The notes beneath the pieces were generated by a model, which made no database searches, was not told where the DNA came from, and saw nothing but the letters and a program-made list of their open reading frames with translations. This document shows, piece after piece, positions 1 through 64,000 of a stretch of DNA of 64,000 nucleotides. A program made the translations under genes and the position numbers. Within the stretch, counting starts at the first letter, position 1; the number at the start of each line of letters is the position of its first letter. The stretch is from contig CAWGMQ010000006.1 of NCBI GenBank assembly GCA_963823665.1, positions 1,120,001 through 1,184,000 of the forward strand, written 5' to 3'. The DNA comes from an uncultured Planctomycetota bacterium. Lineage in GTDB: Bacteria; Planctomycetota; Planctomycetia; Isosphaerales; Isosphaeraceae.

Positions 1-65
1 CGGGCCGCCGCCGTCGCTCGCAGGTTTCCTCGTTCCTGCGAAGAATCGTTCAAGGCTCGTGCGGC

Positions 66-250
66 TCAGACTTGAAACACACCTGGGTCGACTCGGAAAT
101 ACCGCGCGAGCGATGTGATTTGCTTGCGGTTGAGTTCTCCTTGCCGTGGAGCACCTCGGAAATTGTCGACATTGATATGCCAACTTCCGCGGAGAGCTTG
201 GACTGCGTAACGCCGCTCGAGTCGATCATGGGCGTCATCGGAGTACTTCG
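66..250 (-). pseudogene. HigA-like HTH (XRE) antitoxin, C-terminal remnant, frameshifted
   Basis: Two minus-strand frames join to give 'MIDSSGVTQSKLSAEVGISMSTISEVLHGK/ELNRKQITSLARYFRVDPGVF', a typical HigA-type HTH tail. No N-terminal half before the divergent kinase. Confidence 0.65.
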
Positions 251-329
251 TTGAAGCTTGGCGCACACTCGCGGAGTAGAATGGGTTGCTGTTGCCGTTC
301 ACCAAACCTCTGACACAGAAAGGGCGAAG

Positions 330-3300
330 ATGCCACCCGTCGGTGCCAGCCGTAACCTGCTGTTCGGGCTACTCGCTCTGCAGAATAACTTTATCGATCG
401 CGATGCCCTGCTCGACGCCTTCAATCGCTGGGTTCACGATAAAGTGCGCCCGCTCGGTGAAATCCTCGTGGATCGAGGTGCACTTGCGCCGGATGAATTC
501 GCGCTTCTGGGTGCGCTCGTCGCCAAGCACCTCGAGAAGTTCGACAACGATCCCCAGAAAAGCCTGGCCGCCCTCAGCTCGATCGGCTCGGCGCGGCAGG
601 ACCTTTCTCGCGTCGCCGATCAAGATGTCCAGGCCAGCCTGGGCTATGTTTCGGCCGCGCGGCACGGCCGGGAGGACGAGTCGGCGCAGAGTCCCGCTCC
701 GACCGTTGTTGGTGGCTCGACTTCGGCCGGAACCCGCTTCGTTGTTCTACGGCCTCACGCCAAGGGAGGTCTGGGTCAGGTCTTCGTTGCTCGGGACACG
801 GAGTTAAACCGAGAGGTTGCTCTCAAGGAAATTCAGGCTCAGTTTGCCTTCGAGCCGCAATTCCGCTCGCGATTCGAGTTCGAGGCCGAGGTGACCGGGG
901 GACTTGAGCATCCAGGAATTGTGCCTGTTTACGGTTTGGGCCACCTACCCGATGGTCGTCCCTTCTACGCGATGCGTTTCATCAAGGGGAATAATCTCCA
1001 AGAGGCAATTGCACGGTTCCACGAAGCAGAGAAGCAGCCCAGGCGCGACCCTGGCCGGAGTAGTTTGGACCTACGTGAGCTGCTGGGCCGATTCATTGAC
1101 GTTTGCGACGCCATCGCGTATGCGCACAGCCGGGGAGTGCTGCACCGTGACCTCAAGCCGGGCAATATCATGCTGGGGAAGTATGGCGAGACCCTGGTTG
1201 TCGACTGGGGTCTGGCGAAGGCCGTCGGGCAATCCGAGCCTGAGAGTGCGATGGAACGACCGGAGCTGCCGCTGAAGCCGACGTCCGGAAGTGCGCTCGA
1301 GGGGACATTGGCCGGCTCGGCGATTGGCACTCCCGCCTACATGAGCCCGGAGCAGGCCGAGGGGCGGATGGACCTGCTTGGGCCACGGAGCGACGTCTAC
1401 TGTCTGGGAGCGACGCTCTATCATCTGTTGACTGGGCGTGCGCCGACCAACGCGGAACAAGGTGCCGATGTTGAACAAAGAGCCCTTTCGGGCGATATTC
1501 CTCGGCCGCGCTCGATCAACCCAGGCGTGGCGCTGGCACTGGAGGCAATTTGCCTGAAGGCGATGGCCGCGAAGCCTCCTAACCGCTACGAATCCGTGCA
1601 GACCCTCAAGTCTGACCTTGAGCGTTGGCTTGCTGACGAGCCTGTAGTGGCCTATCCGGAGCCGTGGTCAGACCGCTTGGCGCGCTGGGGGCGGAAGCAT
1701 CAGACCCTTGTGACGAGCGCGGCCGTGATGCTGCTCATGGCCGCGTGCGCGGCAGCGCTCGTTGCTGCTCAGCGGAATTCCCACGCCCGCGACATCGAGC
1801 GTAAGAACGTCGACCTTGCGAGCGCCAATACTGCGCTCGAGGCAGAGCGCAAGAAGGCGACCGAGGGTGAACAACTGGCTGTCGACGCCGTGAAGCGGTT
1901 CCGCGACGCCGTGATTGAAGAGCCGCAATTGAAGAATAACCCGGTACTTCTGGACCTACGCAAGCGGTTGTTAAAGGAGCCGTTGGCCTTTTTTCGGAGC
2001 CTCCGCGAGCGGCTTCAGGCAGAGCATGACACTCGCACCGAATCGCTGGCTCGGCTCGCCGAGGCAAGCTATGCACTGGGAGATCTGATCTACGAGATCG
2101 GCGACAGGCGGGATGCAATGATCGCTTTTGCGGAATCCCTGGCGATCCGGGAAAAGCTGGCTGGGGCCGACCTTTCCGTCATCGAGTATCAGAGCGACCT
2201 GGCGAGAAGCCACAACGCTATCGGCATCGCGCTGAATGAGTCTGGGAAACCGGCCGATGCCCTGAAGTCGTTCAAGGCGGCGCTGGCCGTTCAGACGAAG
2301 CTGGCTGACGCCAACCCATCCGTCAGCAAGTTTCAGAGCGATCTGGCGCTGAGCCACAACAATATTGGCTTACTGCTGAGTGAAACCGGGAAACCGGCCG
2401 ACGCCCTGAAGTCCGATCGGGCAGCGCTGGCGATTTGGACGAAGCTGGCTGACGCCAGCCCCTCCGTCAGCGACTTTCAGCGCAATCTTGCGACAAGCCA
2501 CAACGATATCGGCATCCTCCTGATGCAGACCGGGAAACCGGCAGACGCCCTGAAGTCCTATCAGGCAGCGCTGGCGATTCAGAGGACGCTTGCTGACGCC
2601 AACCCTGCCGTCCGCGAGTTTCGGAGCGATCTGGCGGGAAGCTACGGCAATATGGGCAACCTGCTAAAAGACACCGGGAGATGGGCCGATGCCCTGAAGA
2701 GTTATGAGGCAGCGCTGGCGATTGAGACGAAGCTGGCTGGCGCCAACCCCTCCGTCAGCGACTTTCAGCGCGTTCTGGCAACACTCCATCACAATATCGG
2801 CAGTCTTCAGATTGACGCCGGGAAACCGTCGGACGCCGCGAAGTCCTATCGCGAAGCGCTGGCGATTCGGGCGAAGCTTGCTGACGCCAGCCCGTCCGTC
2901 AACGTATTTCAGCGCGATCTGGGGAGAAGCCACTATAATATCGGCCTCGTCCTGCGTCTCACGGGGAAACCGGCCGACGCGCTGAAGTCCTATGAAACAG
3001 CGCTGGCAACTCAGAAGAAGCTCGCTGACGCCACCCCCTCCGTCACCGAGTTTCAGAGCGATCTAGCGAGAAGCCATCAAGAATCCGGCATGGTATTGGT
3101 GTCCATTGGGCGAACCGCCAACGCGCTGAAGTCCTATCAGGCAGCGCTCGCGATTCGGAGAAAGCTGGTGCGAGAGCACCCGGAATCGGCCGAGTTCGCG
3201 AGCGACCTGGGCGCAACCTTCAACAATCTCGCTCTCATCGACATGAATGCAAAACGCTTCGTTCCGGCCCGTGACGGGCTGCAAAATGCGGTTGGATACC

Positions 3301-3980
3301 AGCGAAGAGCGCTCGCTTTGAACAACGCTCATCCAAGGTATCGTGAGTTCATGGCGAATCACCTAGGAGCCCTGATCGCAGCAAGCCGAGCGCTCGGCGA
3401 CTTCAAGAGCCTCGCTGAAGCGGAGCGCCAGCTTGTGGAGTTTCGCGAAACAGACCCCGCCATGGCCGCCTTCGATAGCCGCTTGAAAGCGGTTGTCAAA
3501 GGCGAGCAACGTCCGAAGGACGTCGGCGAACGACTCCAATTCGCTCAGCGGGCGTACGACTTAACACGATATGCCGCGGCAACACGATTGTGGCAGGAGG
3601 CGCTCGCGGTGGATCCGAAGCTCGCCGACGATCGCCGGGCGCAGCATCGCTACAACGCCGGGTGCGCCGCCGCGCTCGCGGGGTGCGGCAAGGGCAAGGA
3701 TGACCCTCTCCCTTCCGGTGACCAAAAAACCAAGCTTCGACAACAAGCTCTCGACTGGCTGACCGCCGAGTTCGGCGTCTGGGCGAAGTTGCTTGGAACG
3801 GTTAAGAAAGAACAGCGCGGCATCATCGTCAACACACTCGAACACTGGCAGCAGGATACCGACCTCGCTGGCATCCGCGATGACGGGGAACTGGCCAAAC
3901 TGCCCGAGGCCGAGCGTGCGGCGTTCCGCAAGCTTTGGGCCGATGTCGGTGTACTCCTCAAGCAGGCATCGCGACCTTGA
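330..3980 (+). CDS. Hanks-type Ser/Thr protein kinase with hydrophobic segment and TPR array
   Basis: Motifs HAKGGLGQV, VALKEI, HRDLKPGN, DWGLAK, GTPAYMSPE; then 48-aa TPR-like repeats. ATG at 330 is in frame with ORF 258..3980. Confidence 0.93.
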   Translation: MPPVGASRNLLFGLLALQNNFIDRDALLDAFNRWVHDKVRPLGEILVDRGALAPDEFALLGALVAKHLEKFDNDPQKSLAALSSIGSARQDLSRVADQDVQASLGYVSAARHGREDESAQSPAPTVVGGSTSAGTRFVVLRPHAKGGLGQVFVARDTELNREVALKEIQAQFAFEPQFRSRFEFEAEVTGGLEHPGIVPVYGLGHLPDGRPFYAMRFIKGNNLQEAIARFHEAEKQPRRDPGRSSLDLRELLGRFIDVCDAIAYAHSRGVLHRDLKPGNIMLGKYGETLVVDWGLAKAVGQSEPESAMERPELPLKPTSGSALEGTLAGSAIGTPAYMSPEQAEGRMDLLGPRSDVYCLGATLYHLLTGRAPTNAEQGADVEQRALSGDIPRPRSINPGVALALEAICLKAMAAKPPNRYESVQTLKSDLERWLADEPVVAYPEPWSDRLARWGRKHQTLVTSAAVMLLMAACAAALVAAQRNSHARDIERKNVDLASANTALEAERKKATEGEQLAVDAVKRFRDAVIEEPQLKNNPVLLDLRKRLLKEPLAFFRSLRERLQAEHDTRTESLARLAEASYALGDLIYEIGDRRDAMIAFAESLAIREKLAGADLSVIEYQSDLARSHNAIGIALNESGKPADALKSFKAALAVQTKLADANPSVSKFQSDLALSHNNIGLLLSETGKPADALKSDRAALAIWTKLADASPSVSDFQRNLATSHNDIGILLMQTGKPADALKSYQAALAIQRTLADANPAVREFRSDLAGSYGNMGNLLKDTGRWADALKSYEAALAIETKLAGANPSVSDFQRVLATLHHNIGSLQIDAGKPSDAAKSYREALAIRAKLADASPSVNVFQRDLGRSHYNIGLVLRLTGKPADALKSYETALATQKKLADATPSVTEFQSDLARSHQESGMVLVSIGRTANALKSYQAALAIRRKLVREHPESAEFASDLGATFNNLALIDMNAKRFVPARDGLQNAVGYQRRALALNNAHPRYREFMANHLGALIAASRALGDFKSLAEAERQLVEFRETDPAMAAFDSRLKAVVKGEQRPKDVGERLQFAQRAYDLTRYAAATRLWQEALAVDPKLADDRRAQHRYNAGCAAALAGCGKGKDDPLPSGDQKTKLRQQALDWLTAEFGVWAKLLGTVKKEQRGIIVNTLEHWQQDTDLAGIRDDGELAKLPEAERAAFRKLWADVGVLLKQASRP
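2055..3350 (+). repeat. Intragenic tandem repeat, 144-bp (48-aa) TPR-like units, about 9 copies
   Basis: GGGAAACCGGCCGA(C/T)GCCCTGAAG recurs at 144-bp spacing (about 2244, 2388, 2532 and onward); protein unit LAxSHNxIGxxLxxxGKPADALKSYxAALAIxxKLADANPSVxxFQxD. Confidence 0.9.
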
Positions 3981-4037
3981 ACGGGGAAGGTGTCAGGAAC
4001 CGGACGGGGAAAAGGTGTCAGAAAAGTGTCAGGATCC
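3981..4037. repeat. Cluster of three short AAGGTGTCAGGA-like intergenic repeats
   Basis: ACGGGGAAGGTGTCAGGAACC (3981-4001), ACGGGGAAAAGGTGTCAG (4004-4021), AAAAGTGTCAGGATCC (4022-4037) directly after the kinase stop. Confidence 0.7.
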
Positions 4038-4339
4038 GAAAGCCTGATTTCCATCTGCCCACGCGCGCAGTGATTCGATCGCGACCCTGATTATTGGATG
4101 GCCGGCCCGCTCCCCGAATTGCCCTCGAGTGGGTCGCCGCCACGAGCACGCAGCCTTACCGACAGGCTTCCACGAGCGCACGTTCGATCGCGGTTGAAGT
4201 GACCGGAGGTGGTTCGTCCGTCGTCAAGCTGCGTTGGGCCGTTTACGCGCCGTCGCGCGACGTCGTGGCCGTCACGCCCAAAGAGCCCCTCACCTTCTCG
4301 CGGTCGCGTCACCCATGGGGGCGCTGCGGCTCCGAGCCT

Positions 4340-4490
4340 TCTCAGCTCCGCCTCGACTCTGGCGAGTTGGCGCGGTGGGGCAAAACCCAGCACCTTGATG
4401 ACATCACCTCGATCGTTTCGCGCCAGCCAGTTGCATTTGGCCACGTTGGGCTTGTTCAGGCCTGTCCTGGGGTGGTAGGGCATACGACGA
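4340..4490 (-). pseudogene. PemK/MazF-like toxin, C-terminal remnant
   Basis: 'PYHPRTGLNKPNVAKCNWLARNDRGDVIKVLGFAPPRQLARVEAELRRL' resembles the MazF C-terminal half (TGL..S...C.....I....LG). The N-terminal K.RP catalytic region is absent. Confidence 0.55.
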
Positions 4491-4745
4491 CCCCAGTTCG
4501 TTGCCCCATTCCGCAGGGACTGGATGCCGGTCGATCAGTTCATCGAGCTCCTTGTTACTTAGCGCCGTCTTCTCAATCTCGGCCCTGGCAACGGCTTCAT
4601 CGGCTTGGTTGCCCACCTTGGCCTGCAAGACCAAGCGACGGCCGTCAGGCATGACAGCGATCACGTCGAACAGCCGCTTGAGGTCCTCGACCAACTCTGA
4701 GAGCTCGTCGTGCTCAATAACCAGACGGGGCTGCTCGGGAATCAA
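4404..4745 (-). CDS. Small hypothetical protein, probable antitoxin partner (3' end runs into toxin remnant)
   Basis: AAGGAGG upstream of a TTG start; acidic tail 'LSNKELDELIDRHPVPAEW' immediately upstream of the toxin remnant. Confidence 0.45.
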   Translation of the reverse strand: MIPEQPRLVIEHDELSELVEDLKRLFDVIAVMPDGRRLVLQAKVGNQADEAVARAEIEKTALSNKELDELIDRHPVPAEWGNELGSSYALPPQDRPEQAQRGQMQLAGAKRSR

Positions 4746-4818
4746 GGTCCGAAATCGACCTCCTTATCGATGGAAGCCGTGGTTTGCACACGGCCGAAGT
4801 ACCGGTGGCCTCTTGCAC

Positions 4819-4868
4819 TTGACACCGATAGACGTGATGTCTATCATCCCACGTAGACATGATGTCAA
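4819..4868 (+). promoter_or_regulatory. Sigma70-type promoter with two palindromic operators for the BlaI-family repressor
   Basis: TTGACA 4819-4824, 17-bp spacer, TATCAT 4842-4847; GATAGAC-N5-GTCTATC at 4827-4845 and TAGAC-N5-GTCAA at 4854-4868. Confidence 0.85.
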
Positions 4869-4880
4869 TGGAGTTCGCGA

Positions 4881-5255
4881 GTGGCCGTTCCCAAGGCATT
4901 TATCACCGACACCGAACTGGACCTCCTCAAGGTCTTGTGGGGCCATCAGCCCCTCACGGCCCGAGCGATCGCCGGTCGACTGTATGGGGAAGAAAACTCC
5001 TCCGCGATCGGGACGGTGCAAAAGCTGATTCAGCGGCTGGAAGAAAAAGAGCTTGTTGTGCGCGACCGCCGCGAGCCGGTGCACCGCTTCTCCACCCTCG
5101 TGACGCGCGAGGCGGTCGCCGGCATGCAGTTGCAGGTACTTGCGGAAAAGCTCTCGGACGGGTCACTCTCGCCGTTCATCATGCACCTGGTGCAGGCCGA
5201 GCACTTGAGCAAAAAAGAGAAGCAAGCGCTGCTGCGTCTGCTGCGGAACCAATAA
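4881..5255 (+). CDS. BlaI/MecI/CopY family transcriptional repressor
   Basis: 'ITDTELDLLKVLW...TVQKLIQRLEEKELV...GSLSPFIMHLV...LSKKE'; directly upstream of an M56 gene. Confidence 0.92.
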   Translation: MAVPKAFITDTELDLLKVLWGHQPLTARAIAGRLYGEENSSAIGTVQKLIQRLEEKELVVRDRREPVHRFSTLVTREAVAGMQLQVLAEKLSDGSLSPFIMHLVQAEHLSKKEKQALLRLLRNQ

Positions 5256-5267
5256 GAAAACACGATC

Positions 5268-7091
5268 ATGGACAGCTTCCTGAGCACCATCGTCTCAAAT
5301 ACGGCCTTCGCGGGCGCGCTAGCCCTTGTCGCGTTCGGCGTGCAAAGAACCGGACGAAGCCCTCAGCTAGCCCACGCACTTTGGCTTATGGTCCTCCTCA
5401 AACTGGTCACGCCTCCGGTGTTTCATGTTGCTCTACCGGTCAGGTTCGGGTTGTCGGTCAGTGGAGTGGCAGACCGCGGTTCGCCCGAAAACATGGACGG
5501 CTCAAAGACGTCAGTCGTCGCCGAACGGATGCTGCCGCCGATAACGTCGCCGTCGAAACCAGCCCGTCGCGACGGCAAGCCGATTCCTGCCGCCGACCTA
5601 GCGACGGGGGGGCCTGCCGAGATGAGAGCGGAGACAATGTCCCCCGCCCCGCCCGGCGCATCCGCCGTCTCACGCTTGGCGACTGTGCGCGCGGGCCGGT
5701 GGCAAGTTTTGCTGTGTGCCGTCTGGGCGGGCGGCGTAATCGTTGGCCTGGCGATCCTTTTCAGGCGGCTGGGTCAGTTCCACAGACTCTTGATCGAAGC
5801 CGTGGACGGGGATGTCACCCTAACTGACGACGTTCGAGCGTTGGCGAGACGGTTGGGAATGCGGAACTGCCCGTCGATTCGGATTCTTGACGCGCACGTT
5901 CCACCGCTTGTGTTTGCGGCGTGGCGCAGTGTGATTTTTCTGATCCCCGCACGGCTGCTTTTGGGGCTGGATCGCAAGCAATTGCACGCAGTCCTGGTCC
6001 ACGAACTGGCACACATCCGCCGCCGCGACCATCTGACGCGATGGTTCGAAATATTCGTTCGAGGAATCTTCTGGTGGCATCCGCTGGCCTGGTGGGGCAG
6101 CCGTCAGCTTCGACAGGCGGAAGAGGAGTGTTGTGATGCGTGGGTCGTGTGGGCCCTGCCCAATAGCCGGAGAAGCTACGGCGAAGCGTTGTTATGGACG
6201 ATTGAATTCCTCGCCGAGCGCCGCCTCTTTTCGGTCGTTGCCGGAACGGCGCTCGGCGGTTCCCACGTCAAACGGAGAATCGAGATGATCATGAACCAGC
6301 AATTGAGTCGCCGGATGTCATGGGGCGCGCTAATCGCCTTGGTTGTTGTGAGCGCCAGCATGTTGCCGGTCGCGGCACGCACAGGCGCCAACGAAGTGCA
6401 AGGCGCCATTCAAGAGCGCGGCAACGATTCCGTCCCGAAGCCATCCAAGGAGTTCGCGGATGTACTTTCGCAAGCGGTGCCCGAGAAGCGCGACCTCGAA
6501 GCCCGGGTCGAGCAATTGGAGCTGCTCGTGCAGGAATTGTCGAAGATAGTCAATCGTCCGGCCCCTGATTCCAACAAACAGGGACAGATCGAACGCGACG
6601 TGCTGACCGCTCCAAGCACGAAGGACGCAAAAATGCGCCTGTTCGAATCCGATCGGAACCCCGGACGCCTGTTTCCTATGCGTACTCCAGAAAAGGAGGA
6701 AGACCGGCAGCTCAAGGACATTCTTATCGCTCTGGAAAAGGAATTTTGGGACGCCGCCGGCAAGGGGGATTGGAGGGTGTATGAGAAACTGCTAGACGAT
6801 GAACTTTTCAGTTTCTCCGTGACTTCGTCCGGCTCCGCACGTGCGTACAAGGCAACCAGCGTCGCGGCCGTGAAGCGTCGGCATTTCTTCGATGTGCACA
6901 TACGGGATGAAATAGCCAAACGGATCGCCAAGGGCACAGCGGTTCTCACGTACATCTACAGTTGCAAGGTCGAGGAAGCGGGGCACGTTCAAACCTATCG
7001 GGACCACCAGGCAACGCGAGTGTGGACACAGAAGGATGGCCGTTGGGTCCTCAGCTTTTCCGAGGATTTCATCTTGCCCGGAGGAGAATAG
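5268..7091 (+). CDS. BlaR1-like M56 metallopeptidase with C-terminal NTF2-like (DUF4440-type) domain
   Basis: HELAHIRRRD, 'WWHPLAWW', 'EEECCD', 'KRRIEMI' followed by a membrane helix; C-terminal 'LEKEFWDAAGKGDW...TRVWTQKDGRW'. Confidence 0.9.
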   Translation: MDSFLSTIVSNTAFAGALALVAFGVQRTGRSPQLAHALWLMVLLKLVTPPVFHVALPVRFGLSVSGVADRGSPENMDGSKTSVVAERMLPPITSPSKPARRDGKPIPAADLATGGPAEMRAETMSPAPPGASAVSRLATVRAGRWQVLLCAVWAGGVIVGLAILFRRLGQFHRLLIEAVDGDVTLTDDVRALARRLGMRNCPSIRILDAHVPPLVFAAWRSVIFLIPARLLLGLDRKQLHAVLVHELAHIRRRDHLTRWFEIFVRGIFWWHPLAWWGSRQLRQAEEECCDAWVVWALPNSRRSYGEALLWTIEFLAERRLFSVVAGTALGGSHVKRRIEMIMNQQLSRRMSWGALIALVVVSASMLPVAARTGANEVQGAIQERGNDSVPKPSKEFADVLSQAVPEKRDLEARVEQLELLVQELSKIVNRPAPDSNKQGQIERDVLTAPSTKDAKMRLFESDRNPGRLFPMRTPEKEEDRQLKDILIALEKEFWDAAGKGDWRVYEKLLDDELFSFSVTSSGSARAYKATSVAAVKRRHFFDVHIRDEIAKRIAKGTAVLTYIYSCKVEEAGHVQTYRDHQATRVWTQKDGRWVLSFSEDFILPGGE

Positions 7092-7236
7092 GGAAGCAAG
7101 ACACCCACCCACCCTTTCGTCGGGAATCAAAGATGAAACCGTGCGGGGAAAGGCGCAGCCGGACACGCATTCTCTCCGAGTGATCCATCCATGGCTGCCT
7201 CAAACTCGCCAAAACGCTGGGTGTCTTGAATCCCCC
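7091..7236. mobile_element. Possible MITE-like element of about 145 bp bounded by inverted repeats
   Basis: CAAGACACCCA (7097-7107) and its exact reverse complement TGGGTGTCTTG (7218-7228). It lies between the M56 stop and a truncated gene. Confidence 0.45.
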
Positions 7237-7240
7237 CGCG

Positions 7241-7680
7241 ATCCGCGACCTGATGGAGCGGTACGTCGACCGGTTGCCCGGGCGCGAGTCGAGGAGAAGG
7301 AGTTCGCGATCGCCTGGCACTATCGCCAAGCCGAGCCCGACCTGGCGGCGCTGCGAGCGCAGGAGCTGAGCGACCACCTGATCGACCTGACCGAGACAAG
7401 CGAGCTGCGGGTCATGCAGGGGCACAAGGTCGTGGAGGTCGGGCCAGCCGGGACGAGCAATGGGACGGCCTGCCAGGCGTTTCTGTCCCGGGACTACGAC
7501 TTCGTGCTGGGCGTGGGGGACGACTCCACGGACGAAGACCTGTTCCAGGTCCTGCCGCCATCGGCCTACTCCATCCGCGTCGGCCTGACACAATCCTACG
7601 CCCGCTACAACGTCGCGGACCAGGCCGAGATCCTCGGCCTGGTCGAGTCCCTTGCCGCCTCCCCACTCGATGCGCCGTGA
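7241..7680 (+). pseudogene. Trehalose-6-phosphate phosphatase (HAD) C-terminal fragment
   Basis: 'IRDLMERYVDRLPG/VEEKEFAIAWHYRQAEP...GHKVVEV...GDDSTDEDLF...SIRVG'. No N-terminal part and no start. Confidence 0.8.
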
Positions 7681-8076
7681 CCCGACTGACGTAACGATGT
7701 GCGTAGGGATCACCCCGCACAAGATTGGGACGCAGTTATTCGAGGCACGATACCCGAGCCAGTCTGGCAGGGTTCAAGAGTGCGTCGGCGTGTCGGTCCG
7801 GAGCGATCCTCGGGTCGGTCTGGCGCGATCGCTCGGTGCGAAGCCCGTTCCTTGACACCGGCCGTCGCATGGGTCAACCTCGGATCTGTTACGGTGACCG
7901 TGCTGACTACTGGACGTCGAATTCTTGTTCGGCGGCTCGACTTAACGGACCTTGCTTCGAACATGGCCATCAATGCGATCGGCCAAGCTTCAGTGAAGAC
8001 GGCTGACGTTGGCACGACGCGCGCTGGGCCTCGCGGATTAACTCTTTGATTCGACAACTCTCCAAGGGACAATGCG

Positions 8077-8472
8077 ATGGAGAACCAGCCTGAAAACCAT
8101 CACGGAACACCCAAGGCGTTGCAGGTAATCGGAAAGGTCGCCTGGGTGATTATTTGGCTCACCATGCTCATTTGGGGCTTCTGTGGTGTGAATTTCGTTG
8201 CGGTTGGCATCATTTCATTCCTTGTTGATTTAGGTGAATGGGGGCCCAGGATAAACGGCGGCTTGGTGCAGACGATCATGGGAAAGATTGTGTTTGCCGC
8301 AATTGGCATCACGTTGGGAATGACCAGCGTCGGCTTTTTCTGGCTGGGTTACCGAAAGCGAAATGGCGCCGCCGTGATTTTCTTTGCGGTTGCCCTGGTC
8401 GGCTATTTTGCAGTTGGATGGACTACAGGCGTCCATAGCGTTAGCGGTGGCGTCGGCGGAGCTGGCTATTAA
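8077..8472 (+). CDS. Small hypothetical membrane protein
   Basis: 131-aa ORF with about three hydrophobic segments, purine-rich leader, visibly more AT-rich than the flanks. Confidence 0.65.
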   Translation: MENQPENHHGTPKALQVIGKVAWVIIWLTMLIWGFCGVNFVAVGIISFLVDLGEWGPRINGGLVQTIMGKIVFAAIGITLGMTSVGFFWLGYRKRNGAAVIFFAVALVGYFAVGWTTGVHSVSGGVGGAGY

Positions 8473-8634
8473 ATCTCGGAACGGAGCGAACAGCGGGCGA
8501 AGCGGCGGCGGCGAGCTCTCGTGTTGCGAAGTGTCACGCGCAGCTTGAGCCCCTAACTCTGTCCCGTTGAAGCGTTTGCCCGTTATCGTGGGATAATCTC
8601 TGTTAGCCTTGACCGGCCTTAGCGGAGAGTCACC

Positions 8635-9048
8635 ATGGCCTCGAAGGAAGAAGTTGTTGCATTCATTACCGCCGAGCTTCCGCAGACCAAGTGCGTTGTC
8701 CAGGAGGTTGGCAATCGCGGATCCACGGTGTCCCACGAAATCGGTCCCAGCGAATTGCGACCTGGAGGAACGGTGGCAGGCCCGGTGCTCATGACGGTCG
8801 CAGACGTGGCGCTCTACGTTGCCATCCTCGGCGAAATCGGAATCGTCCCGCTGGCCGTAACCACGAGCCTGACAATTAATTTTCTGCGTAAGCCCGTCGC
8901 GACCAATCCCATCATCGGCGTGTGCAAGTTGTTGAAGCTTGGCAAGTCGTTGGCCGTCGGCGAAGTTTCGCTCTACTCGGAAAACGACTGCGAGCCCGTG
9001 GCTCACGTGGTGGGAACATACTCCATTCCACCGCGTGTCACATCTTGA
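8635..9048 (+). CDS. PaaI-family thioesterase (hotdog fold)
   Basis: 'LRPGGTVAGPVLMTVADVA...AVTTSLTINFLRKP...KLGKSLAVGEV'; GGAG RBS. Confidence 0.92.
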   Translation: MASKEEVVAFITAELPQTKCVVQEVGNRGSTVSHEIGPSELRPGGTVAGPVLMTVADVALYVAILGEIGIVPLAVTTSLTINFLRKPVATNPIIGVCKLLKLGKSLAVGEVSLYSENDCEPVAHVVGTYSIPPRVTS

Positions 9049-9079
9049 ATGGCCGCACAATCCCCAGAGCGGGCGCGAC

Positions 9080-9593
9080 CATCGATGACGACTTCCGCGA
9101 GTACTCGCACTTCCACGTGAACAAGGCGACCGAGCTGCTCCAGCCCCTGCACACGCCGGGGCAGGACCCGCTGCCCGACTTCTCCCAGGCGACCCGCCAG
9201 CCGTTCGAGCCCCAAGCCCACGTGATCGCGGCTGCCGTCAAGATGCTCGACGAGACGCGCCGCGGCATGCTCGTGGCGGAGCCCGGTTCGGGGAAGACGC
9301 TGATGGGCGTGCTGACCATCCACCAGCACGCCGAGCGATCGGTCCGCAAGGGCGGTTGCAACGGGAACTACAGGGCGAGCGTGCTCTGCCCGGATCATCT
9401 CCGCAAGAAATGGAAATCGGAGCTGGAGGAGACGATTCCCGGCGTGAAGGTGACGCTCGTCGATGTCGCCGATAAGGGGTGCAAGTACCTGATCTCGGAC
9501 ATGACCCTGCTGCACGACCGCTTAAAGGGCCCCAGAGGCCGGTGGAGGAAGCCGGAGGGAGCGGAGTGGTATCTCCGTCGGCCTCGCGTCTGA
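9080..9593 (+). pseudogene. N-terminal fragment of an SF2 (SNF2/DEAD-like) helicase
   Basis: Q-motif-like 'PFEPQAHVI', Walker A 'AEPGSGKT', motif Ia 'VLCPDHLRKKW'; ends before motif II. Confidence 0.7.
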
Positions 9594-10199
9594 GCATTTG
9601 GGAACGCCGGTTTCTGGCAGAATCCGTGCTCGGACCTTTCCCGTTTATTCATTGCGATCGTGCTGATCGTTGTCGTCGCTCTGACCCGCAGGAGAAATCC
9701 AGATTTCCTGATCGACAAATAAGCCAATCCACGAAATTCGTCATATAATCTGTTTATCTGAGTCTCGATCGCTGACACCGGAGTCGGCGCGGGGCAACAA
9801 CAACCACCTCGTTCTCTTCGTCCTCATCTTTTTTTCTTCTTCTCTCTCGCCCTCTGGAACCGGGGAGTGATTCATTTGTTCATTCTTGCGCATGCTGAGC
9901 GACCTGCGCGCGTGCTCACCCGCCCCTTGCAGCGGGAACGAAGGGTCGGATTGCGTCTGGAATGGGCGATCGTGGGGCGACGGTATTCCTTGGGGTTTTG
10001 AGCGGAGACGGGCGCGGGACGACCCTGGCCAGCGCTGAGGATGAGTTTTTGCCCGGCGGACCGAGCGATCGTCGAGCGGGATTGGTGACGTTATCCTCTT
10101 TGCTTCTAAGCACTTCCATGCTGGCGAAGGGTGTGTCTGCCAGCCGTCGGACGAAGCCCGAGACCGCAATCGAAATGAGACTGTTTTTGGGCTCTGGAG

Positions 10200-10510
10200 T
10201 CCCATTTAACGGGTCGAGCCGCGTACGGCCCCCTCACGGCCCGTGAACTTGGGTCGAGTAAGGTCTGGCTTGGTTTACCTCATTATGTCGACGTTGCCAT
10301 ATGGCGACGCGCGTCAGTGGCCGTTGGCACGTTGGTGCTCTTAGCCCGACATTTAGCATGGTCCGAGAGGCTTCGACCTTGTCATTGGTGACTTGCCATG
10401 CCGGGTTTTTCCGGCGTGGTATTGATCCCGTTGGGGAGACTATTTCGTTCCCGATACCCCTCTTGGCTCGCGGCGCCTTGTCGTTTCACCACACCTACCC
10501 GCGAAGCGGA
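10200..10510 (+). ncRNA. Candidate IS110 bridge/guide RNA in the 5' non-coding end
   Basis: About 310 nt non-coding with nested stems: GGGTCGAG (10251)/TTCGACCT (10371), ATGTCG/CGACAT, CGTTGCCA-TA-TGGCGACG, CCATGCCGG-N6-CCGGCGTGG. Strand and boundaries are inferred. Confidence 0.5.
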
Positions 10511-10518
10511 GAGATCCC

Positions 10519-11961
10519 ATGCTTGTCCCCCACGAAGAGCCGAAGAAGCCACGCAAGCCCAAGAAGCCGAGCAAACCCAAGGAGCCGACCAACAAGCCGC
10601 GGGTCAGGTCGCTTCCCGTCCCCGTCCCCGCCTCCTCTGCACCGCTCAGTGTCGTGAATCCAGACGCAGCCGGAGTTGATGTTCATTCCGACATGCATAT
10701 GGTCTGCGTTCCCGCTGACCGCGACGTTGACCCAGTCCGCCAGTTCGGTGCCAACACCGCCGATCTTCAGGAGATCGCCGTGTGGTTAAAGAAATGCGGC
10801 GTAAAAACCGTCGCGTTGGAATCCACCGGCATTTACTGGATTCCTCTGTTCGAGCTCCTCGAATCCCAGGGCTTCGAGGTTATGCTGGTCGAACCGGGAC
10901 AGCTTTCGCGTTGTGGCGCACGCCCCAAGACGGACGTACTCGACGCGCAGTGGATCCAGCGGTTGCACTCCTACGGCCTCTTACGTGGGTCGTTCCGACC
11001 TCCGGACTCCGTGTTGGCCCTGCGCGCCTACTCCCGGCAACGGCAGATGCTGGTGCGTTACGCCGCTGCTCATGTCCAACACATGCAGAAGGCCTTGGAG
11101 CAGATGAACGTCAAACTGACGGAAGTCATGAGCGACATCACGGGACTGACGGGCATTTCGATCATCGACGCCATTCTGCGAGGCCAACGCAATCCCAAGA
11201 AGCTGGCCAAACTGCGGCATGGGCGCTGTAATCACAGCGAGGAGCAGATTGCCCTAGCGTTGGAAGGGACATGGCGGCCCGAACATCTCTTCGAGCTGCG
11301 GCAGGCGCGCGAGCTGTACCAGTTCCATCATGGGCAGATCACCGAGTGTGACCAGCAGATTGAAGCCGAACTGGCCAAATTCGAAAACCGGGCGGGAGAG
11401 AAGACACAAACTGGTAAGCCACGCACGCGTGGTCGCAAAAGCAACGATGCCCGATTCGAGGCGACGGGCCCGTTGTTCCAGGCATTGGGTGTAGACCTGA
11501 CAAAAATCGAGGGAATCGGCGTGGGAACGGCCCTGATCATTCTGGCCGAAATCGGTGTGGACGTCAGTCGGTTTCCCACGGAGAAGCACTTCGCAAGTTG
11601 GCTGCGTCTTTGTCCTTCCCAGGATGAGAGCAATAAGACCAAAAGACGTCGCGGTCATCGCCAAGGGAAGAACCGAGTCGCTATCGCCCTACGGATGGCC
11701 GCGCAGTCAGCAGGCAAGACGATGACACCCTTGGGCATGTACTACCGACGGATCAAAAGTCGGATCGGTGGACTTGGAGCCGTCAAGGCGACTGCACACA
11801 AGCTGGCCTGTTTGGTCTACAGGATGCTCAAGTACGGCGAAGAGTATGTGACCCAGTCGATGGAGGAGTACGAGGCCAAGATCAAAGCCAATCTGGTGAG
11901 AGCACTCCAGCGGAAGGCGGCGGCGATGGGCTTCCAGCTCAGTCCGATAGCAACGCTATAG
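10519..11961 (+). CDS. IS110-family transposase/recombinase (DEDD RuvC-like plus Transposase_20)
   Basis: GVDVH, VALESTGIYW, KTDVLDAQW, 'IEGIG...ILAEIG.DVSRFPTEKHFASWLRLCP'; uninterrupted 480 aa. Confidence 0.96.
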   Translation: MLVPHEEPKKPRKPKKPSKPKEPTNKPRVRSLPVPVPASSAPLSVVNPDAAGVDVHSDMHMVCVPADRDVDPVRQFGANTADLQEIAVWLKKCGVKTVALESTGIYWIPLFELLESQGFEVMLVEPGQLSRCGARPKTDVLDAQWIQRLHSYGLLRGSFRPPDSVLALRAYSRQRQMLVRYAAAHVQHMQKALEQMNVKLTEVMSDITGLTGISIIDAILRGQRNPKKLAKLRHGRCNHSEEQIALALEGTWRPEHLFELRQARELYQFHHGQITECDQQIEAELAKFENRAGEKTQTGKPRTRGRKSNDARFEATGPLFQALGVDLTKIEGIGVGTALIILAEIGVDVSRFPTEKHFASWLRLCPSQDESNKTKRRRGHRQGKNRVAIALRMAAQSAGKTMTPLGMYYRRIKSRIGGLGAVKATAHKLACLVYRMLKYGEEYVTQSMEEYEAKIKANLVRALQRKAAAMGFQLSPIATL

Positions 11962-12456
11962 AGGAATCGATCGAGGCCGTCGCCATCGCGCTACAGGCCT
12001 GTCACAATGCTCAACGCCGCGAAGCCCACTTCTCGCATATTCGTTGTTATGGGGGTCTGGGGGAAATATCTGCGCGTCGTTCGCTACAAAATGCAGGAAC
12101 AAACCCCAAATAATCGAGTCATGTTGTTGATTGCTTGGGGAGTTCATGGGGAGTTCCATTCACATCTGCTTATTTGAATGGTGCGATGCGTGTGCCGTGG
12201 GCGTAAGCGCCTAGTGCACGAGGGCGACCCCGCACCCAGCCTTCGGCCGGTAATGCCAGGCACGCGATCAGCGGGGGTGTGGAGGGCTCTTGGCGGAGCT
12301 TGATGAAGGTGCGTGCTTGCTTTGCCCCGCGCAGTTGGGGTCGCGACCGGGATATTTACCACGAGGGCGGAATCGCAATTGGGGGAAACGAAGATTTTTC
12401 GAAAAACTGATCAGCTACTATCATCCTTTATGCGTGCGAGCGAACGAGAAGACGCA

Positions 12457-12473
12457 CTTTCGCGGAGCGAAAG
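12457..12473. repeat. Intergenic palindrome (REP-like)
   Basis: CTTTCGC-GGA-GCGAAAG, perfect 7-bp stem. Confidence 0.6.
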
Positions 12474-12716
12474 GCGACACTGAACGGGTGATACTGGGCC
12501 AACGGCGGGTGCTCGCGGGCGAGATTTCCGCTTCGAGTTAATGCGAAGGCGAGATTCATCGGAAGCGAAAAACGCACGAACGAACCTAGCGGGCTCAGGT
12601 GGCTGGGAATGCATAAGTTGAGGCTCGAATTGTGATTGAATCAGAAAGCGAGAACGCAATGGGGCTTGACAACGTGGCCGGAATTCGCGAACGAACCCGA
12701 GGGGGGGACGAGGGAG

Positions 12717-12738
12717 TTTGGATTTTGGATTTTGGATT
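12717..12738. repeat. Heptamer tandem repeat (TTTGGAT)x3
   Basis: TTTGGATTTTGGATTTTGGATT read directly. Confidence 0.85.
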
Positions 12739-12900
12739 GAAGGAGCCAAAGCCCGGGACAAGGGCGCTGGACGGAGAGAGGATCGCAGTGACCGGCTCCG
12801 CCGCATGCTATTCCCGTAATCCTTGTGGCGTAAGGGCGCGCGACGAATATACAAAACGAACTGGCTGTTGGGGGGTGGGGGGTCGAATGTGGAGGGTGGG

Positions 12901-12960
12901 ATTAGGATTAGGATTAGGATTAGGATTAGGATTAGGATTAAGATTATGAGCAGGAGTAGG
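12901..12960. repeat. Hexamer tandem repeat (ATTAGG)x6 plus four degenerate units
   Basis: Six perfect ATTAGG at 12901-12936, then ATTAAG, ATTATG, AGCAGG, AGTAGG. Confidence 0.95.
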
Positions 12961-13037
12961 AGTGGTGCAGTGAAACGACTTTCAACACGCGGGACGAGCG
13001 GGCCGTGGCTTACGCGTTTGCAGTTTGAGCACGCGTT

Positions 13038-13056
13038 GGGTTGCACCCACCCTACG
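13038..13056. repeat. REP-like element with GTAG end on the minus strand
   Basis: Reverse complement reads CGTAGGGTGGGTGCAACCC, the GTAG-plus-short-hairpin layout of REP sequences. Confidence 0.5.
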
Positions 13057-13742
13057 ATCACGTCGTCGGCACCGTTCTGGGTCGATCGTGCGCACCAAAA
13101 CGGCGCTGGCGGTCGGCCTGATTCACGAGCTCGGGTTCAAGCGTCCCCGGACCCAGGGCGAGACGCCGGGATCTTTCCGGGGGGGGCGGGTCCAGCCGGC
13201 CGCGTGTTCACAATTAACAAAGAAATCGCTCATTCCCGTAAGGTCCTACGTTGCAGCCGTATCAATTGAGTGATTGCACTTTTTTTGGAGGCTTTCATTG
13301 CCGAAAGACGAAACCGGTCGCATATAAGTACATGGGGAGAGTCAGCGGATGCGCGATGCTGGCGCGATGGGCTGGCTGGCTCCCTTTGGTTTCCCACCTC
13401 ATCGTCATCGTCCTCCTCGATCTCCATTCCTCCTGAGAACAGCGCCAAAATTCGCCCCTCAGAGTGCAACCCAATGCGAAATGCTGATCTATTGGCCGCG
13501 GCCGGGCTTGCCTTGGCACTTGCGGGGGACGACCGGGATTCGGGCGTGGGCCAGGTCGCGGGCCGCGCGGCGGGGAGTCTGAGCCAACGGCAGGTGCGCG
13601 CGGGCGAGTTTCGGCTTCGAGCAGCGAAGTGGAGGTGATTTGCTTGACGTACGTCGAATGCGGAGTCGTCAGGCTGAAGCCTGACCTACGGGACGTGGGG
13701 CGTTCCCTTAATGCTTACAGAGCAAGGAGCGTCGTCGAACTG

Positions 13743-15473
13743 TCAGTACAGTGCAATGGCGCGCCCGTGCCCACCGTGGCCACCCTGGATTTTCACAGCC
13801 GCGAACAGAAAATACGCATCACGCGGCATCTGGCCGACGTTGGTCAGGCACTCGACCCCGACCATCCCCTTGGCACCCAGGGCCCAGTACGTCCAGAGCG
13901 CACGCTTCGGCTCGACCCCGCCCAAGGTTGGTGCGTCCGTGGCCACGCAGCGCACACCTTTGCCGGCCAGATACACGATCGCATCCGGCCCCGGCGCCGG
14001 CCAGCCTTCGCTCGCGCCGTTGAGCGGGTCTTCCATGAATGCCTTGCCCAGCGGAAGCGGACGCAGGAAGCGGTCGGACCAGCCGGTGTGGAAAACCACG
14101 ACGTCGCCCGGCCGCAGCTCGCCGTGCGCTTTTTCATCGCCTTCAATCATCGCGACGGTGATCTCCGGCGAGACGGGCCACGTCTTCGGGTCGCTCGTGC
14201 ACGCGAGATGCCGCACGTCGATCACCCGCGCCGGTCCGCAGGATTGGGCGATCGGCACCTTGTCGGTCGTGACGCTGCTCGTGCCGCGCGGGCCGTACTT
14301 CTGTTGATAAGCAGCCAGCCATTCCTGGACCTCACTCGAATAAGTGCGGTCGTCGAAGCCTTCGTCCGGCAGCGCGTACGATGGAGGGACCAGGTGAGTG
14401 CCCGAATGGCTATCCAGCATGTGCATGTCAAACGGCAGTCGGGTGTTGGGATTGTAGCCGAACTTGATCGTGACAAAGGGCTGGCGATGATGGCCGATAC
14501 CGGCGCCGGGCCAGGAAAGCGGCAGGTCGTCCGCGAGCGTGACCGAAAGGTCGACGACTCGTTGCGTCCTGGCGGAGTCGATCAGACGCCTGGCGAGCGG
14601 GTCACCGATCACGGCGAACGCTCGCCCCTCACCGTAGGCGCCGCCGCCGTACCTGGGCGAGAGGATGCAGTAGAACGCGCCGGTGGCGGGGAGCGTGCCG
14701 AGCCCGGTGGCGCTCTCTGTCCAGATCATCCCGTGCTTGAGGCCGGCGAAGTGTGTTGGCTCCGCCAGGTCGACGAGGGGGCCCATGCTTGCGCTGTCGG
14801 TGCCCAACGCCATGACCTTGCGCCCGGCCAGGTACTCCACACACTCAGGATCGGGGTCGGGCCACGCCGGCGACTGCTTTGCCAACGGGTCGGCCGCATA
14901 TCGGCGGCCTTGCGGAAGCGGCTGGTAATAAGTGTCGCTATAGCCGCTCATGAACAGAACGATGTCGCCTGTCCCGAGCGGCCGATGTTCTTTCTCCCAT
15001 GTGATCACCCGTTCCTTTTTGATCAGACTGCTCTGGCCCGCGGGTGCATTGTCTCTCAGGTCGCGACAATCGATCACACAGGCTTCGCCGGCGAACTGCC
15101 AGGGGGGAATCTTGTCGGTGTAAGCGCGGCCGAACTCGCCTGCGTTCGAAAAACCCGACTCACGCGGGGTGACCGAGTGCGGCGGCGCGTCGAGCTGCGT
15201 GCCGGTGTTGCCGTCGATGATCAAGATCTCGCTTCGATAGGGACTGAGGCGGCCGATTCGCTCGTAGGGGTTAATCTGAAACGGCGGAAAAGTCGGCCAG
15301 ATGCAGGGATACTCGGAAGAGACCAGGAGTGAGAGATCGACGAATTGCCGCGAGGAATCGCGCGCCTCCTGGCCAAGGCAGCGCCCCGTCGACGTGACCG
15401 CCTGGATACACAGGTACGCGGCGAACGCGATGCGACGAGCACGTCGCATTCCGGCGGAGAGAGGGGGCGCCAT
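13743..15473 (-). CDS. Cyclase-family (kynurenine formamidase-like) protein with two tandem domains and a probable signal peptide
   Basis: Two cyclase-like domains: 'FVDLS...GNTGTQLDAPPH...GDIVLFMSG...GTDSAS' and 'VVDLS...HSGTHLVPP...GDVVVFHTG...ATDAPT...GGHGRAIA'. Confidence 0.88.
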   Translation of the reverse strand: MAPPLSAGMRRARRIAFAAYLCIQAVTSTGRCLGQEARDSSRQFVDLSLLVSSEYPCIWPTFPPFQINPYERIGRLSPYRSEILIIDGNTGTQLDAPPHSVTPRESGFSNAGEFGRAYTDKIPPWQFAGEACVIDCRDLRDNAPAGQSSLIKKERVITWEKEHRPLGTGDIVLFMSGYSDTYYQPLPQGRRYAADPLAKQSPAWPDPDPECVEYLAGRKVMALGTDSASMGPLVDLAEPTHFAGLKHGMIWTESATGLGTLPATGAFYCILSPRYGGGAYGEGRAFAVIGDPLARRLIDSARTQRVVDLSVTLADDLPLSWPGAGIGHHRQPFVTIKFGYNPNTRLPFDMHMLDSHSGTHLVPPSYALPDEGFDDRTYSSEVQEWLAAYQQKYGPRGTSSVTTDKVPIAQSCGPARVIDVRHLACTSDPKTWPVSPEITVAMIEGDEKAHGELRPGDVVVFHTGWSDRFLRPLPLGKAFMEDPLNGASEGWPAPGPDAIVYLAGKGVRCVATDAPTLGGVEPKRALWTYWALGAKGMVGVECLTNVGQMPRDAYFLFAAVKIQGGHGGHGRAIALY

Positions 15474-15673
15474 GGTTTGGGTCCTTTCGATCGGATTGGG
15501 GCGTCACATTGCTGCCTATTCAGGCGTATTCCCATGAAAACCACGTCAATGCAAGCACGCAAATCTTGTGACGTTGAGTTCGATGGGTTAGAATACGACA
15601 GCCGGCGCGATTTCGCGAGCGGGGCCTTTCCTTTCCAAGATGGACTCGTGTTGCACGAGGTTAGAGAAAGCTG

Positions 15674-16209
15674 ATGAAGGCTGAGCTGGTGCCCGAGAAT
15701 GGTGATCCGCCGATTCCGATCGTGCGCGACGTGACGGTGATTGGCCGGCATGAGAACTGTGACGTGGTGATCCAGGGGCCGGGAATCTCGAAGCGGCACT
15801 GCGTGATGGTGAAGACCGACGGGTTGCTGGTGATCCGCGACCTTGCAACGACGAATGGAACGAAGGTGAAGGGGCAGCGAGTACGATGGGCAGCGCTTTT
15901 GCCCGAGGACCGAGTGAGCCTCGGGCGGTTACAAGATCCGCATTTATCTGGGCTCGGACGAGATGCCGTCGCCATCGGAGGTTCGTCGCGATCGGGCGCT
16001 GGCGAGCGCTCCGCCCACGGCGTTGCGGGCGGCGCCCGTGAGAGCATCAGGTAATGCCCCGACTGCCCGCCCGGCCCGGGAGGACGGCAACGTGCCGGCG
16101 TGGGGCGGCCGGGAGAGCACGCTGGCGGCGAGTGCCGCAGCCCGAGTTCGGGGAAGGCGGCTTCGAGATCGTCGATGACGATGACGACGACATCATCGAT
16201 CTCGAATAA
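15674..16209 (+). CDS. FHA domain protein with acidic tail (frameshifted in this sequence)
   Basis: 'VIGR...ISKRHC...DLATTNGTKV'. Frame break near 15925; continues 'YKIRIYLGSDEMPSPSE' and, after a further shift, ends 'FEIVDDDDDDIIDLE*' at 16209. Confidence 0.82.
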
Positions 16210-16228
16210 CCGCTTCGGTAGGCTAACC

Positions 16229-16255
16229 ACGTTCCCACGCTTTGCGTGGGAACGT
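16229..16255. terminator. Perfect hairpin between convergent genes (REP-like or bidirectional terminator)
   Basis: ACGTTCCCACGC-TTT-GCGTGGGAACGT, 12-bp stem; no U-tract. Confidence 0.6.
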
Positions 16256-16335
16256 TCCTCGTGCCGCGCTGCGGCGTGCCGGCGGCCGAACCGGGAACTA
16301 TTCCCGGCCTGTTCCTCAGGGCCGCCGCGGATTGC

Positions 16336-16605
16336 TCAATCCCCTTCGGGCCGGCGCCGCGGATCACGCCTGCCTGGCGGTGGCGGACTGTGACGGTCGA
16401 TCTGGCGGGCGTCATGAGGCTCGAGCCGGCTCGCCTGGCGATTCTCGCGCTGGATGGCCTCGTACACCTCTTGGCGGTGTACCGAGATTTCGATCGGGGC
16501 TGCGATCCCCAGTCGGACTTTATCGCCGCGAATATCCACGACGGTGATAACAATATCATCGCCAATGATGATACTCTCGTCGCGGTGTCGGGACAGGACC
16601 AGCAT
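16336..16605 (-). CDS. csrA: Carbon storage regulator CsrA
   Basis: 'MLVLSRHRDESIIIGDDIVITVVDIRGDKVRLGIAAP..ISVHRQEVY..I.REN'. Confidence 0.97.
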   Translation of the reverse strand: MLVLSRHRDESIIIGDDIVITVVDIRGDKVRLGIAAPIEISVHRQEVYEAIQRENRQASRLEPHDARQIDRHSPPPPGRRDPRRRPEGD

Positions 16606-16741
16606 CGTTTACGGCTCCTTCCTCCTGCCAGCGAGACCCGCGGCCGCCCCTGATCTGGAGTGCAAGAGCACAGTTCGACCGTGACGGAGCTGGGGGTGGT
16701 ATGTTGCCACTTAGACTCATGCTGCTGTTAGCAAGAGCGGG

Positions 16742-17221
16742 TTACGCCGTCGCTCGCAGCGGTGATGGCCCAGGCAGCAAGGTTGGTGCCGGGGCGTAAG
16801 CATACGTCTCTACAGGATACCGCACGGGATAGCGGCTGGAGGTCAAAACCAGTTGCCGGCCCAGGCGGCGGATCGGATTGAAGACAAGCGGTCCTTGCAG
16901 ATTGACCGTCAGCCCACCCCCTTCTGCCCGGTTCAGAATCACGTAAACGAGCGCGGATCGCTCATCGTCCAGCTCGAGTGCGGCACGGTCACCCTGGCGA
17001 AGCTCGATCCGGTAGTCGCCGACGGCCAGAGGCGGCGGCACCAGCCCGAATGCGAGCTCCGGAGCCGTGATGCTCTGAAGCCATGACAGACCGTTTGCGA
17101 CCGGGTCGGGCAGATGAACGAACTGATTGAATGAGCGGAAGCCCAGCAACCCTTCCGGAATCAGAATCACGTCCGTTTCGCTAGCCTCAATCAGGCCGAA
17201 GCGGGTCGAGAGGATGTTCAC
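16742..17221 (-). CDS. fliW: FliW, CsrA antagonist
   Basis: 'STRFG...PEGLLGF...WLQS...PELAF...TVNLQGPLVFN...GRQLVL'; AAGGAGG RBS; upstream of csrA. Confidence 0.9.
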   Translation of the reverse strand: MNILSTRFGLIEASETDVILIPEGLLGFRSFNQFVHLPDPVANGLSWLQSITAPELAFGLVPPPLAVGDYRIELRQGDRAALELDDERSALVYVILNRAEGGGLTVNLQGPLVFNPIRRLGRQLVLTSSRYPVRYPVETYAYAPAPTLLPGPSPLRATA

Positions 17222-17552
17222 TCGTTACCTCCTTGATCGTCGCACCGGGCGAAAGCCTTGCGATGCCATGCATCTCCCGGCGCGATTGGGACGTCCTGAT
17301 GGTGAGCGATCTGCCTTTTGCTTGCGAGCACTTTCGCTGGTTCGAGGAACCAGCTTGACCGCCCTTTATATCGTCGCTCGTCTCGAGCGAGATCGAGTCG
17401 CACTCGACGGAAATCCAAGCGCGAGTACGCCTCGCGATGGCTGCGCCAGTCGCTCCGTTCGTAACGGAGGCGCAACGTAACTCCTCGGCCGTTCGCTGCG
17501 CAATTGCCCTGTTGCGCCGGTTGTGGGCCGTCTCGCGGCTCGCCGCGGCTCG

Positions 17553-17843
17553 TCAGGAACGGTAGTTCTCTTCCAACCCCCACAATCGTTGCAGGAAACG
17601 GTCTCGTTTTCCGGGCTCGTAGCGGTAAATCGCCATCTCCTCGATCGTTTCACCCGGAGCGGGAGTGTAGTGCTGCTGCCGCTCGAGCGAATTCCTGAAA
17701 ACGTCGCCCAGATGCTCCGAGCACGCAAAGCCGTAGGTCTTGAGCTCGGCCAGGCGCCCATCCGTCCACCGGGCGGCGATCTTGTACGCGGCTCCCTCGG
17801 TGCATGTCGGATGCGAGCAAGTGACATGAATGGTCTTGGCCAT
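17553..17843 (-). CDS. Hypothetical protein with Cys/His motifs
   Basis: 'CSHPTC...AAYKIAARWTDG...ELKTYGFACSEHL'; coding-like composition, divergent from thiC. Confidence 0.7.
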   Translation of the reverse strand: MAKTIHVTCSHPTCTEGAAYKIAARWTDGRLAELKTYGFACSEHLGDVFRNSLERQQHYTPAPGETIEEMAIYRYEPGKRDRFLQRLWGLEENYRS

Positions 17844-18032
17844 GGCCCGGCTGCCTTCACCAGAGGTCACGGGAAATCAAAAACAAACCGCTCTTCGACG
17901 TCACTACCTTAACGATTCCTTCCAGAATTGTTATACCCAAAGAGTCGGAACGACCACGAACATGACGATAAACGCGCCTCCGGCTGCGCTCCGGAGACCG
18001 TGCTACGAGTGATTCGAGAGGATACGCTCATC

Positions 18033-19371
<1,339 letters not shown>

Positions 19372-19572
19372 GCTAGTCCGCTTGAGATACGATTGTACGG
19401 TCGGCCGTGGCAAGCCGGGCAAAAAAGTAGCCGCTAGAATCTTACGGCGCGGACTTCCGGGCAGTAGGATGGTCGGTTCGATGCTCGCCTTGCCGAGAGT
19501 CGACTGCATCTCTTCAATGCGTCCGAACACGACGACGTCCCAATTTCTCCATGTGCTTCAGGGAGCTTCGCG

Positions 19573-20649
19573 ATGTACCGATTGATACGAACAGCGCTGG
19601 GAATGTTCTTGATCTTGCTCATGTCTGGGGGTACGGTCCGCGGCCAGGGCTGGGGCTGGGAAATGTGGGGAGGCTGGTCACAGACGCCGGAAGGTGCGCT
19701 CGCGCAGGGAATGGGGCACTACTACACGGGAGCCGGGATCTTCAACGAAAAGACCGCGATCGCCGATTCGATCAACCTGGACACGCTCATCCGGTGGAAC
19801 GATTATCTCTATCAGGCCAACCTCGAAGCTGGCCGCCGGAATGTCGAACGCCGGCGCGAGAATTCCGCCAATAACCGGACCCAGAACGACGCGATCATCA
19901 CAAGGATCAGGGACAATCCCACGGCGCGTGACATCGAGATGGGCGATGCACTCAACGCCGCGGTCAATCAACTGACCCATCCCAAAGTTTCCAGCTCGGC
20001 CTTGAAGATTGCCGCCTCGGCCCCGGTCGAAGCAAGCGTCATCGCCGATATCCCGTTTCGCAATGCTTCAGAAGCGGTGACGATCGTGCTCAGTCAGATC
20101 AAAGCGGTGACCAGATGGCCGGCAGCGCTTGAAGCGGAGCGATTCGCGGAAGATAAAAAGGCGTTCACGGAAATCGTTGACAAGGCGATCAAGGAAGACG
20201 ATGAGGGCGATATCTCCTCGAGTACGCTGAAAGCCGGGCATGAATTCATCAATGGGCTTCGCGCCAAGCTCGCCGCGCAGCCGCTCGAGGGAGCGAAGGC
20301 TCGTGACGAAGCATCCAGGTTCGTAAAAACCTTCGCGGGCCTGGTGCGGCTGCTCGAGAATCCTGACACGACCGAGGCCTTGAAGCAGTTGCGCATGGTC
20401 CAGACGACGCCGCTAGCCAACCTGATCGCGTTCATGGAGATTTACAACCTCCGGTTCGGCCAGGCCACGAGTCCCAGACAGCGGCTCATCTACCGCGAGC
20501 TGTTCGCGCAAATCGACAAGGTGCGCGACCAGGTCGTCAAGGAAGCCAACCTCCAGGAATCCATAGCGGCCCTTCCCGATCCCGCGGCTGCCACTGACTT
20601 CTTCAGCAAGCTGTTTCTCGACTCCGCGGAGGACAAAGCAAAGAAGTAA
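19573..20649 (+). CDS. Hypothetical secreted helical protein
   Basis: 358-aa ORF, GGAG RBS, signal-peptide-like N-terminus then 'QGWGWEMWGGW'. Confidence 0.8.
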   Translation: MYRLIRTALGMFLILLMSGGTVRGQGWGWEMWGGWSQTPEGALAQGMGHYYTGAGIFNEKTAIADSINLDTLIRWNDYLYQANLEAGRRNVERRRENSANNRTQNDAIITRIRDNPTARDIEMGDALNAAVNQLTHPKVSSSALKIAASAPVEASVIADIPFRNASEAVTIVLSQIKAVTRWPAALEAERFAEDKKAFTEIVDKAIKEDDEGDISSSTLKAGHEFINGLRAKLAAQPLEGAKARDEASRFVKTFAGLVRLLENPDTTEALKQLRMVQTTPLANLIAFMEIYNLRFGQATSPRQRLIYRELFAQIDKVRDQVVKEANLQESIAALPDPAAATDFFSKLFLDSAEDKAKK

Positions 20650-20987
20650 TGGGCGACGCGCTCAATGCGGCGATCAATCAACTCTCCGACCCGAGGATTT
20701 CGAGCTCGGCGCTCAAACTAGCCACGGCTCCCGTCGAGGCCAGGGTCATCCGGGAAATCGCGTTTCGCAATGCCTCCGAAGGCGTCACGATGGTTCTGAG
20801 CCATATCAAAGCCGCAACCACGTGGCCCCGAGCACTCGAGGGAGCGCGGTTCGCCGACCAAAAAAAGGACTTCGAGTTAATCCTTGAGCGGGCGATCAAG
20901 GAAGACGACCAAGGCGACGTCTCTTCGGATACGCTCAAGCTGGGGCATGCGCTCGTCGACGTCCTGCGCATCCGGGCTGCGACGTAA
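20649..20987 (+). pseudogene. Diverged partial copy of an internal segment of the upstream gene
   Basis: 'MGDALNAAINQLSDPRISSSALKLA-TAPVEA...FRNASE' matches 'MGDALNAAVNQLTHPKVSSSALKIAASAPVEA...FRNASE' encoded at about 19939-20270. Confidence 0.75.
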
Positions 20988-21116
20988 CGAGAACCGTAGC
21001 GTTGGGCCGGCGATACTTCTACAATTAATGCAGTCCTGGAGTTCCGGTCGGCGGATGTTGAGCGTTCTGGCTCCCATCTGCTCCGTCGACCTGGCTGTGG
21101 CCCTCGCCGCCATCAG

Positions 21117-24100
21117 ATGGCGCGACCCGACTCGCGCGAACATAGTGAGCCAACGATGGACCCGCCCGACAAATCTGGCACCGCCAAGAATTCGGGCCTC
21201 GTCGGCGAGCCGTCGCCGAACACGACGCGAGAGATCCCCGCGAGCCCGTCGCAGCCGGTGAGTGCTTTCGACGAGACAGCGGACCTCACGCCCGGGCCGC
21301 CAACCTCGCCGGCTGTCGCAGAGGTTGCGCCATCAACTGCGGAGCTGGCGGCGCCCCAGCCGATCGCGTTCGGCCGCTACGAGGTGCGGCAAACCCTTGG
21401 GACCGGCGGCTTCGGAACGGTCTACCTCGGACACGACACGCAGTTGCATCGTTCTGTGGCCATCAAGGTCGTCCGCGGCGGCCGTGGCGTGGGGCCGGAC
21501 CGGGCCGAGCTATTTCTGCAGGAGGCCCGCAGGCTCGCTCGGCTGTCCCACCCTGGTATCGTGACGGTCCATGATGTCGGCCTGCACGAGGGTGACGTCT
21601 ACATCGTCTCTGATTATCTCGAGGGTCCTGACCTGGCGGAATGGCTGAATCGCCACGTTCCGAGCTGGCAAATGGCAGCACGCATCGTGGCCGCCGTCGC
21701 TGATGCGCTCGCGCACGCCCATTCCCGGCTCACGGTGCACCGCGACGTCAAGCCGGCGAACATCATCCTCACATCGGACCGCGGCCCCGTGCTCGTTGAC
21801 TTCGGGCTCGGGCTCGATGAGGCTGTCTCGGCCAAGGGCGAGCGTGGTGTGATCTCGGGCACGCCGGCGTACATGGCGCCTGAGCAGGTCGCCGGAGTCG
21901 CGCACCGCATCGACGGCCGAACTGACATCTACAGCCTGGGCGTGGTGCTCTACGAGCTGCTATGCGGCCGCGTGCCGTTCCGCTCGGGTGACCTGCGGGA
22001 GCTGCTGCGGCAGGTTCGCGATGATGAGCCGCAGCCCCCGCGACAACTCGCCCGCGACGTGCCGAGCGACCTCGAACGCGCGTGCCTCAAGGCGCTCGCG
22101 AAGAAGCTGCATGACCGCTACACCACCGCGGCGGATTTCGCCGATGACTTGCGGCGCGCGAGCGGATCGACCTTCGCCGGCCCGTCCGCGCAATCGACGT
22201 GGATCCTTGCAACCGAGCCCGCGACCGTCGAGTCGCACGAGACCGGGCCGGCCTTGTCCCAGCAGAGCGCCCTGGCGCAGACGTCATCGCGCCGGCGTGC
22301 CCGCGAGGCTGAGCGCCGGCAGGTTACCGTCCTGGCTTGCGGTTGCGATATGTTTGAATCCGACGCGTATCTGGAGTATCTCGACGCGGAGGGCCAGGCC
22401 GACGTTCTGAGCGCCTTCCAGCACGCTTGCGAATCGGCTGTGCAGCCGTACGACGCGACCGTCCTCCAGTGCAACGAGCAAGGTTTGCTCTTGTGCTTTG
22501 GCTACCCGGTGGCCCAGGAGGATGCCGCACAACTCGCGGCGCGCACGGGACTGGCCCTTCTCGACGCAATGAAGGAATTCGGCGCGTGGCTGAGGCGCGA
22601 GCGGAAGCTTGACTTCAATCCGCGAGTTGCCATTCACACCGGGCCGGCCGTCGTCGAAACCGTGGACGAAGTGGTCTCGCTCGTGGGGGAAGCGCACAGT
22701 GTGGCCGTCCGGCTGGCGGATGTTGCCGAGCCTGGCCAGGTGCTCTTGACGGCCGCCACGCGCCGCTTGATTCGCGGTGACGTCGAAAGCACCTCCCTGG
22801 GCCACAGAAAGCTCAAGGGTGTGACCCAGCCCGTCGAGGTGCTCCTGTTACAGTCCGTAGGCGACCAGCTCAACGTCATGGAGGCGGCCGAGCACGCGGG
22901 GTTCACGCCGATGCTGGGCCGCGACCACGAGGTGAGCCTGCTCAAGGACCGCTGGGAACAAGCGCAGGAAGGCACGGGGCAGGTCGTGCTCATCATCGGC
23001 GAGCCGGGGCTGGGCAAGTCGCGGCTGGTGCATACGATCAAACAGTATGTTCGCGGGCATGCCGGCGAACCGGGCGGCTCCGCGGCCGCGCGGGCCGGCC
23101 GGCCGGGCTCGGGTGACCCCAAGCCCAGAGAGGCCTCGCCGGTCATCGGGTGGCGCTGTTCGCCGCATTACCAGAACACGAGCCTTCACCCCATCCGCGA
23201 CTTCTTCGAGCGGCTCGTCGGCGTCGGACCGTCCGACCCTCCGCCGGCCCGCTTCGACCGCCTGGTCCGCCATCTCGCAGAGTACGCGCTCGATCGGCCG
23301 GACATCGTGCCGCTCTTCGCGTCGCTCTTGTCCCTCCCTCCGGATGAGCGTTTTCCCCCGCTCGGTCTCCCCTCGATTCGTGAGCGCGAAGAAACGTTTC
23401 AGGCCATGTGCGAGTGGTTGCGCGCCTATTCCGAGCGCCGGCCCGTTCTGTTCGTTGTCGAGGATCTGCACTGGATTGACGCGTCCACTCTCGAGTTTCT
23501 GGGACGGTTTCTCGCCGAGGGCCAGTACGACCGTGTTCTGACTCTTCTCACGTTCCGGCCCGAGTTTCAGCCGTCGTGGCCGGCGGTCGCGCACCAGACA
23601 ACGCTGGCCCTGAACCGCCTCACACGGCGCCAGGTGGGCGAGCTCATCCGACAGAAAACAGGGGAGAAGACGCCGGAATCCGTCGTCGAGCAAATCTACG
23701 ATCGGACCGGCGGCGTGCCTCTGTTCGTCGAAGAATTCACGAAGCTGGTCCAGGAGGCCGGTATCCTCGACCTTGCCGGTGACGACAGCACGCGCTTGAA
23801 AACCATGCTCGCCCACGAAATACCGGCCACGCTTCAGGACCTGGTCGCAGCCCGGTTGGACCGCATGGAGGGCGATCGCGATGTCGCGCTCTTGGCCGCG
23901 ACGCTCGGACGTGAGTTCAGCTACGACCTGCTCGCGGCCGTCGCGACCGTGGACGAGGCGACGCTCCAGGCAGAGCTGGGCAAGCTGGTGGAGGCAGAGA
24001 TCCTTTATGCGAAAGGGCGTCCACCGCGGTGCTCGTATCTCTTCAAACATGCGCTCCTGGAAGACGCTCTGTACAATACGCTCGTGAAGGGGAAGCGCCA

Positions 24101-25502
24101 GCAGTTCCACCGTCGCGTCGCCCTTGCGATGGAGGCGCGGCTGGAGCTGCCCGGCGCCACGCAACCGGAGTTGCTCGCCCACCACTTCACCGAGGCAGGC
24201 CTCCTCGACCAGGCGATCGGCTACTGGCTGAAGGCGGGCCTGCGCTCGCGGGAGCGTTCGGCCGAAGTCGAGGCGATCGTCCACTTGAGAAAAGGGCTCG
24301 AGCTGGTCGACTCCCTGGAGGAATCCCCGGCGCGGGACGCCCGGCGGCTCGAGCTGCTCTCCCCGCTGGGCGTCGCGTACCTCGCGGTACGCGGCTACGC
24401 CGCGCCCGAAGTCGGGCCGGTCTTCCGCCAGGCGCGAGAACTCTGCGAGCACGTCGGCCAGCCTCGCGAACTCTTCGCGCTCATGCTCGGCATCTGGGAG
24501 TGGCACACGGTGCGCGGCGATCTGCGTCTTTGCGGCGAGCTCGCTGTCGAGGGAATGGAATTCGCCCGGCGGTCAGCGGACCCGGGCATCATGATGGAAG
24601 CACTGTTCATGTCGGGTGAGACGATGCTCTATCGCGCCCAGTTTTCGGGCGCTCGAGCGAGCTTCGCGGCCGCCGTTACCGAATACGATGACCGGGATCG
24701 CACGAGATTCTGGGCTGTCCACACCGGCCACAATGCGGGCATCACCCATCGCAGCAATCTCGCGGTGTCTCTATGGCACCTGGGTTACCCGGATCGGGCG
24801 CTCGAGTTAAATCGCGAGATGCTCCAGCTTGCTCGCGAGATCAGCCATCCGTTTAGCCTCGCATACGCCTTGCACCACACGGCCTGGCTCAACCAGTGTT
24901 GCGGGCTCGGGGCCGCGGTCCAATCGGCCGCCGAGGAGCTGATCGAGGTGGCGACCGCGCAGGGCTTCGCTCTCTGGCGCGCCACGGGAACCTTCTTCAA
25001 TGGTGCCGGAAAGCTCTTGCAGGGCCGAACGGAGGACGCGTTGCCGCTGCTAGTGAGTGGCATTGATGCTTTCCGGGCCACCGGTGCTGAGCTGACCCTC
25101 ACATTTCAGCTCAGTACGCTGGGTGACGCGCACACACAGGCGGGCCGGTTCGACGAGGCGCGAGAGGCGCTGAATCTTGCCCTGGCCATCGCGGAAGAGA
25201 ACGACGAGCGCTGCCATGAGGCGGAGCTGTACCGACTGAGCGGGGCGTTGCTGCTAGCCGAAGCTCCCGAACGGAGAAGCGCCGCCGAGGAGTGCTTCCG
25301 CCGCGCGATCGACACCGCCCGGAGTCAGGAAAGCAAGGGATGGGAGCTGCGTGCCACGATGAGCCTCGCCCGGTTCCGGATACGAGAGGGCCGTCGCGGC
25401 GAAGCCCATCAGTCGCTGGCCGCCGTCGTCGCGACGTACACCGAGGGATGGACGACGCCGGACCTGGTCGAGGCCGCAAAGCTGGTGGAAAGCATGGCGT
25501 GA
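21117..25502 (+). CDS. Ser/Thr kinase - class III cyclase-like - AAA/STAND-type ATPase - TPR fusion protein
   Basis: GTGGFGTV, HRDVKPAN, DFG, GTPAYMAPE; 'EAERRQVTV'; Walker A GEPGLGKS, Walker B 'FVVEDLHW'; 'GGVPLFVEE'; helical C-terminus 'WELRATMSLAR'. Start may be the ATG at 21156. Confidence 0.92.
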   Translation: MARPDSREHSEPTMDPPDKSGTAKNSGLVGEPSPNTTREIPASPSQPVSAFDETADLTPGPPTSPAVAEVAPSTAELAAPQPIAFGRYEVRQTLGTGGFGTVYLGHDTQLHRSVAIKVVRGGRGVGPDRAELFLQEARRLARLSHPGIVTVHDVGLHEGDVYIVSDYLEGPDLAEWLNRHVPSWQMAARIVAAVADALAHAHSRLTVHRDVKPANIILTSDRGPVLVDFGLGLDEAVSAKGERGVISGTPAYMAPEQVAGVAHRIDGRTDIYSLGVVLYELLCGRVPFRSGDLRELLRQVRDDEPQPPRQLARDVPSDLERACLKALAKKLHDRYTTAADFADDLRRASGSTFAGPSAQSTWILATEPATVESHETGPALSQQSALAQTSSRRRAREAERRQVTVLACGCDMFESDAYLEYLDAEGQADVLSAFQHACESAVQPYDATVLQCNEQGLLLCFGYPVAQEDAAQLAARTGLALLDAMKEFGAWLRRERKLDFNPRVAIHTGPAVVETVDEVVSLVGEAHSVAVRLADVAEPGQVLLTAATRRLIRGDVESTSLGHRKLKGVTQPVEVLLLQSVGDQLNVMEAAEHAGFTPMLGRDHEVSLLKDRWEQAQEGTGQVVLIIGEPGLGKSRLVHTIKQYVRGHAGEPGGSAAARAGRPGSGDPKPREASPVIGWRCSPHYQNTSLHPIRDFFERLVGVGPSDPPPARFDRLVRHLAEYALDRPDIVPLFASLLSLPPDERFPPLGLPSIREREETFQAMCEWLRAYSERRPVLFVVEDLHWIDASTLEFLGRFLAEGQYDRVLTLLTFRPEFQPSWPAVAHQTTLALNRLTRRQVGELIRQKTGEKTPESVVEQIYDRTGGVPLFVEEFTKLVQEAGILDLAGDDSTRLKTMLAHEIPATLQDLVAARLDRMEGDRDVALLAATLGREFSYDLLAAVATVDEATLQAELGKLVEAEILYAKGRPPRCSYLFKHALLEDALYNTLVKGKRQQFHRRVALAMEARLELPGATQPELLAHHFTEAGLLDQAIGYWLKAGLRSRERSAEVEAIVHLRKGLELVDSLEESPARDARRLELLSPLGVAYLAVRGYAAPEVGPVFRQARELCEHVGQPRELFALMLGIWEWHTVRGDLRLCGELAVEGMEFARRSADPGIMMEALFMSGETMLYRAQFSGARASFAAAVTEYDDRDRTRFWAVHTGHNAGITHRSNLAVSLWHLGYPDRALELNREMLQLAREISHPFSLAYALHHTAWLNQCCGLGAAVQSAAEELIEVATAQGFALWRATGTFFNGAGKLLQGRTEDALPLLVSGIDAFRATGAELTLTFQLSTLGDAHTQAGRFDEAREALNLALAIAEENDERCHEAELYRLSGALLLAEAPERRSAAEECFRRAIDTARSQESKGWELRATMSLARFRIREGRRGEAHQSLAAVVATYTEGWTTPDLVEAAKLVESMA

Positions 25503-25596
25503 CGACAGTGACGTGTAGCCGGAGGTCGGGCAGATCGGATACCCTCAACTTGGCCCGTTGCGGCTTCGTAGTCCCGTTATTCAATTGGAAACGCCA

Positions 25597-25800
25597 ATGC
25601 TGAGTGCACGCAACCAGCTCCCCGCCACGATCAAGACCGTGAAGCTCGGCAACGTGATGGCCGAGGTGGTGATGACCGTGGGGGGAGTCGAGATCGTCGC
25701 CGCCATCACCCGTGAATCCGCCGAGAACATGGGGCTCAAAACCGGAGATTCGGTGAAGGCCGTGATCAAGTCGACTGAGGTGATGATCGACAAGCCCTGA
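25597..25800 (+). CDS. TOBE/Mop molybdate-binding protein
   Basis: 'MLSARNQL...G.VMAEV...AAITRES...GL..GD.V.AVIKSTEVMI'. Confidence 0.92.
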   Translation: MLSARNQLPATIKTVKLGNVMAEVVMTVGGVEIVAAITRESAENMGLKTGDSVKAVIKSTEVMIDKP

Positions 25801-25839
25801 CCGCGACGTTGTCGATTCCAAGCACGGTTCAGAACATGA

Positions 25840-26367
25840 TCATGCCCGCCCGATCTTGAGCGCGATGACCTGCCGAACCCAGCGTGCGTGTTTCTTTTCA
25901 CCGGGCACGATGACCTGAAGCGGGCCGTGTTTCTCGTCGAGCGCTTTCTTGTCTTTCTGATCGGCGAGCAGGATGATGCGGTCGGTGAAGCCGGGGTCGA
26001 GCTCGGGTAGTGCGTAGACAGCCCGATAGCCGTCGGAGGCTTCGACCACCAAGTAGTTGGCGAGTGCCTTACCGCGCAGGCCCTCGCCGAATTTGAGGCC
26101 CGCGGCCTTCAGCACGTCCACCAGTGCGACTCCATCGTAATCAGCCTCTTTGCCCTCGTGGTCCTTGGCATGGACGCTCTGGCGGGGAAGCTTGGCGAAT
26201 TCCTCTGCCGTCAAATCGAGTGGACGCTCGGCTTCGCCCTTCACACTGAGAAAAGGACGAGGCTCCGCGCTCTTCGCTTTCGGCCGATCCTGGCCCGTGG
26301 CGACGGAATGGTGGGTCAATATCGCCAGGACCAAAAGAAGCCAGGGCGCCCGTGAACGGGTCATCAT
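25840..26367 (-). CDS. Secreted molybdopterin-oxidoreductase-like domain protein
   Basis: AAGGAG RBS, signal peptide, 'YDGVAL..VL...ASDGY...GPLQVIVPGEK..ARWVRQV'. Confidence 0.8.
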   Translation of the reverse strand: MMTRSRAPWLLLVLAILTHHSVATGQDRPKAKSAEPRPFLSVKGEAERPLDLTAEEFAKLPRQSVHAKDHEGKEADYDGVALVDVLKAAGLKFGEGLRGKALANYLVVEASDGYRAVYALPELDPGFTDRIILLADQKDKKALDEKHGPLQVIVPGEKKHARWVRQVIALKIGRA

Positions 26368-26696
26368 ACTCGATCTCCTTTGAATGGCGGTCGTCAAAAG
26401 TATTGCAATTGGTCAAGCGTTAATGAGCGAGACGACGGCGCGTCTGCGCCATGCCTTCAGCGTAACGCACGAGCATCGGCGCGACCAGTCATGCCGATCA
26501 GCTCAAACTTGACGCCCGCCTGGCCCAGCTCCTGCGGCATCGCGCCGCCAGAAGACATGAACGAGCGGCAATGAATCTTCATCTTCTCCGGGAACAAGCT
26601 TGGCCGGCCGAGGCGGGCGCAGCGAGCCTTCTCGGATGGTCATGATGTCGCCCTCGATCGAGAAAAGTCAGATTCTTGAAGCTTTGGAAGTCCGGC

Positions 26697-29591
26697 TCAT
26701 CGCTCGATCCGCAGGCCTGGGCACGCCTGCTGGAGCGCTGCAACGCCCGCCGCCGTCACCCCGACGCCTGTGATCGTCAACCGCTTCAGGTTTTTGAGCG
26801 CGACCAGTCGCGCCAGCCCGACGTCCGTGACCCGGGTCCCGCTCAGGTGCAAATGGACGAGTTTGTTGAGACCGATGACCAGCGACGCGAGCGCGGCATC
26901 CGTGACCTTGGTGTTGTTCAAGAACAGGACCTTGAGACCGTGCACGTTCTTGAGCGGCGCGAGATCGGAGTCGGTGACTTCGGTGTTCGCCAGGCTGAGC
27001 GTTTCCAGGCCGTCGAGCGCTTGCAATCGCGCCAGACCAGCGCCGGTGATCGGGAGGTTCTGGAGGTACAGGCGATCGAGGCCGGTCAGCCCGCTGAGAT
27101 GCGCCAAACCGGCGTCGGTCACTCTGGTTCCAGTGAGGTCCAGTGTCATCTTGCAGGTCAGGCCCCTGAGTGACACCAGCCCGGCGTCGGTGACCTTGGT
27201 CCCACCGAGGTTCAGATACAGGGTTTGGAGCCCACTCAGAATCCCTTTCAGATGCGCGAGCCCGGCGTCGCTGACGTCGGCACCGTCGCCCGTGTGGACG
27301 GGCCTGAAATCCTGGGCGATCCCGCGCGGGTCGAGGTTTAGCGATAAATCGCGCAGACCCGTCAGTCCCTTGAGGTGGGCCAGCCCGGCATCGGTCACGG
27401 TCGTCGAAACGATCACCAGGCTCTCGAGGTTCTTGATCGCCCCGGCGCGCGCCAGGTCGGCCTCGGACAGTTTGGCGCCCAGTTCGATATGCAACCCGGT
27501 TTTCTCGGGCTGCAAGTCACCCGCCTCTCTTTCGTTCACGGAATCGGCTTTGATGACCGCGCCGGCCTTCTTCGCAGCCTCGATGAACCTGGCACCATCG
27601 AAGATATCTTTCGGGAACTCGCCGGGCCTGAGAGGCGTGATCTCGATGCGCTGAGTGTACAGCTCGCCTCTGTCTTTGTCGTCCGGCTTCGGGACCATCT
27701 CGGCCTCCGCCAAGCTCCTTTGCCGCCGTAGCTCCCAGGCCGTGACGTACCACGCACCGCTCGCCAACTGCTTGAAGCGCACGGCGCGTCGATCGTTTCT
27801 GTCCCACTTCCCAGCGTTCTTTTGCCACTCCAGATGCCGGACTGCGATGAAGTCCCTCGCCGGGTCGATGGTGAACTCGTCTCGGAAATCTCCGCTCGCG
27901 GTCCTGATCGTGAGGCACCCTGGCGGAGTGTCGGCGAGCGGCGGAATGGCCGACACCTCGCTGCGGTTCCAGTGGGCGGCGGGCCAATCTGCCTCCATCA
28001 GCGCGGGCAGGCTGTCGAAGCCGCCCCGTAGCACCTTGATGCGGATTCGTGGCGGAATGCCCGACCCCAAGTAAGTGCGCATGCCGTCGAAGAGCCTGAT
28101 GTTGTTGGACTTGTCGTACGGGAACCACGCGGCAATCCGGTCCACCGGCAGATCGGATTGGCGGTCGCCGAGGAGGGCAATCTTGACGTCCTGCGGCAGG
28201 TCGGACAGATCCTGATGATCCGCGACCAAGTGTCGGGGACGGTGGTTGTGGAGGTCGAAGGTCGCGTCGCTCGTAATCTGCTCGCTCCAGAGCTGGATGA
28301 ACTCAGCGGAAGCAGACCAGTACTCGAGAAGGAGTCGACCTTCAAAGTCATAGGTCACCGCGCGGAAGTGCCGGGGGAATCGGCGGATCGCCGCGGCCTG
28401 CCCGGCGATCGCGCGCCGGACGTTCTGGGCCTGGTCGCCCCACTTCGACGACCGCTCGGTCTTCTCCTTTTCGACCACCGGCGTCCCCCTGGGGATCCCG
28501 AGGGCGAACAGGTCCCTCGGACCGTCCTCGGGATACTCGAACTCGGTGGTCGCAAACTCTTTCTTGAACTGATACTGAAGGGCGACCTCAAGGCGTTCGC
28601 GACGCCGGAACAGACGCTTCGTTTGCAGATCGAACCAGAACTGTTTCTCCAGTCTCGTCTGGCCGAGCACGTCGCGGCTGTACCGATCGGTACGTCCGTA
28701 GCTGCGGCCGCCGATGGTCTCGATATCGTAGTCCACGAAGGAATTGGTCTTGCGCTCCTGCTCAGTGGCGTGGCGTGGCAGCCCACGATAATAGCTCTCG
28801 TCCACTTTGAGTATGACGTCATAGACCGTGGGAGGAATGAGTCGGCCGTCGCGATCCGTTATGTAGACGTCGTCGGAGTCCTTCGTCTTGACGATCGATC
28901 CCCGGCCTTCATAGGTGTAACGGTCGTGTTTGATGATGTCGACGAGCGATACCTTGTCCGCCGCCTTCGTGAATTGCCGCCCGTCGTCCAGGTTGACCCA
29001 GACTTCCTCGCCGGTGTCGTTCCTGAGGTGGACCCACCGGACCCGAGCGGCGTCGGGCGCGGGCTCGGCCGTTTTCCCATTCGCCCCTGGCCGAGCCTGA
29101 GCGCCGGCCGGGGGGCCGTCGCGCTGGCCGGGAGCGGCGGCCCATGCCACGGTCAGGCCGGCGCCCGCGATCAGGAAGGCCGCGAGTTTCACGTGCTTGG
29201 TCCGTGTCATCGTCCGGAGCACGGCCGCGGCGAGCCGACCGGCAGGCGACGTCACCGGCAGCCCCGTAGCTGTCGCAGCTCGAGTGGCCGCTTCGACCCA
29301 GCCGGCCGGTATGGGACCGGTCCTCACCAGCGGTGTGGCAAGCGGGCCGACTGCGCCCGCAAGGCCAGACCGATCCAGCCGCCTCTTCAGACGCTCGTGG
29401 GCCCCGGCCAGCCGGCGCAGCGTCGCCTCGCCGCATCCCAGCTCCCGCGCCGCCTCCGACTGCGTCAACCCCTCCAGGTCGCACAGGACCACCGCCCGGC
29501 GCATGGCCTCCGGCAGCCGCGCGATCTCCTCGTGCAGCTCCGAATTCCAGCAATCCTCGGTTGCGCCGTATCGTCCTGCGATCGCATCCAT
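26697..29591 (-). CDS. ECF sigma region-4-only protein with membrane helix, unknown middle domain and C-terminal LRRs
   Basis: N-terminus 'LHEEIARLPE..RRAVVLCDLEGLTQSEAARELG' with no sigma2; C-terminal 'L.L.GT.VTDAGL.HL' repeats at about 26700-27480. Confidence 0.75.
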   Translation of the reverse strand: MDAIAGRYGATEDCWNSELHEEIARLPEAMRRAVVLCDLEGLTQSEAARELGCGEATLRRLAGAHERLKRRLDRSGLAGAVGPLATPLVRTGPIPAGWVEAATRAATATGLPVTSPAGRLAAAVLRTMTRTKHVKLAAFLIAGAGLTVAWAAAPGQRDGPPAGAQARPGANGKTAEPAPDAARVRWVHLRNDTGEEVWVNLDDGRQFTKAADKVSLVDIIKHDRYTYEGRGSIVKTKDSDDVYITDRDGRLIPPTVYDVILKVDESYYRGLPRHATEQERKTNSFVDYDIETIGGRSYGRTDRYSRDVLGQTRLEKQFWFDLQTKRLFRRRERLEVALQYQFKKEFATTEFEYPEDGPRDLFALGIPRGTPVVEKEKTERSSKWGDQAQNVRRAIAGQAAAIRRFPRHFRAVTYDFEGRLLLEYWSASAEFIQLWSEQITSDATFDLHNHRPRHLVADHQDLSDLPQDVKIALLGDRQSDLPVDRIAAWFPYDKSNNIRLFDGMRTYLGSGIPPRIRIKVLRGGFDSLPALMEADWPAAHWNRSEVSAIPPLADTPPGCLTIRTASGDFRDEFTIDPARDFIAVRHLEWQKNAGKWDRNDRRAVRFKQLASGAWYVTAWELRRQRSLAEAEMVPKPDDKDRGELYTQRIEITPLRPGEFPKDIFDGARFIEAAKKAGAVIKADSVNEREAGDLQPEKTGLHIELGAKLSEADLARAGAIKNLESLVIVSTTVTDAGLAHLKGLTGLRDLSLNLDPRGIAQDFRPVHTGDGADVSDAGLAHLKGILSGLQTLYLNLGGTKVTDAGLVSLRGLTCKMTLDLTGTRVTDAGLAHLSGLTGLDRLYLQNLPITGAGLARLQALDGLETLSLANTEVTDSDLAPLKNVHGLKVLFLNNTKVTDAALASLVIGLNKLVHLHLSGTRVTDVGLARLVALKNLKRLTITGVGVTAAGVAALQQACPGLRIER

Positions 29592-29608
29592 CTGAATACC
29601 CCCTACCG

Positions 29609-30961
29609 TCAGCGCGTCTCCGCGCCGGCGAGCGGACGATCGGCCATAAACCGGGGCTCGAGCTCGGCTGGCTCACCAGTCGGCTTCGGCGCGGTGCCGG
29701 GCTCGTAGAGGATCACCAAGCCGTCAACGTCGCGATCCACACGTCCGAGCAATCTCGTGAATGAATTCCGGTCTAGCGAGCGGTTAAGTGCGGAGAGACG
29801 ATAACCCGAGGAGGCGTAGCTACGATCGGCGAACGAGACCCACACCTTTGCCGACGTCGTGGGCACGCCGCGGAGCTCGAAGCGCCCATCGGCATTGACA
29901 GGGCAGCCGATCGAGTCCCAGTTCCAGTCACCCACCCCCACAAACACAACGGCGCCGTCTGGTACCGGCCGGCCGTCGGCGAACTCGATTCGCCCGGCCA
30001 CCTTGTGGCCAGGCTCGACCGAAATGTCACCCGCCTCGACCTCCACGGCGTCGGGGGCGACTTTCACGTGCCGCGGCGGAATCGCTCCGAAATTCTGCAG
30101 AGTCGCCATCGTAAAGAAGAGATCGTACTCGCCGTCTCGCGGGATGTTGTCGAACCGGAAGCGGCCACGGTCGTCGGTGGTTGCCTGCCAGTGGCCGAGG
30201 AATTCCGTTTTAATGGCCACGTCCTCCCCCGGCCGGCCCCGGTAAATAAGTTCCGGGGGGATTGTGCTTGTAGAACGCGGCTTGATGACCACTCCCTCCA
30301 GCGGCCGGCCCCGGTAGAGCACCCGGCCGGACATGGTGCTGCCCTCGTTGAGTCGTACGGAAGTCACCTCATCATTGCGCAGGGGCATGATGCGCGTGGC
30401 CAGGCCGGGCGCCTCCACTCGTATCGCTTCCGGCGCACCCACCAGAGAATCTTTGGCGTTCGACTTCACGACGAAGCGGCCCATCGCGTCGGTTCGTATC
30501 GGTTTCGGCCGCTTCCCACGCAAGCAGAGCGGCGTGACGGTGGCCCTTGCTACGGGTGACCCATCCGCGTCAAGAACCTGACCCGCGAACGTTCGCGTGC
30601 CCGCGGCCTTGGACGCCAGATCCTTGGCGTCCGGCGAAACACCCGAAACGGCCGCCGGCCTGTCGGAGACAGGAACGTTCCGTTCGTCTCGTCCGCCCTC
30701 TGGACGGGCGTTGGCCCAAGAATCGAGCGCCGAGCGCAGCTCCGCGGAATAGCGCAGCTTCTCGGAATGGAGGAGCGTCCCGATCTCAGTCTCGACCAGT
30801 ATCGAGCCGAAGGTGACGGACTCCGATAACGTGTTGACGGCCGCGATGGATTCGAAGACGACTGGGATCGCCATCGCCCCGTCGGGCTTCGCCTCGTCCG
30901 CCCTGTTGGCGAGGCCGGGCGGGATGATGGCGACGAAGGCTAGCACTCCGATGATCCGCAT
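29609..30961 (-). CDS. Secreted protein with carboxypeptidase-regulatory-like beta-sandwich repeats
   Basis: GAAGGAG RBS, 'MRIIGVLAFVAII'; 'GQVLDADGSPVARATV', 'TTDDRGRFRFDNIP', 'GRIEFADGRPV'. Confidence 0.8.
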   Translation of the reverse strand: MRIIGVLAFVAIIPPGLANRADEAKPDGAMAIPVVFESIAAVNTLSESVTFGSILVETEIGTLLHSEKLRYSAELRSALDSWANARPEGGRDERNVPVSDRPAAVSGVSPDAKDLASKAAGTRTFAGQVLDADGSPVARATVTPLCLRGKRPKPIRTDAMGRFVVKSNAKDSLVGAPEAIRVEAPGLATRIMPLRNDEVTSVRLNEGSTMSGRVLYRGRPLEGVVIKPRSTSTIPPELIYRGRPGEDVAIKTEFLGHWQATTDDRGRFRFDNIPRDGEYDLFFTMATLQNFGAIPPRHVKVAPDAVEVEAGDISVEPGHKVAGRIEFADGRPVPDGAVVFVGVGDWNWDSIGCPVNADGRFELRGVPTTSAKVWVSFADRSYASSGYRLSALNRSLDRNSFTRLLGRVDRDVDGLVILYEPGTAPKPTGEPAELEPRFMADRPLAGAETR

Positions 30962-31002
30962 CGCAATCTCCTTCTGATGTGACCGCAGCGCCGGCCGGTG
31001 GG

Positions 31003-34000
31003 TCATTCTTGTTCGTTCTTGGTGAATCGCAACGGTAAGTCCCGTGTTTCTCCCTCGGTAAGCTTGACGCGAGCGGACGCCTTGGAATTTCCGGGCGCCG
31101 TCGCGGCGATTTCAATTTCTTCGGCTGGCAGGACGAGCAGCCGAAGTTTCCCGTCGGTCCCTGGCGAGTGAGGTGGCGAAGAGTCGAAGACGACTCCGGC
31201 CGCTCGCATCTCGGCCTCGCGGACGTATCGGGCAGTCACTTTGATCTGTTCCGGGTGCGGCTCGCTCACGATGAACGAGATTGTGGTCATGCGATAGGGG
31301 CGGATCTGAATATCGGGGCGATCGGCTTCCACCCGGCCAAGATGATAGGCGGGACCGAATAGCTCGGGCGACTTCGAGTCGAGCCGGAACCGCTTGACCA
31401 TGTCGAGGACGAGGCCGTCGAGCACCAAGGTTGCGTCAGTCAGCCCTTTGGGCACGCGAACCGTGTACGTACCGGGTCGCTCGGCCGCGGCCGGGAACGT
31501 GTATTGGCTCGCCCATTCCACGCCGTGGTAGCTCCCTTTCACGGCGATCGCCGGCTCGGTCTGGTAGGCTGCCGCCAATGCGGCCGGGGCGCCACGAGGG
31601 GGTCGCACTTGCGCCCGGTCGGCCTCTGGACGGGCCTCGGGCAGCGGGCCGACCAGTGTCGCGGTGAAGCGGACGGACTCCACCGGGCGCAACGTCAGCT
31701 CGCGTACGGTTTGTCCGTCGCGGATGACGACGGGCACCGGTACATAAACTCCCGGCGCATCCTTGACCACGCTCGACGAGTCCTTGCCGTCCTCGGTCCG
31801 GTGAATGCCACCGACCTTGACCAGGTAAGTGCCAGGCGCGAGCCCGTCGCTCGCGAACCGACCCTCGTCGTCGGTCGTATAGACCAAGTTCGGCTGCGTG
31901 CCCGCGTCGGGCGTCGACGGTATGGTCATGCTGATCCACGGCACCGGCTTGCCAAGGGTGTCGACGACGAGGCCGGAAACCTTCTCGCCTCGGTGCACGC
32001 GTACGTCGCCAAGATCGGTCTGATCGGGGCGGACGTCGTGATAGATCCGCGCCGCCTCGCGGGTACGGAATTCCAGCTTGAGCGCTGTGTGGACGGGCAC
32101 CTTGGCGCGGAATCGGCCGTCCAGGCCTGTGACCGGAAGTTCCGCGTCGCGCGGCCAGGCGGCGAGGTCGTACTGTTTGTAAATAGGGACCTTGGGCAGC
32201 GGCTTGCCATCGGCGCCGAGCAGCCGGCCGGTGAGCGTGCGCGCCGCCAGAAGCTTTACGGCACGGAACGCGGGAAAGGTGTCCGAGATACCGTTCTTGG
32301 CGATCTCTCTCGTGTCGGCGATGTCGAAGTAGGTCACGTAGCGCGGGTGACTGATCGTGACCCGGAGCTCCAGCATTCGCCCGGGAGATGGCTCGGCGAG
32401 GTACTTCTCGGGCACCACGACGGTGAATCGGCCGTCCTGATCGGTCTTGGTCTTGTGCGAGACGAACAAATCGGTGACCGGATCCACTTCACCGTTCTCG
32501 TCGTTTCGCCGTTCGACACCCAAGGTGACAACGGCGCCGGCTACCGGGAGGCTGGTATCCCTGTCGACGGCCCGGCAGGCGATCGCGCGAGACGGTTCCA
32601 CCGGCGATTGAAGTTCAGTTGGGAAATTCTCCGGACCAGTCAGGTCTTGCAAGAATCGCTCGGGAGGCCACGCCTCCCACGTCATTCCCGCCATTCGGCT
32701 CGCCGCCGCGTTCCTCTTGAGCTTCCGGATTCCGTTCGATGAGTGGATGACCAGCCGGCCGTTTTTGACGACGCAGCCCAGTCCGAGTTGGTCGAGAAGC
32801 AGCCGTAGGGTCGTCCTGAGCGGCACGCCATCGAGATCCATCCGGATCGTCGAGTTGAGCGTCCTATGTGCTTCCTCAAGCCCGCTCGGGAACACGAGGA
32901 CCTCCATCGCTCGACCCTGGCGGGGGTCCTTGGGGACCCGCTTGAGGTACTCCAGCACATCCCCCAGCGGGGTACTGTTGGAAAACGGCATCCTGACCGG
33001 CTTTTCGAGCCGGGCCAGGAGCGCCTTGGTTTCTTGCGACGCGTCGCAGATCTCGACGGCGAGCTCCTTCCGCTCCCGCTGGATGCTCTCGGGATCGCTG
33101 ATGACGAGCACGTCGTCCTTGACCATGTAGGCCAGGCCCAGGGAAGTGAGTACCGTCGCGAGTATGTCCTTCAGAGGGAGACCCTTCTCGTTGATCTTGA
33201 CCCGCGCCATAGTCTTCCAGCTCAAGTCGACCACCGCCTTCTCATCGATGCTGAGCTTGGAGTCCAGGACCCCGGCCTCGAGAAGCCCTAATGGATCGAC
33301 GTAGATCGGGATGCCCGGATCGTTCGGCCCGTTCTTCGTCGCGCGCTTGATGTGCTGCAAGACGTCGTCCAGCGGGACCTCGCTGGGAAACTCCATGGCC
33401 ACGGGCTCTTCCAGCCTGGCGAGGATGGCCTTCGTGCGCGGCGTCATCTCGGAGGCCGGTGGTGGTTTTGTCGCAAGCGGCAACGGGAGCTCGCCTCCAA
33501 CATACGTCTTCAGCTTCCGGATGCCGTTCGATGAGTGGATGACCAGGCGGCCGTCCTTGACGACGCAGGCCAGTCCGAGCTGGTCGAGAAGCAGCCGGAG
33601 GGTCGTCTTGAGCGGCACGCCTTCGAGATCCATCTGGATCGTTGAGTTGAGCGTTGTCTCCGCCTCCTCGAGCCCACTCGGCATGACGAGGATCTCCAAG
33701 GCCCGATTCTGCGGAAGATCCTCGGTGGCCTGCTTGAGGTACTCCAGGACGTCTCCCAGAGGAGTATCGTCCGGAAACGGCATCTTGACCGGCTTCTCGA
33801 GCTGAGCCACCAACGCCTTGGTTTGCTGCGACGCGTCGCAAGCCTGGACGGCGACCTCGTTCCGCTGCCGCTCGGTGCTCTCCGGAACGCTGATGAAGAG
33901 CATGTCGTCCTTGACGATGTAGGCCATGCCCAGCGGCGTGAGCACTCGCGCAAGGGCGTCTTTCAGCGGGAGCCCCTTCTCGTTGATCGTGACCGTGGAG

Positions 34001-36582
34001 TCGAAGACCCCGGCCTCAAGGACCCCCAATGGGTCGACGTAGATCGGGATGCCCGGGTCGTTCGGCCCCTTGTTCGTCACCCGCTCGATATGTTGCAAGA
34101 CGTCGTCCAGCGGCACCTCGTCGGGAAACTCCATGGCCACCGGCTCTTCCAGCCTGGCGAGGATCGCCTTCGTCCGCGGCGTGATCTCGGCCTTCGGCGG
34201 AGGCGTCGACGCGGATTCGAATTCAACCCGTTTCGTCTCGCCCGGGCCGACGGTCGCATGAGTGGACGCCAATGTCCGCGCCTCGAGCTCGTCTGGTTTT
34301 CCGGGAACGCGCTCATCCGGACTCATCAGGTCGACTTGATAGTCGCCCGGGGCCAGATCGTCGAGTACGATTTCCGTTTGACCGGGTTTCAGCTCCCGAT
34401 CAACTTCGTCGATTGAGTCCTCGGATCCGATGACCTGGATCTGGCCCGCGCCGGCGAATGTCTTTCGATCGATGGTCACGATGATTCGGGCAGCAGGGGA
34501 GATTTTGATCTCGATCGATTCATTCTCTTCCTGGCGCTCCAGATGATCTGACCGACCCGGCGCGATGCCTTTCCCCCACCAGGCGAGCTCGACCTCGTCT
34601 CTCCTGGGGACCAGCGTGAACTCGAAGCGTCCCTGCGCGTCGGTCGCAGCTTGCAGGAAGCGAGTCACCGTGGACACCTGGGCCAACTGACGGCTTCGGA
34701 TCATGGCCCAGTTGAAAGGGAAGCTCCTGCGCTCTTTCGGATCGCGGTCCCGGGCGGCGAACAGCCGAAGTTGCGCCGCCACGACCGGGTTTCCCCGTGC
34801 GTCGACCAGCCGCCCGCGATATGTCCGAAGCTCCGCCGGATCGACCGGATCCAGCCGGAATTCCTCGACCCGTCCATCATCCGGTCTCGCGATGACGACA
34901 CGCTCCGTGACTTGCCGCTCGTAGCCCTGAGCCGCAACCATGACCTGGAGCGGCATACCGACGACCAGTTCCCCGAGCTTGAAGCGGCCATCGTTCGATT
35001 GAAACATCTCGCCCGGGTCATTGAGTCTGGCGAAGAGCCCGTTCGATGGCTCGCCGGGCTGCCGCCTGGGCGAAAACGTGATCTGAACGCGAAACGCGCC
35101 GATCGGCTTGCCCGTGCGCACATCGACCACTCTGCCAGCGATGACGCCGGCGGGGGCCATCGTGACGGAGACGACCTGATCGGTGTCGAGCGGTAGGTGC
35201 CGTTCCTCGATCGCCGAATAACCTTTCTTGGAGAAGCCGAACGGTGATTGCGCGGGAAGTGAATCGAATTCGAAGAAGCCGCGATCGTCGGTCGTCGCCC
35301 TACCGCCGTCGCTAAATGGGTCGTCGCCGTGTGCGAAGTCGACGCGAACGCCGGCGAGCGGCCGGCCCTTTTCGTCGTCGACGCGACCCTTGATCCGGTG
35401 CCCGGGCTCGAGGGTGATCGTGACCTCGGCGGGCCGGTTGGGTGGCCCCGGCTCGACCTTGAGACGTCTCGGCGCGGAACCCTTCGCCCGAACGAGAACT
35501 TCCTTGCCGACGGTCTGCTCCAACAGATCGTCCAGCCGGAACCGGCCATCCGGCCCTGTCTTCGTCTGGCGAACCATGGCTGACGACATACCCATGTTAA
35601 TTAAATCGGCGCCGGCGATCGGTTGTCCTTGGTGATCGAGGACCACGCCCGCGATCGAGCCCCCGTTGGGACGGGGCTCGTTTGCCGTCTGATTCTGCCG
35701 CGGTCTGGCTGCTGCTGCGGCTGGGGATCCGTCGCTTTGTCCGGGAAGGGCGGCCCAGGCCATTGCCAGACCGGCACTCGCTACCAAAAAGGCCAGGAGC
35801 TTCATTTGCCGGGCGCGGCTCATGGCCGAGAGCACGGCCGCGGCCAGCCGGCCCGCGGCCGACGTCGCCGCGTGTCCCAACCTCTCGGCCAACGCGGCGC
35901 GGGCAGCCACTTCGAGCCATCCAGGCGGTATGGGATCGGTCCTGACCAGCGGTGCGGCCAGCGGGCCGAGCGCGCCCGCTGAACCCGACCGTTCCAGCCG
36001 CCGCTTCAGACGCTCATGGGCCCCGGCCAGCCGCCGCCGCACTGTTGCCTCGCCACAACCCAGCTCCCGCGCCGCCTCCATCTGCGTCATGCCCTCCAGG
36101 TCGCAGAGGACCACCGCCCGGCGGACGGCCACCGGCAGCCGGGCGATCTCCTCGTGCAGCTCCGAATTCCGGTCATCACCCGCTGCACCGTCTCGTCCCG
36201 CGATCGCATCCATCTGTACCCCCTGGCGCTCTCGCGAGCGCCGGCGAGCGCTGTCGACGTTGGCCCGAACGGCGACGCGGTAGGCCACACGGTGCAGCCA
36301 ACCCGCTAGCGAGCCCTGGACCCGGAGCGAGCCAACCCGGCGGGCCAGGATGAGGAACGTGGCCTGGAAGGCATCCTCAACGTCACCCGGGTCGCGGAGG
36401 ACACCCCGGCAGACGGCCAAGGTCATCGGGCCGTGGCGAGCCACCAGTGCCGCGAAGGCATCCTCGTCTCGCTCGGTCGCGAACCGATCGAGGAGCGCGG
36501 CATCGGAGACTCCCGCGGCGGACCCGCCTGAGTAGAGACGCTGGATCTGCCGTAGGACGTTACCAAGGTGCATGCTGGCCAA
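31003..36582 (-). CDS. ECF sigma-70 factor with very long C-terminal extension (membrane helix, carboxypeptidase-regulatory-like and STN-like domains)
   Basis: 'SDAALLDRF...AFAALVARHGP...EDAFQATFLILAR' (sigma2), sigma4, membrane helix, then extracytoplasmic repeats; GGAGGAG RBS before TTG. Confidence 0.92.
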   Translation of the reverse strand: MASMHLGNVLRQIQRLYSGGSAAGVSDAALLDRFATERDEDAFAALVARHGPMTLAVCRGVLRDPGDVEDAFQATFLILARRVGSLRVQGSLAGWLHRVAYRVAVRANVDSARRRSRERQGVQMDAIAGRDGAAGDDRNSELHEEIARLPVAVRRAVVLCDLEGMTQMEAARELGCGEATVRRRLAGAHERLKRRLERSGSAGALGPLAAPLVRTDPIPPGWLEVAARAALAERLGHAATSAAGRLAAAVLSAMSRARQMKLLAFLVASAGLAMAWAALPGQSDGSPAAAAARPRQNQTANEPRPNGGSIAGVVLDHQGQPIAGADLINMGMSSAMVRQTKTGPDGRFRLDDLLEQTVGKEVLVRAKGSAPRRLKVEPGPPNRPAEVTITLEPGHRIKGRVDDEKGRPLAGVRVDFAHGDDPFSDGGRATTDDRGFFEFDSLPAQSPFGFSKKGYSAIEERHLPLDTDQVVSVTMAPAGVIAGRVVDVRTGKPIGAFRVQITFSPRRQPGEPSNGLFARLNDPGEMFQSNDGRFKLGELVVGMPLQVMVAAQGYERQVTERVVIARPDDGRVEEFRLDPVDPAELRTYRGRLVDARGNPVVAAQLRLFAARDRDPKERRSFPFNWAMIRSRQLAQVSTVTRFLQAATDAQGRFEFTLVPRRDEVELAWWGKGIAPGRSDHLERQEENESIEIKISPAARIIVTIDRKTFAGAGQIQVIGSEDSIDEVDRELKPGQTEIVLDDLAPGDYQVDLMSPDERVPGKPDELEARTLASTHATVGPGETKRVEFESASTPPPKAEITPRTKAILARLEEPVAMEFPDEVPLDDVLQHIERVTNKGPNDPGIPIYVDPLGVLEAGVFDSTVTINEKGLPLKDALARVLTPLGMAYIVKDDMLFISVPESTERQRNEVAVQACDASQQTKALVAQLEKPVKMPFPDDTPLGDVLEYLKQATEDLPQNRALEILVMPSGLEEAETTLNSTIQMDLEGVPLKTTLRLLLDQLGLACVVKDGRLVIHSSNGIRKLKTYVGGELPLPLATKPPPASEMTPRTKAILARLEEPVAMEFPSEVPLDDVLQHIKRATKNGPNDPGIPIYVDPLGLLEAGVLDSKLSIDEKAVVDLSWKTMARVKINEKGLPLKDILATVLTSLGLAYMVKDDVLVISDPESIQRERKELAVEICDASQETKALLARLEKPVRMPFSNSTPLGDVLEYLKRVPKDPRQGRAMEVLVFPSGLEEAHRTLNSTIRMDLDGVPLRTTLRLLLDQLGLGCVVKNGRLVIHSSNGIRKLKRNAAASRMAGMTWEAWPPERFLQDLTGPENFPTELQSPVEPSRAIACRAVDRDTSLPVAGAVVTLGVERRNDENGEVDPVTDLFVSHKTKTDQDGRFTVVVPEKYLAEPSPGRMLELRVTISHPRYVTYFDIADTREIAKNGISDTFPAFRAVKLLAARTLTGRLLGADGKPLPKVPIYKQYDLAAWPRDAELPVTGLDGRFRAKVPVHTALKLEFRTREAARIYHDVRPDQTDLGDVRVHRGEKVSGLVVDTLGKPVPWISMTIPSTPDAGTQPNLVYTTDDEGRFASDGLAPGTYLVKVGGIHRTEDGKDSSSVVKDAPGVYVPVPVVIRDGQTVRELTLRPVESVRFTATLVGPLPEARPEADRAQVRPPRGAPAALAAAYQTEPAIAVKGSYHGVEWASQYTFPAAAERPGTYTVRVPKGLTDATLVLDGLVLDMVKRFRLDSKSPELFGPAYHLGRVEADRPDIQIRPYRMTTISFIVSEPHPEQIKVTARYVREAEMRAAGVVFDSSPPHSPGTDGKLRLLVLPAEEIEIAATAPGNSKASARVKLTEGETRDLPLRFTKNEQE
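32705..34190 (-). repeat. Four STN/secretin-N-like domains arranged as a duplicated pair
   Basis: 'TPRTKAILARLEEPVAMEFP.EVPLDDVLQHI...GIPIYVDPLG' twice and 'TKAL.A.LEKPV.MPF...TPLGDVLEYLK...GVPL.TTLRLLLDQLGL' twice; long near-identical DNA stretches. Confidence 0.88.
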
Positions 36583-36819
36583 GAAGCGACTCCTCCCCGA
36601 ATTCTCTCAACCGTCACCCATTACATTGGCGCCGTGGGACGAAATCCGATCAACATTCCGCACGCGATTGCGGAATCGTCCTCGACCGCCATGGCACGCC
36701 GGCTAATCCCCTGCGCATCAAGTGGATTCAGCGAGTGCATACGATAAGGGGTTTCCCACAACGTGAATCCGACGCACCGGGCCAGGTGCGCAGTCCGAAT
36801 CCGACGGCACCGATCTCGC

Positions 36820-37965
36820 TCAGCGCCAGTCGAGTGCGTTCAACTCAAGCGCAGGTGGAAGGCGAAGAATTCGCCGAGACCAACCGCCGGCCTCGGAAAA
36901 GATGAAAAGCCGGGGATTGTTCCGGTGATCCATGGACCAGCTTTTCCGACCATCCTCAGAGTAGGACCACGTCTTGACCACGGCCGCGAGTTGCGTGCCG
37001 TCGCGCGACCAGCAGACGCCATCGACGTAGTTATCGTCGCTCTCCTCGTAGACCCTGCGGCGGTCGCGACCGTCGAGGGTGATCACATCCAGATTCCGCG
37101 TCTTGCCCTCGCAACTTATGAATGCGATGCGACGGCTGTCCGGGGAGAAGCGGGGTTCCACGTTCAAACCAGATTCGGTCAGCCGGCGCCTGCCCGTCCC
37201 GTCCGGATGCATGAGATAGAGCTGGTAGCCCTCTTCGCCGAGGCGGCTTCCGACCGACACCAACCACGACCCGTCGGGCGACCAGTCATGGACTTCCTCG
37301 GACTCGGGGATCGGCAGCTTCATCGCATTCAAGCCGTCGGAGTCGACCCGCCAGGTCTCGAACGCCCATCCGCCGCGCTTGAGGTCACCTCGAAAGAACA
37401 CGAGCTGCTTCCCGTCTTGCGACCAGATCGGATAGCCGCCGATATCGAGCATCTTGCGGCCCTCGCCGCCGCGGAGGCCGCGGACCCAGAGGGAGGTGGG
37501 ACGGATGTAATCGATCTTGTCGTCTTCGCTCGTGATGGTCTCGCTGTAGCAGTATGCCATTTTCGTGCCGTCCGCGGAGACCCGAAAGGACGACTGGTTG
37601 ATCTCCTCATCGAAGGGGGCAAGGACCTTGGTCCGGGTGTTCCTCTCGGGGTCGACGGCGTAGAGGCCCGGTGGCATCTCGTTGGCGTCCGCCGCTTTCC
37701 ACTCGGCGTACACGTAGATCGTCCCGTGGGCGGAGCCCGGGGCGGTTTCGTGCGCCTCGTCTCTTGCCGTCGTGATTCGGAGGGTTGGTAGAGCGGTCAG
37801 GGCCGCGCCGGCCAGGCCCAACCGCAGGGCCTCTCGCCGCGACAGCGTCAGCGGGACGTCGCGGATCGAGGAGATCTGAGCCATCCTCAATTTCCAGAAA
37901 GTGCTGAGGCTGGCGCAGCCCCCAGCATTCAGTGCCGTCGTCCAGGGTCCGAACAGGCCGTTCAT
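36820..37965 (-). CDS. TolB/PD40-like beta-propeller protein with a BlaR1-tail-like N-terminus
   Basis: Repeats SADG, WSQDG, WSPDG, FSPDS, WSRDG; AGGAG RBS before the ATG; N-terminus aligns to the post-protease segment of the M56 at 5268. Confidence 0.85.
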   Translation of the reverse strand: MNGLFGPWTTALNAGGCASLSTFWKLRMAQISSIRDVPLTLSRREALRLGLAGAALTALPTLRITTARDEAHETAPGSAHGTIYVYAEWKAADANEMPPGLYAVDPERNTRTKVLAPFDEEINQSSFRVSADGTKMAYCYSETITSEDDKIDYIRPTSLWVRGLRGGEGRKMLDIGGYPIWSQDGKQLVFFRGDLKRGGWAFETWRVDSDGLNAMKLPIPESEEVHDWSPDGSWLVSVGSRLGEEGYQLYLMHPDGTGRRRLTESGLNVEPRFSPDSRRIAFISCEGKTRNLDVITLDGRDRRRVYEESDDNYVDGVCWSRDGTQLAAVVKTWSYSEDGRKSWSMDHRNNPRLFIFSEAGGWSRRILRLPPALELNALDWR

Positions 37966-37976
37966 CGGTGTAACTC

Positions 37977-39032
37977 CTACGTGCCGAGGGATGCCGGGGC
38001 ATCGGCCCCGAGGGGAGGGTATGGGAACTCGTCATCAGCGCGGTTTTGCGCGGCGTCGCGGCGGGCGAGGGCCGCGTCAAGGAACACCGGCGGGCGGGAT
38101 GTAAGCGTCGCCACCTCGACCAGCGTGTCAGCGTACGCAGAGGCGCCCAGCCCGCCGAACGCGAGTGCCACGGCGTCGCAAGCCAGCTCTCGCTCCAGCC
38201 GGGTCTGCCAGGCGACCCAGTGAGCAACCGGATGGAAGACGTAGAGTAGCTTCGCGATCTCCGGGATCCACCCCCAGACCAGATCGCCGCGCCGGATGTG
38301 GGCCAGCTCGTGCAGTAGAACCTGGCGCCAGCGTGGAACGTTGAGCGCGCCGAGCAAGTCGCGGGGCAAGACGAGGGTTGGACGGCGCAGGCCGCAAACG
38401 AAGGGCGAGCCGCTCATCTCGGCCACAATCACTCGGGGTGGCGTTTGCAGGCCGATCCGGACCGATACGTCGTTCACCAGGTGATGCCAACGCGCGTCAT
38501 CGAGCGGTGAGGATCGCCGGATCACCGCGCCAAGCGCCGACCGCTGTCGCGCCAGCACAATAAGCCTCCAGGCCACCAGGCCGAGCCAGGTGAGGAACCA
38601 CCACGACCGCCAGGAGATATCCCACGCCCCAGCGGCAACTCTCGGCGCTCTTCCGGTCGCCGTTGCGGCGGGCATGCCCGCTTCCGCGAAAGGCCGGAGG
38701 TGTGTCATCGGCACGACCAGCCCGGTTACAGCCGGTTTCTGCTCAAGACGAACGTTCCCCGACAAGTCCGCAGCGCGAATGGCCATCATCGGGATCGCGA
38801 CCATCCACAGCGGCATCACCAGCATCTTGAGCGCCACGACCTGCCAGATCCAGTATCTGAGCGTAGGCGACGACCGGGCCAGCCGCCTCGCCAGAATGGC
38901 GACGAAGATCGCCAGGAGGGTTGACTGCCAGACCACCGCCTGAGCCAGGCCCGCCCAGGACTCCGACATGCGATTGAGTACCTCGACAAGCGACGACACA
39001 AGCGCCTCCGGGGCCGGGTTCATTCGGACCAT
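37977..39032 (-). CDS. M56 (BlaR1-type) metallopeptidase, protease core only
   Basis: 'RYWIW', 'SPFVCGLRRPTLVLP', HELAHIRRGD, 'FHPVAHW', 'ERELACD', 'YADTLV', then a short polar tail and stop. Confidence 0.92.
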   Translation of the reverse strand: MVRMNPAPEALVSSLVEVLNRMSESWAGLAQAVVWQSTLLAIFVAILARRLARSSPTLRYWIWQVVALKMLVMPLWMVAIPMMAIRAADLSGNVRLEQKPAVTGLVVPMTHLRPFAEAGMPAATATGRAPRVAAGAWDISWRSWWFLTWLGLVAWRLIVLARQRSALGAVIRRSSPLDDARWHHLVNDVSVRIGLQTPPRVIVAEMSGSPFVCGLRRPTLVLPRDLLGALNVPRWRQVLLHELAHIRRGDLVWGWIPEIAKLLYVFHPVAHWVAWQTRLERELACDAVALAFGGLGASAYADTLVEVATLTSRPPVFLDAALARRDAAQNRADDEFPYPPLGADAPASLGT

Positions 39033-39078
39033 AAGACCGCGACTGCGGAACGGCCGCAGTCAGGTGAGATGGCGTCCT

Positions 39079-39473
39079 TCATTGAGGGGGGCTTTTGCCG
39101 ATCTTCCGCGCGATGCTGCGGAGGGTGTCGAGGTCTTTGGCGGAGAGCCGGCCGCCTTCGGATTCGGCAAGATAGGCAGCGAGGGCGCCGGGAGATCCCC
39201 CGAGGACACCCTCGATGAACCGGCGGATCAGGGCCGGCAGGACACTCCGCTCCTCTCGGGTCGCCCGGTAGCGCACTGGCCCGGTCCCCGGTTCGCGCAC
39301 GAGCAAGCCCTTCGCCTCGAGCCTCTGCATCGTCTTGAGAACCGTCGTGCGGATCACCTGCCGGTCGGCCTGGATCAGCTCCGTGATTCTACGCTCCGAA
39401 CATGGTTGCTCGCGCAGACCAGGCGCAATACCTGGATCTCCATCTCCCCCAGTGAAGGTAATGACGTGCCCAT
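39079..39473 (-). CDS. BlaI/MecI/CopY family repressor (one frameshift near 39415)
   Basis: 'MGTSLPSLGEMEIQVLRLV' joins 'REQPCSERRITE...RTTVLKTMQRLEAKGLL...FIEGVLGGSP'; one added G restores a Trp codon. Confidence 0.9.
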
Positions 39474-39494
39474 ACTCAAGCGTCTCTCGCATCT

Positions 39495-39581
39495 TTACGG
39501 CACTTGCCGTCAACCTAGAGGGTTTTTACGGCAGGTGCCGTCAACCTGGTAGATCCTACGGCGACTGCCGTAAGCTGTCAA
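39495..39581 (-). promoter_or_regulatory. Sigma70-type promoter with three palindromic operators
   Basis: Minus-strand TTGACA (39581-39576), 17 bp, TAGGAT (39558-39553); TACGGCR-N2-TGCCGT palindromes at 39495-39513, 39526-39544, 39556-39574. Confidence 0.88.
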
Positions 39582-39724
39582 GTGCCGTGTCAGAATTCTC
39601 GAGGCGGCCGCTCGCGCTACCTGCTGCCAGCGATCGGGTGGAACGATCTGCGTAAAGTGATTCGAGGCGGTCGCATGGCAGTCCTTCCCGGCCCGGCGCC
39701 AGTGCCGGGCGAATCGGCCGTCGG

Positions 39725-40350
39725 TCATCGGACGATCGATCGGGTCGTGAGCGTACAAGGTTTGACGCCTTCCTGGAGATCGGCACCATGTTCCAGAAGG
39801 GGCGAATCCATTGCCAGGAGCAATTGGGTCAGGTTCGGAAGCTCGGCAAGGTGGTGGAGGCCCGCGCCCGGTACGCCATCACCTTGGAGATCCAGCTCTT
39901 TCAAATCTCGCAATGGCTTGAGCATGGCGAGCCCTTCTGGAGAAAACCGGAAGGCACCGAACGTGAAACGGAGCGCCTTGAAATTGACCAGTCGGGCGAC
40001 TGACGCGAGACTTTGATCGGTCAACGAGCCATCTGAACCTCCGCCGCGCCGGCACCGTCAAAAACCAGGTTCACCTCAACCGCCGTGCGGAAGAAGTCGT
40101 CACCGATCGCGGCGCGGAGCCACGATGGCGCCCACGGCTGGCACCCGGATTTGTACGCGCCATTCACGTACTCATCGTCGTAGTGCACGAACCCGCCGTA
40201 TGCCTTCACCTGGGCCACTGCGCGCGCCTGCGTTCGCGCCCGGTTCACCTGCACGCCGAAAAATGCGGCGATCATGATCACGGCCAGAAGCATGGCCCGC
40301 ACGCTGAATTGAATCCACGATCGGCGCTTCTGTTTCGTCTTTGCGACGTC
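39725..40350 (-). pseudogene. Membrane-anchored LRR protein, frameshifted and apparently truncated
   Basis: 'QFSVRAMLLAV...RARTQARAVAQV..YGG.VHYD...PWAPSWLR..IGDDFF' then, in another frame, only two to three LRR units. Confidence 0.65.
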
Positions 40351-40729
40351 CTTACATCCTTCCTTGGGTGGTGTCGCTCGTCGATCCGCGGCGAAACTCG
40401 CTCGACCTCGAGAGTCCGGCCTCTGCACACCGGCCTATCGTCGCGCGCCGGATCGCCGGCGCCAACCCGGAATTGGCCGTTAGCGCGAGGCCATACGCGA
40501 TGGTGCGGACCGGAACGCATGCCGTTCAAGACGCGCTGACCATCGTCCTGATCTGCGAGGACGCGTTCGAGCTTGCCATGGCTCGCCATCACTGTCGCTG
40601 ACGAAATGCACGAGCCGGGGACGCTCACGAGCGAGACCGAAATGGCGCACAAAGGACGGCGCACCAGGTGCGCCGTCCCTCGTGAAGATTGATCAAGATT
40701 CGCAAATCTGGTTTTCTTGCGAGGAGGTC

Positions 40730-41492
40730 TCAGCCAACCTTGGCGAGCGCCGGCGCGTTCCGCGTGGCGGCCGCGGCTTCGACGAAAGCCTCGATCAATT
40801 GCGTGTCGAGGGAGATGTTTCCCTCGTTCTCGGGATGCCATTGCACGCCGGTGACCCACCAGCCCGGATCCCTGCCTTCGAAGGCTTCGATCAGGCCGTC
40901 CGGAGCCAGCGCCGCGGACGCGGAAATTCGGCGCGAGCTTGCGCACTCCCTGGTGATGGTAGCTGTTCACACGAATCTCGCCCGGGCCATAGATCTGCTC
41001 GAGCCGTGTTCCAGGCTGCATCACCACGGTGTGCCGATGAGCGCCCCCGTGCGGGTCGCGGTGCGGAATTGACTTGGGCATGTCCTCCGGCAGATGGACG
41101 TACAAACCACCGCCGCAGACAACGTTCAGTTCTTGCATGCCCAGACCGATGCCGAGCACCGGCATCTTCCGCTGCTGCACCATCCTGCAGAGCATGCGGT
41201 CGGAGAGCTCGCGGCGCTCGGGCACCAAGGTAACGGATGGATGCGGCGTCAGCCCCATCTTCCGCGGGTCGAGGTCATCGCCGCCGGTCAGCACCAGCCC
41301 ATCCAGCTTGTCAAGGATCGGAGAGAGGTCCGATTCCTTGATGAGCGGTGGAATGAAGATGGCCAGGGCGTTGGCCGTCATCAGGATTTCATAATAGCCG
41401 CTATGCAGGTAGCAATGCGGCGTCCGTCCCTTTGCGGGAGCACGGTAATCGGTGTTGATTCCGATCATTGGACGGTACTTCATGGCAGCCAT
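40730..41492 (-). CDS. Peptidase C26 / gamma-glutamyl-GABA hydrolase family protein (frameshift near 40920)
   Basis: 'RPMIGIN', 'LDGLVLTGG.DLDP', 'PVLGIGLGMQELNV', 'VNSYHHQGV', then 'APDGLIEAFE...GVQWHPE' in the next frame. Confidence 0.9.
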
Positions 41493-41602
41493 CCCCTCCT
41501 TGAAATGGACTCGGCGAACTGTTGTTCGCTCTGTTGTCTGCGTGGGATTTCGTACCCGATTGATCCGTCAATCACCTTGCACTTTTCCGGCAAGGGACGG
41601 CG

Positions 41603-41632
41603 AGTCTATCGAGAGCAGTTCAGGAATTTCAA
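41603..41632 (-). promoter_or_regulatory. Possible sigma70 promoter for the C26 gene
   Basis: Minus-strand TTGAAA, 18 bp, TAGACT, with an AT-rich tract upstream. Confidence 0.4.
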
Positions 41633-41837
41633 GCAAAAACCCGAGAGAATTCTGGATTTTTTTCGAAAAAGCCCTGCAATTGCAGTTTGGGAAGCCAGGT
41701 GAGCGATACGGAGCTTCCCAACTCGCGGCATTGCGAACGGGAATGAGCGCGACGCTCGTCACGAACCTCCGGAGGTTGGCAGACGAGCAGCCGCGTGCGC
41801 ACTTGCCTGTAATGGCGGAGCCCCGCTCGTGACTCCC

Positions 41838-43626
41838 TCAGTGCGCCCCGCCCGCTGTTACCGGCCTGGCGTAGTCGCCTTTGAGGTAGCGGATAAGCGT
41901 CTCCAGGTCGCTCGCGGTGATCTGGTCGTCGCCGAACGCAGGCATCTGACCTGGTAGCTTTGCGTCGAGAAAGCCGTATTTGTCGGAGCTTCGCGGGTTG
42001 CGGATCATGTGCGCGATCCACCAAGGCGATCCCCAGCCGAAAAGGTTTGGTGCCCTGCGCATTCCGCCTTTCGTCAGGCCCTCGATGACGTGGCAGGTGC
42101 CGCACTCCTCGACAAACGACTCGCGCCCCGCATGCGTGGCGATTTCGGGCGACTTGAGCCAGTCAACCGGTGTCATTCCTTCGGGAATCGCGGCGAATGC
42201 CGCGACGAAGTCGGCCACTTTGTCGAGATCCGCCGGCTCGAGCCCCGAGCCTTCTTTCCATTCCTTCATGCCGCCGAACTTTGTCTTGCCGAAATACGTC
42301 GGTGATACCGGGTTCTCCAGCAGGCCGCGAACCCACTGCCGCGTGCCGAAGTCCTTGAGGTCAGACGCGGTCTGTGTTCCAGTGCTTTTGCCTTCAAACT
42401 GGTGACAGCCCAGACAGCGCCGATCGAGAATGCTGCTGCCCTGGGAGAGCGGGTCCCGGCGCAGGATGTACACGACGCGCCGTCGGGCGGAATGCCCACG
42501 TCTGGCAGCCCGGCCAGGTAGAGTGCCCGCTGCCGGGCTGCGTCGGCGTTCTTTCGGCCCTGCTGGAACAACGCGTCTCGCCCGTCGTCGATCATCGCCT
42601 GTACCGTCAGGTAACCGGCCGCACCGACAACGCGCAAAGACAAAGCCGCACGCCAGGAAATGGGCCAGCTTCCGCGGCAAGCACGCGGTCAAGGAACGGC
42701 AGGAGCATCATCACGACCACGAGCGCAGTCGGGATGACAATCGTGCCGATGATCTCGCTGCTGCCCGGAAAGAGCTTGAGCATCTGGAAGAGAGACAGGA
42801 AATACCACTCGGGGCGAGCGGGGTAGTCTGAGCTGGCCGGGTCGGCCGGGGCATCCAGGTTGGCGCCGCCCTCGGCGAGCACGAGCACGATCACGACGCC
42901 CAGGACGAGGGCGGACGCGATCGTGTCCATGAAGAGCTGCTCGGGCCAGAACGTGGCGGTCGGGCGGTTCTCGGAACCGGCGGGTGCGGTGATGCCGTGG
43001 CGTCTGAACAGAGCGACGTGTGCGACCAGGCAAAGCACGAGCAGCACGGGCAGGAAGCCGACGTGAAGGCCGTAGAAACGGGTGACGGTCTGGTTGCCGT
43101 AGTCGGGGCCGCCGACGATCGTCTTCTGGAGGTACGGTCCGATTCCCGGTGCGCCGCCCATGATGTTGGTTGCGACCTTGGTGGCCCAGTAGCCTTTCTG
43201 GTCCCAGGGAAGCAGGTAGCCGGTCAGGCTGAAGCCGAGTGTCAGGAAGAGGAGTGCCATTCCGAACCACCAGTTGAGCTCGCGCGGCCGGCGATAGGCG
43301 CCGGCGATGAGCACTTGAAGCAGGTGCAAGACCAGGAGCACGACCATGGCCTGCGCTGCGAAGTGGTGCACGCCGCGAATGAACCAGCCGCCCCACATGT
43401 CGTGGCTGATAAAAAAGACGCTGCCCCAGGCCGTCGACGACGAGGGGCTGTACGAGGTCATCAGCAAGAGCCCGGTGAAGACCTGGACCATGAAGATCAC
43501 CGAGAGCGCCGAGCCGAAGACGTAGCGCCAGCGAGCGCCGCCGGGTATCGGCTCGTCGAGCGCTTCGTGCATGAGATGGCGGTAACCGGTCCGGTGATCG
43601 AGCCAGTCAGCCAGTTGCTTAAACAA
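41838..43626 (-). CDS. petB: Cytochrome b/b6 plus subunit IV fused to a diheme cytochrome c (frameshifts around 42480-42690)
   Basis: 'GWFIRGVHH', 'TGYLLPWDQKGYWA', 'RFYGLH', 'ARPEWYFL'; downstream CLGCH and CGTCH heme-c motifs. Confidence 0.9.
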
Positions 43627-44144
43627 GGGGTTGCTGCTCCTCGCTCTGGGTGCGGAACCGCTCGAACTTGACGCGGACCTCGGGGTCATCGCCCTCGGTC
43701 AGCTCGACCTTGAGGCGATCCATCGGCCGCGGGGGAACCGGGTTGGTGGGCTTTCCTTCGAAGTCGAACGAGCTGGTGTGGCAGGGGCAGAGGAACCCCT
43801 TCTTGTCGGCCGAGAGATTGATGGCACAGCCCAGGTGCGGGCATTCGGACGTGAAGGCGATGACCGGCGGACTCGGCTTCCTTGGGCTGGCGGATGAGCC
43901 AGACCGAGCCGACCGGCTCGCGGGGATATTTCACCCAGGCGTCGCGCCGGTCTTTGATGATCGCGAACGAGCGGGGAACTCCCGCGTCGAGCTGGCTGAG
44001 CCGAGTGAGCGTCTCGAACGATCCTTCGCCTTCCTTCTTTCGCAGTGGAGAGACCACATACGCCACGCCGGGCACGGCCAGCACGAGCCCCATCAAGCTG
44101 CCGACGGCCATGGTGGCGTATCGGTAAAAGTCGCGTCGGGTCAT
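43619..44144 (-). CDS. petC: Rieske 2Fe-2S protein (frameshift near 43870)
   Basis: Tat-like 'TRRDF', membrane helix, then CPHLGC and CPCH motifs in the next frame; stop overlaps the cytochrome b start. Confidence 0.9.
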
Positions 44145-44485
44145 TCGTGGGTGTGCTCCCCGGGGACAGTGGGACGTGCGGACTGATGTCAGCGGGCGCG
44201 AAGGCAGGATCTCTCCAGTGAGCTAATATAGCGAACGGCTCGCAGATTTCCACCGTTTGCTGCGTCGGAGCCCAGGCGACACGACAGACGTTGAACTCTG
44301 TGCGGCGCTCCGTTGGACTCGGGACGCAACCGGATGCGAAGAGCACTGAGTTTAATTTCGCATTCGCTAGAAGCCCGATGGCGGGATGGGCTTGGGAGGC
44401 GCGTTGGTGATAAAGTCGGAAAATACTCAGCGATGACATCGATCTGCCGTGCGAACGAGACGGCGAAGGACCAAATCGAATCAAG

Positions 44486-44935
44486 ATGCGTGCTCTTATT
44501 CTCGAAGACAATCTCGATCGGCGAGTTGCCATGACCGGCCGATTGGCCAAAAGGTTTCCACTCCTTCGCGTTACCTTCTTTGACGCGTCGAAGGCCATGA
44601 TCGATTTCATGAAATCTGATGAATTGCTGGATGTTGCAATGATCTCCCTCGACCACGACCTTGAGTTTATCGCGGGCGTAAACGGTGACTGGGTTGATCC
44701 AGGCACAGGTCTGGAAGTTGCGAAATGGCTTTCGGAACAACCCAAGCCGATTTGTCCCGTCGTGGTGCATACGACAAATTCGCGTGAAGGCGACAAGATG
44801 ATGCGGCTATTGAAGAAAACGCATTGGGTATCGCATCGGGTTATACCGCACGGCGACCTCGAGTGGATCGATACGGTTTGGTTTCGAGTTGTAAGAAACG
44901 CGATCGTCGATTTTGCCCGCAACAAGCTCGCATAA
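44486..44935 (+). CDS. Cyclic-phosphate-processing receiver-like domain protein
   Basis: 'LILEDN', 'ISLDHDL', 'GTGLEVAKWL', 'VVVHTTN' match the LDHDL/G.G/H..N pattern of that divergent receiver family. Confidence 0.78.
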   Translation: MRALILEDNLDRRVAMTGRLAKRFPLLRVTFFDASKAMIDFMKSDELLDVAMISLDHDLEFIAGVNGDWVDPGTGLEVAKWLSEQPKPICPVVVHTTNSREGDKMMRLLKKTHWVSHRVIPHGDLEWIDTVWFRVVRNAIVDFARNKLA

Positions 44936-45047
44936 TCTCACTGCGAGCCGAAGGAGAGGTAAATCGTCGAGTCGAAGACAGCAAAAACGATCAAGCGGCA
45001 CATCCGGTCATCGCGTAAAAACCTGGAACACAGTGGGAGCAAGACTC

Positions 45048-45881
45048 ATGGATCCGGTTCAAAAAGCGCTCTGGTACGTCGAAAGTCACTCGCGAGAACC
45101 CATCACTCTCGAGGACATCGCGAGTGCCTGCAAGGTGTCGCCGTTTCACTTGACGCGCCTGTTTGCCACCACCATGGGGCTCTCGCTCATGCGGTACGTT
45201 CGTGCTCGCCGCTTGTGTGAAGCCGCGCGGCAGCTTGCGCAGGGCGCTGACGATATTCTGGCCGTCGCCCTCGCCGTGGGATACGGCTCTCACGAGGCGT
45301 TCACACGCGCGTTCCGTGATCAATTCGGCCTGACTCCGGAGCAGGTTCGCGCCCAGAGTCATCTCAACAACATCAAACTCGTGGAGGCTATTCCGATGAA
45401 CGCTACACCCCTTCCCGACCTTGCCCCACCACGCTTCGAAACGCTCGAGCCGATGCTCCTGGCCGGCCTGGTCGAGCGCTACAACTGTGAGTCGGCGGCA
45501 GGCATCTCCGACCAGTGGCAGCGCTTCTCACCCTACTTCGGATCGTTCAAGAAGCAAGTGGGAATGCATGCCTACGGCGCGAGCTTCAAATTCGACAACG
45601 AATCCAACTTCGACTATTTGTGCGGCGTCCAGGTAGCCAGTGCCGCTGATTTGCCCAAGGGTTTGACGAGCCTGTCGGTTCCCAAGCACAAATACGCCGT
45701 GTTCAAACACGTCGGTCATGTCGCAGGCGTCCGGGCCACATTCGCCGCGATCTGGAACAAATGGCTTCCCGAGTCGGGGTTTCAGGTCGCGGATGCCCCA
45801 ACTTTTGAGCGATATGGTCCCGAGTTTAACCCGATGACGGGCATGGGCGGGTTTGAGATCTGGGTGCCGATCCGGGAGTGA
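45048..45881 (+). CDS. AraC-family regulator with GyrI-like effector domain
   Basis: 'LEDIA...SPFHLTRLF...GYGSHEAFTRAFRDQFG.TP'; C-terminal 'YAVF.H...IWNKWLP...FERY...EIWVPI'. Confidence 0.95.
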   Translation: MDPVQKALWYVESHSREPITLEDIASACKVSPFHLTRLFATTMGLSLMRYVRARRLCEAARQLAQGADDILAVALAVGYGSHEAFTRAFRDQFGLTPEQVRAQSHLNNIKLVEAIPMNATPLPDLAPPRFETLEPMLLAGLVERYNCESAAGISDQWQRFSPYFGSFKKQVGMHAYGASFKFDNESNFDYLCGVQVASAADLPKGLTSLSVPKHKYAVFKHVGHVAGVRATFAAIWNKWLPESGFQVADAPTFERYGPEFNPMTGMGGFEIWVPIRE

Positions 45882-46022
45882 GCGGCGTCACGATATTCTC
45901 TGGAGACCGGAACGGATCCGGCTCGCACGCGTCTAATCCAGGTAGGCAAGCGACCTTCTCGCATTGATGGTGGCTGTTTCGGGTGTCGAGGGAATGTTCG
46001 ATCGTGCGCGCGGAGACAGCTC

Positions 46023-47285
46023 ATGAGTCACTCTCCGCGCAGCTTTACGTGGATGACGTTCGTGGTCATGGTGGGCGCAAGCACAGGCGGTGGCGCCGTG
46101 TGGCTCTTTTCGCGGATCGATCCCAACCGACTGCGAACGAAACCGGTCGGTGTGGTCGCCAAGCCGGTCACCGCCAAAGCACCGCCGGTGGTCACCTACC
46201 GCTTGGGACACCATCGTGTCGCGCTCAAGTTTCGGATCGAGGACGCAGCCAGTCATAGCCCAATCAACCTGGCCCGCGTTCGAATCGAGAATCTGAATCT
46301 CGCCGCCGAACTGGGCACGGACTCGGAGGCGGTGACCTCGCCTGACGGGCATGCGCAGGTCAGCCATGCCTTCCTCGCATTCGAAGAACGGCAAGGTGCG
46401 GATTCGATGGTCCGCATCAGTTTTCAGGGGCCCTGGATCTCCGTCTCCTGCGCCGGATTTGAGACGAGGAAGTTGCCGCTCTCGGAGCTTCTGAGCGATC
46501 TGGACTGGCGCACCGCGCCCGACGTATTCATGCGATTTCCCCACCCGCAGGAAGTGGTAGTGGAGCTCCAGACTGGACCGACCAAGACACGCCCACTATC
46601 CGTGCTGGCCGGGGACTACACTTACCAGGATGACTGCGCCGGTGTGCTCCTTCGGATCACGACGGACGGGACCTATCAGTATTCGTATTGGAACGACACC
46701 GGCGGGCAGCTCGAATTCCAAGGCACCTGCTCGGCCGGCGACGGCGCTCTGCGATTGACTCCGACCGGGCCGTACTCGTCAAGCGTCGGATACCTGGCGG
46801 GCGATTTTATTCCAATTGATTGGGGCGATCGTGCCTTTCTGGTGCCTGAAAAAGACCGATTGCTCTTCTGTAGCGCTGGGAATGGTGCTTTCATCCCTCA
46901 TTGCGTGAGCCGCGGCCCCGGTAAGGCATACCCTGGTCCATTTGCGCGGCGGACCCTCGAAGGCGTCCCGAAAGTTCCACGTGAGTGGAAGCCGTTTCTG
47001 CTCTCCACGCCGGTGGTCGGATCGATCACCGATCTCATCTCGCAGGATATGGTGCTGATCGACAAGGGAGCGAAAGATGGAATCCGGGCCGGCATGGTGA
47101 TGTTGCGAGCGAATGATACCAATTCGCCGCTCTACACGGTCCTTTACGTCGAGGACGGTCGGTGCCTGATCAAGGACTCGCGGCATTACGATCCGATCGT
47201 CGAGCACTTCCGATACCCTGAGCCATTCCCGTTGACGGTCGGGCGGAAGATGTCGACTCGTTTGCCGGTTCCCGACACGAAATGA
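46023..47285 (+). CDS. Hypothetical protein with N-terminal membrane anchor
   Basis: 420-aa ORF, GGAG RBS, hydrophobic N-terminus; C-terminal 'VLIDKGAKDGIRAGM' beta-barrel-like motif. Confidence 0.75.
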   Translation: MSHSPRSFTWMTFVVMVGASTGGGAVWLFSRIDPNRLRTKPVGVVAKPVTAKAPPVVTYRLGHHRVALKFRIEDAASHSPINLARVRIENLNLAAELGTDSEAVTSPDGHAQVSHAFLAFEERQGADSMVRISFQGPWISVSCAGFETRKLPLSELLSDLDWRTAPDVFMRFPHPQEVVVELQTGPTKTRPLSVLAGDYTYQDDCAGVLLRITTDGTYQYSYWNDTGGQLEFQGTCSAGDGALRLTPTGPYSSSVGYLAGDFIPIDWGDRAFLVPEKDRLLFCSAGNGAFIPHCVSRGPGKAYPGPFARRTLEGVPKVPREWKPFLLSTPVVGSITDLISQDMVLIDKGAKDGIRAGMVMLRANDTNSPLYTVLYVEDGRCLIKDSRHYDPIVEHFRYPEPFPLTVGRKMSTRLPVPDTK

Positions 47286-47295
47286 GCCCATCAAA

Positions 47296-48127
47296 TCAAT
47301 CGAACCACGTCAGGCGCGGCAGAGCTTTCTTGAGGTCTGCGCGACCAGCCGCGGTCACCGCGGTGTCTTGCGTCGACAGACTTTCGAGGCTCTTCAATCC
47401 TTTCAGATGTTTGGGGCGGCGTCGCTGACCTGCGTGCGGTTAAGCCGTAGGTCCCAGAGGGTGGTCAGTCGCTCGACGTGCCGCAAACCAGCATCGGTAA
47501 TCTTGGTATCACTGAGATCGAGGAATTGGAGATTGGTGAGGCCCTTGAGCCTCGCCAGGCCATCGTCGCTGATTCTGGTGCCCAGCAAGGAGAGGTTGCG
47601 AAGTCCGGTCAGTCCCTTCAAGTGATCCAACCCCTCATCGGTGACTTGCGTGCCCTGGAGAAAGAGGACAGTGAGGTTCTTCATACCCTCGAGGTGGACC
47701 AGTGCTCTGTCGGTGACATTCGTATCCGAAAGGTACAGATCATGGAGTGCCGGGAAAGACGCGACGCGTGCCAGGTCCGTATCGGTACACCGCGCTTCTT
47801 GAGTGAATGAGACTCCGATGACGTGGTCGAGAACGTCGATTTCCACGCGATCGGCGAGCGACTTCGGCAACAAGCATTGCGGGCGCCAGGGGAGATCACC
47901 GCGCGAATACCAGATGACGCATCCGCCCCGGGCGTTGACATAATCTCGCCCGTAATACCGAACGAAGCCCCCATTTCTTTCAACGGCGCACACAGCCTCT
48001 CGCTGGATGCGGGCACGCGCGCAATCCAGCCGAACCAAAGGCCAGTTATCAACACAACGACCATCAGCCCGCGCACGCTGAATCGCAGAAATCTTCGCCA
48101 GGTCCAGGTGGACGGACCGGCTAGCAT
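47296..48127 (-). CDS. Membrane-anchored LRR protein (frameshifted)
   Basis: 'RFSVRGLMVVVLI' N-terminus, 'ARIQREAV.AVE..GG', repeated 'L.L.xT.VTD.GL.HL'; ends 'LKKALP'. Breaks near 48020 and 47410. Confidence 0.78.
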
Positions 48128-48201
48128 TTTGCTCGATCTCCAGAAATGGCGGGTTGATTGCGCGAGAAGCATTCCGCTCGACGGGTCTTCGCCAATCATC
48201 G

Positions 48202-48816
48202 TCAGGGCAGCAAATCGTCGACCGCTAACGTTCCCAGCGCGACTCCGTAGAGCGACACCGGCACGTGGGAACCTCGCGGGTAATCGACGTGACCGCGATA
48301 GCCGGTCTCGTTGGGGTCCGTGTAGACTTCAACTCGGCGGTCGATCAGATTGACGACCCAGTACATGGGAATTCTTGCTCGCGCGTAAGCTTGTAGCTTC
48401 TCGCCGCGGTCTCGATCAAGGCTCGCCTCGGCGACCTCCACGATCAGGCCGACGTCGCCCGGACCGGGGTGACGCGTCTTATAGTCGACGCGCGTTCCGC
48501 GCACGACGGTGACGTCCGGCTCCGGTTCGTCAAACTCCGGTATCCGTACAGGGCCTTCGCGACGAAGCAGCCAACCCGCAGGAAGGAGCCGCGCAAGCCC
48601 GATTTCGGTCGCATCGACCGACCACACGTGCGGTGGGTTCTTTCCCATTTTTCTTACCAACAGGCCGTAGAGCAGCTCAATCCTGGAGCCGTCGGAACCC
48701 CCAAGTGCGACTAATCGCTCGTATTCGCTGACGTTCATCCTGCTGCACTCCCGGAAAGGCGTTTCCGTTGTTGCGTTGCGAGTGCCGCTCGACAGCGCAG
48801 GTAATGAGCGTATCAT
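48202..48816 (-). CDS. Uma2 (DUF820) family PD-(D/E)XK endonuclease
   Basis: 'EYERL...RIELL.G', 'EPEPDV', 'LIVEVAEASL.RDR..K...YA.A.IP.YWVVNL'. Start uncertain. Confidence 0.9.
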   Translation of the reverse strand: MIRSLPALSSGTRNATTETPFRECSRMNVSEYERLVALGGSDGSRIELLYGLLVRKMGKNPPHVWSVDATEIGLARLLPAGWLLRREGPVRIPEFDEPEPDVTVVRGTRVDYKTRHPGPGDVGLIVEVAEASLDRDRGEKLQAYARARIPMYWVVNLIDRRVEVYTDPNETGYRGHVDYPRGSHVPVSLYGVALGTLAVDDLLP

Positions 48817-48863
48817 GGGTGCGGCACGGCACCTACTACGATCATGTCACCGAAAGAGGACCC

Positions 48864-49373
48864 ATGACTGTACCGATACTGATTGTTGTCCTATCCGTCT
48901 GGATCGGCGTCCTGGTGATTTACTTGCGGATGATGAAGAACGCGCGAGCTGCCGAACTTGCGCGGGAGAGTCCTGCCATCGAGCAGACTGTCGCGACTCA
49001 GTGGAATGCGCATTCGATTTCGCGCCGCATGGCCGTGAGCGCATTCTGGACTGTGGCCGTCGTCGGCCTGGGCTTCCTCTGGGAGCGACCGCTCCAGGGC
49101 CGAGGTCGCATCAAGTGGACGGCGGCGACGCTCGGCGGCTCACTCATCATCTCGGCGATGATCGGTGCGATGCTCGGTTATCTTTTCGTCGTGAGGGACC
49201 TCGTCGCGGAACGGAGGTCGAAGGGGCAGCGCGTTAATCTCGTGTTGCGAGCCTACTTCAACTCCGGATTTATTTCGCTTTTCTTGTGGATTCTCACCGG
49301 ATTGGTCGCGGCGATCGCCGGTATCTTTGTTTACGGCGCGGTCTTGGTTTCCCGCGTACGACCGGCACGCTAA
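48864..49373 (+). CDS. Hypothetical membrane protein
   Basis: GAGGA RBS; four hydrophobic segments. Confidence 0.7.
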   Translation: MTVPILIVVLSVWIGVLVIYLRMMKNARAAELARESPAIEQTVATQWNAHSISRRMAVSAFWTVAVVGLGFLWERPLQGRGRIKWTAATLGGSLIISAMIGAMLGYLFVVRDLVAERRSKGQRVNLVLRAYFNSGFISLFLWILTGLVAAIAGIFVYGAVLVSRVRPAR

Positions 49374-49685
49374 GACCTGCCGGCCGAATCCGCCTGGGGC
49401 TGCCGACCGCGCGATTCAGTCCATTGGCTCGCAGTTCTCGATCGCGAAGATCGCGCCCGGCCCGCGGATGGCGTACTGCCGGCGGCAACAAAAGTCCGAT
49501 CTCACGCTTTCCCGCTCGATTCGCGTCGTCGGTGTCAAGAATGCCCTTCAGCACCCGGGGAAGCCCGCTGAGCTCGGCGGTTGAAACCGGGCAACGACAT
49601 CTGGATTCGCGGCAGTCGTTATCTTATGGTAGAGGCTGAATGCTGACATCCAATCACGGATTACGCAGGCTACGAGGTATTTCCG

Positions 49686-52600
49686 ATGGTGTCTCCCCGC
49701 CCGCGATGTTCCCGCCGGCACGGGCCGGCCAGCCGGTCTTGCCGCCCGACCATCGAGGCCCTGGAAGTCCGCCAACTCCTTTCGCTCCAGGCGGTCTCGC
49801 TGGCCGATTCCGCCCTCTTCGGCGCCAGCGCCGACGGCGGCTCCGACAGCCCCTCGATCAGCGCCGATGGTCAGCTCATCGCGTTCGAGAGCACAGCGGA
49901 CAACCTCGTTGACAGCGCCACGAGCGGGTTCAACGAGCAGGTGTACGTCGGCGACGCGACCGGCGGCCCGGCCCGGCTCGTCGAGCGCCACCGCCTCCGG
50001 CGCCGGGGGGAACGGCGATTCCACCGACCCGGTCATCAGCGCCGACGGCCAGTTCGTCGTCTTCTTGAGCGACGCGACCGACCTCGTCCCGGAGCAGGTC
50101 ACGGGAGGGACGCACCTGTACGAGACCAATCTCCAGACCGGGGCCACCACGCTGGTCGACGTCAACACCTCCGGGGCCGGAACGGCCGACAACGTCGATC
50201 AGCCGTCGGTCGCCGCCGACGGACTTCCTGTCTACAACACGTCGTCAGTTAGCAGCGACGGCCGTTATGTCGTCTTCACCGCCACGGCGAACGACCTGAC
50301 GTCCGCCCCGACCATTTCCAGCGGCACGATCACCAATGTCTACGTCCGCGACACGGTCGCGGGAACGACCATGCTCGTCAGCGTCGACGCCGCCGGCAGC
50401 GACGGCGGCAACGGCAATTCCGCCGATGCCAGCATCAGCGCTGACGGCTCCGAGGTCGTCTTCCAGAGCGACGCCTCGAACCTCGTCGCCACGGACACCA
50501 ACAACGCCACCGACGTGTTCGTCCGCAGCCTCACGACGGGCATGACGAGCCTGGTCAGCGCCAACATCTCGAACACCGATAGCGGCGACTTCGAGTCGTT
50601 CGGCCCGGTGCTCAGCGGCGACGGCAACCACGTCGTGTTCCTGAGTCACGCCGACGACCTCCAGTCGATCCACAAGCACAACGAGCTGGTTGACGTCTAT
50701 GAGCGCGACCTCACGACCGACGTGACGACGCTCATCAGCGTCAATGCGGCGGGCACCGACAGCATCCTCAGCAACGCCTCGCAGCCGGCCGTCAGTGACG
50801 ACGGCCGCTACGTCGCCTTTGTGGACAATTCGCCCCCGCAAGTCTACGTGCGCGACACGCAGGCGGGGACGACGGCGCTGGCCAGCGTCGACCTCGCGGG
50901 CACGGCCGGCGACAGCAACTCGAGCAGACCGGCGCTCAGCGCCGACGGGAGCGTCGTCGCCTTCCTGAGCGTCGCGGACGACCTGGTCTCGCTTCCGACC
51001 AACGGCCAGCAGAACCTCTTTGTCCGCAACCTGACGACCGGCGTGACCACTCTGGCCAGCATCGACGCTGCGGGCACGGCCGGCGGCGACAACCAAACCG
51101 AAGACAATCCCTACTCGGCGGACCCCGCCCCCTTCCTGGGCAGGCTTACCCCTGACGGCACCAAGGTCGCGTTCTCTAGCTCCGCCGACGATCTGGTGGC
51201 GAATGACAACAACGACCTGCCCGACGTATTTGTCCGCGACCTCGTCGCGAACGCGACCACGCTCGTTTCGACCCGCGACCCGAACCTGCCGGCGGCCTAC
51301 ACGTCACACGGGCCGACTTACGTTGGCGCGATCAGCGCCGTCGGCAACTCGGTCGCCATGAACGGCGGCGGGCCCGACCTGGCAGCGACCAGCGAGCCAG
51401 GGACCATCGACCCGTCAGTCAGCTACGCCGCCGTCAGCGACGTCCAGTCCGGCACCGTGACCGCCTTTCCCGTTTCGAGCGGCACCTCGCAAGCTGGCGG
51501 GGCCACGGCCCTGAGCGCCGACGGATCGGTGATGGCGTTCCAGGAGAATACAGATCGGAGGAATGAACGTCTACACGGCCGCCGCTCCGGGCGGCGCGCA
51601 CGGTGCTAGTCAGCGAGAACGCCGCAGGGACCGGTCCGGGAGACGCCGACTCGTTCAGCCCGGTGATCAGCGGCGACGGCAGCACGGTCGTTTTTTCGAG
51701 CGAGGCGACCGATCTTGTCCCCAATTTCGTCCGGGGCACGGCTACAGGCAACGGAGTCACCGGCACCGACCTGTTCGCGCGGAACCTCAATACGGGCGTG
51801 ACGACCCTGGTCAGCGTCAACGCCGCGGGCACGGCCGCCGGCAATGGCCTCTCGGGCAACGGCAGCTATGCCAACCTGGACTTGAGCAATTTGCACGGCA
51901 CCCCCGGGGGCTACAGTTACTCCGTCAGCGCCGATGGCCGTTACGTTGTCTTTTTCAGCGAAGCTACTGATCTGACCGCGATCGAGCCTAACGCCAACGG
52001 GGGCGGGATCTACGTCCGCGACCTCCAGGCCGGCACGACCCAGCTCGTCGACGTCGCCGCCGACGGCATGTCGGCCGCCAACGGGGCACCGTTTTTCAAC
52101 CCGGTGATCAGCGCCGACGGCGACTATGTCGTTTTCGAAAGCTCGGCGACCAACCTGGTTAGCGGCCTCAACCTGCCGGCGGACAACAGCTACACCTACG
52201 TTCGCGACCTCCAGACCGAAACGACGCGGCTGGTCAGCGTCGATTCTCTCGGCAACCCGTTCGGGTCGGACGGAGTTCCCTCGATCAGCGCCGACGGCCA
52301 GGTCATCACGTTCGCGAGTCTCTATAACGGAACCACGGAAGGGGCCATCAACGAGATCTACGCCTGGAGCGCGACCACCGGCACGGCGCAACTGGTCAGC
52401 GTCAACGCCGCCGGCGATGCGGCCGACTCGCCGAGCAACTCGTACCACACGAACGTTGAGGTCGACTCGGTCGTCAGCGCCGACGGCCGCTACGTCGCCT
52501 TTGTGAGCACGGCCGACAACCTCGCCCCGGGTACGTTCGACGGCTCCGAGAACCTGTACATCCGTGACCTCCAGGCCGGCACCACGACCCTCATCAGCGC

Positions 52601-55600
52601 CAATCTGTCCGGCACCGGCGGCGGCACCGTCTTGCCGCAAAACCGCCAAAACGACCTCAATCCGGGTGTGAACAACTTCGCCATCAACGCCGACGGGAGC
52701 GTCGTCGCCTTTTCCAGCGACCAGTACGACCTCGTCGAGGGAGAGGAATACCCGACCTCCAACGTGTTCGTCTACACTCAGGGCGTCACGCCTCCGACCA
52801 CGGGCGCGATCGACGGACAGGTGTTCGACGACTTGAATGGCAACGGAACGATCGACCCCGGCGAGAACGGCCTGGCCGGTTGGACCGTATACCTCGACAT
52901 CGGCGGCGCCGGCCACTTCGTCCAGGGCGACCCGACCGCCACAACCGACAGCAACGGCGACTACGCGTTCACCAACCTGGCCCCTGGCACGTACACTGTC
53001 GCCGAAGTCGTCCAGCCCGGCTATAGCCAGACCGCGCCTGCCGCGCCGGGGACGCAGACCGTGACCGTCACGTCCGGCCAGACGACCACCGGCCCGAGCT
53101 TCGGCGACATGGCCCTCCCCGTCGATCTCGCCGTGCAGTCGATCACCGTGCCGGCCTCCGCCTCGCCGGGGATGACCGCCGGCTCGGTCTCTTACACGGT
53201 GACGAACAAGGGCGGCGGCGCGGCCGCCGGCGACTGGGAAGACGCGGTCTACATCGCGACCGGAACGACGATCGACGCCTCGTCCACGCTTCTGGCCGTC
53301 GAGCCCCACACCGGCGGCCTGGCGCCCGGCGCGACCTACACAGTGCAGCTCACCGGCGTCAACCTGCCGCTGCTCCCGGCGGGAAGTTACCACGTCCTCG
53401 TGCAGGTGGACCCCCGCGATCAAGTCCCTGAGCCCGCGGCAGTCAAGGGCGACGAAGTCGGTTCGTCCGCCCATACGATCGCCCTGACAATCCCGACTCT
53501 CTCGGTCGGCGGCCCGGCCGACGGGGCTTTCACCGCCGCGGGCCAAGACGACTATTATCAGATCAACGTCTCCGCGGGCGAGAACCTCCTGCTGACCCTG
53601 GCCAGCCAGGCGCCGTCGGGCACAGTTTCGATCTCGGAACGGTTCGGTGCTTTGCCGGCTCCCGGCTCGACCGACCTAACCACCGCCGGCACGCCGGGAC
53701 CGAACCAGACGCTCGCTGTCTCGCCGACGCAGGCGGGGACGTACTACATCGACGTCCACAGCGAGGCCGGCGCCGCCGCGTCGGCGGGGTACACGCTCAC
53801 GGCGACCACGCCGGGTCTGACCCTGCTGGGCGCGTCGCCAGGGACGATCGGCGACTCGGGGACGGCGACCCTGGCCGTCAGTGGCGTGGCGATTGGCCCG
53901 GGGACGACGTTCACGCTGACCGGGCCGGGAGGGCACGTCGCGGCGTCAGTAGTCGACCGCGTAAACGGGTCGCTCGCCTATGTGACCTTCCCGGTGAGCG
54001 GCCTGGCCCAGGGCGCTTACACGCTGACCGCGACGACCCCCGGCGGCGGGTCCGTAAACCTGGCCGCCAAATTGAACGTCGTGCCGGCCGCCCCGGGCGG
54101 GCTCGTCGTCAAGGTCGCCGGCCCTTCCGCGGCGCGAACGGGACGCACCTACGCATTCATCGTAACCTACACGAACACGGGGAATACCGACCTGCCGGCC
54201 CCCATGTTTGCGATCGATAGTCCCACCGATACGCTCTTGGGCCTGTCGCCCGGCGCATTGGACGACATGCCGCTTCAGGTGCTCGGGGCCGCACCCGACG
54301 GCCCGGCCGGCGTGCTCCGCCCGGGACAGCAGGGGCAAGTCTCCATTTTCTTCCAGCCCGGGACCGTCAACCCCCAGTTCGAGGTCTTCGCGAGCACCAC
54401 GAGCGACACGGGCCCGGTCGACTACGCAACGCTCGGCCCGCTGATTCGACCGGCCGGTCTGACCGACGCCCAGTGGGCCGCCGAGTTCGACGAGTTCCAG
54501 ACGCTCGTCGGTCCGACCTCGGGCGACTTCGTGCGCATGCTCGACCAGAATGCTACGCTCATGCCGAGCGCATTCGGCAGCAGCACGGACGTTAACGCCC
54601 TCGAAGTGTTCGAAGTCGCACGCGCCCAAGCCGCGCTCGGCAATTCGATCGCCGGCACCCTCACGACGTCGGACCCGGGAGTCACCCTCGCGGGCCGTTC
54701 TGTCTTCGCCACCAACGAGGCCACGGGCGATCTCTTCACCGCCACGAGCGCGAATGACGGCTCGTTCTTCATCACCGACATCGCGCCGGGGGTGTACACG
54801 TTCTCGTCGAACGGTGCGATCGTGAACGGGTCGCCGACCGCAACCGTGGCCGCCGGGCAGACCGTGACCGGGGTCACGGTCGACCTGACTCTGGGCGGGG
54901 AGATCGTGGGCGAGGTCACCGCGTCGGCCACGGGCGTGCCGGCCGCCTCGCCGAGCGTCAGGGCCATCGCGGCTGATGGGACGGTTTACTCCGTGAGTGG
55001 CGGGCCCGACGGCCTTTACCAGTTGACCGGTTTGCCGCCGGGAACCTACACGGTCTACGCGTTGGCCGCCGGGCTCGCCCTCGAATCGGCCGGCGGAGTC
55101 GTTGTGAACGGCAACACGGTCGACCAGAACCTGAGCCTGCCGGTGCAGTCCGTGATCACCGGGTCGGTCGTCCCGGCGACCGGCGGCCCGACCGGCGGTC
55201 TTCTCGTGGTGAGTGCCGCTCAGAACGGCTCGACCACGCCGGGCCAGGATTTCGGAACCACCTCTGACGGCAACACGTTCACGGTCTCGAACCTCGATCC
55301 GGGGACGTACGACCTGACCATCATCCTCGACGGCTACGTGGTCCAAACCCTGACCGGCGTCGTGGTGGCCGCGGGTGCCAGCGCCGACGCCGGCTCGGTG
55401 CCCCTGGCCCTGGCCGCGACGGTCAGCGGCACGCTCACCTCGTCCGACCCAAGCACCCCGGCCGCATACGCGATGCTCGGCCTCTTCCAGGCCGGCACCG
55501 CGGTGGTCGCCACTCAGGCCGATGCCTCTGGCCAGTTCCAGTTCGTGGGCGTCCCCGCGGGGACGTACACCTTCGGCCTCTTCTCGGGCACCGATGTCGT

Positions 55601-57461
55601 GACCGCCGCGCCGGTCACGGTCGCCGGCGGCAACGCCCTGACCGGCGTCGCGGTGTCGATCGCCGCAGCCCCGAGCTCAGGGGCCGGGGAGACCCTTGGC
55701 CCGGATACCCTTCCCGCCTCCGAACTCACCGAAGAACAGATCCACCTGCAATTGGACCCGGCCAAGAACCTGCTCGATACCTTGCAACAGAGCCAAAAGG
55801 CGTTGGCGACTCCCCAGAGCTGTCCGGACTGCCAGTTCTACGCCGACTACCTCAAGCAAATCCTCACGGCCGAAATCCCCGATGTTTCGATGCAGGTGCA
55901 AGACCTCGATGACGCGCTCAGCGCGATGAATCAGATCTCACCCGACGGTGTGGCGGCACCCGACCTTCAGAAGGCAGCCGAAGATTTTGCCGAAGCCAAG
56001 AATGATGCAAACCTGTACTTCAGTCTTGAACCCGCCAGGTCGGAGGTCCAGAACGAGCTGACCGCGTGTCAAAACAAGTGCAACAGCATGTCCAAGCCGT
56101 CGAACCCGCTGGCCCCGCTGGCCCCGCTCCTGCCGCTTCTGCCCTACGCGGTGCTCGCGTATTTCGGCTTCGACCCCAACGAGATGACCGGCCCCGGCTT
56201 CGGCCCGGCCGGGTTCGTGCCCGCCGACGAGGTGCTGCCTTACCAGGTCGGGTTCGAGAACGACCCCACGAAAGCCACCGCCCCGGCGCAGGACGTCACG
56301 ATCACCGACGCGCTGGGCCCCAGCCTCGACTGGACGACCTTCGCGCTTGGCGACATCACGTTCGGCGCCAACGTCATTGCCGTGCCGGCCGGGTTGCAGT
56401 CGTATTCCACGAGCGTCGACACCACCAACACCGACGGCACCCCGCTGCGCGTCGACGTCAGCGCCGGTCTGAACCTTGCCACCGGCGTCGTCACCTGGAC
56501 GTTCAGCTCGGTCGATCCGGCCACCGGCCAGTTGCCCTCGGGCGTGCAAGACGGCTTCCTTCCCGTCGAGGACGGGACCGGCCGAGGCATCGGCTCGGTG
56601 GACTTCACCATCCTGCCGAAGACCGGCCTGGCCACCGGCGCGAAGTTCAGCAACACGGCCACGGTCGTCTTCGATACCAATGCCCCGCTCAACACCAACA
56701 CCGTCGCCAACACCATCGACGCCGGCGCCCCCACCAGCACCGTAAGCCCGCTGCCAGCCACTTCCGCGCCGCAGTTCACGGTGACCTGGGCGGGGTCCGA
56801 CGACGCGGGCGGCTCGGGCATCGCCTCGTACAGCGTCTTTGTCTCGACCGACGGCGGCCCGTTCACTCCGTTCATCGAGGGAACTACATCGACTTCGGCC
56901 CCCTTCACCGGCGCGGTCGGCCACTCGTACTCCTTCTATGCCGTGGCGACCGACAACGTCGGCAACGTCCAGCCGACCCCGACGGCCGCGCAGGCGACGA
57001 CCACCGTCGCCGCCCCACTGCCGTCACCGGTAACGGTGCAGAGCGTCCTTCGGGAGACTGTCCGTCTGAAAAAGCACAAGCCGCCGGTCAAGGTCCTGGT
57101 CGTCTCCTTCAGCGGCGCACTCAATGCGGCCTTCGCGCAGAATCGGCTCGCCTATCAACTGGTCATTCCCGCGAAGCAAAAGAAGTCGGCTCACGGCCGC
57201 GTTCCCCCCGGGAAAAAGGTGGTTCTTGCCTCGGCGGTCTACAGCGCGATCGCCCACACGGTGACACTGACCCCGAAGGCGAAGCTTCCCACCGGTACGC
57301 TCCAATTGACCATCATCGCCTCGGCCGTTTTCGACATCGACGGCAGGCAGATCGACGGTGATCACAATGGCCAGCCCGGCGGAAACTTCGTGGCGACCAT
57401 CCGAGGCGCGGGCGTTGTCTTCGCCAACGTCAGCCTCGTTGACGGGCTCGATCACCTCTGA
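49686..57461 (+). CDS. Giant secreted repeat protein: planctomycete-type leader, TolB-like propellers, SdrD-B-like, CARDB-like, carboxypeptidase-regulatory-like and DPNE-type domains (frameshifted)
   Basis: 'RPTIEALEVRQLLS' leader; many 'ISADG..V.F.S.A.NLV' repeats; 'GQVFDDLNGNG..DPGE.GLAGWTVYLD'; 'FDPNE...YQVGFEND..ATAPAQ'. ORFs 49686, 49867 and 51603 join via breaks near 49975 and 51550-51605. Confidence 0.88.
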
Positions 57462-57543
57462 GCGCGAAACGCGACGCGTCTGCTTGCCCGTTTCTTCCGA
57501 CTTCGCGCGCCAGGCCGGCGATCGACACCCGGATCGCGGGGCG

Positions 57544-58542
57544 TTACGAGCGTACAATGAGCATTTGCCGAACGGCCGTTAGCACTCTCTCGACGCACTC
57601 GGCCATCGGCGCGTTGATCGTGGCTCCCGCTGCCTCCTTGTGGCCGCCGCCGCCGAACTGGGAGGCCAGCGCTGCACAGTCGACGCCGCTGCGCGTGCGG
57701 ATCGAAACCTTGGCACCGCCGCGCAGTTGCTCGATGAACAAGAGGCCCAGCTCGACGCCCCGCAGGCTGACGGTGAAATCGACCAGGTCTTCCGAGTCCT
57801 GCGGAATCGCGCCGCTGCGCAACAGGTCTTCCTTGGTGATGGTTGCATACGCAACGCGGCCGTCGAGATCGGTTTTCAAGCCCCGCAGCGTCTCGCCGAT
57901 CAGCTTCAGACGGGCGAGTGTGTTCTGCTCGAACAGGTTGCGATAGATCTGGTTGATCGGGGCTCCGGCATCGATCAGCTCGGCGACCGGCCCGCAGCGT
58001 TCCTGCACGGGTGTTGGAATGATGGAACCAGCCGGTGTCCATCGCGATGGCGGTGAAGAGCCCCTGGGAGATCTCCGGCGTGAGCTGACCGCCCAAGGCC
58101 GGAAACGATCTTCATCACCAGGATGCCGGTCGCTTCGGCCGTCGGAGTCTTTGAAGACCGTCGCGCCCAGGTCATCCTGGCTGACGTGATGGTCGATGAC
58201 GACTTTGGGCCCGGGAAATCGCCGGATGAACTCAGCCATGTCGCCAAGCTGATTCCAGCTCGAAAGGTCGAGGATGATCGCGACTTCGCGATCGGCGAGC
58301 TGCGCGGGCTTGACGCCGGTGCCGAACCACTCGAAGAGTTTCCGTTCGGGGTCGAGAAAATCGTAGCGCGGAGGCATCGGACTCGAGTTGACCACGCGCA
58401 CGTCTTTCCCCTTCTGCCGCAGCAGACCGGCCATGCCGACCTCGGAGCCGAGCGCATCACCGTCGGGCCGGACGTGGGTCGTCACCAGGAAACGATCGTG
58501 GGTTTCAATCAAGTCTCGGAGCGGGGACCAATCAATTGTCAT
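57544..58542 (-). CDS. nrnA: DHH/DHHA1 phosphoesterase, NrnA-like (two compensating frameshifts at about 58140 and 58000)
   Basis: 'THVRPDGDALGS', 'VIDHH', 'AIAMDTGWF' (alternate frame), 'FGGGGHKEAAG'. Confidence 0.88.
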   Translation of the reverse strand: MTIDWSPLRDLIETHDRFLVTTHVRPDGDALGSEVGMAGLLRQKGKDVRVVNSSPMPPRYDFLDPERKLFEWFGTGVKPAQLADREVAIILDLSSWNQLGDMAEFIRRFPGPKVVIDHHVSQDDLGATVFKDSDGRSDRHPGDEDRFRPWAVSSRRRSPRGSSPPSRWTPAGSIIPTPVQERCGPVAELIDAGAPINQIYRNLFEQNTLARLKLIGETLRGLKTDLDGRVAYATITKEDLLRSGAIPQDSEDLVDFTVSLRGVELGLLFIEQLRGGAKVSIRTRSGVDCAALASQFGGGGHKEAAGATINAPMAECVERVLTAVRQMLIVRS

Positions 58543-58623
58543 CTGCGGTTCGCCTCGCTGTGAATGTGCGCACTCGCGGATTCCAGCGTACTGAGTCGGC
58601 ACCGAGGCTGGCAACTTGGGCCG

Positions 58624-59610
58624 TCAAGTGACGTACGAGTCGACGCGGAAACGGTCGATGTGGCTGCGCATCCATTCGATCGTTTCGATCGAGGCCGGCT
58701 TCGAGTGAATAACGCGGGTTCCAGCCCCAGAGGCTGCGGGCCAGCTCGGTCCCGGCGAGCAGCCGCTCGACTTCGCTCTTCGCCGGCCGATGCCGCACTT
58801 GCTCGGAACGCACCGTGATCGTGCGTCCCATCCGCTGCCCGATCAGCTCAACCAGCTCGCCGATCGAGAGATCCTCGCCGCGTCCGATGTTCACGACCCG
58901 GCCAACAGCTTCTTCGCATCCGGCGATCGCGATGAAGCCAGCAACGGTGTCCTTGACGAAAGTCAGGTCGCGGCGCGGGTCGAGGCGGCCGAGACTCACC
59001 TCGGGCCGAGTGAGGGCCTGGCTGATGATCGTCGGGATGATCGCGCGGGCCGATTGCCGGGGCCCGAACGTGTTGAACGGCCGGAGAATCGCCACGGGCA
59101 GGCCGAACGCGCGATGATAGCTTTCGCCAAGAGCGTCTGCCGCGATCTTGGTCGCCGCATAGGGTGATTGGCCCTGCAACGGATGAGCTCTCGTCGATGG
59201 GAACGCGCTGCGCTGTGCCGTAGACTTCGGATGTCGAGGTGAGGATCACACGCTCAAGGCAGTCACTTACGCGGCACGCGTCGAGCACGTGGGCGGTGCC
59301 GAGGACATTTGTCTGAACGACGTCGTACGGGTTCTGATACGAATAAGGGATTGCGATCAGCGCCCCCAGGTGGAACACCCAATCGCAGCCGTCGATCGCC
59401 TTGCGCACGGCGCCTGGGTCTTTCAAGTCACCGCGATCGACCTCGACGGCCGACTGGATCTCAGCCCGGCAGGTCAGCCAGGCTGCCCCGGTCGTCACGG
59501 CCGTTATAGCGCACCAGCGCACGGACGGTATGGCCCTGCTGGACAAGCTCTTCGGTCAGGTGGCTTCCGATGAACCCCCCTGCCCCGGTGACGAGGACCT
59601 TCTTGGTCAT
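58624..59610 (-). CDS. NAD-dependent nucleotide-sugar 4,6-dehydratase (extended SDR, LegB-like), several frameshifts
   Basis: 'KKVLVTGAGGFIGSHL', 'FHLGALIAIPYSY', 'TSTSEVYGTA', 'QSPYAATK', 'RPFNTFGPRQSARA'. Confidence 0.92.
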
Positions 59611-59809
59611 GGAAATCCCTTCCCAACTGCTCGAACGAATGCACCGGCGCTCTTGGGACGCGTTGCCGCGATCGGACGCAGTTTTGGCTGCGTGGCTGCA
59701 GGACGAGCGTTCGCTCGTCCCTCCAATCTCTTGTTGCCGGCCCGATCGTACGAATTAACACGCGGTTCGGCTACGCCGAATCAGTCCGGATCCCGCGCGC
59801 CGTCCGGCC

Positions 59810-60049
59810 TCATTCGCTGATGTCGGTTTCCGGCGCCAGGCATTCGATGACGTCCTCCGTGAACTGCCCGTCCGTATATCCACGGCGCACGGGCTCGGGG
59901 ACCAGCTTGAAGGTTGGCAGGGTGGGGTGAGCCAGCATCGAGAACATAGGTGAAAGTGCCGCCAGAGCCACCGCCGTCAGGCAGAGTGGGAAGATGCTCA
60001 ACTCATGCCTGGGTTTCACTGTCGCATGCGAGATTGCATGTATCCCCAT
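59810..60049 (-). CDS. Small hypothetical protein (79 aa)
   Basis: GAGGG before the ATG; GC-rich third positions; 'LSIFPLCLTAVALAALSPMF...LVPEPVRRGYT'. Confidence 0.6.
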   Translation of the reverse strand: MGIHAISHATVKPRHELSIFPLCLTAVALAALSPMFSMLAHPTLPTFKLVPEPVRRGYTDGQFTEDVIECLAPETDISE

Positions 60050-60495
60050 CGTACAACCCTCGCTCGCTGAGAACCTGGATCCGCCGAATGCGTGGCGAAC
60101 GCCGTGCCTGCTGTCGCTACGACCCGTTTCGGCCATTCTTGGCCCCATGCTCCGCCACATCATCGGAGGCGGCGGTGCGCACATCAGTTACTTAATCTCT
60201 ACGATGGAATTGCCGATTAATCGCGCTCCACACCCAAAAAAAGCACAATTGTCGCGGTTCGGACCGGAATGTTGTCTTTCCGCAACGGAATCCGCGGTTC
60301 TGGTTCGCTTCATCGAGAAAGCGCGGACGCAGAGTCAAGCCCGCCCGATTCACCGGAATAGATCGCTCTGTTTAGTTCGCTTTCTCTGTCTTCCTAAAGA
60401 CCTTAATTTCCTGAGTCGATACTGTTTACCAGGAGGTGTCAGCTTAACACACACAGAGATTCGCAGCGCGATGAGCCGGACTACGACAAAGAACT

Positions 60496-61709
60496 ATGAA
60501 AACAGCACGGCGTGGAGAATTTTCAATGATGTTGCGAGTGGTCCTGGTCGGGGTGGTCGCTGCGCTGGGGGTATCAATCCCTAGCCAGCCGAGCTGCGAG
60601 CACTGGTACGACTCGGCGCAGGCGTGGGCGACGTCCCTTCTGGCGGAGTGGGACACATGGGTGGCGATCGACGCGGCGGAACCGCGTCTGCCGGGGGCAG
60701 CGAATCACATGGGTTGCGAGGAGTGCCGGCTCGCGCGCATGCGGCTGGTCGCAAAGGCCAATGAGAACTTGAGCAAAGACGCCGCGCTGGTCGACCGGGA
60801 AAGTCCGAAGATCGGCACGGAGAAAAGGTCTGTTGAGAGCGATTCGAAGGTCGCGGCTTCACAGCCGAAGACGATCGCTGCACTGCCCTTCGAGCCGACA
60901 CAGACTGCCGCGGCTTTCGGCCCGATCGCCGCGCTGGCACTGCACGCAATGCCGGACCGTGGTCAAGAGAATAGTCCGATTTCTTCGGGAGGCGAGGCGT
61001 CAGTCGCCGGGCCGGAGCTGTCCGAGCCCGCTGACGCCGCGGAGCTGGTGATCTGGAGTGATTTTTGCCGGCTCGGAAATGAAGCGATCGCGATTGCAGC
61101 GGAGTCCGACGAATCTCCGGAAGACGGATTGGACATGCCGATCACCGAAGAGTCATTCACTTGCGGTTTCGGCGCCTTCGAGCCGCCGCTTCTGAGTGCG
61201 GCGATGGTTCGCCGGAGGCCCGCAGGCGGCGCGAGAGCGTGATCGCACGAGCCGTCGACCACGATGCGGCCGACGGCATGCTCATGTCTTGTCTCGACGA
61301 AGCACTGGAGTCGAATGAAGATGTCGACGTCGTGACGAGCGAGCCAACCGTCGATCCATTCCTTGCCGACCTTCCGGCGGATGTCTTTGTTCCAGAACAG
61401 GTTGCGGTCATCACACCCGCCCCGGTGCCTCCTTCAAACACGACCCAAGAGGCTGCCGTGGCCATTGCAGTTGCGGGTCCGGTGAGACCGGCAGGGGCGT
61501 CGTTCCTGGACGATCTTCCCAGTGATGTCTTCGTGCCGATGCCGCCATCGCCCGATCAGGAACCCGCTGCCAAGGACCGGCCGCTCGCCGGCGTGGGGCC
61601 TCCGCCTGCCAGGTTGGGTGACGCAGTGGAGCTTACCCGGAGGGCCGTCTCGGCATGGGTAAGCGTCTTGATCGGCCCCGCGCTTGTGCAGGAGGGATCG
61701 CGACGTTGA
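60496..61709 (+). CDS. Hypothetical acidic, low-complexity secreted protein (frameshift near 61200-61240)
   Basis: Signal-like 'MLRVVLVGVVAALG'; repeated 'DLP.DVFVP'; C-terminal 'AVELTRRAVSAWVSVLIGPA'. Confidence 0.68.
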
Positions 61710-61787
61710 GCGCCCTCGAGACTCGCGCACTGTCGGGATTGACGGGAACGGCCCACCACGTGACCGTGCCGTGGGCTGTTCCGGTTC

Positions 61788-62215
61788 TCAGGCGTCGACG
61801 GTCGATTCCTGGAGCAGGATTGGTTCGTCGAAATCACTTTCGGACAAGGCGGGGTCGGGCTCGAACAGAACGCGGCGATAGCCCAGATCGACGAGCACCC
61901 TGAGAACTTCCCGGTACGTCGGGAAGTTCTTGCCCGACCTCTCCTTGAATCTTTGCATCGCGTTCATGAATTCCATTTCGTCATCGGTGTACTGCTTGTC
62001 GAACGTGGTTGGGTCGATGCGCCGGCGGCGATCTTTCTTGCGCGCCGTTCCGCGGGAGCCGGCTGGGCGGGCGGTGTTTCGCGAGGGCCGTTTGCGGCGT
62101 CTTTGTCTCGGCGATCGCGTCCCGTCCGTCGTTCGTGGAAGAGCGTATCGAACGGGTAAGCAGAAAAATCGAATTCGGGACGGTCCGGATTCGTCTTCTT
62201 ATTGTTCTCTCTCAT
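61788..62215 (-). CDS. Hypothetical protein with ERR/DRR motifs (frameshift near 62040)
   Basis: 'ERRTGRDRR...[31 protein letters not shown].....[14 protein letters not shown]'. Confidence 0.75.
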
Positions 62216-62681
62216 TGCTTTGACCGGGTCGCTGGAACAGTCCGGGCGGCCGCGTTCGAGAAACTCGTTTCACCGGCTCGGATTACAGAATTGATAGGAC
62301 GCTTTTGCGGTGCTGTCAAACGGGCCGCGTCGTCGGAAGACGATGCGTCTGGCGGTGTTGGATTCTTGCATCCGAAGCTGTTCCGGCCTTGCTCGAGGGA
62401 GGGTGAGCGCGTCGGTTCCTGATCGAGGCGTGCATCGTGAATCCGCGAGTGACCGGTTTGGCCGAGGGAAAACCTTGTGGCATAATGAGGGGGTAGAGTG
62501 AACGAGCCCCGATGCCGCGCGGCTGCGCGCGCGCTATTCGCGCCGATTTGAATTGGACAGCTCGGGAAGGCAAGGGCTTGTGGAGCAGTGCTGGTTTGAT
62601 GTAGCTTGAACTGGAGATAGGTCGAGCGCCGCAGCCGGTTTTCCGTGCCGGCCAACTCTTTCTGCTGGGGGACCATCGAAC

Positions 62682-64000
62682 ATGTCAGGAACCACGCGTC
62701 CGTGGAGAGTTGCCTGGTTGCTGCTGGGTGGCGCGCTTTTATCTGGCGCTTCCGTCTTGGGCGCCGACGAGCCGCCGATGTCGATCCAACTCGTTGATCT
62801 GGGCCAGCAGGCGCTGACCCAGGGGGCCAACCGAGCGGCCGAGACATTTTTCAAGAAGGCGCTTGAGCTTGACCCGGCGAATCAGTCCGCGACGGACGGG
62901 CTCAAGGAGGTCAATCGTGCCGACCGTGTGCTTCTGGTTGCGATGCAAGAGCCGACGGAGGCGAAGCCGGCTGCTCCCGCGGCCGAGACTCCCCCTCCCC
63001 CGCAGCCAGACGACGTGAAGGCGACGCTGGAGAAGACCCAGGCAGCGGAGAACATCACCCGTCAGGAACTGACCGACAACGTCGAGCAGCGGCTGAAGAC
63101 TGCTCAGATCCCTGATGAATCAGAATCAGCCCGAGGCGGCGATGAACGCCTTGCGGCTTGCCTTGAATGTGATCCGGTCGTCGCCCGAGGTGTCGGAAGA
63201 CGTTCGTGCCAAGCTCGAGAGCCGGGTGCAGGCTCAGTTGTTGTCGGTTGCTACAGGCGGAAGAACGGGTCGTCGCCGAGCGGGCCGAGCGCACCCGGCT
63301 TGATTCGGCCGCGGAACAGCGCACGCGTACGATCGACATCCTGCAGCGAGACAAGAAAACCATCGAAGCGATGATGATGCAGTTCGACCTGCTCATCCGA
63401 GAGGGTGTCTACAACGTTCTCTACAGCGGCGGCATGGGCGACATCGTCAGGACTTCCGCCCCGTTCGGCGAAGCGAGGCTGCTGGCTCAGCAAGCCTACG
63501 CCTTGCAGCGAGGCGGACCGCTTCCGTACAGCGATAACGACCCTTCCCCCACGGCGGGTTACTTCACCTCCTATGCCATGGGTTTCTACACCCAGGAAAT
63601 CCAGTTCCGGACGCTCCAAAAGTATCGCTTCCTGCTCACCATGCAAGACATCACTCGCGCCGCGATTCCGTTCCCCGACACGCAGACGATTGAATACCCG
63701 GACGCGACATGGTGGCGCGTATATCTCGGAGAGGCGCATCCGGAAGTATGGGAAGGCCGTTGACCTTTTCGAGCGTGATGAAAAGACGAAGCGAATCATC
63801 GAGCAGCTCGATGACGCCGATCTCGATGTCGTTCCAGGAGGAAACTCCTCTCGAAGACGTGCTCAAGTACGTCAAGCAGGCCACCACGACGGCAACCTAC
63901 AGCGGAATTCCGATCTATGTCGATCCGATCGGGCTTTCGGAAGCTGACAAGACAATGGCCTCACCGGTTCGGAACCTCGAGCTCGAAGGCGTTCCGCTCC
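62682..64000 (+). CDS. Large secreted protein, probable secretin-like (type II/III) N-terminal part; several frameshifts; runs off the window
   Basis: Signal peptide, TPR-like start, 'IPFPD...IEYPDA..W', then STN-like 'KTKRIIEQL...SMSFQEETPLEDVLKYVK...GIPIYVDPIGLSEA...LEGVPL'. The secretin domain itself is not visible. Confidence 0.65.

Follow-up and report, generated by a model that had tools for sequence, protein, structure and literature searches.

The window analysed here is a stretch of 64,000 nucleotides from the genome of a soil bacterium (16.46 Mb in 12 contigs, 91.9% complete) that contains 36 M56 matches in all. Proteases of the BlaR1 type, which signal across the membrane, switch on antibiotic resistance in Staphylococcus. 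On the minus strand of the window, three linked genes encode a BlaI-family protein, an M56 protein of 351 residues and a PD40 propeller protein of 381 residues, the last of which is called the module below. The features are as follows, in the direction of transcription.

39553..39581, minus strand: promoter-like site of sigma70 type, TTGACA-17-TAGGAT, with operator copy 1 overlapping it
39557..39572, minus strand: predicted BlaI operator copy 1, palindrome [GT]ACGRC-N4-GYCGTA (copies in tandem at 22 of the 23 loci examined)
39527..39542, minus strand: predicted operator copy 2 (pattern search)
39496..39511, minus strand: predicted operator copy 3 (pattern search)
39079..39473, minus strand: gene for a BlaI/MecI/CopY-family repressor (Pfam PF03965; frames, homologue N-termini, X1 contig)
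39169..39183, minus strand: putative repressor cleavage site L-A-A-Y/L, with hydrophobic P4 and P1' (from BlaI Asn101/Phe102, the MecI profile offset and homologue conservation)
37977..39032, minus strand: short M56 membrane zinc protease, ending after helix a8 (Pfam PF05569, 105 bits; model resembles BlaR1 8EXP-8EXT by Foldseek)
38298..38312, minus strand: HELAH zinc motif, H241-H245 (protease sequence)
38175..38189, minus strand: ExxxD motif, E282-D286, predicted partner of module Arg27 (sequence and co-folding)
37980..38102, minus strand: variable, low-confidence protease tail, nearly missing from some homologues
37974..37978, minus strand: AGGAG ribosome-binding site of the module gene (sequence)
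36820..37965, minus strand: module gene, 381 codons, for a docking peptide, a9 helix, hydrophobic helix and beta-propeller (Pfam, homologues, model)
37930..37953, minus strand: FGPW-T-T-A/L, conserved anchor and predicted P4-P1' cleft-binding segment (co-folding, conservation in 191 sequences)
37873..37908, minus strand: a9-equivalent helix LSTFWKLRMAQI with Arg27 (37885-37887), the predicted Arg294 equivalent (co-folding, conservation, model)
37765..37842, minus strand: SRR, hydrophobic helix (a10 equivalent) and possible signal-peptidase site (conservation, model; peptidase site by analogy to BlaR1 Gly331)
36823..37728, minus strand: PD40/TolB-like beta-propeller, predicted extracytoplasmic (Pfam, model)

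The linked repressor gene lies upstream of the protease gene in most loci. In the window, a one-base assembly deletion near 39414 throws the called ORF (39079-39513) out of frame; a contig of run X1 has the missing base and is identical in all other respects, and the start in line with those of homologues is the ATG at 39473. Upstream are three copies of the palindrome, about 31 nt apart, the first of which falls inside the promoter-like site. That site is weak evidence alone (one found, against 0.7 in shuffles); from their sequence, the palindromes over it are predicted to be BlaI operators.

The protease ORF carries HELAH at residue 241 and ERELACD, and stops 111 residues past the start of HExxH. 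Its model has a membrane gluzincin fold, with BlaR1 (8EXP-8EXT) as the best Foldseek matches (E 8e-7). Both zinc motifs, HExxH and ExxxD, are present and are invariant in 136 split homologues; D247 and Y297, which correspond to BlaR1 Asp210 and Tyr261 in an alignment to 8EXP, are likewise invariant. An earlier reading of the sequence alone (the sequence-only reading) had described this gene as stopping early, without the KRR helix or the last membrane helix, and indeed it ends 46 residues past YADTLV. The short form is the rule: of the 120 best-matching M56 homologues, counting the protein itself, 118 stop 72-121 residues past HExxH; this search was restricted to proteins of 193-615 residues, and longer, fused forms came from other searches. 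The split is therefore more than chance. Homologues that are always full-length fusions would have spoken against the sequence-only reading, but most homologues are split. Among 130 distinct short tails, none has a KRR-type motif and one has a hydrophobic run of 8; the a9 helix with Arg294 and the last membrane helix are missing from these tails and are found in the next gene. The variable tail is likely a vestige of the cis loop. The named homologues are from planctomycetes (Tautonia, Singulisphaera, Isosphaeraceae, Gemmataceae and Pirellulales), and the host is therefore probably a planctomycete as well.

The protease-module junction

The AGGAG of the module gene (37978-37974) overlaps the TAG of the protease gene. 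The module ATG at 37965 is in another frame, and in-frame stops upstream of it end 66 nt before the ATG; a separate ribosome-binding site, a change of frame and an upstream stop had all been pointed out in the sequence-only reading. The assembly has indel errors (by eye, six other M56 genes among 30 loci stop early, out of frame), and an artefact at the junction therefore had to be excluded. A check against independent reads had been proposed, and both frames are kept in it: a short-read contig from a relative (X3, depth 4) spans 37710-38087 with substitutions and zero gaps, including 21 substitutions and zero gaps over 37860-38087. Run X3 covers the junction; runs X1, X2, X4 and X5 do not reach it. 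In the X3 relative and in homologue P0002, TAG reads AAG, so that the protease is five codons longer and stops at a TGA overlapping the module ATG, with the frame still different. A single-protein locus scan found nothing.

An assembly error, or a recent pseudogene of a one-piece receptor, might be suspected from the indel errors of this genome, seen in blaI and in the six M56 genes just mentioned. However, the independent contig is gap-free across the junction, and in 22 loci, near-complete genomes included, a BlaI-type/short-M56 pair is followed by a separate module gene. Each module gene also tends to have its own ribosome-binding site, with GGAG before Met1 in 23/25 genes versus 6/25 before position 28 (which is Met in just 12/25), and the GPW motif described below occurs in the separate form only. 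The homologue data refute this explanation, the probability of which is practically nil; the two-gene form is real and widespread. It is also very improbable that programmed frameshifting or read-through joins the two ORFs into a fused protein. The protease stop does overlap the ribosome-binding site or start of the module gene in several loci, but at the 18 loci measured the distance from stop to start lies anywhere between -37 and +71 nt, with each of the three frames represented (10, 4 and 4), and no protease gene immediately precedes the second and stand-alone modules.

Modules, operators and distribution

Homologues of the module open with M-x3-[FY]GPW..LSTFWKRR..RR..hydrophobic..LPT, or with WKxR in a looser form of the pattern. 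A profile of this N-terminal peptide matches 456 clusters (50% identity, E<=0.001), and of the best 150 of these, GPW is present in 148, a Met lies four residues ahead of F/Y in 144, and none has HExxH. In a set of 191 sequences selected on GPW (hence 191/191), Arg27 is present in 189, position 12 is I, L or M in 185 while position 11 varies, and the spacing from GPW to W-x-x-R is 16 residues in 185. The peptide is thus strongly conserved from Met1 and, given GGAG before Met1, translation probably does not start at a later Met, a possibility that the sequence-only reading had left against itself. What follows the peptide is varied. A Pfam scan of 104 newly fetched modules of at least 200 residues matched 43 of them to 11 domain types and 61 to none; the types were PD40 (12), CarboxypepD_reg (8), LTXXQ (8), WD40 (4), SecDF head, FGE, LRR and STN (2 each), and HEAT, PQQ and Secretin_N (1 each). 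The expectation that the motif would recur at protein N-termini, on varied domains and beside short M56 genes, is therefore borne out by at least 11 Pfam types and by the 22 loci. Considering the best five families for each of the 104 modules, no transpeptidase match was found.

The window module is modelled with helices at residues 22-35 and 43-58 followed by an all-beta domain; modelled alone, its residues 1-16 have low confidence. The TolB-like propeller noticed from the sequence is a PD40 propeller by Pfam, in agreement with the all-beta domain. TolB has the same PD40 repeats, but its N-terminal domain is not matched in the module, and the full-length TolB model TIGR02800 scores 61 bits versus a cut-off of 343. 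The 'TolB' labels on module homologues are automatic. In place of a beta-lactam sensor (NF000326, 61 bits versus a cut-off of 400) stands the propeller.

Tandem operator copies head 22 of 23 loci and occur nowhere else on the same strand in those loci. By eye, the same promoter/operator layout precedes stand-alone modules, four of which (L066, L067, L069 and L071) have the operator directly upstream; that the tandem operator over a promoter is also found ahead of stand-alone module genes is new here. Because the operator pattern was built from sites in the window and at stand-alone module promoters, these do not support it independently. Within the family, the pattern matches 13 of 121 genomes, 12 of them module-positive, and a reversed control matches one; modules themselves are in 13 of the 121. 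Two new loci were found by the operator alone, and both are BlaI-short protease-module systems. A match in genome G462 was rejected as a chance match to a GCC repeat. Class-wide, 13 of 401 genomes match the pattern, and by this sequence measure the system is patchy. A phylum-wide peptide search returned 4 of 401 genomes, with only 15 candidates scored per genome, and gives no prevalence figure; two of the peptide-search matches (L074 and L075) were rejected as not being modules.

Also new here are five genomes that have tandem or extra modules with one protease found in each. Modules are in tandem at L064, L065, L080 and L273, and pairs in tandem are seen in G453, G645 and L080; G456 has three modules and one protease found. 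The peptide search found no second module in genome G000. In G413, blaI, a frameshifted protease locus and an intact module are on three contigs, with an operator at each. G410 (95% complete) has two near-identical modules with operators, and no protease or BlaI was found there, which weakens the idea of a strict protease-module partnership. In G487, a module and a protease fragment were found, and no operator or BlaI.

Loci of the clade that were found via the protease alone are split in seven of eight cases and fused in one. In a quick tree (58 rows selected from about 330; an earlier tree of 148 columns was poorly resolved), a single branch unites the split proteases with their closest fused relatives, apart from 17 other M56 proteins (SH-aLRT 95). 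Three fused forms are nested within split lineages (support 98-99) and have no GPW, which suggests re-fusion. Re-fusion is no more than likely, however, since a split-only clade survives the AU test (p 0.08).

Predicted complex and mechanism

In Staphylococcus aureus BlaR1 (PMC9834060), the protomers exchange helices a9 and a10, and Arg294' forms a bridge to Asp246 of the partner chain. The loop L280-S-H-S283/F284 (slash, cleavage site) undergoes cleavage in cis and, cut or uncut, blocks the site; BlaI is cut at Asn101/Phe102; and signal peptidase, cutting behind a10 (Gly331), sheds BlaR1.

Protease residues 1-320 with zinc were co-folded with module residues 1-63. The score was 0.79 versus 0.00 for the best control, the runs agreed in at least 80% of contacts, and the partner pLDDT was at least 76. 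In a benchmark that is roughly applicable here, 116 of 157 solved pairs reach this mark, versus 2 of 215 mismatched ones. The two halves of a split gene commonly pass co-folding and, because the BlaR1 structure is solved, the result here may reflect likeness instead of binding. In P0001 numbering (that of the 351-residue ORF minus 3), module Arg27 is placed near E279, L280 and D283 of the protease, and W8-T10 near Q160, L164, the edge strand F208-C210 and H242. The sequence-only reading had asked whether the peptide docks in the HExxH cleft, and the co-fold does put it on the cleft edge strand. Because contact pairs were ranked by expected error, no coordinates underlie the cleavage register given here. 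An assignment of W8 to P4 and L12 to P1' fits, because position 12 is I, L or M and position 11 varies, as would suit a loop like that of BlaR1. With the register one residue off, Ala11 would fall at P1' and the loop could not be cleaved. The model makes it likely that the second protein plugs into the first and supplies both an active-site residue and a blocking loop. Supply of the regulatory loop in trans, the central proposal of the sequence-only reading, is thus favoured by the conserved split, the stand-alone N-terminal module and the co-fold into the cleft. That reading overlooked the Arg294-equivalent residue and swapped helices in the module, and the operator.

The system is characterized by gene linkage, by an N-terminal module that is conserved, stands alone and occurs with many outer domains, and by a common tandem operator; the two-chain interface is predicted by modelling. 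Our main reading, to which we give a probability of roughly 0.7, is that of a BlaR1-type receptor made from two genes: the protein of the second gene likely acts in trans to complete the protease and to plug it, and likely forms the exchangeable input half of a self-regulated BlaI switch. In the model, module helix 20-31 would replace BlaR1 a9 and bring Arg27 to the ExxxD motif, the hydrophobic helix would stand in for a10, and residues 5-12 would occupy the cleft. The invariant GPW may take over from the covalent link by which one-piece BlaR1 keeps its loop in place. A protease with no module would then be poorly active, and a complete one would be blocked while the loop or its cut product stays bound. 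Binding of a ligand to the outer domain, or shedding of this domain, might free the protease to cut BlaI, and the operon and the stand-alone module genes would be induced, giving more of all parts. The outer domain would be a sensor, and modules would exchange with one another. The two-gene system does not imply a role for beta-lactams.

Known receptors and other readings

The window system shares with BlaR1/BlaI and MecR1/MecI a membrane gluzincin with HExxH, ExxxD and the Asp210/Tyr261 equivalents, beside a repressor gene; a loop with hydrophobic P4 and P1', an a9 arginine, and a last membrane helix followed by an outer domain are further shared features. Whereas BlaR1 is one chain with cis autocleavage and with a9/a10 swapped in a homodimer (8EXP-8EXT; PMC9834060), the loop, a9, a10 and outer domain are here a separate gene with a new GPW anchor, there is no penicillin-binding domain, and one protease can have several modules. 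The system would work like BlaR1/BlaI yet is not a BlaR1 member, since same-chain a9/a10 and a penicillin-binding domain were looked for and are absent. Most M56 proteins have no beta-lactam sensor (PMC13492132). Clostridioides difficile CenIR (same source), Pseudomonas aeruginosa PvmSR and mycobacterial BlaIR also combine BlaI and M56 with no such sensor; unlike the window protease, theirs are single-chain, and the available parts of their descriptions mention no separately encoded a9/a10 subunit. One-piece planctomycete M56 receptors (e.g. window 5256-7091) have similar kinds of outer domains, but these are fused and have no GPW. Nine fused relatives of the split proteases were found in all, none with GPW, and three of them (P0065, P0184 and P0402) carry the same propeller as the window module. 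As fused relatives keep the same cleft residues, these give no sign of co-evolution with GPW. No description of a split BlaR was found in the literature searched, which included few subscription papers.

In the main alternative, which keeps the same two-chain complex, the outer domain may instead be the output, with the switch monitoring the supply, export or turnover of the module itself and thereby setting the amount of a periplasmic protein. This is suggested because no unrelated or effector gene was found under a tandem operator, which was found only before the system's own genes (bar the one low-complexity chance match), and because single operator sites, surveyed in G000, are not enriched (7 per strand versus 14-15 in the control). 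The outer domains are very diverse, RR at residues 43-44 precedes the hydrophobic helix in 152 of 191 modules, signal-peptidase-like sites are predicted behind that helix, and BlaR1 itself is shed by signal peptidase. We nevertheless consider an output role unlikely: the equally varied outer domains of one-piece M56 receptors are read as sensors (PMC13492132), and in the modelled protease a long flexible segment (about residues 90-135) is kept at the position of EL1, the sensor-contacting loop of BlaR1. There is only a slim chance that the short protease works alone, like a sensor-less BlaR, and that the module N-terminus is nothing but a long (Tat-like) signal peptide. This would agree with the S/T-R-R motif and weakly hydrophobic stretch of the propeller clade, with one Pfam TAT_signal match slightly below the cut-off among 23 proteins, and with the G410 modules, for which no protease was found. 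Yet sensor-less PvmS and M. abscessus BlaR retain an Arg294 equivalent, according to a preprint (bioRxiv 10.64898/2026.08.03.742534), whereas window-type tails have none; signal peptides do not keep GPW and W-x-x-R at a fixed spacing; RR is missing in 39 of 191 modules; and fused relatives connect the same segment straight to the protease.

Returning to the two-gene receptor, the broader form of our main reading is a many-to-one hub, in which a single membrane protease, incomplete by itself, would gain its missing part in trans from whichever of several interchangeable subunits is bound. Each of these would bring the active-site arginine, a GPW-held cleavable plug and its own outer domain; the subunit genes would be dispersed over the genome under one operator; and the gene would have split naturally along the boundary of the BlaR1 domain swap on two or more occasions, with at least one reversal. 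Taken jointly, these statements have slightly better than even odds.

Structures of one protein are still the basis for debate on how an outside signal releases the active site of BlaR1 and on the purpose of its domain swap and self-cleavage. The natural two-chain version separates the protease, plug, a9 and sensor, which would allow each to be mutated, titrated or exchanged independently of the others. A single protease could work with several kinds of outer domain, and the 63-residue adaptor might serve in laboratory strains as a part for modular membrane sensors. Our main reading would also explain hundreds of planctomycete proteins labelled TolB or hypothetical, and some short 'sensor-less' M56 proteins would prove to have a partner gene.

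Apparent frame breaks in and near blaI

At window positions 39414-39415, within blaI, one base is missing relative to an otherwise identical contig from run X1, and this deletion is likely an assembly error. Further frames also appear to be interrupted through frameshifts:

40278-43689, minus strand: a region that we take to be cytochrome b6-like, with a presumed glutamine amidotransferase-like gene, frames apparently broken

These apparent frameshifts are consistent with long-read indel errors.

Genes beside the modules

Two long frames lie downstream of the module gene:

31003-36582, minus strand: ECF sigma factor, membrane helix, CarboxypepD_reg and STN-like repeats in one fused protein of 1859 aa
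26697-29672, minus strand: long frame whose start is like that of the ECF sigma gene

The ECF sigma fusion gene starts 238 nt downstream of the module gene, and the propeller type of the window module is also found fused to ECF sigma factors in other proteins (P0176-P0179, P0183). A relative's contig from run X3 lacks 443 nt and 315 nt of the stretch 31003-36582. The second frame, which lacks the N-terminal part of the ECF sigma gene in frame, is possibly a frameshifted paralogue of it.

In three of the loci with a stand-alone module and a predicted operator (L067, L069, L071), the same long gene lies directly downstream of the module. Its product, which begins MxRVLL[IV]NMPFSSLRWPALG and presumably resembles a B12-binding radical SAM protein, is a candidate co-regulated output. 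At L064, a perfect inverted repeat pair (region 6089-6130) separates two tandem modules.

A second group of short M56 proteins

Four further loci carry short M56 genes of a second group, unrelated to the split proteases of the GPW modules:

L084:5979-6933, short M56 gene
L187:4706-5615, short M56 gene
L195:4748-5666, short M56 gene
L228:4646-5564, short M56 gene

Neither a GPW module nor a BlaI of the GPW-module clade was found with these four genes. Their proteins end in L-[IV]-G-V-A-stop, and the stop falls within the predicted autocleavage loop of fused sisters (LRLIGVVESK..RI). An addB-like gene lies downstream, and a gene of 1200-1340 aa lies upstream in three of the four loci.
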